Shown here one piece after another: positions 1 through 63,512 of a stretch of 63,512 nt of DNA. How positions within the stretch are numbered: the first letter of the stretch is position 1; each line of letters begins with the position of its first letter. The notes beneath the pieces were generated by a model. The model saw only the letters and a program-made list of their open reading frames with translations. It was not told where the DNA came from and made no database searches. The DNA is from Gekko japonicus. Its lineage: Eukaryota. The translations under genes and the position numbers were made by a program. The stretch spans positions 396,687 through 460,198 of the forward strand of contig NW_015167580.1 of NCBI RefSeq assembly GCF_001447785.1. Reading direction: 5' to 3'.

Positions 1-2130
1 TTCTTTCGTGTTGGGAGACAAGCTGGTTTAAGAAGGCTTTTTGATGTTTCTAATAAGGGAGGTTTACTAGAGAAAAATAAATTAGAAGAGCTACTAAATA
101 AACCAATTCCTTGGTTTAATTACTTTCAACTAAATCACCTAGCCCCAAGACTCCAGCTTCACAAACTACATAACAGACTGTTCACACCTCTTGAAAAGAT
201 TCTTAAAAGAGTTGATGATATTAAATGAGGCTTTGTTAAGATGACATACAAATTGTTGATTGAAAACTACTCTACTAATATAACTAGATTTCAGAAAAGA
301 TGGCAATCAGACTGTAATATGACATTATCAGATGAGAACTGCATATACTATCTTAAGATCTTCCCTCTTTAAATCCTCCACGATTTGGTACTAAGCGTCA
401 GTCTTAAAAAAATTTGCCACGATGGTACCTTACTCCTCAAAAAATGTTCCATATAAAACAGTCACTCCAAACTGTTGGAAACCGTGTGGAGAAGTGGGGT
501 CCTTTGACCACAGTTGGTGGCAATGCAGATGCATCCATGAGTTTTGGTTTTCGGTTTTAAACAAAATATATCAGATAAAGGGCTGTGATGTTCCGTTTAG
601 GCCTGAATTTATATTTTTGAGTTTTTGGCCTGACCCCTCTATTCCTAATTTTTTTTTAAAAAACCCTTAATTTAAATATTATTGAAACCCTCTACTGGCT
701 AAAAACCCAAGAGAGGAGATCCTCACTAGCTTCATTACATCAAGTCTTCACTTCATTTAGATCAATATAAACTGAGCCAGACATTTAAGTACTTTTTCTT
801 TTTCATTAACTCTTAAAACTTAACTGTCTAAGAACAGTACCCCCCAGTCATCCCCATTCACAGTTCTCAAAGGCAAAATTCAGAGTCTTTCAGCCTTTAC
901 TTCTCTTTTCCTCATCTCTTCCGCAGCTTATAAGGACTTTTGGGGGCAGCTGCCCCTTGCTCCGTCAGAGAGTCCTCTCCGGAAGAACCCGAGTCCAGCT
1001 CGCCACTAGACTTGCTGTCCTCTTCTTTTTTTCCGTCCTCTGGTCTTCCCAGCTGAACCCTTAGAAATTCTTGGGCTTTCAGAACAGAGTCAATCTTTTC
1101 TTTTTTATCCTTAAACTTGAAAGTAACAACTTCTGGAAATAGCCATTTATATCCAATTGAGTTTGTCTGAAGGAAAAGCACAAGCTCTTTGTACTTCTTT
1201 CTCCGTTGTCTTGCTTCAAATGGAATATCCTTTAGCATTCTGATAGTATTTTTCCCCACTTTCAGTGGTACTCCAGAAACTGCTTTCCGGATTGCATCCC
1301 TCACATGACTTCTCAAGAATCTTATAACAATTTCCCCAGGCAGATTATTTTTCTTAATATAGCCTGAATATGATTGATAGACCACATCCATATCGCTCAG
1401 CAACACTTCTGCCTTCATTTCTGTCACTGGGGCTAGCAATTCACTCATAACTTCTTTAAGATTCTCTCCCGATTTTTCCAGCATGCCCTGGAAGCGAAGA
1501 ATCATATTAGCCTTTTCCATTTGCACTTGTAACAGTTCCCCTTTTCTGTGATAGTTTTTGTAGTTTGAAAAAAAAAATCCCTTCTGGGGCTCAAATTTTT
1601 TAAATATTATTAGTGGCGGCAATAAACTGCCATTGCTTTGAAATGGGAATCCAATTCATTACCAATGTTATCTTTGTGCTTAGATAAAATTTGGAATATT
1701 TATGTGATGAAAAAGATAACTGATCGATTGTTACAACATGAACTCTTTCCTAGACACTCAAATTTCACTGAGAAATTGTTTCCTGTTCTAGATTATATGT
1801 CAACACACAGTTTAATTCCAGACAAAAAAAAATCAGTAAATTTTCCAATCCATTTATGTCATCAGTTAATTGTAAAAGAGTCTTATTGCCAAAACATATA
1901 TATACCTTTACCTCTTATTGAAAAATAATTTAGTCTCTTTTTTTAAACATTGTAATATACTAGTTTATTATTGTTCATAGGAAAATTGGTTTAAGAATTC
2001 TAGTGGTACTTTTCCCACCATCTTTATACACAAAGAGATGCACGTAACCTATGAGCTTATTATTAATGGATGTTAACTACTAATCTTTACATTGTTAGGG
2101 TTTGTTATTCATAAATTCGATAAAATGTTA
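1..2130 (+). mobile_element. Decayed L1-clade LINE 3' end (ORF2 C-terminus and 3' UTR), interrupted at 684-1598
   Basis: CCHC-type zinc knuckle CWKPCGEVGSFDHSWWQC with frameshifts and stops. Paralogous copy at ~8410-10080. Confidence 0.75.
684..1598 (-). mobile_element. L1-clade ORF1 fragment insertion
   Basis: ORF 912-1622(-) resembles the L1 ORF1p RRM/CTD (LRFQG..E..IVIRF..RDAI..IRMLKD..R..YK..LFP). Flanked by a 13-bp repeat TTTAAATATTATT (671-683, 1599-1611). Absent from the paralog near 9080. Confidence 0.72.
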
Positions 2131-3031
2131 AATGGGAAAAGAGCAGCAGATCAGAAGAATCATAATGTCCAATAGAAGACAGAAATAAGCCAGATAAAAA
2201 TTCATTGAAAACAGCAGAGAAAAGAACAGGTCAGCAATGACAACAATCATCAAGAAACCCTGCTCCCTGTTTACAACTGACAAACAGGGCGTGAGCCAAA
2301 CCAGACAGTGTTCAAGCATCCTTAAGATCAATTGTTTCCTCTCAGCAACCTACTAAGGCAATGCTACTTTCCTGTATGCTGAAGAGTCTGATTTTATAGC
2401 ATTAATGAATATGGTGAATGGTAGAAGTCAAGAAATCCTGACGCTGTCTCACTCCCCATGTAACCATGTGGAGGAGCTCAAGAGCTTACTCTACAATACA
2501 GCGCGCACACAGACAGAGTGAAAGAATGCATGGGGACAAAAATCTTCTTCATCTGCTGTTATCCAACCAAGTGTCACTTGCCTTCAGTGCCCCACAACCC
2601 TAGTGTATTAGGGCTGACCAGCTCTTTCCCACCTGCTGGTGTTCGCATTCATTTAGCCTGCAGAGGGCTTTCCTAAATTATCTTTCGAAGTGGTGAAACA
2701 GTTTCCTTTCTGAACAGAGACTTTCTTCTCATTATGGATCTGCTTGTTTGTATTATCAGACCAAACACTTTCTCCACAACACAGATGATAATAGGATGGG
2801 TAGGTTGCCTGGTTTGGTAGGCAATGCACAGCCCTTCACCCCTGGCCCCACCAAACAGGTAGGGGGGAACAGTATCATGCAACAGGGCAATGTCATTTTC
2901 AGCCCCAAAGCAAAAAAAAAAAAAAAATTGAAGTGACATGACCAAGGCTCATGGGTGGAGGAAGGAAAACACAGGCAGATGGAATGGGAAGGGAGATGGT
3001 GGATGGGACGGTGGTGGGCAGAGGTGGGGAG

Positions 3032-3237
3032 CAGTGTTCCCTCTAAGCTGAGTTAGTGTGAGCTGGCTCACAGTTTGTTAGCCTCCGGCTCACACATTTT
3101 TGTCTCAGCTCAGGAAGGAAGGCTCCAGAGCAAACTGACTTGTGCAGCAGCCAAATGGCTCGCTCACAACTTTAATGCTAGTAGCTCACAAACCAGAATT
3201 TCTGCTCACAAGACTCCACAGCTTAGAGGGAACATTG
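3032..3237. mobile_element. hAT MITE (family A)
   Basis: TIR CAGTGTTCCCTCTAAGCTG, 8-bp TSD GTGGGGAG. Absent from the paralog near 10660. Confidence 0.88.
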
Positions 3238-3794
3238 GTGGGGAGGGGGGCGCTTCTGTGACTCCAGCACACTGACATAATATTAAGTAGACAGTGTAGA
3301 AATGTATTCCTTCTCATTCACACAGCAGCAGGATGGGCCCAGGAGATCAAATCAGTTATCAAAAAGAAGGAGGACTGCATGGCAAAAAGCAGAGTATAAA
3401 GATTTCAAAACTGTGGGAGAACAGGAAGTCCTTTTTATATGGATAGTAGTCGTCACAATTACTCAACATCCTTTAGTACAGATTATTCCTTCATCAAACT
3501 ATCAAACCTTACTGCTGTATCCATACCAGCAGAGTAATAAAAGAGGGATCCATCCCATCCTTCCAGTACCTGGATTTAAAAAGGATTCTATTATTCGTTT
3601 GTGATCCGTTCACTTTGATTGACACAAAGAACCAGGATGTGATCCTCTCCGTTTGGTGCACATTATATTTTCATTCTCAGCCCCCCCTCCCCAACACACA
3701 CACACACAATGAAGAAAAATTCAGTTATAACACTGCCAAAACCAAAGGCCAAATGGAAGCATCAATCACCCAAGAATGGCAAATCCTAACAACA

Positions 3795-3862
3795 GGGCCA
3801 ATCAGATTACAGTTTATTAACATGGGGGCGGAGCAGAGACGCAAATAGGACAGAAATAAAAG
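3795..3862 (+). promoter_or_regulatory. V1 promoter (CCAAT, GC box, octamer variant, TATA-like)
   Basis: CCAAT 3798-3802, GGGGGCGGAG 3824-3833, ACGCAAAT 3839-3846, AATAAAA. The same layout recurs upstream of the other complete V genes. Confidence 0.7.
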
Positions 3863-3927
3863 GACTTCCTTTGTAAAGACTTCCAGTGTGTTTCCTTTCC
3901 TCATTTGGATCACTGAATCAAATCATC

Positions 3928-4405
3928 ATGTTCTGGCCACTCCTTCTCACCATTCTAGGGATGTGCTACACAGGTGAGAGCAGGCTGAACAGATATTCCA
4001 GTTATTGATAAGGTGAGTGCAGCTGAAGAGCAAAGTGTACCTAACAGTTTTTGCATTACTTTTTGGCCAGGTACATACTCTCAGGTTGCTCTGTCTCAGC
4101 CACCATCAGCATCTGTGTCAGCAGGGACTACAACAAAAGTCTCCTGTGTGGGCACCAGCGGGTTCAGTGTCAGTGGCTCCTACATGGCCTGGTATTAGCA
4201 GAACCCTGGGAATCGCCCAAGATACCTCTTGTATTATTATTCCGATTCCAGCAAGGGCCAGGGCTCTGGAGTCCCTTCTCGTTTCTCTGCCTCCAAAGAC
4301 ACATCCAGCAACACCTTCTACCTAACCATCACAGGAGTCCAGGCAGAGGATGAGGCTGTTTACCTCTGTGGTGGACATCATGGCAGTGGCAGCAGCTGGA
4401 GGTAA
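3928..4405 (+). pseudogene. IGLV pseudogene V1 (premature stop)
   Basis: Leader 3928-3973 (MFWPLLLTILGMCYTG), intron 3974-4070, V exon from 4071. FR2 WYQ has become WY* (TAG 4196-4198), and YYC is YLC. Terminal TAA 4403-4405. RSS CACAGTG 4407-4413 / 23 / ACAAAATCT 4437-4445. Confidence 0.92.
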
Positions 4406-4705
4406 ACACAGTGATACAATCAAACGGGGAACTGAAACAAAATCTTCCCACTCTGCTTGTTTCGGACCAGCCACATTTTGCAAGGTATCATTTCTGCTTA
4501 AGGACCTGATCTAGTAGTTGGGTGCTCCAGTCTCATTTGAGCTGAAAACTCTTGAGTTGACCCTTAGGCATGTGGGTCTCTCTATCTCAGTTCCCACCTG
4601 CAGGCATAGGTGGACCTCCTGATGGCACCTGAGTTTTGGCCACTGTGTGATAAAGAATGTCAGACTAGATGAGCCATTGGCCTGATCCAAAGTGGATGCT
4701 CTTAA

Positions 4706-5957
4706 GAACATAAGAACATAAGAGAAGCCAATGTTGGATCAGGCCAATGGCCCATCTAGTCCAACACTCTGTCACACAGTGGCCAAAAACAGCAGGTGCC
4801 ATCAGGAGGTCCAGCAGTGGGGCCAGGACACTAGAAGCCCTCCCACTGTTGCCTCCCCCCCCCAAGCACCAAGAATACAGTGCATCACTTGCCCTAGCCT
4901 GAGAGTCCCTATCTATACCTTGTGGCTAATAGCCACTGATGGACCTCTGCTCCATATCTATATATCTAATAGTGAAGGTGCCCCCTGCATACAGATATCT
5001 AAATCCGCACATCGGGGGCACCTGGGGGGCAGGGAGATTTTTCTGCACACTTGGGGCAGTCCCCAGAAGTGCAGGAAAATCTGAAAACTTGGAAAAAATA
5101 TAGGGGGGATATTTAAATCCCCCTAAAAGTAAAAGAGCCTTCCCTGCACATGCGCAGGGAACGCTCTGGGAACTCTGCGGTGGGCTGGAGGTTGGAAGTC
5201 GCTCAGGCCTCGCAGGAGGAGCGGGGGGGAGGAGATCGGTGGCAGTGGAGGAGACCACCGGAGATGAGGGGCAGGAGGAGGTCAGCAGGAGCGGCAGCGG
5301 AGGAGACCGCCAGAGCTGGAGGGGAGGAGGGGATCGGCGGGCCCAGCGACTGGAAGCCACTCGGGCCTCGCTGCCAGAGCGGGGGGGGGAGAGGAGATCA
5401 GCGGCAGAAGAGGACGGTTAAGATCGCTGGAGTGGGTGATCGGTGGGCCCGGTAACTGGAAGCCACTCGGGCCTCGCTGCTGGAGCCGGGGGGAGGGGAG
5501 GAGACCGAGGGTGGGGGGAGACTGGTGAGGCCCAACAGCAGCAAGCCACTCAGGCCTTGCTGCCAGAGCCAGGGGGGAAGGAGACACGGGGGGGGACCGG
5601 CGCACTCGGGCCTCACCACCAGAGCTGGGGATGGTGGTGGAGGGGGGGTGAAGGAGACCGGGGACGGGGGGAATTGGCGGGTTTGGTGGCTGGCAGCCAC
5701 TCAGGCCGCACCGCCGGTGTCTGGGGATGGGGGGGGAAGGCTTACCTGCAGCTGCTGCTGCTGCTGCTTCCTCCTCCTGCTCTGCGTGGAGCTCTTCTCC
5801 CCCCACCCCACGAGTATCGCGGGTCCCCTTTCTTGTGCTTATCTAATTCCCTCTTGAAGCTGTCCATGGTTGTAGCCACCACCACATCCTGTGGCAGTGA
5901 ATTCCATGTGTTAATCACTCTTTGGGTGAAGAAGTACTTTCGTTTATCTGTTCTAAC
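4706..5957 (-). mobile_element. CR1 LINE 3' end, interrupted by a Helitron
   Basis: (AAGAACAT)n tail on the + strand. Colinear with the CR1 at 33518-34075. Confidence 0.8.
4957..5835 (+). mobile_element. Non-autonomous Helitron with GC-rich internal repeats
   Basis: Inserted between A and T of CTCCATA|TGCTTATC (empty site at ~33754-33768) with no TSD. 5' TCTATATATCTAATA, subterminal hairpin CCCACGAGTATCGCGGG, 3' CTTG (CTRR variant). Confidence 0.72.
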
Positions 5958-7326
5958 CTCTTCTTATAGTCTTATGTTCTTAATATTGGCCTACCTTCCA
6001 GGGTTCAAGCAGTTTGAATCCTTTTTACCTCTTTGCTCAAAAATACAAACAAGATTTAGTATCATTAATTTAAAAACATCACCGCGGCAGTAGCTACCCC
6101 CACTGGACAGCGGCACCAGTGCCTAAGAAGACCCCCAAGTTGATGGTGGGAGGTGGTGGCAATGGGTACAGAGGAGCAAGCAGCGGAACATCGATGGACA
6201 AACACACAAAATAAAGGGAGGATTGTCAGGCCAAGATTAAATTGACATTACATGCAAAGACAGAAATCGGGATGGGAAAGCTTTGAAAACATTTTTCCCT
6301 GTAATGCTTTGGTGGACAAATTGGGGTGGGGGCATTTTGACAATCTCCGTAAGCCTAGCATTACAATGATACCTCCTTGTTTTAAATTCTGAAAACTCAT
6401 TGGATGCCCCCCTCCCACATCACGTGACCTTTCAACCCTAACTGAGGAAAACTGTGATTCTTGATTGTATGTGCAAAATAGATGCACAGAATACACCAGA
6501 GGAAGAACAATGGTATGAACAGAAGGCAAAATACATCCAAAATCAAGTTTAAAGTCTTGACTGCTGGGATTCTCCTCAGTAAGATGTGAGTGCAGGAAGG
6601 GCCTTGGTCTCCAGTTGAAGTCAAGACTTTTCAAGAGAGGGCACAACCAAACAAAGAGAGAATCATGGAAACAGCTATCACAAATAAGAAAAACTTTTCC
6701 AGACTAACTAATAATAATTACTTCCAAATGCATTTTGGTAATTTTATATAATTTCCACTTAAATACTGCAAAACATGCCAAGTTATTCAGTGTGTAGTAT
6801 AGAAAAATACGATCTCAATTTGGTATTAATTCAAAAAGATTCACTCAGTAGTGTTAAGTCCTGATTTCAAAAATTGATAAAAGGGAAGAGTCTCCTAAGG
6901 AGTATGGGATACATTCAGTATACACAAATCGTAGCAACTTACATCTATGGTAATTTCAGTATGCATTATTTGATCCCTACACAATTTAAACTAATACATG
7001 CCGATTAAAGTGGCCTGGGGGGGGGTGTTTATGTTGTGCGTGTGGCACATATTCGGATGGATAAAACAGAACCATTCCACTGGCAGAAGGTANNNNNNNN
7101 NNNNNNNNNNNNNNNNNNNNNNNNNNNNNNNNNNNNNNNNAATTACTAGGATGCAATCTTATATCTTTATTGCACCTTATCTCCCTTCCCAGGAAAGAAG
7201 GACTGAAACAAAGTAACTCAATCCCAGTCTGCCACAGCCCAAAGACACAACCCTTTTGTGGTCAGGGTGACGCATCACTCACCCAAGAATGGCACATCCT
7301 GCCTTTAAGTGTCCCTTTCATCAATA

Positions 7327-7391
7327 GGGCCAATCAGTTCACAGCTAAATAATAGGAAGGTGGAGCCCAGATGCAAAGAGGAGAGATATAA
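7327..7391 (+). promoter_or_regulatory. V2 promoter
   Basis: GGGCCAATCAG (CCAAT 7330-7334), ATGCAAAG 7371-7378, TATAA 7387-7391. Confidence 0.7.
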
Positions 7392-7466
7392 GGGGCCATT
7401 ATTGTTAAGACTTCCCATATTATCTCTTATCTTTCCTTTCCTCATTGCATCAACAAGCCCCTCATC

Positions 7467-7939
7467 ATGTTCTGGCCACCCATTCTCAGCCTTCTAGCGT
7501 TATGGTGCACAGGTGAGAGCAAATACACACTCAAATTACTGTTAGGATGAATGTATCTGATAAACAAAGAGTTTCTGACACTTTCTGCCATATATTTTTT
7601 TTTCCAGGTTTGGACTCTCAGCCTGTGCTGACTCAGCCCCCATCAGCATCAGTGTCACCAGGGAGCACAGTGAAGCTCTCCTGTGTCATGGGCAGCGGGT
7701 TCAGCATCAGTAGCTATTATATAGCCTGGTACCAGCAGAAGCCTGGCAACCCCCCAAGATACCTCTTGTACTATTATTCCGATTCCAGCAAGGGCCAGGG
7801 CTCTGGAGTCCCCTCTCGTTTCTCCGGGTCCAAAGACACATCTGCAAACATCTGCCATTTAACCATCACAGGAGTCCAGGCAGAAGACGAGGCTGATTAT
7901 TACTGTGGTACTTACAGAAGTGGGAGCAACTATGTGTAA
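7467..7939 (+). CDS. IGLV segment V2, apparently functional
   Basis: Leader 7467-7512, intron 7513-7607, open V exon 7608-7936 ending [11 protein letters not shown] then TAA. RSS CACAGTG 7941-7947 / 23 / ACAAAACCT 7971-7979. Confidence 0.93.
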
Positions 7940-8409
7940 ACACAGTGATACAGTCAAATGGGGAACTGAGACAAAACCTTCCCCACTATGCTTAGTGCAG
8001 AACAACATATTTTTGTGAGATTCAATTTTGTGGTCAAAGGACTGGTCTCTGATCTAGCAGGATCTCATGGAACTTAGCTTCATACTCGTGAGGTGGCTTG
8101 AGGCAAGCAGGATTCTGTTGGCTTACCCTACCGTTAGCCTGACCCACTCCCCACACACATTTAGGCTAATTATTCTGGCCTACCCTGAGAGGCTCCAAGG
8201 GAGAACTCTGTGAGCTACTTTGACTCCCCACTGGGGAGGAAGGTGGGATATTAAAGAAATAAACAAATAAATATATAAATTGTTATTTCTATTTTCTTAA
8301 TTCAAACTATAATAATGACTAGAGGCGTGATATAACTATCCTATGTAAATGGACACTAAGAGGTGATACAAAAATACAAAGAGTTACACAGAAGTGAGTA
8401 TTAAGATTG

Positions 8410-10080
8410 TTCCTCATTTTGTCTTGTGAGAAAAGCTGGTTTAAGAAGGCTTTTTGACATTTCTAATAAAGGAGGTTTACTAGAGAAAAATAAATTAGAA
8501 GAGCTACTAAATAAACCAATACATGGTTTAATCATTTGCAACTAAATCACTTAGCCTCAAGACTCCAGCTTCACAAACTACAAAATAGACTGTTGGCAGC
8601 TCTTTAACAGTTTCTTAAAAGAGTTGATGATATTAAACAAGGCTTTATTAAGATGACATACAAATTGTTGATTGAAAACTCCTCTACTAATATAACTAGG
8701 TTTCAGAAAAATGGCAATCGGACTGTAATATGACCATTATCAAATAATACCTGCAATAATATCTTGATATACTCTCCCTTTAAAACCTCCACAATCAGCA
8801 CAAAGCATCAGTCTTACAAAATTTTACCACGATGATACCTTACTCCTCAAAAAATGTTTCACATGAAACAGTCACTCACTCCAGACTGTTGGAAACAGTG
8901 TGCAGAAGTAGGGTCCTTCAACCACTGCTGGTGGCGATGCAGACTCATCCACGAGTTTTGGGTTTCTATTTTAGACAAAATATATCAGATAATGGGCTAT
9001 GATGTTCCATTTAGGCCTGAAATTATATTTTTGAATTTTGGATCTGATCCCTCTATTCTTAAAATCAAAAAAGACTTAATATAAATATTATCAGTAGCAG
9101 CAAAAACTGCCATTGCTTCAAAATGGAAAACCAATTCATTACCATCTTTATTGCTATGGTTTGTTAAAATCTGGAATATTTATGTGATGGAAAAGATAAC
9201 TGATACTTGATTGTATATATGTCAATGGCAGCAAGGATATTATACACCAAATATTGGAAGACTCAAGAAACACCAACTAAAGAAGAATACATTAATAAAC
9301 TACTAGAAGCTGCGGAAATGGACAAATTAACCATGGAAATGAGAGGCACAAAGAAATGGACATTTCAAAAAACCTGGAAGAGGCTATATGATTGGTACAA
9401 TGAGAATGGACTTAAAGATTAAGCTTATATGGTAAAATTAACATTGGAATGTGTAGCAATTTATAATAATGGAATTAGAGAATATTAAGAAATGTTGGAG
9501 AATAATGAAGGGATTATGTAGAGGTAGTAGCAAATTGTAATAAGTCTCTTGGCCTATATGTTGTTTGTTGTAGTTGTTTATGTCTGTGTGTAGGTATATA
9601 AGAAAATAATAAAGGTGTACCTTCGGGTACTTAAAAAAAGAAAAAAGAAAAGATAACTGATCAATTGTTACAATATGAGCTCTTTCCTAGACACTTGGAT
9701 TTCATTGAGAAATGGTTTCCTGTTCTAGGTTATATGTCAACACACAATTTAATTCCAGACAAAATAACATCTCTAAATTTACCAATCCATTTATAAATCA
9801 TTGACTGTAAAAAGCTCTTATTGCCAAAACATATATATACCTTTATAGCTTATTGAAAAACCATTAAGTCTCTTTATCTAACTATTGTAATATACTAGTT
9901 TATTATTGTTCATAGGAAAATTGGTTTAAGAATTCTAGTTGTAGTTTTCCCACCATCTTTATATTTAAAGAGATACACGTAACCTACGAGCTTATTATTA
10001 ATAGATGTTCACTATTAATCTTAATGTTGTTAGGGTATGTTATTCATGAATTCAATAATATGTTAAATGCAAAAAAAAGC
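8410..10080 (+). mobile_element. Decayed L1-clade 3' end (paralog of 1-2130)
   Basis: CWKQCAEVGSFNHCWWRC motif and an A-rich end near 10071-10078. Colinear with the copy at the window start. Confidence 0.75.
9205..9646 (+). mobile_element. 5'-truncated L1-clade insertion nested in the older L1
   Basis: ORF2 C-terminus (AARILYTKYWK..P..EE..KL..AEMDKLT), AATAAA, A tail, and a 15-bp TSD GAAAAGATAACTGAT (9190-9204, 9647-9661). Confidence 0.85.
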
Positions 10081-11331
10081 ATCAGACCAGAGGAATCATA
10101 ATGTCGAACAGAACACAGCAATAAGCCAAAAATATATATATCACTGAAAACAGCAGAGAAAAGAACAGGTCAGCAGCTATAACAATCATTAAAAACCTGC
10201 TATTCACCATGCACATTCCCTCCCACATGTGCTGCCCAGTGTCATTGGGGAAGTATATGTAGGTAGTCAGAGTAGGGATGCTTTTGGTAGTCCCAGTGAA
10301 AGCCGTTCCAGTAGGGATGCCAGACTCCATGTGGGTGTGGGGATCCCTTGGAATTAAAGCTCATCTCCGGACTAGAGAGATCAGTTCCCCTGGAGAAAAC
10401 GGATGTTTTGGAGGGTGAACTCTATGGCATTCTACCCCAGTGGGGTCTCTGTCCTCCCCAGACTCCATATCCAAATATCCAGGAGTTCCCCAGCCTGGAT
10501 ATAGCAATTCTACCCAGGGGGTGCCTGGGAACCCTACAGCCCAGTCATCTATTGTCTGGCACCATCAGAGAAAGGATACGTGGGAAGGCTCATGGGTGGC
10601 GGAAGGAAAACATAGGCAGATGGATGGGAAGGGAGATGGTGGACGGGACAGTGGTGGGCAGAGGAGGCCGCTTGTGTGACTCCAGCACACAAACATAATA
10701 TTAAGTAGACAGTATAGAAATGTATTCCTTCTCATTCACACAGCAGCAGGATGGGCCCAGGAGATCAAATCAGTTATCAAAAAGAAGGAGGACTGCATGG
10801 CAAAAAGCAGAGTATAAAGATTTCAAAACTGTGGGGGAAAAGGAAGTCCTTTTTATATGGATAGTCAAAATTACTCAACATCCTTTAGTACAGATTATTC
10901 CTTCATAAACCATCAAACCTTACAGCTGTATGCATACCAGCAAAGTAATAAAATAGGGATGCATCCCATCCTTCCAATACCTGGATTTAAAAAGGATTCT
11001 ATTATTCATTTGTGATCCATTCACTTTGATTGACATAAAGAACCAGGATGTGATCCTCTCCGTTTGGTGCACATTATATTTTCACTCTCAGCCCCCACAC
11101 ACACACACACACAATGAAGAAAAATTCAGTTATAACACTGCCAAAACCAAAGGCCAAACGGAAGCATCAATCACCCAAGAATGGCAAATCCTAACAATAG
11201 GGCCAATCAGATTACAGTTTATTAACATGGAGGTGGAGCAGAGATGGAAATAGGACAGAAATAAAAGGACCTCCTTTGTAAAGACTTCCAGTGTGTTTCC
11301 TTTCATCACTGGATCACTGAATCAATTCATC

Positions 11332-11809
11332 ATGTTTTGGCCACTCATTCTCAGTCTTCTAGGGATGTGTTGTACAGGTGAGAGTAGATCAAACGGATAT
11401 TCCAGTTATTGCTAAGGTGAGTGCGGCTGATGGGCGAAGTGGGTCTGACAATTTTTGCATTTATTTTTGGTCAGGTACGTACTCTCAGCTTGCTCTGTCT
11501 CAGCCACCATCAGCATCTGTGCCAGCAGGCACTACAACAAAACTCTCCTGTGTGGGCAGCAGCGGGTTCAGAGTCAGTGACTCCTACATGGCCTGGTACC
11601 AGCAGAACCCTGGGAATACCCCAAGATTCCTCTTATGGTATTATTCCGATTCCAGCAAAGGCCAGGGTTCTACAGTCCCCTCTCGTTTCTCTGCCTCCAA
11701 AGACACATCCAGCAACACCTTCTACTTAACCATCACAGGCATCCAGGCAGAAGATGAGGCCGTTTACTACTGTGGTGGACAACATGGTGGTGGTAGCAGC
11801 TGGAGGTAA
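11332..11809 (+). CDS. IGLV segment V3, apparently functional
   Basis: Leader 11332-11377, intron 11378-11474, open V exon ending CGGQHGGGSSWR*. RSS CACAGTG 11811-11817 / 23 / ACAAAATCT 11841-11849. Confidence 0.92.
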
Positions 11810-13689
11810 ACACAGTGATACAATCAAATGGGGAACTGAAACAAAATCTTCCTACTGTGTTGTTTCAGACCAGCCATATTTTGCAAGGTATCATTTGTGC
11901 TTAAGGGGCTGATCTGGTAGGTGGGTGCTTCAGTATCATTTGAGATGAAAATTCTTGAGTTGTCCCTTAGACATCTCTCAGTCTCAGTTCCCATCTGCAG
12001 CACAGGTGGACCTCCTGATTGCACCTGGGTTTTGGGCACTGTGTGATACAGAGTGATGGACTAGATGGGCCATTGGCCTGATCCAACATGGCCTATTTTA
12101 TGTCCTTCTGTTCTTAATATTGGCCTACCTTCCAGGGCTCAAGCAGTTTTAATCCTGTTTACCTCTTTGCTCAAAAATACAAACAAGAAATAGCACCATT
12201 AATTTAAAAACATAATTTTCTTTAATTTTCTTCAAAGTTTAATATTTGTTCATTCATTCCCTCTTTATGTTTTTCAACCGCACAAATAGAATCACTTAAA
12301 GGCCTATTATGCATGGTGTCTTCTCTCGTTTTCACCATACATGTCCATCAGGTTTTCTGTGTCATTATGCATTGATTTTTCTCCAGAGCTCAATTCACTT
12401 CCTGGTCGCTGTTTCCCCAAGTTTTCCAAGAGTGCTTTTGTGCCAATTTCCCCCCTTGTTTAACGTTCACGCCGAAGGTAATTCAAAAGCATACAGATCC
12501 CCTCAGATCCCCCCCTTGCCCTTTTGCCGCCCCTGCAGGTCACTCCCCTACCTACATCAAGATCATTCCGCCCATTCTGCACTTCCTGCCATTCTCCCCC
12601 TTCATCAGCATACAAGCTCTGTTATTACAAGTGGCATGAGTCTAGTGATATGAGACTATTGCTAGTCTCAGATTGCTGGATAAAAAATTTAAATGACAGG
12701 AAAAGTTTAAAAGGAGCTGCACAAGATTTAGTTCCCTGCTGGTATTGACATGAAAGGGGGATCAGAGAGGATGCAAACAGCAGTGTCCTCAGTACAAAAA
12801 AAAAAAAAAAAGGATTCCTGTGCTGCATGCAAACAAAATAAAGGGTGCGATCATCAGTGTGGAATGAAACTAACCATGAGATGTAAAGAGAGAGAGACAC
12901 TGGGATGGGAAGCCTAAAGCTTTTAAAACTTTTTTCCCCGTTAAGTCTTTAGTGAACAAAGTTCGGGGGGGGGGGGACCATTTCAACAGTCTCCAGAAGA
13001 CTAACATTAAAATGGTGGCTAAGCCAGTTAGACCTTCTGCAAACCACCAAACTTAAGAATCACTTGGGGTCGATCCATTTGGAGACAGAGTGCAATCATC
13101 ACCGGACAGGCTTTAAAAAACTGCCAAGATCACAAGAAGTGTGCAGGATCAAATTAGATTATCACAAAGAGAAAACCACACAAATTTGCAAGGAAGAGCA
13201 GGAATTAGCACTACTATGCAGCTGTACAGGCGCACTGGCAAAAATACCCCCCTATTATTATTTTTTCCCCAATTTAGGGGCACAAGATTAAAAAAGCTCT
13301 CTGGAGCTTCTGCCAAAGGACTCCTCCCCCACACAAATTGGATCCCTGTGATGCAGAATAATAATGGTATGGAGGAAAAATAATGGCACAGAATCCAAAG
13401 TCAAACTTAAAGGCTTACTGCTCTGAAAATCTGCATTAAAAGGTACATGCGTAATGGGCCATATAATACATACACATTTTGCCCTGCCCTGCCTCCCCTT
13501 GAAACACAAATTTTGAAAAATCCATTTTATATGAACAAAGAATGCTCCTTATTCTCATGTACTTCATATGATTATTTATCAGAAATACCAAAATAATGAT
13601 CCCTCCCAACCCACCCACCAGCAATCCACAGCTCCAAATTCATGGAGGCATAATCCAAACTAGTTTTTTTTAACTATGTTAACATAGTT

Positions 13690-14058
13690 CTTTTGAACTA
13701 TGGTGCTGGAGAAGACTCTTGAGAGTCCCTTGGATTGCAAGAAGATCAAATCAGTCAATCCTAAAAGAAATCAACCCTGACTGTTCCCTGGAAGGCCAGA
13801 TAATGAAACTGAAGCTCAAATACTTTGGCCACCAAATGAGAAGGGAGTACTCACTGGAGAAGACCCTGATGCTGGGAAAGATTGAAGGTCAAAGAAGACG
13901 GGGCTGGCAAAGGATGAGATGGTTAGACAGTGTCATAGATGCAACAAACATGAAACTGACCAAACTTCAGAGGATGGCGGAAAACAGGCGGGCCTGGTGT
14001 GATCTTGTCTATGGGGTCGCAAAGAGTCGGACTCGACTGTGCGACTGAACAACAAAAA
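13690..14058 (+). mobile_element. BovB/RTE LINE 3' fragment
   Basis: RVPWIARRSNQSILKEINPDCSLEGQIMKLKLKYFGH..SLEKTLMLGKIEG..RWLD, with a (CAA)n end. Confidence 0.9.
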
Positions 14059-14728
14059 TCCAAACTACACCACATTCTCCTTTCTAAGTCCATTGACCTC
14101 ACTGGTCTTAGTCCAATGGCAATTCAAAAGGGAATGAAAAAGGATAGGATTGCCAACCTACAGCTAGGGCCAGGAGATCTCCAGGAATTGTAACTGATCT
14201 CCAGACAATGAAGATCAGTTCTCTTGGAGAAAATGGCTGCTTTGGGGTGTGAACTCACTGGCTTTATACTCCATTGAGGTGTTTCCCATCAGAAACCTTC
14301 CCCTCCCCAGGCTCCACCTCAGAATACCCAGGAATTTCCCAATCTAGAGTTAGCTACCCTCCCAGGAAGATTTGAGGCAAAAAAAAAATCTCCTAGTGAC
14401 GCTCAGTTCCACATCCTCCCCTCTGAATCCCTCAGGGCAAAACTACCACAAAGCCCACCTGGTTTTTGCAATCTCCCAAAGATTTCTCTAACAGACAGGA
14501 TGGCTCATCCCCTGACCCATAAAGACCTCCCCAGGCCAGACAGCTGTCTTTTTTTGGTAACTATGTACTTTTTTCCCATCAAAGCAACAAAAACCAATGG
14601 TACTGGTTCAAGGTGCCCCATGAGGGACCAGAGACCTCCCAGAAATACCAGTCTTCTCATAGGCAGTTAAAAAAGGATATAAAAGGGGTTCCCAAAGCTG
14701 CACCATTTTGCAGCTGATACAGTTATTA

Positions 14729-15074
14729 AAGGTAAAGGTTTCCCTTGCTCGAAAGCCAGTAGAGTACGACTCTAGGGCTGTGGTGCTCATCTCCGTTTCA
14801 AAACCGAAGAGCCAGCGCTGTCCAAAGACATTTCTGTGGTCATGTGGCCAGCATGACTAAACACCAAGGTGCACGGAACGCTGTTACCTTCCCACCGAAG
14901 TGGTACCTATTTATCTATTTGCAATTTCTTGCTTTCGAACTGCTAGGTTGGCAGGAGCTGGAACTAGAGATGGGAGCTCACTCCATCATGCGGCACCCGG
15001 GTCTCGAACTGCTGAACTACCGACTTTCCACAGCCTGCAGTCCAGCGTCTTAACCACTTGAGCCACCGCAGCTC
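14729..15074 (-). mobile_element. Sauria SINE
   Basis: (ACCTTT)n tail read as AAAGGTAAAGGT, tRNA-like head at the right end, 15-bp TSD CTGATACAGTTATTA. Confidence 0.82.
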
Positions 15075-15600
15075 CTGATACAGTTATTAGCAGCCATCAA
15101 ATATATTATTACGTGAAAAAGGGATCTCAATCTGTATTAACTATTTTGATCACAACATGTAATTAATTTATATTAATACATGCCAATTTCAAGAGCCTTT
15201 GGTATATGTGGCTCATACGTATCCAAGCACTTTCAGAAGGGGTTCCCTTCAGTAGAAGGAGCCTTCCCATGATGTAATGTGTTCATCATAAATTTGGACC
15301 ATGTTATGTCCTTCCTCATGAAAGAAGGACTGGAACAAAACAACCCAGCCCCCATCTGCTAACATTCAAAGACACAACCCTTTTGTGGTCAGGATGAAGC
15401 ATCATTCACTCAAGAATGGCACATCCTACTTTTATCATATGTCTCCCCTTTCCTCCATTAGGGCCAATTGGTTTACAGCTAAAGAATATGAAGGCAGAGC
15501 ACAGATGCAAAGAGGAGAGATATAAGGGTCCATTATTGTTAAGACTTCTCATATCATCTCTTCTGTTTCCTTTCCTCATTGCATCAATAAGCCCCTCATC

Positions 15601-16067
15601 ATGTTCTGGCCTCCCATCCTCAGCCTTCTAGTGCTGTGGTGCACAGGTAAGAGAAGGTCAAATATGAACTGAAATTCTTTTTAAGATAAGCAAAGGGTGC
15701 CTTACAGTTTCTGCTGTATAATTTTTTTCCAGGTTCAGATTCTCAGCCTGTGCTGACTCAGCCGCCATCATCATCGGTGTCACCAGGGAACACAGTGAAG
15801 CTCTCCTGAATCATGAGCAGCGGGTCCAGCATCAGTAGCTATAATATCTATTGGTACCAGCAGAAGCTTGGGAATCCCCCAAGATACCTCTTATGGTATT
15901 ATTCCGATTCCAGCAAGGGCCGAGGCTCTGGGGTCCCCTCTCGTTTCTCTGGCTCCAAAGACACATCTGCAAACACAGGCTATTTAACCATTATGGGAGC
16001 CTTGGCAGAAGATGAGGCTGGTTACTACTGTGCTGTAGCTCATGGCAGTGGTAGCAGCTGGAGGTAA
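15601..16067 (+). pseudogene. IGLV pseudogene V4 (Cys23 to TGA; RSS split by a MITE)
   Basis: Leader 15601-15646, intron 15647-15732. The first conserved Cys codon is TGA (15807-15809). The heptamer breaks after CACA at 16072 and the spacer/nonamer resume after 16521. Confidence 0.92.
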
Positions 16068-16072
16068 ACACA

Positions 16073-16521
16073 GGCCCCTGCCACACGCGGGGAAAAGAAC
16101 GGCCAAAGTGCGGGTTTTTAAAGCCACACCAAAAGAGACACGCGGTGGCGGGATCAGATAGATCCCCTGAGCCGCCGCGCAGTTGCTCCCTGGCACGATC
16201 AGATGCCGGGGGGAAGCCACTGCAGGGAGAGCAAGGCAGCCAAACTGCGCATGTGTGCGCGTGCACAGTTTGGCCGGGAGCCTCAATTGCTCCTGCAGAC
16301 GGGCGTGCCAGTGATCTCACGGCCGCACTTGCTGTGCTGTTCCAGGTTGGTGATACCTTTTACTTGGGGTGGGTGGGGGTTTGCAGCAGGTTTTAGGCCG
16401 GAAGGGACGGATCGTGGACGAGTGCACGCCAATTCCCAGATGTTGCGGTGTGCTCGCGCCCATTTGCTGCACCCCCGATCCGGCCCTCTTCCGGCCCAAA
16501 ACCTCCCGTGTGACCGGGGCC
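16073..16521. mobile_element. Harbinger-like MITE inserted in the V4 heptamer
   Basis: TIRs GGCCCCTGCCACACG / CGTGTGACCGGGGCC, probable 3-bp TSD ACA/ACT. Confidence 0.8.
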
Positions 16522-17013
16522 ACTTTGACACAGTCAGTTGGGGAACTGAGACAAAAAACCTTCCTCCCTATCCTTAGTGCAGAACAATGAAGCTTTGCAA
16601 GATGTAATTTTGTGGTTAAGGGACTGATCTGTGATCTAGCAGGATCTCATCCAACATACCTTAAAACTTGCAAGGTACCTATCAGCTCACCCTACCACCA
16701 GCCTTAGCCCCAACCCCCCCCCACACACACACATTTAGAATAATCATAGTGACCTACAATGTGAGGTTAAAGAAGAGAACAATGTAAACTGCTTTGGGTC
16801 CCCACTGTGGAAGAGGATGGGGTACAGATTAATTAGATAAATAAATATATAAATAAATTTTGATTTTATTTAAAAGAGTGATTATAGGCATGATATAAAT
16901 AAAACTTTTTACTCTAATAGACCACACAAAATTATGTAGAGCTACACAAATTTTAAAATCACAGCAGACCAGAAAGAATCCTAAAGTCCAAGAAGACCTA
17001 GGAAACCCAGCGG

Positions 17014-17354
17014 CAGAGGTAGATTCGGCGGGGATCGCGAGGGATCACAGTTCCCCCGGGGAAGGTGCAGGGGGCGGGGCACATGACGAAGCCCCGCCCC
17101 CTGCTTCCGGCCGCCCCGCTTCAAGCCCTCAATCCGCCAGGAGGAAGCAAGAGAAGAGGGAGGGTAAGTTGCTTCCTCCCCGCCTCTCCCCACCCCTGCC
17201 TGCCTGGGGCCAAGGAGGGCCTTCGCGGGGCTTCCTCGCACTCCCCCTGGCCTTGCAGGTCCACCGCCAGGCCCCTGATGTCAGGGGGTGTGGCATATGC
17301 TAATGAGTTATGCTAATGAGTTCCCCTAGCTCTTTTTCTACGAAACGACCCCTG
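17014..17354. mobile_element. hAT MITE (family B, GC-rich)
   Basis: Termini CAGAGGT.. / ..ACGACCCCTG, 8-bp TSD CCCAGCGG. Confidence 0.85.
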
Positions 17355-18302
17355 CCCAGCGGTAAGCCCATTGAAAAGCAATAATTCATTGGAAAGAGCA
17401 GAAAAAGTTCTGCTCCCTGTTCACAAGTAGCAAACAGGATAGTAGTCAAACTGGTAGGTGTTGAATCACCCTTAAAATCAACCGTTTCCTCCCAGCAAAC
17501 TAGAAAGACAAGGTAACTTTGCCATATGCTGAAGAGTGTAATTTTATACCTTAAAGGAATACTGTGTAGAAGTCAAGAAACTGTGATGCTGTCTCACTGT
17601 ACATATAACCATGTGGGGGAGCTCTTGAACTGTGCTGTTTATTCTACAACTAGACCAGAGGAAGAGACATCCTTAACAAAAGGCTACTCAGCTGCTGTCT
17701 ATTATTATCAAACCAAACTACTGCCTTCAGTGCTCCTACCCCAACATCAGAGTGCTGAAAGCTCTTTCCCACCTGTTGGAGAAGGCATTCAATTACTCTG
17801 CAGAAGACATTCCTAAATTATCTTTCGGAAGTGGATGATGTGTGCAAATTGGGGAAAAATTGTTTCCTTTCTGAAAAAACTTAACTGGGGCTCCGATCAC
17901 ACCAGCGAGGAACTGCGGGCGGGAAGCAAGGCTGTTTGCCCCGGGGCGAACTGACGCATGTTTCTGCGATCAGACTTCCACCCGCCTGCCCCACAGTTCT
18001 GGATACTACTAGCTCCTGTGCCGCAACAAGACACCCCGCCAACGACTCCGGGACGCTGGACAGATGTGTCCGTCTGATTGCATCCCTTTAATCCGCAGGG
18101 GAATTGCATGTCTGTCGCAGCTTCTGGTACGTATGATCACAGCCTGGTTCTTTCTTCTCACTCTGGCTCTGGTGGTTGGTATTATCAGATTAAACACCTT
18201 CATCCTCTGGCCCCCACCAAACAGGGAGAGGGAAGAGCATTGTGCAACACCCTTTTTTGCTGCCAAAAACCCAGAATATCCCCACATTGCATGATACTCT
18301 AG

Positions 18303-18443
18303 GGCTGTGCTCACACACACTAAATAATCCACTTTCAATCCACTTTCAGTACACTTTCCAACTGGATATTTACTGTGTGAACTGGCAAAATCCAGTTGGA
18401 AAGTGCATTGAAAGTGGATTATTTACTGTGTGTGACCACAGCC
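18303..18443. mobile_element. Short palindromic Harbinger-like MITE
   Basis: TIR GGCTGTG(G/C)TCACACACA, TSD TAG. Confidence 0.82.
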
Positions 18444-18521
18444 TAGGATTCCTAGAGTATTATGCAACACGGTGTTATCACTTCCTGTTTTTCATCCATA
18501 AATGTCCTCACAACATTGCAT

Positions 18522-18743
18522 GTAGAGTTGTCAACCTCCAGATGGTGGCTGGGGAATCTCCTGGGATTACAACTGATCTCCAGTCGACAGAGCTATTCAT
18601 TCTCCTGGAGAAAATGGCTGCTTTTGAAGATGGACTCTGTGGCATTACACTCCTCTGAAGTCCCTCCCCTCCCCAACACCACCCTCTCCAGACACCATCC
18701 CTAAAATCTCCAGGAATTTCCCAAACCAGAGCTGGCAACCCTA
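18522..18743. mobile_element. Non-autonomous DNA element with TAGGGTTGCCA-type ends (representative copy)
   Basis: Related decayed copies at ~10312-10535, 14144-14360, 24701-24890, 28077-28270 and 37016-37195 share GGAGATCTCC..ACAACTGATCTCCAG..GGAGAAAATGGCTGCTTT. Confidence 0.6.
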
Positions 18744-18826
18744 ATTTTGCATGGCACCATTCTTGCCTCTTTCTGCCCCCACCCTCAGCCTTCCCACTAG
18801 TTGCCAACTAAGGGTTGCTAAACCTA

Positions 18827-19343
18827 GGCCCCGGTCACACGGGCCGGATATCGTGGGGGGGAGGAATGGCTGTTTGCCCCGGAGCTAACTACCACGCGGC
18901 AGCTGGATCAAACGTCCCGCCGACGTCCCGTGGTTGGGGGGGGGAGGTGCCGATCATACTTCCCTCCTGCGGCACGGCAAAGAAGCGGCGCCCCGGGGGG
19001 TTTGTTTTTTTTTTTTTTTTAACCCAAGTGTTTGCATGCGCCGTTGGGTGCTTGTGCGCACCCGTGGAGATGTGACAAAAAAAACTTTTCATGACGGGAC
19101 ATGGGCGGGCGCCGGATGCCACGAGCTAACACCAGAAACGTGATCTGATGCCCACACTTGCCCCACGGTTTCCGGAAACTAGTACCTCAGAGGTACTAGT
19201 TTTTTACAGTGCATCTTCGGAGTGAAGCCTCGAGTGAGCCACGTGAGCTCTACGCTTCCCAGATGTGGCGGTGAGATCACGCCCGAAAAATCCGCCTATC
19301 TTCCGTCTCTCTAGCATGCCTAATGCTCCGTGTGACCGGGGCC
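18827..19343. mobile_element. Harbinger-like MITE
   Basis: Perfect TIR GGCCCCGGTCACACGG, 3-bp TSD CTA. Confidence 0.82.
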
Positions 19344-19392
19344 CTAATATATCGTCTGTAGAATGTGGGGGTTCTGCTTAGAAAGAGGATAT

Positions 19393-19680
19393 AGAAGAAG
19401 AAGAAGAAGAGAAGAAGAAGACATTGGATTTATACCCCGCCCTTCACTACCCAAAGGAGTCTCAGAGCGGCTTACAAACTCCTTTCCCTCCCCCTTCCCA
19501 CAACAGACACCCTGTGAGGTAGGTGGGGCTGAGAGAGCTCTTAACAGAAACTGCTCCTTTTCAAGAACAGCTGTGCCAGAACTATGGCTTGCCCAAGGTC
19601 ATCCAGCAGGTGCAAGTGGAGGAGTGGGGAATCAAACCTGGTTCTCCCGCGCACTTAACCACTACACCAAACTGGCTCTC
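19393..19680 (-). mobile_element. tRNA-derived CORE-type SINE (Squam3-like), (TTC)n tail
   Basis: Reverse-complement head GAGAGCCAGTTTGGTGTAGTGGTTAAG with A and B boxes. (GAA)n on the + strand. Confidence 0.75.
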
Positions 19681-22313
19681 TTGCTTTGATACAAGGCTTT
19701 CTTGCTTTGAGACAAGGACAGGGTCAGCAGATGTGGGGCAGAGGCCAGGGCCCAGGTCTTTTGGCAGGACCCACTCCCACTCACCTCTTCCTTGTGTGCC
19801 TGCCCTGCCACCAGCCAGGGTGCCCTCCCCCTAATCTGTTTAGGGCTCTACCACCCACACTCTCTGATGCATGCACTGTCCAGCATCATTGGGGAAGAGT
19901 GTGTAGGTGGTACAGAATGGGGGCTCTTTCAGCAGTGGCGATCCCAACCACATACTGGCTGGTGCTATTGGAGAAAGGTTACATTGGAGGGCTCATGGGC
20001 GGAGGGAGGACACATAGGCAGGTGGGCGGGAAGGGAAATCCCAATAGGGGGCTATTGGTGGGGGAGGACGCGGGAGGATGCTGGGCACTGTCTGCCCATA
20101 GCCCCTCAATACCTGGAACTGGCCCTGCTTTGTGTTGGATCCCCAAGCATCGAGAATAAATCCACGTTTTAAAGAAAAGCAAAATTTATTTCAAAGCGTT
20201 GAAGACATACTCAAACACGTTCTTTGTTAGAACTGGGGATACACAGTTAGGTCAAGCATAATAAAGGAACTTCAAACAGATACAGATCCAATGAATATCT
20301 TTCCCGCTGGCGGGCTAAGGAAACGGTTGCGCGCCCAGTACATGAGAACCAGGCAGAACATCAGACAAAACACAGGTGCAGTAGTCCTGGGAAAATCAAT
20401 AGGCAAGCATTACAGCATCTTCTCCCCCACACAACCTCCAGCAGTTATCTTTTGCATTCCAAAGCAGGAACAGGATGATAGAAGCCAAGCCGGGTGTAAC
20501 AGGGAAAGGATATGTACACAGAGGTCACAGAAAACAGAATGGCAGCTTGCTGACACTTTGTGGCAAGAAGATAGACAATAAATGGTTTTCCAATACTGCC
20601 TGATGATTCTATGAAAAAGAAGTGTGAAGCTATCATTAGCAGGTTGTGCTCATTCACAAATTGTACAATTTACTCAATTTTTTGTTCATATACAAATTGC
20701 CAAACAGAAGTATAGTTTATAAATGTTCTAGTCTTCCATTTAGCTTGTATTGACAGAGGATAAGAAAATAAAGGGTACAACCGAATCCTGTCTGGGCAAT
20801 ACCTAATCTTACACCTTGGCCCAAAATCAAATATAAAATACCATTAATAAAATAAATATTATTAATGTAAAAATGTGCTTTATATCCTAAAAATGTTCTT
20901 GCCACAGGAGTGCTACTTGGAGGAAACCCATGAAGCTCCTCCCTACAAAACTAAATCACAGTTGTAATTAGTTTCAACATGGAGCACTTACACATTTGAA
21001 GGTTAAGATGGAATATCCTTCCTGATCTATTGGTTTCTGAATAAAGACTCTAGAGAGCACTCGTAAGACTGAACAGGCTCACTATAGCTGATGCTTAAGT
21101 GGGTCAAGCTAACATATAAATTATATTTAAAAATGTATATACAAATATTTATTAGGGTGTATACATAACTAAAACTTCCTTTGATGGAAGTGACACACAT
21201 CCTGATGAATGGGATATTCGCTACCAGAATAAATTGGAGAATTTGCAGAGCTACTATCTATGGCCCACTATACAAACTTGTAGCAAATGCAAAGCATATA
21301 AGAAAGCAACATCTCGTCATATATATATACAAAATTCTTTATGCATGTATTTCTGGATGTGTGTCTTTGTAAAATACAGAATACTGACCATTGAGGAAGG
21401 CCCAAAGGAGCTGAAACGCTATGGCCCTTAGGTCATAAGTTATACTCATCAATTGGATATGTATATCAGCTTTGATGATAGAAGCTTTAAGAGTCTGATA
21501 TTTAGACTATTTCTTTTAACTGTATGTATGCTTTAGTTATGTGTACACCCTAATAAATATTTGTATTTTTTATATAATTTATATGTTAGCTTGACCCTCT
21601 TAGATCGCAGCTACATTTTGGGTTGAGTTCCCCCCCCCCTTTTTTTTTCTTTGGTTTTTGTCACTATTGCTGATGCCTGACACAAAATACTAGTCTATGA
21701 ATTTATATGTCTTGTGCACATCTCCCCAGAAAATGTTGGTCTGAAACAAAATGTCCAACCCAGGCCCTGTACCAAGCAAACCAGCTCAGCTCAAAGGCAA
21801 ATTGAAAGAGCAGACTCACGATGCCAGACTGAAGTATCAATCATTGAAAATGGCACATCATGCCTTTCAGTGGCAGCCTCTAATCTGATTGGATTAGTAA
21901 TAAAATATGGATCCATCCCATCCTTTCAATACCTGGATTAAAAAGGGATTCTATCACCCATTTATGATTAGTTCACATTGACACAAAGTACCAGGATATA
22001 ACCCTCTCTGCTTGGTGCCCATTATATTTTTACTATCTCCCCCCCACACACATACAAACACAATGAAGAAAATTCAAATATAACATTCAAGACAATCCTA
22101 AAGGTTCACTGCTAAAAAAAGAGAGAGAGATCAGGTTGAAGTATCAATCACCTAAGACTGGCAAATCCTAACCTAACAATAGAGCCAATCAGATTACAGT
22201 TTATTAACATGGGGGCGGAGCAGAGACGCAAATAGGACAGAAATAAAAGGACTTCCTTTGTAAAGACTTCCAGTGTGTTTCCTTTCCTCACTGGATCACT
22301 GAATCAAATCATC

Positions 22314-22791
22314 ATGTTCTGGCCACTCATTCTCACTCTTCTAGGGATGTGTTGCACAGGTGAGAGTGGGTCAAATGGATATTCCAGTCATTGCTAAGGT
22401 GAGTGCAGCTGATGGGCAAAGTTGGTCTGACCATTTTTCCATTACTTTTTGGGCAGGTTCATACTCTCAGCCGGCTCTGTCTCAGCCACCATCGGCATCT
22501 GTGTCAGCAGGCACTACAACAAAACTCTCCTGTGTGGGCAGCAGCGGGTTCAGCATCGGTGGCTCCACCATGGTCTGGTACCAGCAGAAGCCTGGGAATC
22601 CCCCAAGATATCTCTTACGGTATTATTCCGATTCCAGCAAGCACCAGGGCTCGGGGGTCCCCTCTCGTTTCTCTGCTTCCAAAGACACATCCAGCAACAC
22701 CTTCTACTTAACCATCAAGGGAGTCCAGGCAGAAGACGAGGCTGATTACTACTGTTGTGGAGATCATGGTGGTGGTAGCAGCTGGAGGTAA
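22314..22791 (+). CDS. IGLV segment V5, apparently functional
   Basis: Leader 22314-22359, intron 22360-22456, V ends YYCCGDHGGGSSWR*. RSS CACAGTG 22793-22799 / 23 / ACAAAAGCT 22823-22831. Confidence 0.92.
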
Positions 22792-23051
22792 ACACAGTGA
22801 TACAATCAATTGGGGAACTGAGACAAAAGCTTCCCACTGTGCTTGGTTCAGAACAGCTCAGCTTTGTCAGGTATATCTCTGCGCTAAAGGAGCTGATCTG
22901 GTAGGTGGGTGCTTCAGTAGTCTCATTAGAGCTGACCACTCTTGCCCCTTAGGTCCGTGGGTCTCTCTCAGTCCCAGCTCCTATCAGCATGGGGCTAACA
23001 ATCCTGGCCCACCTTCCAAGGCTGAATCAGTCTGAATCCTGCTTACCTCTT

Positions 23052-23854
23052 TGCCAAGCCGGATCAACAGCCCTCGGCCGGAAAGGCCGTTGGGCTGGGG
23101 AGGCATATCTGCCGCCCAGAAGAATGAGACTGGCAGTCGTGGCGGGGCCCAAATGGCCCGGTTGGATCCAAGGGGGAGGAGGGGCCTAAGGAGTTTTAAG
23201 CTGGCCCCCCTCCCTGGCTCGGCAGCAGTTCACCGAGTCGTCGACCCACCCTCCCGCCCTGTTTTTAGTGCAGGCTTGGCTGGTCGCCCATTTGGGGGCC
23301 GGGTAGGAATTTTTCACACCCTCCTGATTGGCATGTGGAGGGGGTGTTTTTGCCTACCCTGTACTACAGCAGTGATGAAGGTGTTTTTTAAGGGTGGGCC
23401 GTTAGGTTAGGTTGGTCACTTTAGTGGGCAGGGTTATAGGCGGTGTGTAGGTGGCGGTACGGTGAGCACCAGCCAACACCCATATTTTGGGTTGAAAGGG
23501 GTCTAGTGAGTACAGAATTGTGCCTAGCGGCACGGGGCGGGGAAAGCAGACTGCCTGTGGGAACACCCCGTTTGGTCCTCTCTTTGAACCTAGCGGCTCG
23601 GGAGTTGGGGCTATGGGGGTCGTCCTGTAATGGCTAACCGGCCGGGCGGGAACCATCACTGATGGCTCCAGCCTTGGGTTGGGTGGCTCGCCCTATGTCA
23701 AAAGTTAAGGAAGGGGTCGGAGACCCCTGGGCCTTGATTATACCGCTGAAGTGTTTGCCCTTGCCGTTGGTTACACTTAAGGTGTCATTTAATAAAGTGG
23801 CCCAGTAGTTAAACCCAACACTTGTGTCTGTCTCTTATTTCTTCTTGGGTGGCA
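23052..23854 (+). mobile_element. Solo-LTR-like insertion
   Basis: TGCCA...TGGCA termini and AATAAA at 23791. Absent from paralogous flanks near 6030 and 12165. No clear TSD. Confidence 0.45.
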
Positions 23855-25838
23855 AAATACACAAACAAGTAACAGTATGATTTATTAAAAATCATTATTT
23901 TGTTTCATTTTCTGGAATGTGTATTCATTTGTGCATTCATTCCCTCTTCATATATTTCGGCAGAATTATTCTATCCATAGGCAGAATTCTTGCCCCGCCC
24001 TGCCTCTCCATGAAAAACAGATTTCGAAAAATCAGTTTTATACTGAAAGGGGAAAGAAAATCCATTCAGATTTACTTCAGGTGATTATTTCTCATAAACT
24101 CTAAAAGACTAAAATAGTGATCACCCCCCTCCCCCCAGCTACCCATACCCAATCCACTCCTCCAAATTCGTGGAAGCATAATCCTAACCACAGCACGGTA
24201 GCTTTGCCATTCTTCTTAAGCAGAGTTACACCTGTCGAATTGACCTCACTGATCTTAATCGTTTAAGAAGCCACCTGGGCAAAAGCTCAGATACCCTGGT
24301 CCTAAGCCATTTAGGACTCTAATGCCAGAGTCCTCCAGAGTCAGTGCCCCCTCCAGTAGAAGTTCTTTCTAGCCAAGCATTCAACTTCCTCCTGCATTTT
24401 CCATCGTTCTTGCCTTGGTTGTTCACATCTACTAATTTGTACAATTCCACCATTTTCCTTTGCATAGGAATTGTCAAACAGAAGTTTAGCTTCAAAATAT
24501 TCGATTTGCTTCTTATGCTTGAAGATATATAATAATATTCAAGCATAAGATTATATGCTTGAAGATAACAAAAATCTGAGCATTGGGCTGCTTCTACGTG
24601 GTGCACAGCAGATATGATGGGGTGTTTCAATTGACAGTGACATTATTTGACTATACATGCCATTTGCAAGATCAAGGGCAACTGAAAAGGGAACAGAAAG
24701 TAGAGCTGCCAACCTCCAGGTGGGGCTTGGAGATCTCCAGGAATTACAGCTGATCTCCAGATGACAGATGAAAATGGCTGCTTTGAAGGGTGAACTCAAT
24801 GGCATTCTACCCTGCTGAGGTCCCTCCCCTCCCCAAACCCTACCATCCCAAAGCTCCACCCCCAAATCTCCAGGAATTTCCCAACCCTCCCAGGAAGGTT
24901 TGAACCAAAAAATCTCCTTGCCTCAGGAAGCTCTGGTGAGGCTCAATTCTTCATCCTCCCCTCTGAACCCCTGAGGGCAAAATCACAGCACAGCACACCT
25001 TTCCACTCCACGTTCTCCCACAACGGCTGTACGATCATTGGAGTTCCCTGCCAATCATCTGAAGATGTTAAACTCATGCATGTTCCGGTTCCATAAATGT
25101 GTATCTGGAAACTGTGACAGTCACTTGGAAGTCACCAATTTACCCATATTAAAACTCATGCAATGAAGATTCTGAGACATCAGGGAAATATTATGGCTTC
25201 CTCTCAAGGGAATTCAAGCAACCATGTACTGTACATTCCTGTAGGTCACCCACTCTGCTGCAGGAACTGCAGGTGTAAGGTGAGCACGTACACAGCAGTT
25301 CTGTTTGCTTCATAATGTGCATAGAAACCTTAGGAAAGATCACTCATTTGTTTCAAAGTTCTCATCTACTTTTCTGAGACTATAAACTGGTCACAGCTGA
25401 GATCAGGGAGTCTACCTTAAGCTAGTCACAGCTAATTCTAAGGCCAGAGAACCCACCTGAGCCATGACCCTGACTAGCAGAAGTTCTTTTCAGCAAAGCA
25501 CTTCATTTCCTCCTGTACAAGTTTCTTCCTTCCTCGTTGGATATCTATCTGGGAAGAGCACCTGGTCTCTCTTACGTATGGAAGGCCACAATTACTCAAG
25601 ATAATTTAATGTCAAGTATTTGCCCATTAAAAAATATCTAATTGTACACTTCAGCCCATGATCAGATTTGTCAAAATATGTATCGTTCCCTTCAATACCC
25701 GAATGAAAAAGGGATTCATTCACACATGTAAATTCTAATCACTTGACACTAATTTATAAAATGTGATCATATATGCCAGGTTCCCCAAATGAAGAATAAT
25801 TTATATAAAACAATCAACCTAGCCTGGTGCAAATCTAA

Positions 25839-25957
25839 GGCTGTGACCACACACGCTAAATAATCCACTTTCAGTGCACTTTCCAACTGGATTTTTACTG
25901 TGTGAACTGGCAAAATCTAGTTGGAAAGTGGATTATTTAGTGTGTGTGACCACAGCC
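25839..25957. mobile_element. Short palindromic Harbinger-like MITE upstream of V6
   Basis: Same family as 18303. TSD TAA; empty site ATCTAAGACAG in the V7 upstream paralog near 29086. Confidence 0.88.
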
Positions 25958-26185
25958 TAAGACAGACTCTTCTGCGGCTGGGGAAAATTTTACTCACTCT
26001 AGAATGAAGCATCTTGACTTTAACTACACCTATAATCATTAGAGCCAATCAGATTAAACATGACTAACAGGAAGGCGGAGCACAAATGCAAAGAGGAGAG
26101 ATATAAAGGGACAGTATTGCTAAGACTTCCCACATTTCTCTTTCTTTTGTTTCCTTTCCTCATTGGATTACCCAATCAATTCATC

Positions 26186-26664
26186 ATGTTCCAGTCTCCC
26201 CTTCTCATTCTGCTAGTGTTGTGGTGCACAGGTGAGAGCAGGTCAAATACACACTGAAATTCCAGTTGAGAGCAGTGGACCTGACAAGCAAAGTGTGCCA
26301 AACATTTTCTGCCACATTCTCTTTTCCAGGTTCATATTCTCAGCCTGTGCTGACTCAGCCATCATCAGCATCGGTGTCACCAGGGAACACAACAAAACTC
26401 CCCTGTGTCATGAGCAGCGGATCCAGCATCAGTGTCTATGGTGTATACTGGTACCAGCAGAAACCTGGGAATCCTCCAAGATACCTCTTATATTATGATT
26501 CTGATTCCAGCAAGCACCAGGGCTCGGGGGTCCCTTCTCGTTTCTCTGCTTCCAAAGACACATCTTCAAACACGTGCCATTTAACCATCATGGGAGCCCA
26601 GGAAGAAGATGAGACTGATTATTACTGTGCTGTAGCTTATAGCAGTGGTAGCAGCTGGAGGTAA
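26186..26664 (+). CDS. IGLV segment V6, apparently functional
   Basis: Leader 26186-26231 ([16 protein letters not shown]), intron 26232-26329, V ends [22 protein letters not shown] 26666-26672 / 23 / ACAAAATCT 26696-26704. Confidence 0.91.
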
Positions 26665-27298
26665 ACACAGTGATACAATCATATGGGGAAATGAGACAAA
26701 ATCTTCTTCCTGTGCTTGGCTTTGAACAGTCGAGTTTTGCAAGATACAGTTTTGTGCTTAAGAGGCTAAGTTGAGACCTGGCAGGTTGAAGATTCAACAT
26801 GATCTCTGCTGCATCCTCATGGAGTGATCTTGGGCAAGACACTATTTCTCATCCTCAGTTCCCATCTGCAAGTTGGGACAACAATATTGGCTTACTTTAT
26901 GCGGCATTTTGAATACATTTTAACCATTTGCTTAAAAAGACATGAAGTACATAAAATTAAATATATAATTCACTGAATATATCATTCTTGTGATGTTGAA
27001 TGGATTGATTCATGCATTTCATGTAGTTTTTTAAATTTTATTTTCATCCTTTATAGTCCACCATTCTCACTGAGACTTAAGGCAGATAAGACAACGTAAC
27101 TCACTGGGGCCTGCTGAGTTGGAATACTGTCCTACAGATGAAATGATTGCAGATGTACTCACCAAGCCACTTTCACGAGAAATGTTTGAAAGTCTACATA
27201 AGAAGACAACTGTCTTCTTGATTGTTTGAAACACACATTTCATCTGAACATAATGATGAATGCCTTTGAGAGGTATGGTTTTCTCAATTCCCTTTCCC

Positions 27299-27765
27299 CA
27301 GGGGTCGTTTCATAGAAAAAGAGCTAGGGGAACTCATTAGCATAACTCATTAGCATATGCCACACCCCCTGACATCACCGGAAGTGTGTCATAAGGCCAC
27401 ACCCCCTGACATCACCGGAAGTGTGTCATAAGGCCACACACCCCGCCCCCAACAGTCCCGGCCGCCACCGGCGGCCTTGCAGCTCCACTGCCGAGTCCCA
27501 TGAGGGGCCCGGCGGTGTACCTGCAAGGCCAGCGGGAGTGCAAGGAAGCCCCGCGAAGGCCCTCCTTGGCCCCAGGCAGGCAGGGGTGGGGAGAGGCAGG
27601 GAGGAAGCAACTTACCCTCCCTCTTCTCCTGCCTCCTCCTGGCTGAATGAGGGCTGGAAGCGGGGCGGCCGGAAGCGGGGGGCAGGGCTTCGTCATGTGC
27701 CCCGCCCCCCAGTACCTCACCCGGGGGAACTGCGATCCCCCATGATCCCCCCAAAATGACCTCTG
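27299..27765. mobile_element. hAT MITE (family B), opposite orientation
   Basis: CAGGGGTCGTTT / AAATGACCTCTG, 8-bp TSD CCTTTCCC, internal ~35-bp tandem repeat. Confidence 0.88.
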
Positions 27766-29317
27766 CCTTTCCCACTCTATTATATGCAAATCTATACAAA
27801 GTAACCCACTTTTCTCCTGAGATTAATTTGAGAATTGCAACTTGGTTCCGCCTTCTTGTTCTTGAGTGGGGATCAGCATTCTGTGCTTCACTCCTGAGAA
27901 TTCAGAGAAAGAAGATGATAATCTTGTTTCTGACCACTCTTGATTTTACGTGAGAGTTCAAAAGGGCATGAAAGAATAACGGATCTGCTAGAATCTCTAC
28001 TCATGACAACTGAAATACTTGCTAATGCAGGACTGAGAGCCACCAGGCAGCTACCAATTATGATCAAGTCACTATTTAGGGTTGCGAACTCTGAGCTGGG
28101 AAATTCCTGGAGATTTAGGGGTGGAGAGTGGGAAAGGCAGAGTTTGGGGAGGGAGCTCAGTGGGATATAATAGCATAGACTCCATCCTCCAAAGCAGCTG
28201 TTCTTTTCAGAGGAATTGATCCGTGTAGTCTGGAGATCAGTTGCAATTCCAGGAGATCTCCAGGGGGCCCCAGTGTGACTCCCGCCCTCAATAGAATGGC
28301 CTGCCTGATGAGGCAAGAAAGGCTCCCAACCTTCTATTATTTTGCAGAATGTGAAAAAAGGAACAGTCAGGAAGGAATTTGCACAGAGGAAATAGGGATG
28401 TAGTAAAATGGAATTCTTTCACTATATAGGCAGGGTGGACTGGGAGGCCAAAAGGGCCCTGGAAAAGGGCAATGCCTCCTGCTCCACCCTCATCACCACC
28501 TTCCAAAGAGGGGGCAAGGAGGGAGGAAGAGGGCCAGCCCCTGCTTCCAAAGCTCAGGGGAAGAAAGAAGCAGGCTCACTGCAGCTTGCCCCAACTACCT
28601 TGTGTCACATTTGTGGCCACACTTTGCCTTCCTTGCACTGGGTGGAGGTTGGTGGCTTGCAACAGCTGCCACCCATATTATGTAGGGCCATTAGCCCACT
28701 GGGAAGGGTCTTTTTGTGAGCTGGCCTGGGGTGGATTGAATTGAATTCCCCAGAAGCGGGGGAACCCCTGCCCAGACCTGGGGGCTGGCAACCCTGCCAC
28801 GCCATAATATGGAAGGTCACAATTATGCAGAATAATTTAATGCAGCTCTTCTGCCCATTAACTCCTTACCCTACCCCTACTCAAATTGGCACAAATGTGA
28901 ATATTTCATTCCTTTCTGAAAAAGAGATTCCTTCACATCCAGAATTATCTGTACACGATTCTGTTAATCCATATCACTTGACACTGATTTATAAGATGTC
29001 ATATATGTTGGGGTCCCACATGTCCTTTCCCCCCAATTAAGAGTGATTTTAATAAAACCAAGAACACAACCCCAGCTTGTAGCATATCTAAGACAGAGCT
29101 CTTCTGAGGCCAGGGGGACATTTTACTCACTCAAGAATGGAACATTTTGCCTTTAAATACACCCATCATCCTTAGAGCCAATCAGATTACACACATGATT
29201 AACAAGAAGGCGGAGCACAACTGCAAAGAGGGAAGATATAAAGGTTCGTTGTTATAAAGACTTCCAATGTAATCTGTTTTGTTTTTTTTCCTCATTGAAT
29301 CTCCTGATCAGTTCATC

Positions 29318-29794
29318 ATGTTCTGGCCTCCCATTCTCAGCCTTCTAGTGTTGTGGTGCTCAGGTGAGAGCAGGTCAGATACACACAGAAATTCCTGCTA
29401 AGGTGAGGACAGGTGATGCAGAGTCAGTGCAACTATTTCTACCATTTTCTTTTTTGCAGGTTCCAACTCTCAGCCTGTTCTGACTCAGCCACCATCAGTG
29501 GCAGTGGCACCAGGGAACACAGCAACACTCTCCTGTGTTCTGAGCAGAGCGTTCAGCATCAGTGGCCAGTACATATATTGGTACCAGCAGACGCCTGAGA
29601 ACCCCCCACGATTCCTTGTACGATATTATTCAGACTCCAATGTGCTTCAGGGCTCCAGAGTCCCCTCTCGTTTCTCTGGGTCCAAAGACGCGTCTGCAAA
29701 CACAGCCTATTTAACCATCACGGGATCCCTGGCAGAAGATGAGGCTGATTATTACTGTCTTACAGCTTATGGCACTGGTGGTGGCTGGAGGTAA
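29318..29794 (+). CDS. IGLV segment V7, apparently functional
   Basis: Leader 29318-29363, intron 29364-29459, V ends CLTAYGTGGGWR*. RSS CACGGTG 29796-29802 / 23 / ACAAAACCT 29826-29834. Confidence 0.91.
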
Positions 29795-30314
29795 ACACGG
29801 TGATACAGTCAAATGGGGAACTGAGACAAAACCTCCCCCCTGAGTTGGATCTGAACAGCCGAATTTTGAAAGGTACACCTTGGCTTAAGAGAGTAAGCTG
29901 AGGTCTCGCAGGTTGGAGGTCCAGTCTCATCCTTGCTGCATAGTTGTGGAGCCGCTCTTTCTCAAAATTATTTTTTCCCATCTGCAATATGGGACTAATA
30001 ATAATATTGGGCAACCATGTGTGCTGAGGCATTTTAAATACATACATACATACATTAATCAATTTAAAAACATTGTTCATTGAATATATCATAGTTGTAA
30101 TGTTGATTCATGCCTTTCTTGTAATTTTTATTTTATTTTAATGATTTATAGTCCACCTTTCTCACTGAGACTCAAGGCAGATTAGACAATGCACATCATT
30201 GCAATCAAGAGGATGAGGCATTCAACAAGCCACTTAGTAGGACTGGGATTGCAGAAATACGAAACAAAGCAGAAATCTGAACAAAGCGTAAGTATTAAGA
30301 ATGACATGCTCAGC

Positions 30315-30603
30315 AGAAGAAGAGAAGAAGAGATTGGATTTATACCCCACCTCTCACTACCCAAAGGAGTCTCAGAGCGGCTTACAAACTCCTTTCCCTT
30401 CCCCTCCCCACAACAGACACCCTATGAGGTGGGTGGGGCTGAGAGAGCTTTGACAGAAACTGCTCTTTTTTCAAGCACAGCTCTGACAGAACTATGGCTT
30501 GCCCAAGGTCACCCAGCCAGGTGCAAGTGGAGGAGTGGGGCATCAAACCCGGTTCTCCCAGGTTAGAGTCCGTGCACTTAACCACTACACCAAACTGGCT
30601 CTC
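30315..30603 (-). mobile_element. Squam3-like SINE
   Basis: Near-identical to the 19393 copy. Confidence 0.75.
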
Positions 30604-32723
30604 AAGTTACTTAATTTGCTATAATGCTGCTTAAAACAGCAGCAAATGATATTGCTTAAGTAGAAACACAATGCACTGAGAACAGGGGAATGCATACAGC
30701 AACAGATAATACTTACCATAAACAGTAAAGGGCAGATGGGCAGGGCCTTTTGCAGGTGCCACCCTGCAAATGGGCAAGATTAACACCTACCCCTGTGCAT
30801 AAATTCTTCTGTTTGGGTCCATTACTTTGTGGAATGGCCTGTCTGAAGGGGTCAGGATGGAAGGCCGCCACACTTCTGTCATTCCACTATATAAAGCAGA
30901 ACTGTTCAGGAGATAATTTTTATAAAGGCAATAGGGTCATACTATAACAAAATGGTTCAGGGAGGCATTTTTGTAAAAGGAATGGGACTGCAAACTAAGC
31001 CACAGTGCATATTATCTGTTTGCTGTATGCATATTTTACTCTCGTTACTTTCTTTTTATACTTACGCAGTACTCGACCTCACTGGGGGACACGTATCTGA
31101 CCTGGTTTCACCACAATGAGGGACCTGTGGCCAGCCCAGCCTTGCCTCAGCAAGGGATTTCTGTCTGGCTTGGCCTTGCTGTGGTGAGGGATCCAAACTG
31201 GGCAAATCCTACTCATTGCTGGCTGGCTATGTTCTCTTTCCCTCCCTTTGGGAGAGGGGAGGCAAGCTAGGGGTATGTGGGGCATGCTGGGGCGATGTGA
31301 CCATTTTTCAGGGCCATACCCCCCTCCCCAATGCGCCCTTGAAGAGAACTCATATGAGGGTCTCTGGTTGAGAGCAGTTTCTTTGCTCAGATTTATGCCA
31401 ATAATTCTATTGGAGAATATGCCCTGAAGGGAATCCTCACTACTAAATATCTCTAAAAACTGTCTAGAGTAGAGAAACTGTGTACAAGCTCTCTAAAATA
31501 AATTAATTAAATATTTTTTAAAAAATGTGGTTAGCCTTTTGGAAAACATTTGCTATGAAGTTGAAATCATGGTATTATCATGGCACTGGCAGTTACGACC
31601 ACTAGAGGATGTCCTTGATGTATCATGCTGAATACCATCAAATTTGCTTTCTCTAGTCAAGCAAGGAAATGAAGTAGCGCAGATGATACATGATGTTCCA
31701 GCTCAATGCTTCTCTCTCTCTCTCTGTCTCTCTTGGCAGAGGTGCATAAACTGACACGGACTCTCAGGCCACAAATTGTTTCAGCATTGGAGAAGGGGAG
31801 TACACAGACTTCAGCAATTTACTGTACAATCTTAGAACACTTTCATGGGGTCAAGCCCTGTCAAATAGACCTGACTAGGGTTCTGAGTAGACTTGCTTCA
31901 GATTGCTCTCTTTAAAAAGGAAAGTGATGTACCTGGCATGTTGTTGCAAGGATAGGCAGATAGGTGCATCTAGAGCAGGGGTCTTCATCTCCAGACATCT
32001 GTCATTTACACCAGTCTCACAGTAACTGTGTCCTTTTTTTCCTAACAAAGCAGTACAAACCCATGAGGGATTTTAATCAATGGTACTGGTTGATGGTGCC
32101 CCATAAGGGGCCAGAGACCTTCCTGAAACACCCACCTTCTAGAAAGCATGGAAAAAGGTATAAAAAGGGACTCCCCATCTTGCAGTTGATTTGATTATTT
32201 CCAGCCATCAAATACAGTATTACGAGTGAAAAAGGGATTTCAAGATGTACTCATTATTTTGCTCACAATATTTAATTCATGTACATTAATAGAAGCCAAC
32301 TACAAAGGCCTTTAGTATGTGTGGTACATAGCAGGTTGGATACTCTGTATCCATTTCATTATCAGATGGGATTTCCTTCAGCAGAAGGAGCTGTCCCCTG
32401 AAATACGGTGCTCATCATACATTTGGTGCATGTTATATCCCTCCCCAGGAAAGAAGGATTGAAACAAAACAACCCAACCCCAACCTACCATCATTCAAAG
32501 ACACAACCCTTTTGTGGTGAGGGCGAAGCATCACTCACTCAAGAATGGCCCAACTGGCCTTTAAGTGTCCCCTTTCATCACTAGGGCCAATCAAATTACC
32601 CATGACTAACAGGAAGGCGGAGCACAGATGCAAAGAGGAGAGATATAAGGGGGCATTATTGTTAAGACTTCCTATATCATCTCTTTTGTTTCCTCTCCTC
32701 ATTGCATCAACAAGCCCATCATC

Positions 32724-33201
32724 ATGTTCTGGCCTCCCGTCCTCAGCCTTCTAGTGCTGTGGTGCACAGGTAAGAGAAGATCAAATGCACACTCAAATTC
32801 CTGTTGAGATGAATGCAGCTGATAAGCAAGTGGGCCTGACAATTTCTGCAATATTCTTTTTTCCAGGTTCAGATTCTCAGCCTGTGTTGACTCAACCTCC
32901 ATCAACATCAGTGTCACCAGGGAGCACAGTGATGCTCTCCTGTGCCATGGGCAGTGGGTTCAGCATCAGTGGCTACTATGTGTACTGGTATCAGCAGAAG
33001 CCTGGGAATCCCCCAAGATACCTCTTGTATTATAAGTCAGATTCCAGCAAGGGCCAGGGCTCTGGGGTCCCCTCTCGTTTCTCTGGGTCCAAAGACACGT
33101 CTGCAAACACTGGCTATTTAACCATCACAGGAATCCAGGCAGAAGATGAGGCTGATTATTATTGTGGTACAGAGCATGGCAGTGGTAGCAGCTGGAGGTA
33201 A
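32724..33201 (+). CDS. IGLV segment V8, apparently functional
   Basis: Leader 32724-32769, intron 32770-32866, V ends [22 protein letters not shown] 33203-33209 / 23 / ACAAAATCT 33233-33241. Confidence 0.92.
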
Positions 33202-33517
33202 ACACAATGATACAGTCAAATAGGGAACTGAAACAAAATCTTCTGCCTGTCTTTTATTCTGAAGAGCAGAGAGCTTTGCAAGAGGTAGCTTAAGAGGCTG
33301 ACCTGAGGTCTGGCAGGTTGGGTGTTCAGTCTCATCGTTGCCACATCCTCATGGAGTGATCTTAGGCAAGCTGCTCTTTCTCATCCTCATCTTTCCATCT
33401 GCAATTTGGGACCACCTTACACAGCTGAAGCATTCTAAATACATGTTACCCATTTGCTTAAAAAGACATAAAGTACATAAAATTAAACATATCATTCACT
33501 GAATATATCGATCTTGT

Positions 33518-34075
33518 ACATAAGAACATAAGAGACGCCAGTGTTGGATCAGGCCAAAGGCCCATCCAGCAACACTCTGTGTCACACAGTGGCCAGAAAT
33601 CCCAGTGCCATCAGGAGGTCCACCAGTGGGGCCAGGATATTAGAAGCCCTCCCACTGTTGACCCCCCCCCCCCAAGCACCAAGAAGACAGAGGATCACTT
33701 GCCCCAGAGCCCCTATCTGTACCTTGTGGCTAATAGCCACTGATGGACCTCTGCTCCATATGCTTATCTAATTCCCTTTTGAAGCCGTCCATGCTTGTAG
33801 CCACCACCACTTTCTGTGGCAGTGAATTCCATGTGTTAATCACTCTTTGGGTGAAGAAGTACTTCCTTTTATCCGTTCTAACCCAACCGCTTAGCAATTT
33901 CATGGAGTGCCCACGAGTTCTTGTATTGTGAGAAAGGGAGAAAAGTACCTCGTTCTCTACCTGCTCTATCCCATGCATAATCTTATAAACCTCAATCATG
34001 TCACCCCCCAGTCATCGTTTCTCCAAGCTAAAGAGCCCTAAGCACTTTAACCTTTCCTCATAGGGAAAGTGTTCC
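33518..34075 (-). mobile_element. CR1 LINE 3' end
   Basis: ORF2 C-terminus MIEVYKIMHG..FSLSHNTRTRGHSMKL..RKYFFTQRVINTWNSLP. Confidence 0.9.
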
Positions 34076-35895
34076 CTATGAGTGTTGTTGGAAAGTGTTG
34101 TGATGTTAAATGGATTAATTAATGCTGTTTGTGTAGTTTTATTTTATTTACATTATTTATAGTCCACTGTTCTCACTGAGACTCAAGGCAGATCACACAA
34201 TGTAATTCAATGCAATGAATAGGATAAGGTCGCTATTAAGTAATGTAATAGGGCTGGGATTGCAAAAATCTGAAGCAGAGCTCTTGTCCGAACCAGGCAT
34301 AAGTATAAAGCATTTTTAAGGACTGAGATTGATATTTGCTTTATGGATTTATGTTTGCTGCTACACACACACAAATAGACTGTGCTCACACACACACTAG
34401 ACTCAGAAAGATGTACAAATCACCTGTTGTGATACTACACATAGAAGGTGCCGGCATATGCCTTACATGTTTATAAGGTTTCAGATACACAGCATCAGCC
34501 TGGTGAGAAAGCACACATCTCCATTGTTGTCAGCAAAACAGCAACTCAAAGAAGAAGCAGCCCCCATTGCTAAACTGCCTGCAGTCACGTATTCTGCATC
34601 TCTGCTTTATTTTACATTGGCATTCCCTACTAGATGGACCTTTTTTCACCAGAGAATGGCCAGCTTCATCTGCACTTAAAGGAGGTTCCTTGACGCCAAG
34701 TTTCACACTTGCCCAGATGCCATCCTTTGAGTTAGATCTTAAGTCACAATATTGCCCAACCCTCTAGGTTGCCACCCCTCACTACATGCAACCAATAGGA
34801 TTAGTTTTGGGACCGACTAACAGGTAGGTGGGTCCACAGGTTGGCACAGTTGCCACCCACCCAAAGATCCACTTATAAAAGGTAAGGACCAGTCGCCTGG
34901 CCCTTGCTAGCCACAATCCCCCCCAATCCCCCCTGTCTGCTTTAACTTCCCTTTTGTCAAGCTTGCTATACCCCAAACCCTTGCCTCTACTTGATCTCTT
35001 GGTCTGCAGCCAGGAGACCCACACAAGCTGGCTGGTTCTAGCTGTGTGTTAAACTTCCCTAGAATTCTATTTTCTGCCCCTCCATTCTTCATTGGAATGA
35101 ACAAGCTTCAGGACAGATAAGTATCACCCTTCATCATCATACCTGCTAATGCAAAACTGACTATTCTTAATACTGTATTTCTAAGAAACTTGCTTGAATG
35201 TGTGCGTGTATCAGTATTGTTTGTATGTGATTTATATTTTCTTAAGTAAAAGACAGTTATATTAAGAACACCAGCCTCGACTCCTTTCACTGGTAATCCT
35301 TTGGTGGGAACAGGACCTTGGTATAGTTGGCAAGCACCCAGATTAAATTCTGCCAATTGCTGTAGATAAAGCAATTCGACTAACAGCATGTCATGTGAAA
35401 CCAGTAGTAAATAGGATTACATATGCAGAAATAAAATGCACTGAGAATTTGATCATGCATACAGCAACAGATAACATATACCAGAAATAGTAGTGAAGTC
35501 CAGATGAACTTCCCTCATCTGAGCAGAGCCTTAAAAAGGTAGAAACATGGAGCTGGAAGGGACCACAAGAGTCACTTAGTCCAACCCCCTGCACAGTGCA
35601 GGAAATCCAAAGCTACCTTTCTCTCCACTCCCCCAGTGACCCCTTTTCTATGCCCAGAGGAAAGCAGAAAACTTCCAGGAACTATGGGCCAGTCTGGCCT
35701 GGAGAAAAAAAATTTATCCTGACACCAAAGGATGATCAGCATTACCCTAGACATATAAGAAAGGTCTATGAGAGTTAAACAGTGACTCATCCCTTCCCAC
35801 CCTCACAATCTGCCTAAATTCATAGTGCTTAATAGAATCAGCATTTCTGTCAGATGATCATCTAGCCTCACCTTAAAAATGCCCAAAGAAGGTTA

Positions 35896-36995
35896 AAAAC
35901 ATAAGAATAGCCCTGCTGGATCAGACCAGTAGTCCATCTAGTCCAGCATCCTATCTCACACAGTGGCCAACCAGTAACTCTGGAGGGCCAACAACAGGGC
36001 ATAGAGGCTGAGGCCTTCCCCTGATGTTTGCCTCCTGGCGCTGGGATTCAGAGGTTTAGTGACTCTGAATGTGGAGGTTCCCCTCAGGCACCATGGCTAG
36101 TAGCCACTGATAAGACTTATCCTCCATGAATCTATCTAAGCCCCTTTTGAACCTGTTTATTCCTGTGGCCATCACTACATAACAGGAAATTCCACAGTTT
36201 AATCACTCTCTGTGTAAAGTAGTATTTCCTTTTGTCCATCATAAGACTACTGCCCACCAGCATCATTGGATGCCCTTGAGTTTTAGTAATTTGGGAGAGG
36301 GAGAGAAATATCTCTTTGTCAACTTTCTCCACCCCTTGCATAGTTTTATAAACCTCTGTCAAGTACCTCCTTAGTCATCTCTTTTCTAAATTGAAAAGCC
36401 TCAGACTCTTCAGCCTTTCCTCAGAGGGGAGATGCTCCAAACCCCCTAATCATCTTGGTTGCCCTCCTCTGTGCTTTCCCCCCAGCTCTGCAATCTCCTT
36501 TTGGAGATACAGTGACCAGAACTATACACAGTATTCCAAATGAGGCCACACCATCGATCTCTAACGAGTCGTTAAAATATAAGCCATTTTATTCGCAGTC
36601 CCTTTCCTAATAATCCCTAACATAGAGTTTGCCTTTTAAATTGCTGCCGCATGCTGGGCTGACACTTTCATTGAGCTATCCACTACAACCCCAAGATCTT
36701 TTCCCCTCTCAGTCTCAGCAGGTTCAAACCCCACTAGCCTATACTTGAAGTTGGGATTTTTTTTTGGTCCCAATGTGCATCACCTTACACTTACCAACAC
36801 TGAACTTCATTTGCCACATTGTTGTCCACTGACCCAGTTTGTGAAGGTCCTCTTGGAGCTCTTCACAGTCAGCCTTGGTTTTCACCATCCTGAATAATTT
36901 GGTGTCAGCTGTAAACTTGGCCACTACACTACTCAGCCCTAGTTCCAGACCACTCATGAATAAACTAAATAGTATCGGCCCCAGTACTGATCCTC
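35896..36995 (-). mobile_element. CR1 LINE fragment (RT C-terminal half)
   Basis: VAKF(T)ADTKLF..LQEDL..W...WQMKFSVGKCKVMHIG and EVYKTMQG..RKYYFTQRVIKLWN. Confidence 0.9.
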
Positions 36996-37501
36996 ATAGA
37001 TAGGTTTTTCAGATCCAGGCTGGGACACTCCTGGAGATTTGTGGTTGGAGGACAGAGACCTCTGTAGGGTACAGTGCCATAGCATCCACCTTCCCAAGCA
37101 TCCATTATCTCCAGGGAAACTGATCTCTGTAGTCTGGAGTTGAATGTTAATTCCAGGGGATCCCAAGGTCCCACCTGGGGGCTGGCATCCCTACCCATGG
37201 AAAAGAACTTAGAAGATGGATTTGGGGCTTGAGCAGTTTCTTCACTCAGAATTGTGCAAAGATTTCTGTTGGAGTTTTTCAGGGAATCTTCAGCACTAAA
37301 CATCTCTAAAAGCTGCCTAGAGTGGGGAACCAGTATATACATATTTTAATGACCTAAATGGAATGTGAGCGGCCAGGCCCGAAATCACAAGTGATGGAGT
37401 TGAGCTGTCATCGCTCTTAAATCATCCTGTCATCTGCAATTAGGACCACTAGGTGGTGCCTTTGATCTATAAATACTGAAGATGATCAAAAAGCTTTCTG
37501 A

Positions 37502-38162
37502 GGTCCCTGTCACACTGGCCAGAGAACACGCGGGGGGGGGGTGGAGGCATGGCTTTTCACTCCACCGCACTTGTGACCCAGCCGAACGCGATCAGACGCG
37601 ACGGCAGGGAATCGGGGGTAGCATTTTGTCTGTGCACAATTCCGGTGCGCTTCATGCGGCGCTGGAGTGATCAGACAGAGGACGACCATCTGTGGCCCAT
37701 CGCAAGCGGATAATACTGGTGTTTCTGCAGTAGCTTTGAACTACGAATCTTCGGTGGGATGCGATGGCTTGCCAACAGGTGTGCGACACTTGCCAGATGT
37801 GCTGGTGTGATCACACCCGTTAAATCAACTCGGCATCCATGAGCAGGCCTGTAGCTACAGTGAGGCATTTTGGGGCCTGGCCCCCTGACTTTCTGCCAAG
37901 GCCCCCTGACTTCCATCCAGCACCCAGGCCCCCTGACTCTCTGGGCCCCCCGGAGGACTCCCCACCCCCGCCCCTTCCTCAAGCGTGGCTTGCTTCCCCA
38001 TGTAGGCAAGCAGAGTGCAAACAATGCAAAAGTTAGTTTTAAAATTTTTATTTTGGGACGTTAGTGCCCCCTGACTTATTTAAAAGCCCCCTGAATGACA
38101 AAATCCTGGCTACGGGCCTGTCCATGAGTATCCCGCGGCAACTTCTGTGTATGATCAGAGCT
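37502..38162. mobile_element. Harbinger-like MITE with a nested hAT MITE (37844-38120)
   Basis: Outer TSD TGA, empty site near 61968. Inner TIR CAGGCC(T/C)GTAGC with 8-bp TSD TCCATGAG. Confidence 0.75.
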
Positions 38163-40515
38163 TGAGTTAAGTGAAGGCAGGACAGAGCATGTGCTCAAGT
38201 GTAATAGTTGTTTCCCCAAGAAGATCTTACCAGCCACCTGATCCAATTTCAGCTCTGCATATGCATCTTGGCACTGAGTGGCCCCTCCTGACGGCTGCCC
38301 CCACCCTCTTTTTTCCTGTAAGTAACCGTTGAGGAGATTTTATTCCAATTTGTCTGAAGAAGTGTGCTTTGCACATGAAAGCTGACACTTTGAAGAAGAC
38401 TTTGTTGGTCTTAAAGGTGCCAACTGGTCTCCAACTCTGTTCTCTAGCACAAATTGTTGCAACATTAGAGAGGGAGGGGGAGCACACAAACTTCAACCAT
38501 CTTGAAAAGGAAAAGGAAAGCACAGTGAAATACTTGGGGCGTTGCGACAGACAGAGACGGATTTCTCTAAGTCCTAAGTGGAACACGATAGGCTGCAAAC
38601 ATGGTCATGTGACAGGAAGAGGGGGAACCAGAGTTGTGACAGGACAGTGGGCAGCTGACTATGAAAGCTGAGGAGGATGGGTGATACAAGCAGTGCATAG
38701 GGAGGTGTACTATAGTAAGGAAGAAGCTGAGGATTAAAGGCAGGAAGGCATTCACTCTGCCCCTCAGCAACTTTGCCTCAGTATCCTGGTGATTTTCTGA
38801 GTATGCTTGCAATGAGAATCAGGAGGCATGGCACCCTTTGTCTCCACATAGCTATCAGAAATAAACCCAGCAAATCCAAGTATCCCACCGGCGTAATCTG
38901 CGGGGGGGCTGAGGGGCTTGCGCCCCCCCCCCGAAATTTCCCCAGAAGCCCCGCCCACCCACTGCGAAGCAAGCTGCCCGGCCCCAGCCCCGCCGAGAGC
39001 GGCCCTGCGGCCGCCATGGGAACAAGTGTGTGTCGCGGGACGCGGCGGAGGGGCACCTGCTGGGCTGCGCCAGGGCACACCGAGCCAGCGCGGGTCACCG
39101 CGGACGGGGACTTGTGTGACTCGGCGCGGCGGCGGCCGCTCCAGGCCCGTGCACGACCCTTGGCTTGGGTGCGTGCGCACCTTCTGGGGCCCAGAGAGCC
39201 TCCGGCGCGACCTGGCTGCCTTGGCCGCGCAGCGGGACTCCTGCTGGGGAGCGCGGAGTGGCTGGGGGCAGTCCGGGCCCGCGCAGGCGACGCCGCTCCG
39301 CCTCCAGGGGTGTGGACGTCCAGCGGCGACTCCGACGGGCTGCGGTCATGCACACTTGCTTCTCGTCTATCTGCTGCTCGGGCGGCTCTCAGGGGTTTCC
39401 TCACCTGGCAACAGCCGGGTCAGCGCCCAGGCCTTTTTCTCATTGGCTGCCTCTGCGCCGCTCTCCTCCCTCACCCACCGCGGCCAGGACCGAGCTCAGT
39501 CGTGCGCCTCTGCCAGCCCCGTCGGTGTCCCCATTGCTGCCTGGCCCTCCCTCCCCATTGGACGCGTCCCGCCTTGGAGATGGCAACAGGAATGGGGGGC
39601 CTGGCCGGGAACCTGTGGCTGCTGTTGCCCTTCCTGGGGGGCCGCCTAGTGACAGATAAGTGCCTCCCCCCCCCCGCCCAGGTGCCTGAGGGCGATGGTG
39701 CAGCCTGGCGGGAGGGGGGAGTTGGAAGGAGGAACGACTCGGCAGGAAGAGAGGCTGGAAGGAATGGGTTTATTTGGGGGCGGGGAGGGCAGGGCTCATA
39801 AGAACATCAGAGAAGCCGGTGTTGGATCAGGCCAACGGCCCATCCAGTCCAACACTCTGTGCCACACAGTGGCCAGAAATACCAGGGGCCATCAGGAGGT
39901 CCAGCAGTGGGGCCAGGACACTAGANNNNNNNNNNNNNNNNNNNNNNNNNNNNNNNNNNNNNNNNNNNNNNNNNNNNNNNNNNNNNNNNNNNNNNNNNNN
40001 NNNNNNNNNNNNNNNNNNNNNNNNNNNNNNNNNNNNNNNNNNNNNNNNNNNNNNNNNNNNNNNNNNNNNNNNNNNNNNNNNNNNNNNNNNNNNNNNNNNN
40101 NNNNNNNNNNNNNNNNNNNNNNNNNNNNNNNNNNNNNNNNNNNNNNNNNNNNNNNNNNNNNNNNNNNNNNNNNNNNNNNNNNNNNNNNNNNNNNNNNNNN
40201 NNNNNNNNNNNNNNNNNNNNNNNNNNNNNNNNNNNNNNNNNNNNNNNNNNNNNNNNNNNNNNNNNNNNNNNNNNNNNNAGGCGCGGAGCTCTCTCTCTCC
40301 CTCCCCTTCCTCCCTCTCTCTCTCTCTCTGAAAGAGCTGTGACTGACCCAAGGTCACCCAGCTCACTTTTGAACACCTTTTTAAAAATTGTGTGTGTGTT
40401 ACCCTCACAACAACCCTGTGGGGTAGGTTAGGTAGAGAGGGGGAGATTTGGCCCGGGGTCACTCAGCCAGCAGAGTGAGAATACACTCTGCTGGTTGAGT
40501 GACCCCGGGCCAAAT

Positions 40516-40766
40516 CTAATCTGGGAGAACCGGGTTTGGTTCCCTACTCCTCCACTTGCACCTGCTGATGTGACCTTGGGTCAGTCACAAGCTCTGGCAC
40601 AGCCGTTCTTGAAAAAGAGCAGTTTCTGTCAGAATTCTCTCAGCCCCACCTACCTCACAGGGTGTCTGTTGTGGGAAGGGGAAGGGAAAGGCGTTTGTAA
40701 GCCGCTCTGAGACTCCCTTGGGTAGTGAAGGGCGGGGTATAAATCCAATCTCTTCTTCTTCTTCTT
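40516..40766 (+). mobile_element. Squam3-like SINE, 5'-truncated
   Basis: Same family in forward orientation, ending (CTT)n. Confidence 0.7.
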
Positions 40767-41889
40767 GTGTGGTGGGCTAGTTGTGGCAAATGGTAGGGAA
40801 GCTCAGTATTTCTGTATACAGTTGTAGGGGCTTTATTGCAATGTGGTATGGCCTGATATTATGTTCTTATTCCAGTGTGCAGTGTGTGTGGGGCTTTCTA
40901 AGTTTCTAAGCAGTGTGCTAAGAAGGCAACTGTTCCTGGGGTTAGCCCAGCCCAGGGACATTGCTAGGGCGGTTCCCAGGCCTCCCTAAATTTCTGGGGA
41001 GCCCATCCCTAAATCCCACATGGGTCCACCTCCACAGATAGTAACCATGCCTGTGATATCACTAGCTCCTCCCTATGATGTCATTGGGTCCCAGTTCTTT
41101 TAATGACTTAGCAATGCCTCTGGCCCAGCCCCAGCCCCCCCCGGGAAATTGGAAAGTCTACGCCCTTGAAGTATCCCACCCATCAGCCCACATGCAGCTG
41201 CTTTTACTAAATCAGACTGTTTGTCTTTTTAGGTCCGTATTGTCTGCTCAGAATGGCGGCAGCTCTCCTGTGTCTCATGTAGAAGACTTTCTCATTTTCT
41301 ACTGCCCGATACTATGAACTGGAGAATTCAGGGCTTATAACTGGTCTGGGACCTTCTGCACACAAGGCAGATGCTGCACCACTAAGCCACAGCCCCTTCC
41401 CCAGCTAAGCCATCACGTCCGCTTACATTTTAAAAGGCCAAACTGTGCGCCCTGTCCAACATCCCAAGGACGAGAGGTCGCTCCAGTGCATTGGGGACTG
41501 TGAGAATGCAGAGCTATTCATTCCCAGTTGGGGGAAAGTGGCAGGGTATGACCAAATATGCCTGGTGCAGCGTAACACATTCCCTTCCTCCCAAATGAAC
41601 ATCTATGATAGAAACAATATATCCAACCCAATCCCAAAACTATTTGTTACAGCCCACAGGCAATTCAAATGGCATCTTTTTTGGTGACCTGACTGAAGCA
41701 CACTTTACCAAAAGCAGCACAATTGGCTTTAGTATCCCTGTGACAGTCAGGACCAATCAGCTTAGGTCTGATTACCATGAAGGCGGAGCATAGCTGTAAG
41801 CAGGTTAGGTATAAAGGGCTGTTAGTGTTAGACCTTCCATTGCCTTCTGTCTTGTTTTCTTTCTCACTGGGGCCACCAATCTTATCATC

Positions 41890-42358
41890 ATGTCCTGGGC
41901 TCCCATGCTCAGCCTTCTAGCCTTGTGGTGCACAGGTGAGAGTACAACAAATATACCTAGAAACATTGCTAAGAGAAATGCAGCTGAGAAGCAGCGTGAA
42001 TATGACGGTTTCTGCAATATTAATTTTTTTTGCAGGTTTGAGCTGCCAGGAAGTGATCTCTCAGCCACCCTCAGCTTCCATTTCAGCAGGGAACACAGCG
42101 AAGCTCTCCTGTGCCATGAGCAGAGGGTCCAGCATCAGTGGCTACTATGTGCTCTGGGTCCAGCAGAAGCCTGGGAATCCCCCACGATTCCTCTTCCAGT
42201 ATAAGTCAGATTCCGACAAGTACCAGGGCTCTGGGGTGCCCTCTCGATTTTCTAGTTCCAAAGATACATCCAGCAACACCGGCTATTTAAACATCGCAGG
42301 AGCCTCGGCTGAAGACGAGGCCGATTATTACTGTGCAGTGTGGCACAACAGTGCTTAT
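41890..42358 (+). CDS. IGLV segment V9 (IGLV5-like WHNSA type), apparently functional
   Basis: Leader 41890-41935, intron 41936-42035, V ends CAVWHNSAY with no stop. RSS CACGGTG 42359-42365 / 23 / ACAAAAACC 42389-42397. Confidence 0.93.
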
Positions 42359-42715
42359 CACGGTGACTCAAACAGAAGGGGAAGCTGGACAAAAACCTCT
42401 CATATTCCCTAAGGGGAGCTAAACTGCATATCTTTGTGGTACAGGGGCACCGTCTGACTAATAAAAAAACATTAGATAGTATGAGTAAGTACATGTTATC
42501 ATGAACACAGGAGTCACAGTAAACTTATTCCCTTTTGCATTGACCTTTTCCCCCAATCATCCCCCGTTAGATCAATACGGAAGTGGCAAGATCCCAACCA
42601 GTGCTGTGCAATCCCAGCAAAACTTTGGTTGCCATTGAAGCCTATTGTAGTATTAAGCTTTCAGATCTCCGGTTGTACCTTTAGCTTCTCTGGCAACAGA
42701 GCACTGAATGACTTA

Positions 42716-43089
42716 GGGTGCGTTCAGACGGGGCGTTTCAGCCGGCATAAACTGTACTGGTTGGAACCATTGCAGTTTATGCCAGCTGAAAAGCGATCAC
42801 ACTTACCTCCTGTCTGTGGAGCCCATCGCTGTATGCCCGTTCACACACAGTGGATGGAAGCGGCTCTACAACGGTGGAGAGCGATCAGACCGGGGGGGGG
42901 GAAGTAAAGTGATTACAACCGTTGCACTCAGGATACCACCACTTGGGGACCTAGTAGCAGAATACAACAGTTTAAAGCTCTTTGCAACGGTTAGGGACGG
43001 AAGGCAGATGTTCGCCGTGTAAATGCCGGTAAGTACACTGATTCCAACCGGCACCTATACTGTTGTAAATGCCCCATCTGAACGCACCC
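42716..43089. mobile_element. MITE (Harbinger-like)
   Basis: TIRs GGGTGCGTTCAGACGGGGC / GCCCCATCTGAACGCACCC. Absent from paralogs near 48270 and 55050. Confidence 0.78.
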
Positions 43090-43560
43090 ACAGACTCTCA
43101 AATAGGGTAGCAAATGAATATTCCATGGTGATTCTTCTCAAACGCAAAACATTTTCTTGCTTTATGTTTGGGATGTGTGAACATTACAAGTGGCACCATA
43201 TAAGTCTCAATCATGCAGTAGCAGGACTGGCCCAGGAGATCGAGTCAGTGATTGGAAAAAGAATGTGGAATGCAAATGTGATCTTAAATTTTGGTGTCTA
43301 TCATATTCTCTCTCCCTCTATCTCAGATTGTTGTAGCAATGAAGCAGGAACACATGGAGTTCAACTTTTTTAAAGGGGGGGGGAAACATTTATCAGGATA
43401 TTGCTGCAAGTATGGACAGATGCCTTCATCTAGCGCAGTGCTCTTGTATGTTTTCAGACCCTGGATACACCTTATGCAGCAGCATAGGACCCAATAAGTT
43501 GCAACAGTGTGACATAACCATCATATGACAGGGAAAGGGGGAGCAACAGTTTTGACAGTA

Positions 43561-44069
43561 CTAGGGATGGACACCAACTAGGAAAATGCATTCAGCTCAT
43601 GGTTCGTGGCATGCCGTTTGCGAACCACAGACCATCATGAACTTTTAGCCGCCTCACGAACTGGTTCGATTCATGAGGTGGTAGAATGCCCCCTCCCCCA
43701 GGCATGCTAGAGACACCAAACTCTCAGAGGATCTCCAGCTGACTCTCCTCTACCTGCCCTCCAAGTTTGGTGAGGATTGGATTTAGGGGGTTCAAGTTAT
43801 GGCTCCCCAAAGAAGGTGCCCCAGGAAAGTGCTTTCTGGGGAAAGGACTGCCTAAATCCAATCCTCACCAAACTTGGAGGGCAGGTAGAGGAGAGTCAAC
43901 CAGAGATCCCCTGTGAGTTTGGTGTCTTTAGCATGCCGGCTACCATGTCACATACCTCACAAGCCAAACCAGTTTGTTTGGTGGCTAAAAGTTCATGACA
44001 GTTTGTGGTTCGCGAACCGGGCATACCATGAACTGAAATGCATTTTCTCAGTTTGTGCCCATCCCTACT
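43561..44069. mobile_element. MITE with TAGGGATGG ends and an internally palindromic body
   Basis: TAGGGATGGACAC / GTGCCCATCCCTA, with inverted internal halves. Confidence 0.65.
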
Positions 44070-45331
44070 GTCAACACAAGTCGCCCCCATCCTATAATTA
44101 TGCATTTGATTTTTTTCTGCCTAAATGCAAAACTTTGAATTTATCTTTGTTGAACTTCATTTTGTTACTTTTAAACCAGTTTTCCAGCCTGTCGAGATCA
44201 TCCTGAATCTTGATTCTGTCTTCTACCTACCTACCTACCTACCTATCACCTTTATAGATATAAAAAGCCCACCAATTATTTCAGCATTGGAGAGGGGAAG
44301 TACACAGACTTCCACTATTTAAAAAGGAAAAGTTTTATTCTATACCTCGGGCACTGTTGCAAATATAGGCAGATAGAGTCAGCCACAGAAGTGGGCTTCA
44401 CCCTTCCCACACCCAGGCCCCACTGTTAACCTATAGAAGGCAGCATGGAAGCCACAAAGCTGCAAACATATGACATCACAGTCATGTGATAGGAAGAGTG
44501 TGAACAAGAATTGTGATGGGACACTGACTAGCTGAGACATAAGCAGAACACTGGTGGACTTTTGTGAGGAACAAGCCAAGTGTTAGACTCATGTAGGAAT
44601 TGTTTCCACCGCTGAGTGATTGGTTCTCATTGTCTTACTTGTCATGGGGCTTTACTCCCTACACATGCACACTAGTAGCAGGTTACAAAAACGGCAAAAA
44701 GATGGCAGCTTCAATGCTAAACATGATCTTATTTTAAGGTTTAACATAAATATTAAAAAAAAAACACGTGTGTGACTGACTGAACCCTGGGACACCCAAG
44801 AGGTGAATTTAGCTTCCTTGATGATAATTCTTCAAGTCTGCTGAAACAGCAGTGGAAACTATTCAAGCAACATACATCTCACCACCACTGAACCTATCAA
44901 TTGTACAGTCAAAACGGTTAAACTGTGTATCATTCCCAACCTTCTGCTGAATAGTGGCTTCTGCAGCGCATTGGTGATTGTGAGCATGCAAGTAGCAGGA
45001 TGTGATCCAACATGCCTACTACATCTAAATAAATCAACATCTAGGACTGGAATAAATATCTAACCCAGTCCCGCAATACTTGTCTCTCACAGCTCCAAGT
45101 TTATTGAAATAGCACCCCTTATGAGATCTGTTCAACACATTCTTCACCAGAAATAGCACACCCTCCCTTTGAGCCCTCCTATAATAGCCAGGACCTATCA
45201 GATTAGGGCTGATGACCAAGAAGGTGGAGCACAGATGCAAACAGGATGGATATAAAGGGCCATTAGTGTAAGAATTTCCAATGGTCTTAGTTTTGTTTTC
45301 TTTCCGCATTAGGGAACTCAGACTCAACATC

Positions 45332-45796
45332 ATGCTGTGGTCTGCCATTCTCTCTCTACTAGTCATGTGGTGCACAGGTGAGAATTCACTGAATATACAC
45401 TGAAACGTAGCTAAGGTGAATGCCCTTGGGAAGCAGTGTGAATGTGACAACTGATGCAACCATCTTTTTCCAGGTTCAAACTCTCAGGATGCAATATCTC
45501 AGCCACCAGCAGCATCAGTGTCACCAGGAAACTCAGCAAAAGTCTCCTGCGTCATGAGCAGTGGGTCCAGCATCACTGGCTATGATGTGTTCTGGTTCCA
45601 GCAGAAGCCTGGGAATCCCCCCAGGTTCCTCTTATGGTATCACTCAGATTCCAGAAAGCACCAGGGCTCCGGGATCCCCTCTCGATTTTCTGCTTCCAAA
45701 GATACCTCCAGCAACACCTGCTATTTAAACATTGCTGGAGCCCTGGCAGAAGATGAGGCTGATTATTACTGTTCGGTGTGGCACAACAGTGCTCAG
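45332..45796 (+). CDS. IGLV segment V10, apparently functional
   Basis: Leader 45332-45377, intron 45378-45473, V ends CSVWHNSAQ. Consensus RSS CACAGTG 45797-45803 / 23 / ACAAAAACC 45827-45835. Confidence 0.93.
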
Positions 45797-47409
45797 CACA
45801 GTGACTCAGTCAGATGGGGAAGCCAGACAAAAACCTCGTCTATTCCCTACAGGGAGCTGAACTACACATGTTTATAATGCAGAGACAACATCAGACTAAT
45901 GAAACCATTTGACACAAAATAAGAGTAAACTCAGATTACTTGTCTATTGGTACCTGATAAAAGGAGCTTTGACTCTTGAAATCTCAGATCACGAAAATCT
46001 TGTTGGTTCTAAGGTACTACTGGACCTACATCCAGCTCTTCTGCTACAGAGCAGCATGTCTACTCTCTGAAAATATGTACATACAGTCACATTAAACTTG
46101 TTCCTATTGGTGTGGTCTTTCCCACAAATATACTATTAGATCTACATGGAAACTGATGGTAGGTAGATGCTGGAGTCAGTCCATAAAGCAATCCCAACAA
46201 AGCTTTGTTTCTGGTATAATTAATTACTGAGAACCTTTTTAATGTTATCCAAAGAGCAAGAGTCCAGGAGCACCTTAAAGACTAACAAAATATGTGGCAG
46301 GGAAGGAGCTTTTGCGAGTCACTGCTCACTTCTTCAGATAATGTTATCTGAAGTCATATTTCTCCTGAATTCAGGGTTTCCATTCCTAGAGCCTGATTAA
46401 GCATTTATTTAAGCTCTCAGACTGCTTTCCCCCCACCAATTTCAATGCATTCATATGAACAACATAAAGGGACAATTCTGAAGTGCTATGTTAGGAGTCA
46501 TAAGTATGCAGACCAATTATTCTGGACTGAGAGAAAGAATCAGTATGTCTTTAGTATATGGTCTCTTAGCTTCTATCAGTAGTTCCATGCAGTGTTGTTG
46601 TTGTTGTTTTTTAAATAATATATAGCATTTGTACATGTTTGGTGAACCAAATTCTTTCATCATCCAAGATCTATGCTTAATGGCTACTCTTAAAACCCTA
46701 GGGAGCCACTTCCCCAATAGGGGCCACTCTAACCTGAGGGTCCCTTCCTGCTGGGGCCACCCCAGCCTGAAGAGAACGGTGGATGTGATCCCCCACCATC
46801 CTGAGCTGGAGTCACAGAAAAGGAGGTGCTTGGCTCAGACCACCATGCCCACTGTGGGGCCACTTCTGGCCTTGCCTTGATGAGGGATGCACCTGGACAG
46901 CCCGCCCTTACCGTGTGGCCAGCCTGGGGCCCAGCCTGATATCGCTAAGGGACATAAATCTTGCCTGGATTCACCACCATGAGGGACCTGAGCCCAGCTT
47001 GGCCTTGCCTCATTAAGGGACCTGCACCTTATATGTGCGTGCTGGGTGGTGATGCCCCTTTTTCAGGGGCATTTCCCCTTCCCCACCTTCCCTGAACAGA
47101 ACTCAAATGAGGTCTGTGGGTGAGAGCAGTTTCTTTCCTCAGATTTACGCCAATAATTCAATTGGAAGAGATGCTCTGAAGGGAATCCTCACTAGTACAT
47201 ATCTCTAAAAGCTTCCTCAAGTAGAGAAGCAGTGTTACAAATACTCTAAAACGAATAACCAAATGACATGAAATCATGGTATGTATGATTGTGGTAACTG
47301 CAATTATGACCACTAGAGGATGTCCTTGATGTACCGTGCTGCAGATAATCAAATTTGGTTTCTCTAGTCAAAAGGGGAAGGAGCACAGGTGGTAGTTAAT
47401 GTTCCAGTT

Positions 47410-47533
47410 CAGCAACACCTGCTATTTAAACATCGCAGGAGCCCTGGCAGAAGATGCCAATTATTACTGCTTAGTGTGGCACAACAGTGCTTTTCACAGT
47501 GACTCAGTCAGATGAGGAAGCCAGACCAAAACC
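47410..47533 (+). pseudogene. IGLV 3' fragment V11 (FR3 end + RSS only)
   Basis: SNTCYLNIAGALAEDANYYCLVWHNSAF followed by CACAGTG 47495-47501 / 23 / ACCAAAACC 47525-47533. No promoter, leader or 5' V upstream. Confidence 0.88.
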
Positions 47534-47573
47534 TCTTCTATTCCCCAGGGGGAGCTGAACTGAACGTCTACAT

Positions 47574-47992
47574 CATGGGTGTCAAACATAAGGCCCGGGG
47601 GGCCAGATCAGGCCCATCGAGGGCTTTTATGCAGCCCGCAATCATCTAGTGTAAGGGAGAGAACGGGAGACTGCTCAGGGGGGAGTGGGAGGAGCCACCC
47701 TGATTGTGGCTTCAGCATGATGGAACAACTTTTTCTGCAGCAGTCAGGCAGTGTAGGAGCATCTTCCTAGTGCTGCACCACTGGCTGTCCAGTCCGCCCA
47801 TGCGGGTTTTCCTTTGCACCTCCCTCCCAATGCATGAGAGCTTGCAGTGAGGATACACCAACTCGGGGCTTATCAGCTGCTGTCCTTACAGTTTATATCT
47901 CCTGTACTTGCCATTGTGTTTTATGACACACATGGTTCGGCCCAAGTGACATTTATGTCAGACCTGGCCCTCGTAACAAATGAGTTCAAATG
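47574..47992. mobile_element. hAT non-autonomous element
   Basis: 5' CATGGGTGTCAAAC, 8-bp TSD GTCTACAT. Absent from the paralog near 54780. Confidence 0.75.
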
Positions 47993-49445
47993 GTCTACAT
48001 AGTACAGAGACACCATCAAACTATTAAAACCATTAGACAATATGAGTAAGTGCATGTTGCGATGAACATAAACTTATTCCCTTTGCAGTGCCCTTTCCCA
48101 CAGTTATCCTATGTCGGATCCATATGGAAATGGCTTCCCAACCAGTGCTAGAATCAAATTCTAATGCAAACCCATCAAAATTTTATCTTTGATCATTATT
48201 GAATCCCATCACAGTATTAAGCTTCCAGCTCTCTGACTGCACCTTTAATTCCTCTTGTAACAGAGCACTGAATTATTTGCACATTCACCAATACACCAAG
48301 CAACCGTTTCATGTTCTTTCATCTTGTACTCAAACATTTTCTCACCTTGTTTTTGGGATGTGTGAACATTGTGGCCTTAGTTAGGGAACAAATAATTGTG
48401 TAAGCCGCTCAGAGACCCCTCGGGGTTCGAGCGGGATACAAGCTGAAAGTATAAATAAAAAATAAATAAATTACAAATTGCACCACTGAAGTCTCAATTG
48501 TGCATTAGCAGGATTGGCCCAGGAGATCAAGACCATGACTGGAAAAATAATGTGGAGTGCAAATAATAAGCACAAAAGTGTAATAAGCACTTTCATAAGT
48601 GTAGGTGGGGCAGGTCTTTCATACATGAAACAGTATGAAATGGTTTTCACGCACATTTGTGACTATCTTGATGCAAGTCCTGTCAACACTCATATACAGA
48701 CTGTGATCTAACATATTTGATGTCCATGATATTCTCTCTCTTCCTCTGCCACGGATTGTTGTAGTACTGGAGTGGGGGAACACATAGACTTCAACCATTT
48801 TAAAAAGAAAAGGAAAACACTCAAGTCAGCTATAAGCAGTTGGGTTTATCTAGCACAGTGGTTTTGAACACTTTCAGACCAGGTCTTACTATAGGTGGCA
48901 GCATGGGACCCATTAATTTTCAAGTGTGTGATGTGACTTCACCATCATGTGACAGGAAGAGGGGCAGGCAGGCTTGTGACAGGACAGTGAGCAACAGAAC
49001 AAGGAAACTGGGAATGGGGTGTGTGCCAGGTTGTGGACTATAGTGAGGAACAATCCAAGGCCTAGAGCCATTCAGGAATTGTTTCCCCCATTACAGGTTG
49101 TGGACTATAATGAGGAATGATCTAAAGATGGTCTCATTTACTTGGTATTCTTGCTGCTGAGAAAACAAAGTCACACATGGAGCCCTTGTAAACATTGCCA
49201 ATTAATAGAAGTCCAATATTGTAAGGAAAAAACCTTTGTAAATAGGATAGAGTAGAGATCGGATTCTGATCTAATCAAACCAACTAGGATGAATGGTGTG
49301 TCCTGTTCTCATGGGGCCGAGATGGAGAAGAGTGTGTCAGAGAAGGTGTCAGCCAGGAGGAAGGGAGATTCCGTAAGAGTAGTAATCTACATATCAAAAG
49401 GATAGCATCAGAGCAGTATAATGGAAAGATGCTCAGGGTCCTGAC

Positions 49446-49651
49446 CAGTGTTCCCTCTAAGCTGAGTTAGTGTGGGCTAGCTCACAGTTTTTTAGCCTCC
49501 GGCACACACATTTTTGTCTTGGCTCAGGAAGGAGGGCTCCAGAGCTAACTAATTCATGCAGTAGCCAAATCGCTCGCTCACAACTTTAATACCAGTTGCT
49601 CACAAAGTAGAATTTTTGCTCACAAGACTCTACAGCTTAGAGGGAGCATTG
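49446..49651. mobile_element. hAT MITE (family A)
   Basis: Same element, 8-bp TSD GTCCTGAC. Empty site at the paralog near 56170. Confidence 0.88.
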
Positions 49652-50175
49652 GTCCTGACCTGTCTACCTATGACTGTCTACAGTCCCCCTCTGATGTCCA
49701 AGGCTAAGAGACAGCTCAAAGTCCTTCACCACCAAGATCAAGTACTATACTTTTCACCCCCTTCTAACCCATCAACTATACCTAAGGTGGCCGAAATATG
49801 GGTCTTTCCCAACAATCCAAGAAACAAAGGCTTCTGCCATTAATCGGGGTTTGTAGACTTGCATTCCTGATACTTATCACAAAGTAGCAGGATGTGATCA
49901 AACATGCCAGGCACTTAACCTATTCCCCTCCCTACAACAAGCAGCATCTAAGACTGAAGCAGAACATCCAACCCAGTTTCCAGAATAGAGCCCTCACAAA
50001 AATAGCACATCCTGCCTTTAGGTATCCTTGTGACTGTCAGGACCAATCACATTAGGGCTGATTAATATGAAGGTGGAGCACAGATGTAAACAGGCCAGAT
50101 ATAAGGGACTGTCAATGTCAGAACATCCAGTGTTGTCAGTTTCCTTTCCTCCTTGGACCTACCAATCTCATCATC

Positions 50176-50640
50176 ATGTTCTGGCCTCCTATTCTCAGCC
50201 TTCTGATCATGTGGTGTGCAGGTGAGACAAGGCTCTAAATATACATTAAAACATTGTTAAGGGAATGCAGCACAGAAGCAGCATGTATGTGACAGGTTCT
50301 ACAATATTCTTCTCCAGGTTCGAACTCTCAGGATGTCATATCTCAGCCACCCTCAGCATCGGTGTCACCAGGAAGCACAGTGAAGCTCTCCTGCATCATG
50401 AGCAGTGCACTCAGCATCAGTGGCTATGCTGTACACTGGTTCCAGCAGAAGCCTGGGAATCCCCCCAGATTCCTCTTATGGTACAGCTCAGATTCCAGCA
50501 AAGGCCAGGGTTCCGGAGTCCCCTCTCGATTTTCTGCTTCCAAAGACGCCACCAGCAACACCTGCTATTTAAACATCGCTGGAGCCCTGGCAGAAGATGA
50601 GGGCGATTATCACTGTGCAGTGTGGCACAACAGTGCTTGG
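50176..50640 (+). CDS. IGLV segment V12, open frame but defective heptamer (ORF class)
   Basis: Leader 50176-50221, intron 50222-50317, V ends YHCAVWHNSAW. Heptamer CCCAGTG 50641-50647 / 23 / ACAAAAACC 50671-50679. Confidence 0.88.
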
Positions 50641-51196
50641 CCCAGTGACTCAGTCAGATGGGGAAGCCAGACAAAAACCTCCTCTGGTCCCTAAGGGAAA
50701 CTGCTGAACTGGAGATGTATATAATGCAGAGACACCATTGGCCTAATGCAACCATTAGGAATAAAAGTAAGGCTGAGGACGGACTGGCAGTATGAAGCAC
50801 AAGGGAGGCGGGGCAAAAAGACTTGGACCAAGTTGTGCCGGGGATTCCCTGGTCGCACTGCACCTACTGATGCGGGAGCATACTGGGGAGGAGTTATAAG
50901 GGAGAGTTCACACTGTTGGCCCACCCCTGGCGGAGGCACAGCTGTAAGCAGCTTTTTTCCTCACTCCAGCGACATGCGTCTATACATGGGCACATAGGCG
51001 CAGCACCGCAGCAATGTGGCTTGTTTGCAGCTTTTAGCATGCACACTTCCGGGAAGTGGGATCAACATGCTCTCCAGGGTTTGCTACGGCTTTCACCTGG
51101 TACTTTTTTTAACATGGTAGGGAATCATCATAGGACGGGTTGAGTATGGCTGGAGAATGCCTGAACGCTGTGGCTGTGTGAACCGGCCCCTTTAAT

Positions 51197-51633
51197 TTTT
51201 TTTTCTTTTTGTTTATTTAGGTGCACCGTTCCTGGAGGTACTGCAATACCAGGTCGATGCATGGAGTGGATGGAGCAAGCCCCTATCCATCTCCCAGTCC
51301 CAAAAATGCATTTAATATATAGTCCTCAGATAGAGGATGTATCAGATATTAAACTGATAAGAACAGATTGACTTTTATTTAGAGAATGTTTACATTACAA
51401 TCACTGATGTCATGTAGCAAATACAAGCAAGCTCCGGAAAACGCAGGTGCATGCATGTCATATGAAAAACAATAAACAGGCTTAGTACGTGATACTTTGG
51501 CATGCACTGTGCATCCCGTGACTCGGGGGTGGCTGAGGGTTTGTAGTATAATAGTCCATGGCAGGAGAGCAGGGCAAAGTCCTGGTCTCCCCATTACTAC
51601 ACTTGATCTTAGCCAAAAGGCCGAGAAGCGATA
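51197..51633 (-). pseudogene. RNU2: U2 snRNA retropseudogene interrupted at nt 37/38
   Basis: Reverse complement of 51595-51632 = ATCGCTTCTCGGCCTTTTGGCTAAGATCAAGTGTAGTA (U2 1-38). Reverse complement of 51220-51368 = ATCTGTTCTTATCAG...CCAGGAACGGTGCACC (rest of U2). A-rich tail 51197-51219. 17-bp TSD GAACCGGCCCCTTTAAT at 51180-51196 and 51634-51650. Confidence 0.93.
51369..51594 (-). mobile_element. Putative 5'-truncated U2-targeting non-LTR retrotransposon (Utopia- or Keno-type) 3' end
   Basis: 226 bp inserted exactly after U2 GTGTAGT(A). It ends AATAAAAGTCA directly before the U2 continuation. The family is inferred from the target site only. Confidence 0.6.
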
Positions 51634-53549
51634 GAACCGGCCCCTTTAATCCGTTTGTGAAACGTGCCTACATCGGGCCAAACTGCCAGTCTGAACTCAG
51701 CCTAAGATTATGTTCACATCACAATGCAATATCACTTTAAACCTTTCCCTATAAGCCTTGCCCTACTGGAAGTGAGCTTTTTCCTCATTAATTTCATGTT
51801 GGATCTTAGTGGGATATGAACATAGGTGGAGCCTAAGAGATACTGGTGTTATAGACTAAAGGAATCCCAGCAAGATGTTATCCTTGTTTCTTTTTGAGAT
51901 CCTTGGCTGCTTTACATCCAGGGCTTCCATTTCAGTCCATGCCTACTTAAGCATCTGGCTCTCTGGCAGCTTTTCCCCTCCCATTTCAGTGCATTCTTAT
52001 GAATTACAAAAGTGGAGAGGGACTCTCAGGATTATACAGTCCAATTACTCTGTATTAAAAGACAAAAAATGTTTCATTATTATATAATCTTTTGGTATAA
52101 TCAGTATAATCTCCATTCGCAAAACCTAAGCAAAACCGTTAACAATGGGAAATTTTGGAGGTCGTTAAATTATAGGGTCTCCATAAGACAGAAGTGGCTT
52201 GACAGGACTGAAAACACACAAGGCCTAGGGAGCCACTTCCCCAATAGTGGCCACTCTGAGGGTAACCCCCCCCCTCGCTCGGGCCACCCCAGCCCAAAGA
52301 GAACAGTGGATGTTTCCCCCACCCACCCCCCATCCTGAGCTGGAGTCACAGCAATTGAGGTGCTGGGCTCAGACCCACCATGCCCACTGCGGGGCCAGCT
52401 CTGGCCTTGCCATGGTGAGGGATGCACCTGGCCAGCCCGGCCTTACCATGTGGCCAGCCTGGCCTCACTGCAATGAGAGGTGTGTGCTCGGCCTGGTGTC
52501 GCCATGACAAGGGATGCGCTCCAGACTTGGCCTCACCTCAGTGAGGGACTCTCTTCTGGCCCAGCCTGATATCACTAAGGGACATAAATCTTGCCTGGAT
52601 TCACCACCATGAGGGACCTGAGCCCTGCCCGGCCTTGCCTCAGTCAGGGACCTGCACCTGGTATGTGCGTGCTGGATGCTGAGGCCCCTTTTTCAGGGCC
52701 ATTTTTCCTTCCCCACCATCCCTGAAGAGAGCTCAAATGAGGTCTGTGGGCGAGAGCAGTTTCTTGCCTCAGATTTATGCCTATAATTCGATTGGAAGAG
52801 GTGCTCTGAAGGGAATCCTCACTACTACATGTCTCTAAAAGCTGCCTTGAATAGGAAAGCAGTATTACAAACAAAATGGGGGGGTGGGAATGCTATGAGA
52901 TCATGGTATGGATAATTATGGTGACTGCAGTTATGACCACTAGAGGATGCTCTTGATGTACCATGCTGCAGATGATCAAATTTGCTTTCTCTAGTCATGA
53001 AGGGAAGGAGCACAGGTGGTGGGTAATGTTCCAGCTCAATGCTTTGTTCGTTGTTGTTGTTGTTTTCTCTAGGCAGAGGTATGTGGACTGAAACAGACCC
53101 TACGGGGCACAAATTGTTTCAGCACTGGAGGGGGGTGGGTACACAGACTTCAGCTAAAAAGGAAATGTTCGATGATAGACCCAGGACACTGTTGCAAGTA
53201 TAGGCAGATAAATTCATCCAGAGCACCAGAAGCTTTGAAAAACAGGGGGGAAAGTGGCTCCCATATGCCAATTCATCAGCAGTTAAGTCCAGTGAGACAA
53301 CAAGAACACAAACTATTCAATTACCACACCCATCAATTACCAGTCCATTTGTCTTTTTAGGTCAATATGATCTGCTCAGAATGATGGCAGCTCTGCTGTG
53401 TCTTATGCAGAAGTCCTCCCATCATCAGCTGTCTGATGCTACTCAGTGGAGGGTCCAGGGCTTGAAACTGGTCTGGGAGCTTCCACATTCCCAGTAGATG
53501 CTCCATCACTGAGCCACAGCCCCATTCCAAGCTTTAATGATCAACTGTA

Positions 53550-53780
53550 TAGGTAAAGGTTTCCCTTGCTCGAAAGACAGTCGAGTCCGACTCTAGGGTT
53601 GCGGTGCTCATCTCCATTTCAAAGCCGAAGAGCCAGGGCTGTCCGAAGACGTTTCCGTGGTCATGTGGCTGGCATGACTAAACACCAAGGCACACGGAAC
53701 GCTGTTACCTTCCCACCGAAGTGGTCCCTATTTATCTACTTGCAATTTCTTGCTTTCGAACTGCTAGGTTGGCAGGAATT
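53550..53780 (-). mobile_element. Sauria SINE, 5'-truncated
   Basis: Near-identical to the 14729 copy. TSD ATCAACTGTA; empty site near 62835. Confidence 0.82.
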
Positions 53781-54253
53781 ATCAACTGTACCAACAGTCT
53801 AACTGGTCAAAATGTGTGTCTCTTCCAACATTCCAATGAAGAGAGGTTTCTACAGTGTATTCACGAGACCGAGAATGCAGAGCAATTTCCTCATTACATT
53901 ATGATACAAAGTAGCTGGATATGCTCAAATACAGGCCAGTTACATTCCCTGCCTCCCAATACCAACATGTAGGACTGAAACAAAATGTTCGATGCGGTCC
54001 CAAAATATTTCTTAAAGCTCCAAAGGAAACTCAAATAGTATCTTTTTGTGACTTGGTTGAAATACACTTTATCAAAAAAGCACACCCTGCTTTTAAGTAT
54101 CCCTGTGACAGTCAGGACCAATCAGGTTGGGGGGCCGTGATTACCGTGAAGGCGGAGCATAGATGCCAGCAGGTCAGGTATAAAGGGCTGTTAGCGTAAG
54201 GTCTTCCGTTGTCATTTGTTTTCTTTCTCATTGCAGCTACCAGTCTCACCATC

Positions 54254-54707
54254 ATGTTCTGGCCACGCATTCTCAGCCTTCTCGTCATATGGTGCACAGG
54301 TGAGAGAAGACTAAAACATGGCTGAGTGGAATGCAGCTCAGAAGCAGCACATATGTGACAGTTTCTGTGATTTTTTTTTTCCAGGTCTGAACTCCCAGCA
54401 AGTGATATCTCAGCCACCCTCAGCATCTGTTTCACCTGGGAGCACAGTGAAGTTCTCCTGTGTCATGAGCAGTGGGCTCAGCATCAGTAGCTATCATGTG
54501 TCCTGGTACCAGCAGAAGCCAGGGAATCCTCCAAGATACCTCTTACGCTATTATTCAGATTCCAACAAACACCAAGGCTCTGGAGTTCCTTCTCGATTTT
54601 CCGGTTCCAAAGATACCTCCAGCAACACCTGCTATTTAAATGTTGCAGGAGCCTCGGCTGAAGACGAGGCTGTTTATTACTGTGCAACCTGGCACAGCAG
54701 TGCTTGG
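54254..54707 (+). CDS. IGLV segment V13, apparently functional
   Basis: Leader 54254-54299, intron 54300-54384, V ends CATWHSSAW. RSS CACAGTG 54708-54714 / 23 / ACAAAAACC 54738-54746. Confidence 0.93.
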
Positions 54708-56686
54708 CACAGTGACGCAGTCAGATGGGGAAACCAGACAAAAACCTCTTATGTTCCCCAAGGAGAGCTGAACTGCACACATTTATAATGCAGCGAGAAC
54801 ATCAGACTAATAAAGCCAATAGACAATATGAGTAAGTGCATGTTACAATGAACATAAACTTATGCCCTTTGCAGTGCCCATTGCCACAGTTATCCTATAT
54901 TGGATCCATATGGAAATGGCTTCCCAACCAGTATTAGAATCAAATTCTTATGCAAATTTTATCTTCGGTCATTATTGAAGCCCATCGTAGTATTGAGCTT
55001 CCGGCCCTCTGACTGCACCTTTACTTCCTCTAGTATTAGAGCATCAAATCATTTACACATTCACCAATATACCAAGCAAAAAATTAATGTTCTTTTGTCT
55101 TGTACTCAAACATTTTCTCACCTCGTGTTTGGGATGTGTGAACATCACTAACTGTACCACTGAAGTCTCAATTGTGTATTAGCAGGATTGGCCCAGGAGA
55201 TCAAGACCGTGACTGGAAAAAGGATGTGGAGTGCAAATAATAAGCACAAAATAAAGCTTTCATAAACGTATGGGGGGGCAGGTCTTTCATATATGAAATT
55301 GTATGAAACAGGGTTTCACATGCATTTGTGACTTTCTTAATAGTATCTTTTTGTGACTTGGTTGAAATACACTTTATCAAAAAAAGCACACCCTGCTCGA
55401 CACTCCATTGCTTGACACTCATGTACAGAATGTGATCTTACATGTTCGGTGCCCATGAAATTCTCTCTCTTCCTCTGCCACAGATTGTTGTCGTACTGGA
55501 GGGGGGAACACACAGACTTCAACCATTTTAAAAAGAAAAGGAAAACACTCAGGCCGGGTATCGACAGCTAGGTTTGTCTAGCACAGTGGTCCTGAACACT
55601 TTCAGACCAGGTCTTACTCCAGGCCGCAGCATGGGACCCACTAACCTGCAGGTGTATGATGTGACCTCACCATCATTGGAAGAGGGGGAGGCAGACATGT
55701 GACAGGATGGTGGGCAACAGAGCAAGAAAACTGGGGAGGGGGAGAAAAACTACCAGATTGTGCACTATAGTGCGGAACAATCCAAGGCCTAGAGCCGTTC
55801 AGAAATTGTTTCCACCATTACAGGTTGTGGACTGTAATGAGGAACAACTTAAAGGTGGTCTCATTTACCGGGTATTTTTGCTGCTGAGAAAACAAAGTTA
55901 CACATGGAGCCCTTGTTATCGTTGCCAATTAATAGAAGTCCATTAAGGAAATCCTTTCTAAACAGGATAGAGTAGAGATCGGATTCTGAGCTAATCAAAC
56001 CAACTAGGATGAATGGAGATGCAGTAGGCATGTCCTGTTCTCATGGTGCCAAGATGGAGAAGAGTGTGTCAGAGAAGGGGTCTGCCAGGGGGAAGGGTGA
56101 TTTCCTAGGGGTAGCAATCTACATATCAAAAGGATAGCAGCAGAGCAGTATAATGGAAAGATGCTCAGGGTCGTCCCGACCTATCTACCTATGACTGTCT
56201 ATAGTCTGCCTCTGAAGTCTGAGGCTAAGAGCTCAAAGTTCTTCACGACCAACATCAAGTACCACACGTCCCTTCTAACCCATCAATTAGACCTAAGGTG
56301 GTTGAAATGTGGATCTTTTCCAACAATCCAACAACCAAAGTCTTCTGCAATTCACTGGTGTCTCTAAACTTGTGTTCCTTAATACTTATCACAAAGTAGC
56401 AGGACGTGATCAAACATGCCAGGCACTTAACATATTCCCCTCCCTGCAACAATCAACATCTAAGACCAAAGCAGTATATCCAACCCAGTTTCCAGAATAG
56501 AGCCCTCACAAAAAGAGCACATCCTGCCTTTAGGTATCCTCATGACAGGCAGGACCAATCAGATTAGAGCTGATTACCTGAAGGCGGAGCACAGATGTAA
56601 ACAGGGCAGATATAAAGGACTGTCAATGTCAGAACATCCAGTATTGTCAGTTTCCTTTCCTCCTTGGACCTACCAATCTCATCATC

Positions 56687-57151
56687 ATGTTCTGGCCTCC
56701 TATTCTCAGCCTTCTGATCATGTGGTGTGCAGGTGAGACAAGGCTCTAAATATACATTAAAACATTGTTAAGGGAATGCAGCACAGAAGCAGCATGTACG
56801 TGACAGGTTCTATGATATTCTTTTCCAGGTTCAAACTCTCAGGATGTCATATCTCAGCCACTTTCAGAATCAGTGTCACCAGGAAATTCAGTGAAGCTCT
56901 CCTGCGTCATGAGCAGTGGGTCTGGCATCACTGGCTATGCTGTATACTGGTTCCAGCAGAAGCCTGGGAATCCCCCCAGGTTCCTCCTATGGTATACCTC
57001 AGATTCCAGCAAAGGCCAGGGTTCCGGAGTCCCCTCTCGATTTTCTGCTTCCAAAGACACGTCCAGGAACACCTGCTACTTAAACATCGCTGGAGCCCTG
57101 GCAGAAGATGAGGGCGATTATCACTGTTTAGTGTGGTACATCAATGCTTTT
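56687..57151 (+). CDS. IGLV segment V14, apparently functional
   Basis: Leader 56687-56732, intron 56733-56828, V ends YHCLVWYINAF. RSS CACAGTG 57152-57158 / 23 / ACAAAAACC 57182-57190. Confidence 0.92.
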
Positions 57152-57892
57152 CACAGTGACTCAGTCAGATGGGGAAGCCAGACAAAAACCTCCTCTGGTC
57201 CCTAAGGGAAACTGCTGAACTGGAGATGTATATAATGCAGAGACACCATCGGCCTAATGCAACCATTAGGAATAAAGTAAAGTGGGATTATGTTCATATC
57301 ACAGTGTAATGTCCCAGGAAACCTTTTCCTACTGGAAGTGAGCTTTTTCCACCATTGATCTCATGGGATATGAATATAGGTGGAGCCTAAGAGGTACGGA
57401 TATTAGAGACAAAAGGAATCCCAGCAAGATGTCATTCTTGTTTCTTTTTGAGGTCCTTGGCTGCTTTAGATCCAGGGCCTCCATTTCAGTCCATGCCCGC
57501 TTAACCATCTGGCTCTCTGGCAGCTTTTCCCCTCCCATTTCAGCGCATCAGGGCTGGTCCTGCAATGGGCAGGGGGTTGGACTAGATGGTCTGTATGGCC
57601 CCTGCCAACTCTATGATTCTATGATTCATTCTTATGAATTTCAAAAGTGGAGAGGGACTCTCGGGATCATACAGTCCAATTACTCGGGATCAAAAGAGAG
57701 AGAACGTTTCATCATCATATAATCGTTCAGTACAATCAGCATAATCTCTGTTTGCAAGACCTGAGCGAGACTCTTAACAACAGGAAATTTTGGAGGTCAT
57801 TAATTTATAGGGTCGCCGTAAGTCAGAAGTGGCTCGACAGGACTCAAAACACACAATATTGTGGAAGTTCGAAGTCTGGAAATGGAGACATT

Positions 57893-58222
57893 GGCCCAGT
57901 CTGCATCTAGCGTTCATTCTGTTGTTTTGCCAAACCCACACTGGAACAGAAAAAGATGCGGCTCAAAACTGCATTCAAATACCCTGGGCCAACACCGTAC
58001 TGACTGCAGAGTCACCCCTGAATGGCCGTAAAACGGCCATAAATCTATGCAGATGGTACCATAAACCTGAGATCAAACGAAGTGAAAGTGGATGCAGTCT
58101 GGACACTGCCATAAAGTCCGATAATCAATCAAAGTTAAAGTGGTATGCAATGTAGACGGGAATTTGTATTCCAACATGGGTTTGGGAAAGCAGCAGAATG
58201 AATGCTAGATGCAGAATGGGCT
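57893..58222. mobile_element. MITE, 3-bp TSD
   Basis: ~29-bp TIR GGCCCAGTCTGCATCTAGCGTTCATTCTG, TSD ATT. Confidence 0.75.
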
Positions 58223-58998
58223 ATTGTCTGCTTCGTTATATATTTAACCACCTGAGGGAGCACTTGCGCCACACTGTATTATCTGTGATTTAGCAGAGGG
58301 AAAGTGGTGGTGGGGTCATATGTTTGCAAGTCTTTCGCAGAGGACCGTGGAAGACTCTTCTTTATGTGTAACATTCTATGACACCAAGCATAATTCATTC
58401 ATTCAGGCATTCATTTATCACCCACCTTCCTCTCTGGAATCCAAGGCAGATTACACAGAATAAAGCAGTGCAATCCACAGACAATGCAATGGGATTTGCA
58501 GACATCAGGGGACCAACCAGAGGTGGAGCTCAGCATCGGTATTAATGTGATGCATCAACAAATGCAAAAACTACAGAGTAGGACTTTACTTACAGCAACA
58601 GATAGGACAAACGATACACAGTTTGTAGAAACGTCTGCATACTCAGCCTCATCAATACACTGTAGAGACCTGTCTTCATTGGAATGTTGGAAGAGAAACA
58701 CATCTTGGCCATTTAGACTGTTGGTACAGTTGATGGTTTATCTTGGGAAGGGCCTGTGGACCGAGCTTTTTCTCACACCAGCACTTCTCGAGTCCCCTCT
58801 GGATTAATCGGTTGGTGACAGGTAGATTGGCTGTATTGGAGGGTCTGTTGTTGTTATCGATTTACACTGAAAGCACTTTGACACTCCACATTTCACGGAG
58901 AAAAGCAAGTTAGAAGCATTCCCCCGATAAATAAATAAATAAATAAATATATTCTCAAAGTCAGGGAAGAGACGGGTTCTAAGCAGAATCATCTTTGC

Positions 58999-59369
58999 CA
59001 GAGGTCATTTCGGGGGGGGGGGATCGCGGGGGATCGCAGTTCCCCTGGGTGAAGTACANNNNNNNNNNNNNNNNNNNNNNNNNNNNNNNNNNNNNNNNNN
59101 NNNNGGGGCCGTCGCGGGGCTTCCTCGCCCCCCCGCCGGCCTTGCAGGTCCACCGTCGGGCCCCTCATGGGGCTCAGCAGTGGAGCTGCAAGGCCAGCGG
59201 TGGCGGCCGGGACCGTTGGGGGCGGGGTGTGTGGCCTTATGACACATTTCCGGTGATGTCAGGGGGTGTGGCCTTATGACACACTTCCGGTGGTGTCAGG
59301 GGGTGTGGCATATGCTAATGACTTATGCTAATGAGTTCCCCTAGCTCTTTTTCTATGAAATGACCCCTG
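58999..59369. mobile_element. hAT MITE (family B) just upstream of the decayed V leader
   Basis: CAGAGGTCATTT / AAATGACCCCTG, 8-bp TSD ATCTTTGC. Contains an N gap. Confidence 0.88.
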
Positions 59370-59381
59370 ATCTTTGCCATC

Positions 59382-59908
59382 ACGTTCTGGGCTTCATTCC
59401 TCCTCATGATCCATGATTGCTTCATCAGGTTCAACAAAAGGAAGTTTCATATTCTACATACTATCACCAGACCATGATCACACAGATAATAATTTTATTT
59501 GTTGTGAGATTTCTAATTCTCCCTCTGTCCTATTTGCCTATCTGGGTTCTGTTGCCCAGCATGTGCTGAATCAACTATCAGCCGTGTCTGTGTCTCAGGG
59601 GGTGGGGATGGGGTGGGGAGTGGAATGGTCCAGTCACTTTTTAGTAGAGTAGCACTGGGGACCTCGATGTTTACAGGTACCAGAAGGAACCTGGCAATGA
59701 GCTGGTCAACATTATATATGTTGATAACTCCAGCAGACCTTCAGGAGTCTCAGAATGATTCTCTGGTTCCATCTCTGGTAACAGAGCCTGGTCAAGCATT
59801 GTCAGGGCTCAATCACAGGATGAGGCCAGTTATTACAGCCAGGTGAGGAATGGCAGCTCTGCTCACAGTGACACAAATGGGGGGGAGGGGAATCTCCTGA
59901 CAAACACC
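59382..59908 (+). pseudogene. Decayed IGLV pseudogene of a different family (short CDR2, RPSG motif)
   Basis: Leader relic with ACG start at 59382, then GSVAQHVLNQLSAVSVSQG and YVDNSSRPSGVSE*FSGSISGNRA..QSQDEASYYSQV. CACAGTG 59864-59870, 29-bp G-expanded spacer, ACAAACACC 59900-59908. Confidence 0.78.
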
Positions 59909-60265
59909 TACTCCCACCACCAAAGTGGCAAAAATGTGGGCTTTTTTAGCCTACATCTTGGTCGCAAAAGTCATTCAGCTACACAGCTCTATGAAACTCA
60001 GCAGATTCAGTTTACTTTGATTGATTTACAAACCACTCATGTGCGTTTGATGCCCATCATATCCCCCCTCCACAGCCCAGCCTTAATAAAGTATAAAAGA
60101 AAAACTTTCCAACCCAACTATACTCTGTCCATCCTCAAAAACAGAGCTCCTTTGTAGTCTGGTTAATGAACTATTCACCCAAGGAACTGCAGGCTGCCTG
60201 TAAGTACCCAGTTTAACATTATAGCCAACTGGAACAGAGATTATTAATAAGGAGGTGGAGCAGAG

Positions 60266-60273
60266 ATGCAAAT
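60266..60273 (+). promoter_or_regulatory. Perfect octamer ATGCAAAT in the V15 promoter
   Basis: About 100 bp upstream of the ATG, at the position equivalent to the degenerate octamers of the paralogs. Confidence 0.75.
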
Positions 60274-60367
60274 AGGACACAGATAAAAGGACTTCGAGTC
60301 TTACCTGTGTAAGGACTTCTAGAGTTACCTGTTTCCTTTCCTCATTGGATCATCAAATCAATTCATC

Positions 60368-60845
60368 ATGTTCTGGCTGCCTATCCTCAGTCTGGTAGGG
60401 ATGTGGTGCTCAGGTGAGAGTGGGTCAAATACCTATTAAGTTGATTGCTAAGGTGAGTGCAGCTGATGAGCAAAGCATGTCTGACAATTTCTGCATTACT
60501 TTTTGGGCAGGTTCCAGTTCCCAGCCTGTTCTGTCTCAGCCTCCATCAACATCTGTGTCACCAGGGACCTCAACAAAACTCCCCTGTGTCTTGGGCAGTG
60601 GGTACAGCATTGGAAACTACCGTGTCGCCTGGTACCAACAGAAGTCTACGAATTCCCCACGATTCCTCTTACATTACTACACAGATTCTGACAAGGGCCA
60701 GGGCTTAGGGGTCCCCTCTCGTTTCTCTGATTCCAAAGATACATCCAGAAACACCTGGTATTTAAATATTGCTGGAGCCTTTGCAGAAGACGAGGCTGAT
60801 TATTACTGTGGTGCCACTTATAGCAGCAGTGGCAGCTGGGGGTAA
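60368..60845 (+). CDS. IGLV segment V15, open frame, weak nonamer
   Basis: Leader 60368-60413, intron 60414-60510, V ends CGATYSSSGSWG*. RSS CACAGTG 60847-60853 / 23 / AAAAAATCT 60877-60885. Confidence 0.88.
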
Positions 60846-63001
60846 ACACAGTGATACCATCAAATGGGGAACTGAGAAAAAATCTCTCCCCTGGTGCTCA
60901 GTACGGAACACCCAAGCTTTGCAACATGCAATTTTATCCTTAGGGAACAAATCTATGATCTGGCAGTTTGGTGGCTCAAATGTTTTCTTAGCTGCAAACA
61001 CTTGAGGTGCTCCTTAGGCCACTAATTGGCTCTGAGACTCAACGTCTCCCCCTGCATAATGGGACTAATACGAATGCAGGCCTCACAGGGCAGAAGAATT
61101 TTGAATACTGATGACATGCTGGGTTCTTTAAAAAGGTCTTAACATGAAATATAATATTCTTTTAGCATTGAATGGATCGATTTCTTGCTTTTATCAGCAT
61201 CACTTCTAGAATTAGTTTATTTGCCTTGTATCAATATGAAACACAAAAAATGAATTTGAAGCAGGAAGTTATGTTTCCAGGCATCCCACTTCGGACTCTT
61301 TGACTTTAACATTTCCTGGTGAATTTTGGGATATGATGGCAGCATACAGATGAGCACCTCGCCTTGGGGTGAAAGTGGACAGAATTGAGCACCGACTGAG
61401 CTTTCTCCCAGGAAGTGCTTATGGGGAAAGGAGGAGAGGCACAACCTAAAAGAGAAGGAATATGGATTCCCATCCAAAGAGAAGATGTGCTTCCCTCTTC
61501 CCTGATTTCAGATGTGTTTCTTAAAGTATATTTTATCAAATTTACTACACTTTCTAGAAAATCCATGAAAAACAATTGGAGCAAAAGGCAAACAATTCCT
61601 CTCATTTCCTGCCCACTGTTCCCATCTGGCAGATGTTTTCCAACAAGGTCTGCAATTCCACTGCCCGTAAAAGAAAATTTGGATGAAAGTCTCTGGGCAA
61701 GAGTACTTCCTTTGCTTAGACTCATACAAAGAACTCTGTTGGAGTTCTTCCAAGAATCATCAATATTAATCATCTCTAAGAGCTGGCTAGAGTAGGGAAT
61801 CAGTGTGTAAATATTTTAGATAATTTAATTAAATGTAAGTGGCCAGACCTGAAAACACTCATGATGGAGTGGAAACATCCTAGGTCCTAAATAATTACAG
61901 CAACTGCTGACGAGCAAAGCATCAAGGGTGCCTTGATCTATAAATACTGGAGCTGGCCATATTGGCTTTCTGAGTCAAGTGGTGGAAGGACAGAGCCTAT
62001 GCTCAAGTGCAATGCTTTGTCGTTTCCCCAAGAGGATATGCATTCTCTCTGTCTTTCTCAAGCACAAATTGTTGCAGCATTAGACTGGGGAATGTGCAGT
62101 TTTCAGCCATTTTTAAAAAGGAAGGGGAAATGCAGTGAAAGGCTTAGGGCATTGCTGCAACCAAATATATAGATTTGTCTAACAACGTGGAAAGCCATAA
62201 ACTGCAAACGTGATAATATCACTGTAACATGACAGGAAGACCGGGAACCAGAGTTTTGAGTGGACAATGGGCACCTGACAAAGAAAGCTGGGGATAGGAG
62301 GCACAAGCTGAGCATAGGGAGGTGCGCTGTAGTAAGGAACACGCCAAGGATGAAAAACACGAAGTCATTAACTGTACCACTGAAGGATATTGCCTCACCC
62401 TCTTGCTGCTTTTCTCCGTATGCTTGCAGTGCAAAGTAGGAGAGATGGCACCGTTTGTCTTTGCGTCTGGCACCTGAGCACCAAGAGCTTAGAAAAGCAG
62501 CAAAAAATGCACCCCCACATGTCACCCCAAGCCACAGAGATCAATTCATCAGCAAATGACTCCAGTGAGACAAAAACAATGCAAACTGTTCAAGTCCCAC
62601 ACCCATCACCCCACATGCTACTGCTATTTACTAAATCAGACCACTTGTTTCTTTAGGTCAATACTGTCCGCTCTGAATGGTAGCAGCCCTCCTGTGTCTT
62701 ATATAGAAGCCCTCCCATCATCAGCTATCTGATGCTACTCACTGGAGGGTCCAGGACTTGAAACTGGTCTGGGAACATCTGCATTCCAGGCAGATGCTCC
62801 ACCACTGAGCCACAGCCCCTTCCCAAGATAAACCATCAACTGTACCAACAGTCTAACTGGTCGAAATGTGTGTCTCTTCCAGTATTCTAGTGAAGAGAGG
62901 TCTCTGCTGTGTCCCGATGAGGCTGAGAATGCAGGGCAATTAATTCCTAGTTGCTCGATACAAAGTAGCAAGATATGATCCCGTATGCCCCGTGCTTAAC
63001 A

Positions 63002-63512
63002 CCTTCCCTGCCTCCCAGGAGCAAAATTAGGATTGGAGCCAAATGTTCAATGCAGTCCCAAAACATTTCTTACAGCCCCAGAGGAAATTCAAATGGCATC
63101 CTTTTTGTGACCTGACTGAAACACTGGGCGATTTCTCACTAGAGCTGCCTCGCAGCGCAGCCCCGTTTGCCCCGACAGAAATATGTTAATTTCACACCCG
63201 AGGCTGCAGGGCTGCCCGATTTCCTCTGCAGTTTTGTGATCCTGGTTTTTGAGGATCACGAAACTGCGGAGGGAATCAGGCGAAGCCACGGGTCAAATGC
63301 AGCCCTGCAGCCTCGGGTGTGAAATTAACATATTTCTGTCGGGGCAAACGGGGCTGCGCTGCGAGGCAGCTCTAGTGAGAAATCGCCCAGTGTTTCAGTC
63401 AGGTCACAAAAAGGATGCCATTTGAATTTCCTCTGGGGCTGTAAGAAATGTTTTGGGACTGCATTGAACATTTGGCTCCAATCCTAATTTTGCTCCTGGG
63501 AGGCAGGGAAGG
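63002..63512. repeat. Perfect inverted repeat, 214-bp arms with an 83-bp loop, running to the window end
   Basis: 63299-63512 is the exact reverse complement of 63002-63215. Confidence 0.92.

What the first reader, a model, noticed from the sequence alone, without database searches (positions are those of the whole stretch)
51180..51650. Chimeric U2 snRNA retrocopy carrying an insert at the Keno/Utopia target site; possible snRNA-based SINE-like parasite
Seen (minus strand): U2 nt 1-38, then 226 bp of non-U2 sequence ending AATAAAAGTCA, then the rest of U2 to its mature 3' end (Sm site retained), an A-rich tail, and a 17-bp TSD around the whole unit. Established: Keno (Tx1 clade) and Utopia non-LTR elements insert into U2 genes about 37-38 nt from the 5' end, and snRNA-headed SINEs (SINEU) are known in crocodilians. 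Inference: either (a) a U2 gene carrying a truncated Utopia/Keno was transcribed through to the U2 3' end and retroposed by an L1-type enzyme as a U2-insert-U2 unit, which would be a new non-autonomous family if multi-copy, or (b) a plain U2 retrocopy was later hit by the site-specific element. A 71-codon ORF starts at the 5' junction and is probably chance.
Basis: partly seen in the sequence, partly recalled or inferred. Interest (0 to 1): 0.82.

Follow-up and report, generated by a model that had tools for sequence, protein, structure and literature searches.

The report
U2 retrocopy split by Utopia fragment
A dead, retro-copied copy of the splicing RNA U2 in a lizard-type genome is interrupted, exactly at the spot that the U2-specific jumping gene Utopia targets, by the last 227 bases of such an element; it is a tidy molecular fossil, and nothing here shows it to be a new mobile family.

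Summary
The anatomy is real. On the minus strand there is a 17/17 target-site duplication, U2 nt 1-38, a 227-nt insert, U2 nt 39 to its 3' end with the Sm site, and a 23-nt A-rich tail. The insert is the 3' end of a Utopia element, not Keno. Its last 12 nt are identical to the published terminus of alligator Utopia-1_AMi and abut U2 nt 39 as in that paper, and two further blocks are shared upstream. So this is a retrocopy made by a poly(A)-dependent LINE that carries a 5'-truncated Utopia piece.

The order of events is open. I put about 0.48 on a Utopia-disrupted U2 gene being transcribed and its aberrant, adenylated RNA retroposed. I put about 0.40 on a plain U2 retrocopy being hit later.

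The SINE-like family idea is untested and unlikely (about 0.06), because U2 promoters lie outside the transcript. The 71-codon ORF has no credible relatives and looks like chance.

The scan index holds only this same stretch, plus an unchecked note of a U2 gene fragment starting at nt 38 elsewhere in this genome. This is a new member of a known kind, of moderate interest.

The parts
51634..51650 (-). 5' copy of the 17-bp target-site duplication of the retrocopy
   Evidence: Identical 17-mer at both ends of the unit.
51633..51633 (-). One extra T between the TSD and U2 nt 1. It is either untemplated or a -1 transcription start.
   Evidence: Read directly from the sequence.
51595..51632 (-). U2 snRNA nt 1-38
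   Evidence: Exact match found. The Rfam U2 alignment covers model positions 1-38.
51368..51594 (-). 227-nt insert: a 5'-truncated 3' end of a Utopia (RLE-type, U2-targeting) non-LTR retrotransposon, in sense with U2. It has no poly(A) of its own.
   Evidence: The last 12 nt, AATAAAAGTCAA, are identical to the Utopia-1_AMi terminus and abut U2 nt 39. A 21-specified-base pattern that fits both termini occurs once in the window and in 0 of 100 shuffles. There is no other copy in the window.
51368..51392 (-). Conserved Utopia 3'-terminal block (TAAACAT..CT..AATAAAAGTCAA)
   Evidence: and the alligator copies in PMC4640811 S1 Fig.
51379..51594 (-). 71-codon ORF that starts at the 5' junction; judged to be chance
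   Evidence: Listed. Not in the protein collection, no word-search hit and no Pfam family. The phmmer hits are tandem-repeat translations only. The ORF's last ~20 codons overlap the terminal region, where the ORF translation and my by-hand in-phase translation of the alligator sequence are unalike (by eye, no tool run).
51220..51367 (-). U2 snRNA nt 39 to the 3' end, including the Sm site at 51301-51307
   Evidence: Rfam U2 115.9 bits, E 9e-23.
51197..51219 (-). A-rich tail, 23 nt with 19 A. Its first ~9 nt might instead be a genome-encoded 3' extension of the precursor.
   Evidence: Read directly from the sequence.
51180..51196 (-). 3' copy of the 17-bp target-site duplication

Best explanation
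Core reading (about 0.9). The unit is a processed pseudogene of U2 snRNA made by a poly(A)-dependent LINE, most likely L1-type. It is interrupted exactly between U2 nt 38 and 39 by the last 227 nt of a Utopia element. Utopia is a restriction-like-endonuclease non-LTR retrotransposon that nicks this site in U2 DNA and copies its RNA in from its 3' end. The piece is a 5'-truncated dead copy.

Order of events I commit to (about 0.48, nearly a coin flip against the rival):
1. The truncated Utopia piece first landed in a real U2 gene.
2. That gene's upstream snRNA promoter drove transcription from U2 nt 1 through the 227-nt insert to the normal U2 3' end.
3. The roughly 413-nt aberrant RNA could not mature, was adenylated by snRNA surveillance, and was taken once by a LINE reverse transcriptase.
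4. The reverse transcriptase copied it into an AT-rich site in an antigen-receptor V-segment cluster, making the 17-bp TSD.

Shown: the anatomy, the Utopia identity of the terminus, and the retrocopy hallmarks. Inferred: the order of events, the adenylation route, and which LINE did it. The copy has no promoter, so it is inert.
For: Anatomy. U2 by Rfam: 115.9 bits and 45.6 bits.

Utopia identity:
- PMC4640811 says Utopia and Keno share the 3' junction at U2 nt 39.
- S1 Fig gives the Utopia-1_AMi terminus ending AATAAAAGTCAA, followed by TCTGTTCTTATCAG.
- The same 12-mer sits at 51368-51379, directly before U2 nt 39, and is the only hit in the window.
- The joint pattern has 1 hit and 0 in 100 shuffles.
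- By eye, the block GTATTT..CTAC about 57 nt from the end is also shared.

Retrocopy: the 17/17 TSD, the A-rich tail, the start at U2 nt 1, and no octamer or 3' box.

For this order of events: in human, poly(A)-tailed retrocopies make up 15% of snRNA copies but 0% for U2, and aberrant snRNAs are poly(A)-extended by surveillance and can then be used by L1 (PMC4476161). A tailed, full-length U2 copy is therefore more expected from a defective U2 RNA than from normal U2. Nascent and defective snRNAs keep 3' tails that expose them to quality control (PMC12667742).

Unchecked scan notes report a U2 fragment starting at nt 38 with a genomic 3' box elsewhere in this genome (s1-828051), and young L1s in it.
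Against: - Nothing in this one locus dates the insert relative to the retrocopy.
- No source U2 gene with this breakpoint was seen.
- The human figure for U2/poly(A) copies may not hold for lizards.
- The paper reports 20-bp TSDs for reptile Utopia. No U2 duplication is present at this insert's 5' junction, so this insertion is atypical under either order.
- Only the last ~57 nt of the insert could be compared with a known Utopia. The upstream ~170 nt are assigned by continuity.
- The nick site (bottom strand TTTAAT/CC) is only a loose match to the L1 consensus TTTT/AA.
Confidence: 0.48

Rival explanations
1. Two steps at this locus. A normal, adenylated U2 snRNA was retroposed here first, giving the TSD and tail. 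Later a Utopia element recognised the intact target sequence in the pseudogene, nicked at nt 38/39 and inserted a 5'-truncated copy.
For: The Utopia endonuclease reads DNA sequence, so pseudogenes with an intact site are legitimate targets. Reptile Utopia are reported to insert at U2-like sequences outside U2 genes. U2 nt 1-66 around the site are fully canonical here. In some genomes most U2 copies are hit, for example 77 disrupted against 15 intact in Nasonia. Insertions in pseudogenes are neutral and persist. U2 copies with poly(A) tracts and TSDs have been reported.
Against: It needs two independent rare events at one locus. Full-length poly(A)-tailed U2 retrocopies were 0% of U2 copies in human. 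Utopia is low-copy and old in the one lizard studied.
Confidence: 0.4
2. The U2-insert-U2 unit is one member of a multi-copy, SINE-like non-autonomous family that is repeatedly retroposed from a master U2 gene carrying the insert.
For: snRNA-headed SINEs with poly(A) tails exist in crocodilians (SINEU, PMC4494074). A master gene with an external snRNA promoter could in principle fire repeatedly.
Against: There is one copy in 63.5 kb and no look-alike in the scan's sequence index, although the operators say a blank there means nothing. Retrocopies lose the external promoter, so only the master could breed. No evidence of any second copy was obtained.
Confidence: 0.06
3. The insert was copied into an existing U2 retrocopy by ectopic gene conversion from a Utopia-bearing U2 gene.
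For: The U2 flanks on both sides give the homology needed. The paper itself raises recombination and gene conversion among U2 copies.
Against: The 5' homology is only 38 nt. There is no direct evidence, and this needs a Utopia-bearing donor as well as a pre-existing retrocopy.
Confidence: 0.03
4. The chimera arose by template switching of the LINE reverse transcriptase between U2 RNA and another RNA during a single retroposition.
For: snRNA/LINE and snRNA/mRNA chimeras made by template switching are well known.
Against: It would need two switches: one leaving U2 exactly at nt 39 for the exact 3' terminus of a Utopia RNA, and one returning exactly at nt 38. Both joints coincide with the DNA target site of Utopia, which template switching does not predict.
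Confidence: 0.01

Closest known systems
Utopia, reptile branch (Utopia-1_AMi of Alligator mississippiensis; Kojima and Jurka 2015, PMC4640811)
   Same: It inserts in sense into U2 with the 3' junction exactly at nt 39. The terminal 12 nt, AATAAAAGTCAA, are identical, and the blocks TAAACAT and GTATTT..CTAC are shared. It has no poly(A) tail and is 5'-truncated, like most listed crocodilian copies.
   Different: This one is in a lizard-type genome. The paper could not determine the termini of the Anolis Utopia. There is no 20-bp U2 duplication at the 5' junction. The middle of the last 60 nt differs by about 12 nt of indels. Only a 227-nt non-coding piece is present, so RT and RLE cannot be checked. 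The host U2 is a retrocopy, not a gene.
Keno (Tx1 clade, APE-type, U2-specific)
   Same: It has the same 3' junction in U2, according to PMC4640811.
   Different: Keno is reported from frogs, fish, lancelet and hydra. No Keno terminus was available here for comparison. The insert's terminus matches Utopia.
LINE-made snRNA processed pseudogenes with poly(A) (Doucet et al. 2015, PMC4476161)
   Same: A full-length snRNA starting at nt 1, followed by an A-rich tract and flanked by a TSD of variable size.
   Different: This class was not found for U2 in human. Here the copied RNA, or the copy, carries a site-specific retrotransposon fragment.
SINEU (crocodilian SINEs with U1/U2 heads; Kojima 2015, PMC4494074)
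   Same: U2-derived sequence moved by a poly(A)-dependent LINE, with a poly(A) tail.
   Different: SINEU are multi-copy families with their own 3' modules and a target preference for a Mariner element. Here there is a single known copy, a complete U2 on both sides of the insert, and no evidence of a family.
R2 in 28S rDNA: 5'-truncated copies and internally deleted non-autonomous derivatives (own knowledge, not checked here)
   Same: A site-specific RLE element that often leaves short 3'-end copies in its target gene and is co-transcribed with that gene.
   Different: The target is different. No self-cleaving ribozyme was detected in the insert.

Membership tests
Utopia (U2-targeting RLE non-LTR retrotransposon) | 3' junction exactly before U2 nt 39, element in sense with U2 | tested here: met
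   The insert ends at 51368 and U2 nt 39 starts at 51367. The rule comes from PMC4640811.
Utopia (U2-targeting RLE non-LTR retrotransposon) | 3' terminal sequence related to a described Utopia family | tested here: met
   The terminus is 12/12 identical to Utopia-1_AMi, and a 21-base joint pattern gives 1 hit against 0 in 100 shuffles.
Utopia (U2-targeting RLE non-LTR retrotransposon) | Encodes RT and a C-terminal zinc finger plus restriction-like endonuclease | not testable with these tools
   Only 227 nt are present. The three sense frames give no Pfam family. A full-length element of this genome could not be fetched.
Utopia (U2-targeting RLE non-LTR retrotransposon) | Reptile families: 20-bp duplication of U2 at the insertion | tested here: not met
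   U2 nt 38 is followed directly by the insert, and no copy of nt 39-58 lies upstream. Arthropod families make no TSD. This is a family habit, not a defining trait of the lineage.
Keno (Tx1 clade) | Keno-type 3' end and APE endonuclease | not tested
   No Keno sequence was available. The shared target site alone cannot tell Keno from Utopia.
LINE-mediated processed pseudogene (L1-type) | Target-site duplication flanking the whole unit | tested here: met
   17/17 at 51650-51634 and 51196-51180.
LINE-mediated processed pseudogene (L1-type) | A-rich tail at the 3' end of the copied RNA; 5' end at the transcription start; no promoter or 3' box | tested here: met
   The tail is at 51219-51197 and the unit starts at U2 nt 1, with one extra T. 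There is no octamer within 500 nt upstream and no 3' box.
LINE-mediated processed pseudogene (L1-type) | Nick site like TTTT/AA | tested here: inconclusive
   The bottom strand reads TTTAAT/CC: AT-rich but not the consensus.
SINE / non-autonomous retroposon family | Many copies with the same internal structure and different TSDs | not testable with these tools
No eukaryote genome search was on hand.
SINE / non-autonomous retroposon family | A promoter carried inside the transcript, so that copies can breed | not tested
   By established knowledge, U2 genes use an external PSE/DSE, which a retrocopy leaves behind. No octamer lies upstream of this copy.

The most novel reading that the evidence does not exclude
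A U2 gene carrying this short Utopia tail acts as a master. Driven by its external snRNA promoter, it keeps making an aberrant, adenylated U2-Utopia-U2 RNA, which poly(A)-dependent LINEs retropose repeatedly. That would found a squamate snRNA-framed non-autonomous family in which a site-specific element's tail rides inside a host snRNA.
Probability: 0.06. Interest if true: 0.75.

Novelty: new member of a known kind. Interest (0 to 1): 0.4.

Why it matters
It shows directly that a squamate Utopia uses the same U2 nt 38/39 site as other Utopia families. It also shows that this element keeps the same 12-nt terminus as the alligator family. The 2015 description of Utopia could not establish termini for its one lizard.

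Conservation of the terminus between lizards and crocodilians suggests that the reverse transcriptase or the target-primed reaction constrains the element's end.

If the co-retroposition order is right, the locus is also a fossil record of three things: a Utopia-disrupted U2 gene was still transcribed and 3'-processed, its defective RNA was adenylated, and a LINE captured it. That would link snRNA quality control to retrocopy formation.

If the later-hit order is right, it shows that U2 pseudogenes serve as neutral refuges for a parasite of a low-copy gene. This bears on the open question in that paper of how Utopia survives on so few targets.

Tried and rejected
No read evidence exists.
- Other copies via ORFs. 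Five ORFs of the insert region are not in the 15-billion protein collection. The word search found none and Pfam found none.
- Full phmmer search. It gave two hits. Both are translations of tandem repeats. The single-unit match is 15/40, 28.9 bits, and the E-value is inflated by six repeats. Both are singletons, one from a sea slug. I rejected them as spurious.
- The scan's sequence index was blank.
- Ribozyme or structured RNA in the insert. There is no Rfam family beyond chance and the fold z-score is -1.4.
- Formal alignment and shuffle test against the 69-nt alligator terminus. I left this out because that stretch has no reference here. I used only the published 12-mer and one short degenerate pattern.
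- Template switching was rejected on junction geometry.
- The bacterial promoter scan is irrelevant.
- Dating by CpG decay. The U2 part differs from mammalian U2, as I recall it, at about ten places, four of them at CpG. This rests on memory and on an unknown lizard U2, so I did not use it.

Full report
**Observation**

I read 51000-51800 on the minus strand and located the parts by script. In order:

| Part | Coordinates | Note |
|---|---|---|
| 5' TSD | 51650-51634 | 17-mer ATTAAAGGGGCCGGTTC |
| Extra base | 51633 | one T |
| U2 nt 1-38 | 51632-51595 | |
| Non-U2 insert | 51594-51368 | 227 nt |
| U2 nt 39 to 3' end | 51367-51220 | Sm site at 51307-51301 |
| A-rich tail | 51219-51197 | 23 nt, 19 of them A |
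| 3' TSD | 51196-51180 | same 17-mer |

Rfam calls the 3' part U2 at 115.9 bits (E 9e-23). With permissive filters it calls the 5' 38 nt at 45.6 bits. All conserved positions of nt 1-38 match.

A blastn of the unit against the window finds only itself and its own TSD. No octamer lies within 500 nt upstream and no 3' box lies downstream.

**What the insert is**

Kojima and Jurka 2015 (PMC4640811) describe Utopia, a non-LTR lineage with a restriction-like endonuclease. It inserts into U2 genes so that the downstream U2 starts at nt 39, the same 3' junction as the unrelated Keno.

Their S1 Fig lists alligator Utopia-1_AMi copies whose terminus ends AATAAAAGTCAA. In the U2-flanked copies this is followed by TCTGTTCTTATCAG. 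The same 12-mer is the end of our insert, at 51368-51379, directly before U2 nt 39. It is the only match in the window. As an a priori 12-mer at one fixed position, this is far beyond chance.

A pattern of 21 specified bases that fits both termini (TAAACAT, 0-3 nt, CT, 0-3 nt, AATAAAAGTCAA) has one hit in the window and none in 100 shuffles. By eye, the block GTATTT..CTAC, which opens the alligator's last 69 nt, also opens our last 57 nt. The stretch between differs by about 12 nt of indels.

I conclude that the insert is the 3' end of a reptile-type Utopia, 5'-truncated as most listed crocodilian copies are, and not Keno. Only the last ~57 nt could be compared. The upstream ~170 nt are assigned by continuity.

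**Other features of the insert**

- The first 110 nt are 55% G+C and the last 117 nt are 35%. The switch coincides with a stop codon in one frame, which may mark the end of the Utopia ORF. This is untested.
- The insert is not significantly structured (z -1.4).
- It has no ribozyme match.

**The 71-codon ORF**

It exists. It is not in the protein collection, has no word-search relative and has no Pfam family.

The exhaustive phmmer search gave two hits. Both are translations of tandem repeats. One repeat unit matches at 15/40, 28.9 bits, and the library E-value comes from summing six units. Both are singletons, one from a sea slug.

The ORF's last ~20 codons overlap the terminal region that is shared with the alligator at the DNA level. 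There the ORF translation and my by-hand translation of the alligator sequence in the matching phase are unalike; no tool was run on that comparison. I read the ORF as chance.

Two sense frames staying open for 67-71 codons is unusual for this composition (0.1% of shuffles). I leave that as an unexplained minor oddity.

**The retrocopy**

The TSD, the A-rich tail, a start at U2 nt 1 and the lack of promoter elements are the marks of a copy made by a poly(A)-dependent LINE. The nick site (bottom strand TTTAAT/CC) is AT-rich but only loosely like the L1 consensus.

Unchecked notes of this scan describe the genome as lizard-type with young L1s, BovB and Penelope.

**Order of events**

Two orders fit the data.

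(a) A truncated Utopia landed in a real U2 gene. The external snRNA promoter drove a roughly 413-nt U2-Utopia-U2 RNA to the normal 3' end. This defective RNA was adenylated by surveillance, and a LINE copied it here.

(b) A normal U2 was retroposed here, and Utopia later hit the intact site in the pseudogene.

For (a):
- In human, poly(A)-tailed retrocopies are 15% of snRNA copies but 0% for U2.
- The same authors argue that aberrant snRNAs, which are poly(A)-extended by surveillance, can be taken by L1 (PMC4476161).
- Defective snRNAs keep 3' tails that expose them to quality control (PMC12667742).
- An unchecked note reports a U2 fragment starting at nt 38 with a genomic 3' box elsewhere in this genome (s1-828051).

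For (b):
- The endonuclease reads DNA, so pseudogenes are valid and neutral targets.
- Reptile Utopia do insert outside U2 genes.
- In some genomes most U2 copies are hit.

A rough rate argument gives comparable expectations for the two orders. It compares the flux of adenylated defective RNA from one disrupted gene with the adenylated fraction of normal U2 multiplied by the chance that a given pseudogene is hit. I put 0.48 on (a) and 0.40 on (b).

Neither order explains why the 20-bp U2 duplication reported for reptile Utopia is missing at this insert.

Template switching is rejected, because both joints coincide with the DNA target site. Gene conversion is possible but unsupported.

**The SINE-like family**

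There is one copy in the window, and the scan's sequence index is blank. U2 promoters lie outside the transcript, so copies cannot breed and only a master gene could. I give the family reading 0.06.

**Comparison with known systems, and novelty**

The closest known are reptile Utopia, LINE-made poly(A) snRNA pseudogenes, and crocodilian SINEU (PMC4494074).

The locus is a new member of known kinds. It adds a squamate Utopia terminus and target site, which the 2015 paper could not determine for Anolis. It also shows that the 12-nt terminus is conserved between a lizard-type genome and alligator.

I found no paper that describes a U2-Utopia-U2 retrocopy. That search covers open-access text only.

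**Verdict**

- Observation: confirmed.
- Interpretation: partly supported.
- Interest: 0.4.

The decisive tests are a genome-wide search for the nt-38/insert breakpoint and a comparison of the orthologous locus in related species.

Noticed in passing
window 41936-42409, 54318-54785, and RSS at 45797-45835, 54708-54746, 57152-57190 (+ strand): There are immunoglobulin V-set exons (Pfam V-set, E 1.5e-16 and 1.6e-18). Three perfect recombination signals, CACAGTG-N23-ACAAAAACC, occur against 0 expected, and there is a degenerate one near 42361-42399. The window lies in an antigen-receptor V-segment cluster with 23-spacer RSS. The U2 unit sits between V segments, antisense to them.
   Followed up: partly
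window 62743-62820 (- strand): A tRNA-like sequence: Rfam tRNA 35.2 bits, and ARAGORN calls tRNA-Ser(GGA). It may be a tRNA gene or the head of a tRNA-derived SINE.
   Followed up: no
window 51368-51594 (- strand): The insert switches from 55% to 35% G+C at about nt 110, exactly at a stop codon in one frame. The other two sense frames stay open for 71 and 67 codons (0.1% of shuffles). This may be the coding/UTR border of the Utopia ORF; it is unexplained otherwise.
   Followed up: partly
window 38764-40462, both strands, around the N run 39926-40278: There is a pile of long overlapping ORFs on both strands, up to 342 aa, with no Pfam family. This is probably a G+C-rich or low-complexity stretch next to an assembly gap. 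The N runs at 7093-7140, 39926-40278 and 59059-59104 were left as they are.
   Followed up: no
proteins P0001 (ENA contig) and P0002 (Elysia crispata KAK3741776.1): The only phmmer hits of the 71-aa ORF are predicted 'proteins' that are translations of tandem repeats of about 77 aa. This is an example of repeat-inflated E-values in the representative library.
   Followed up: yes
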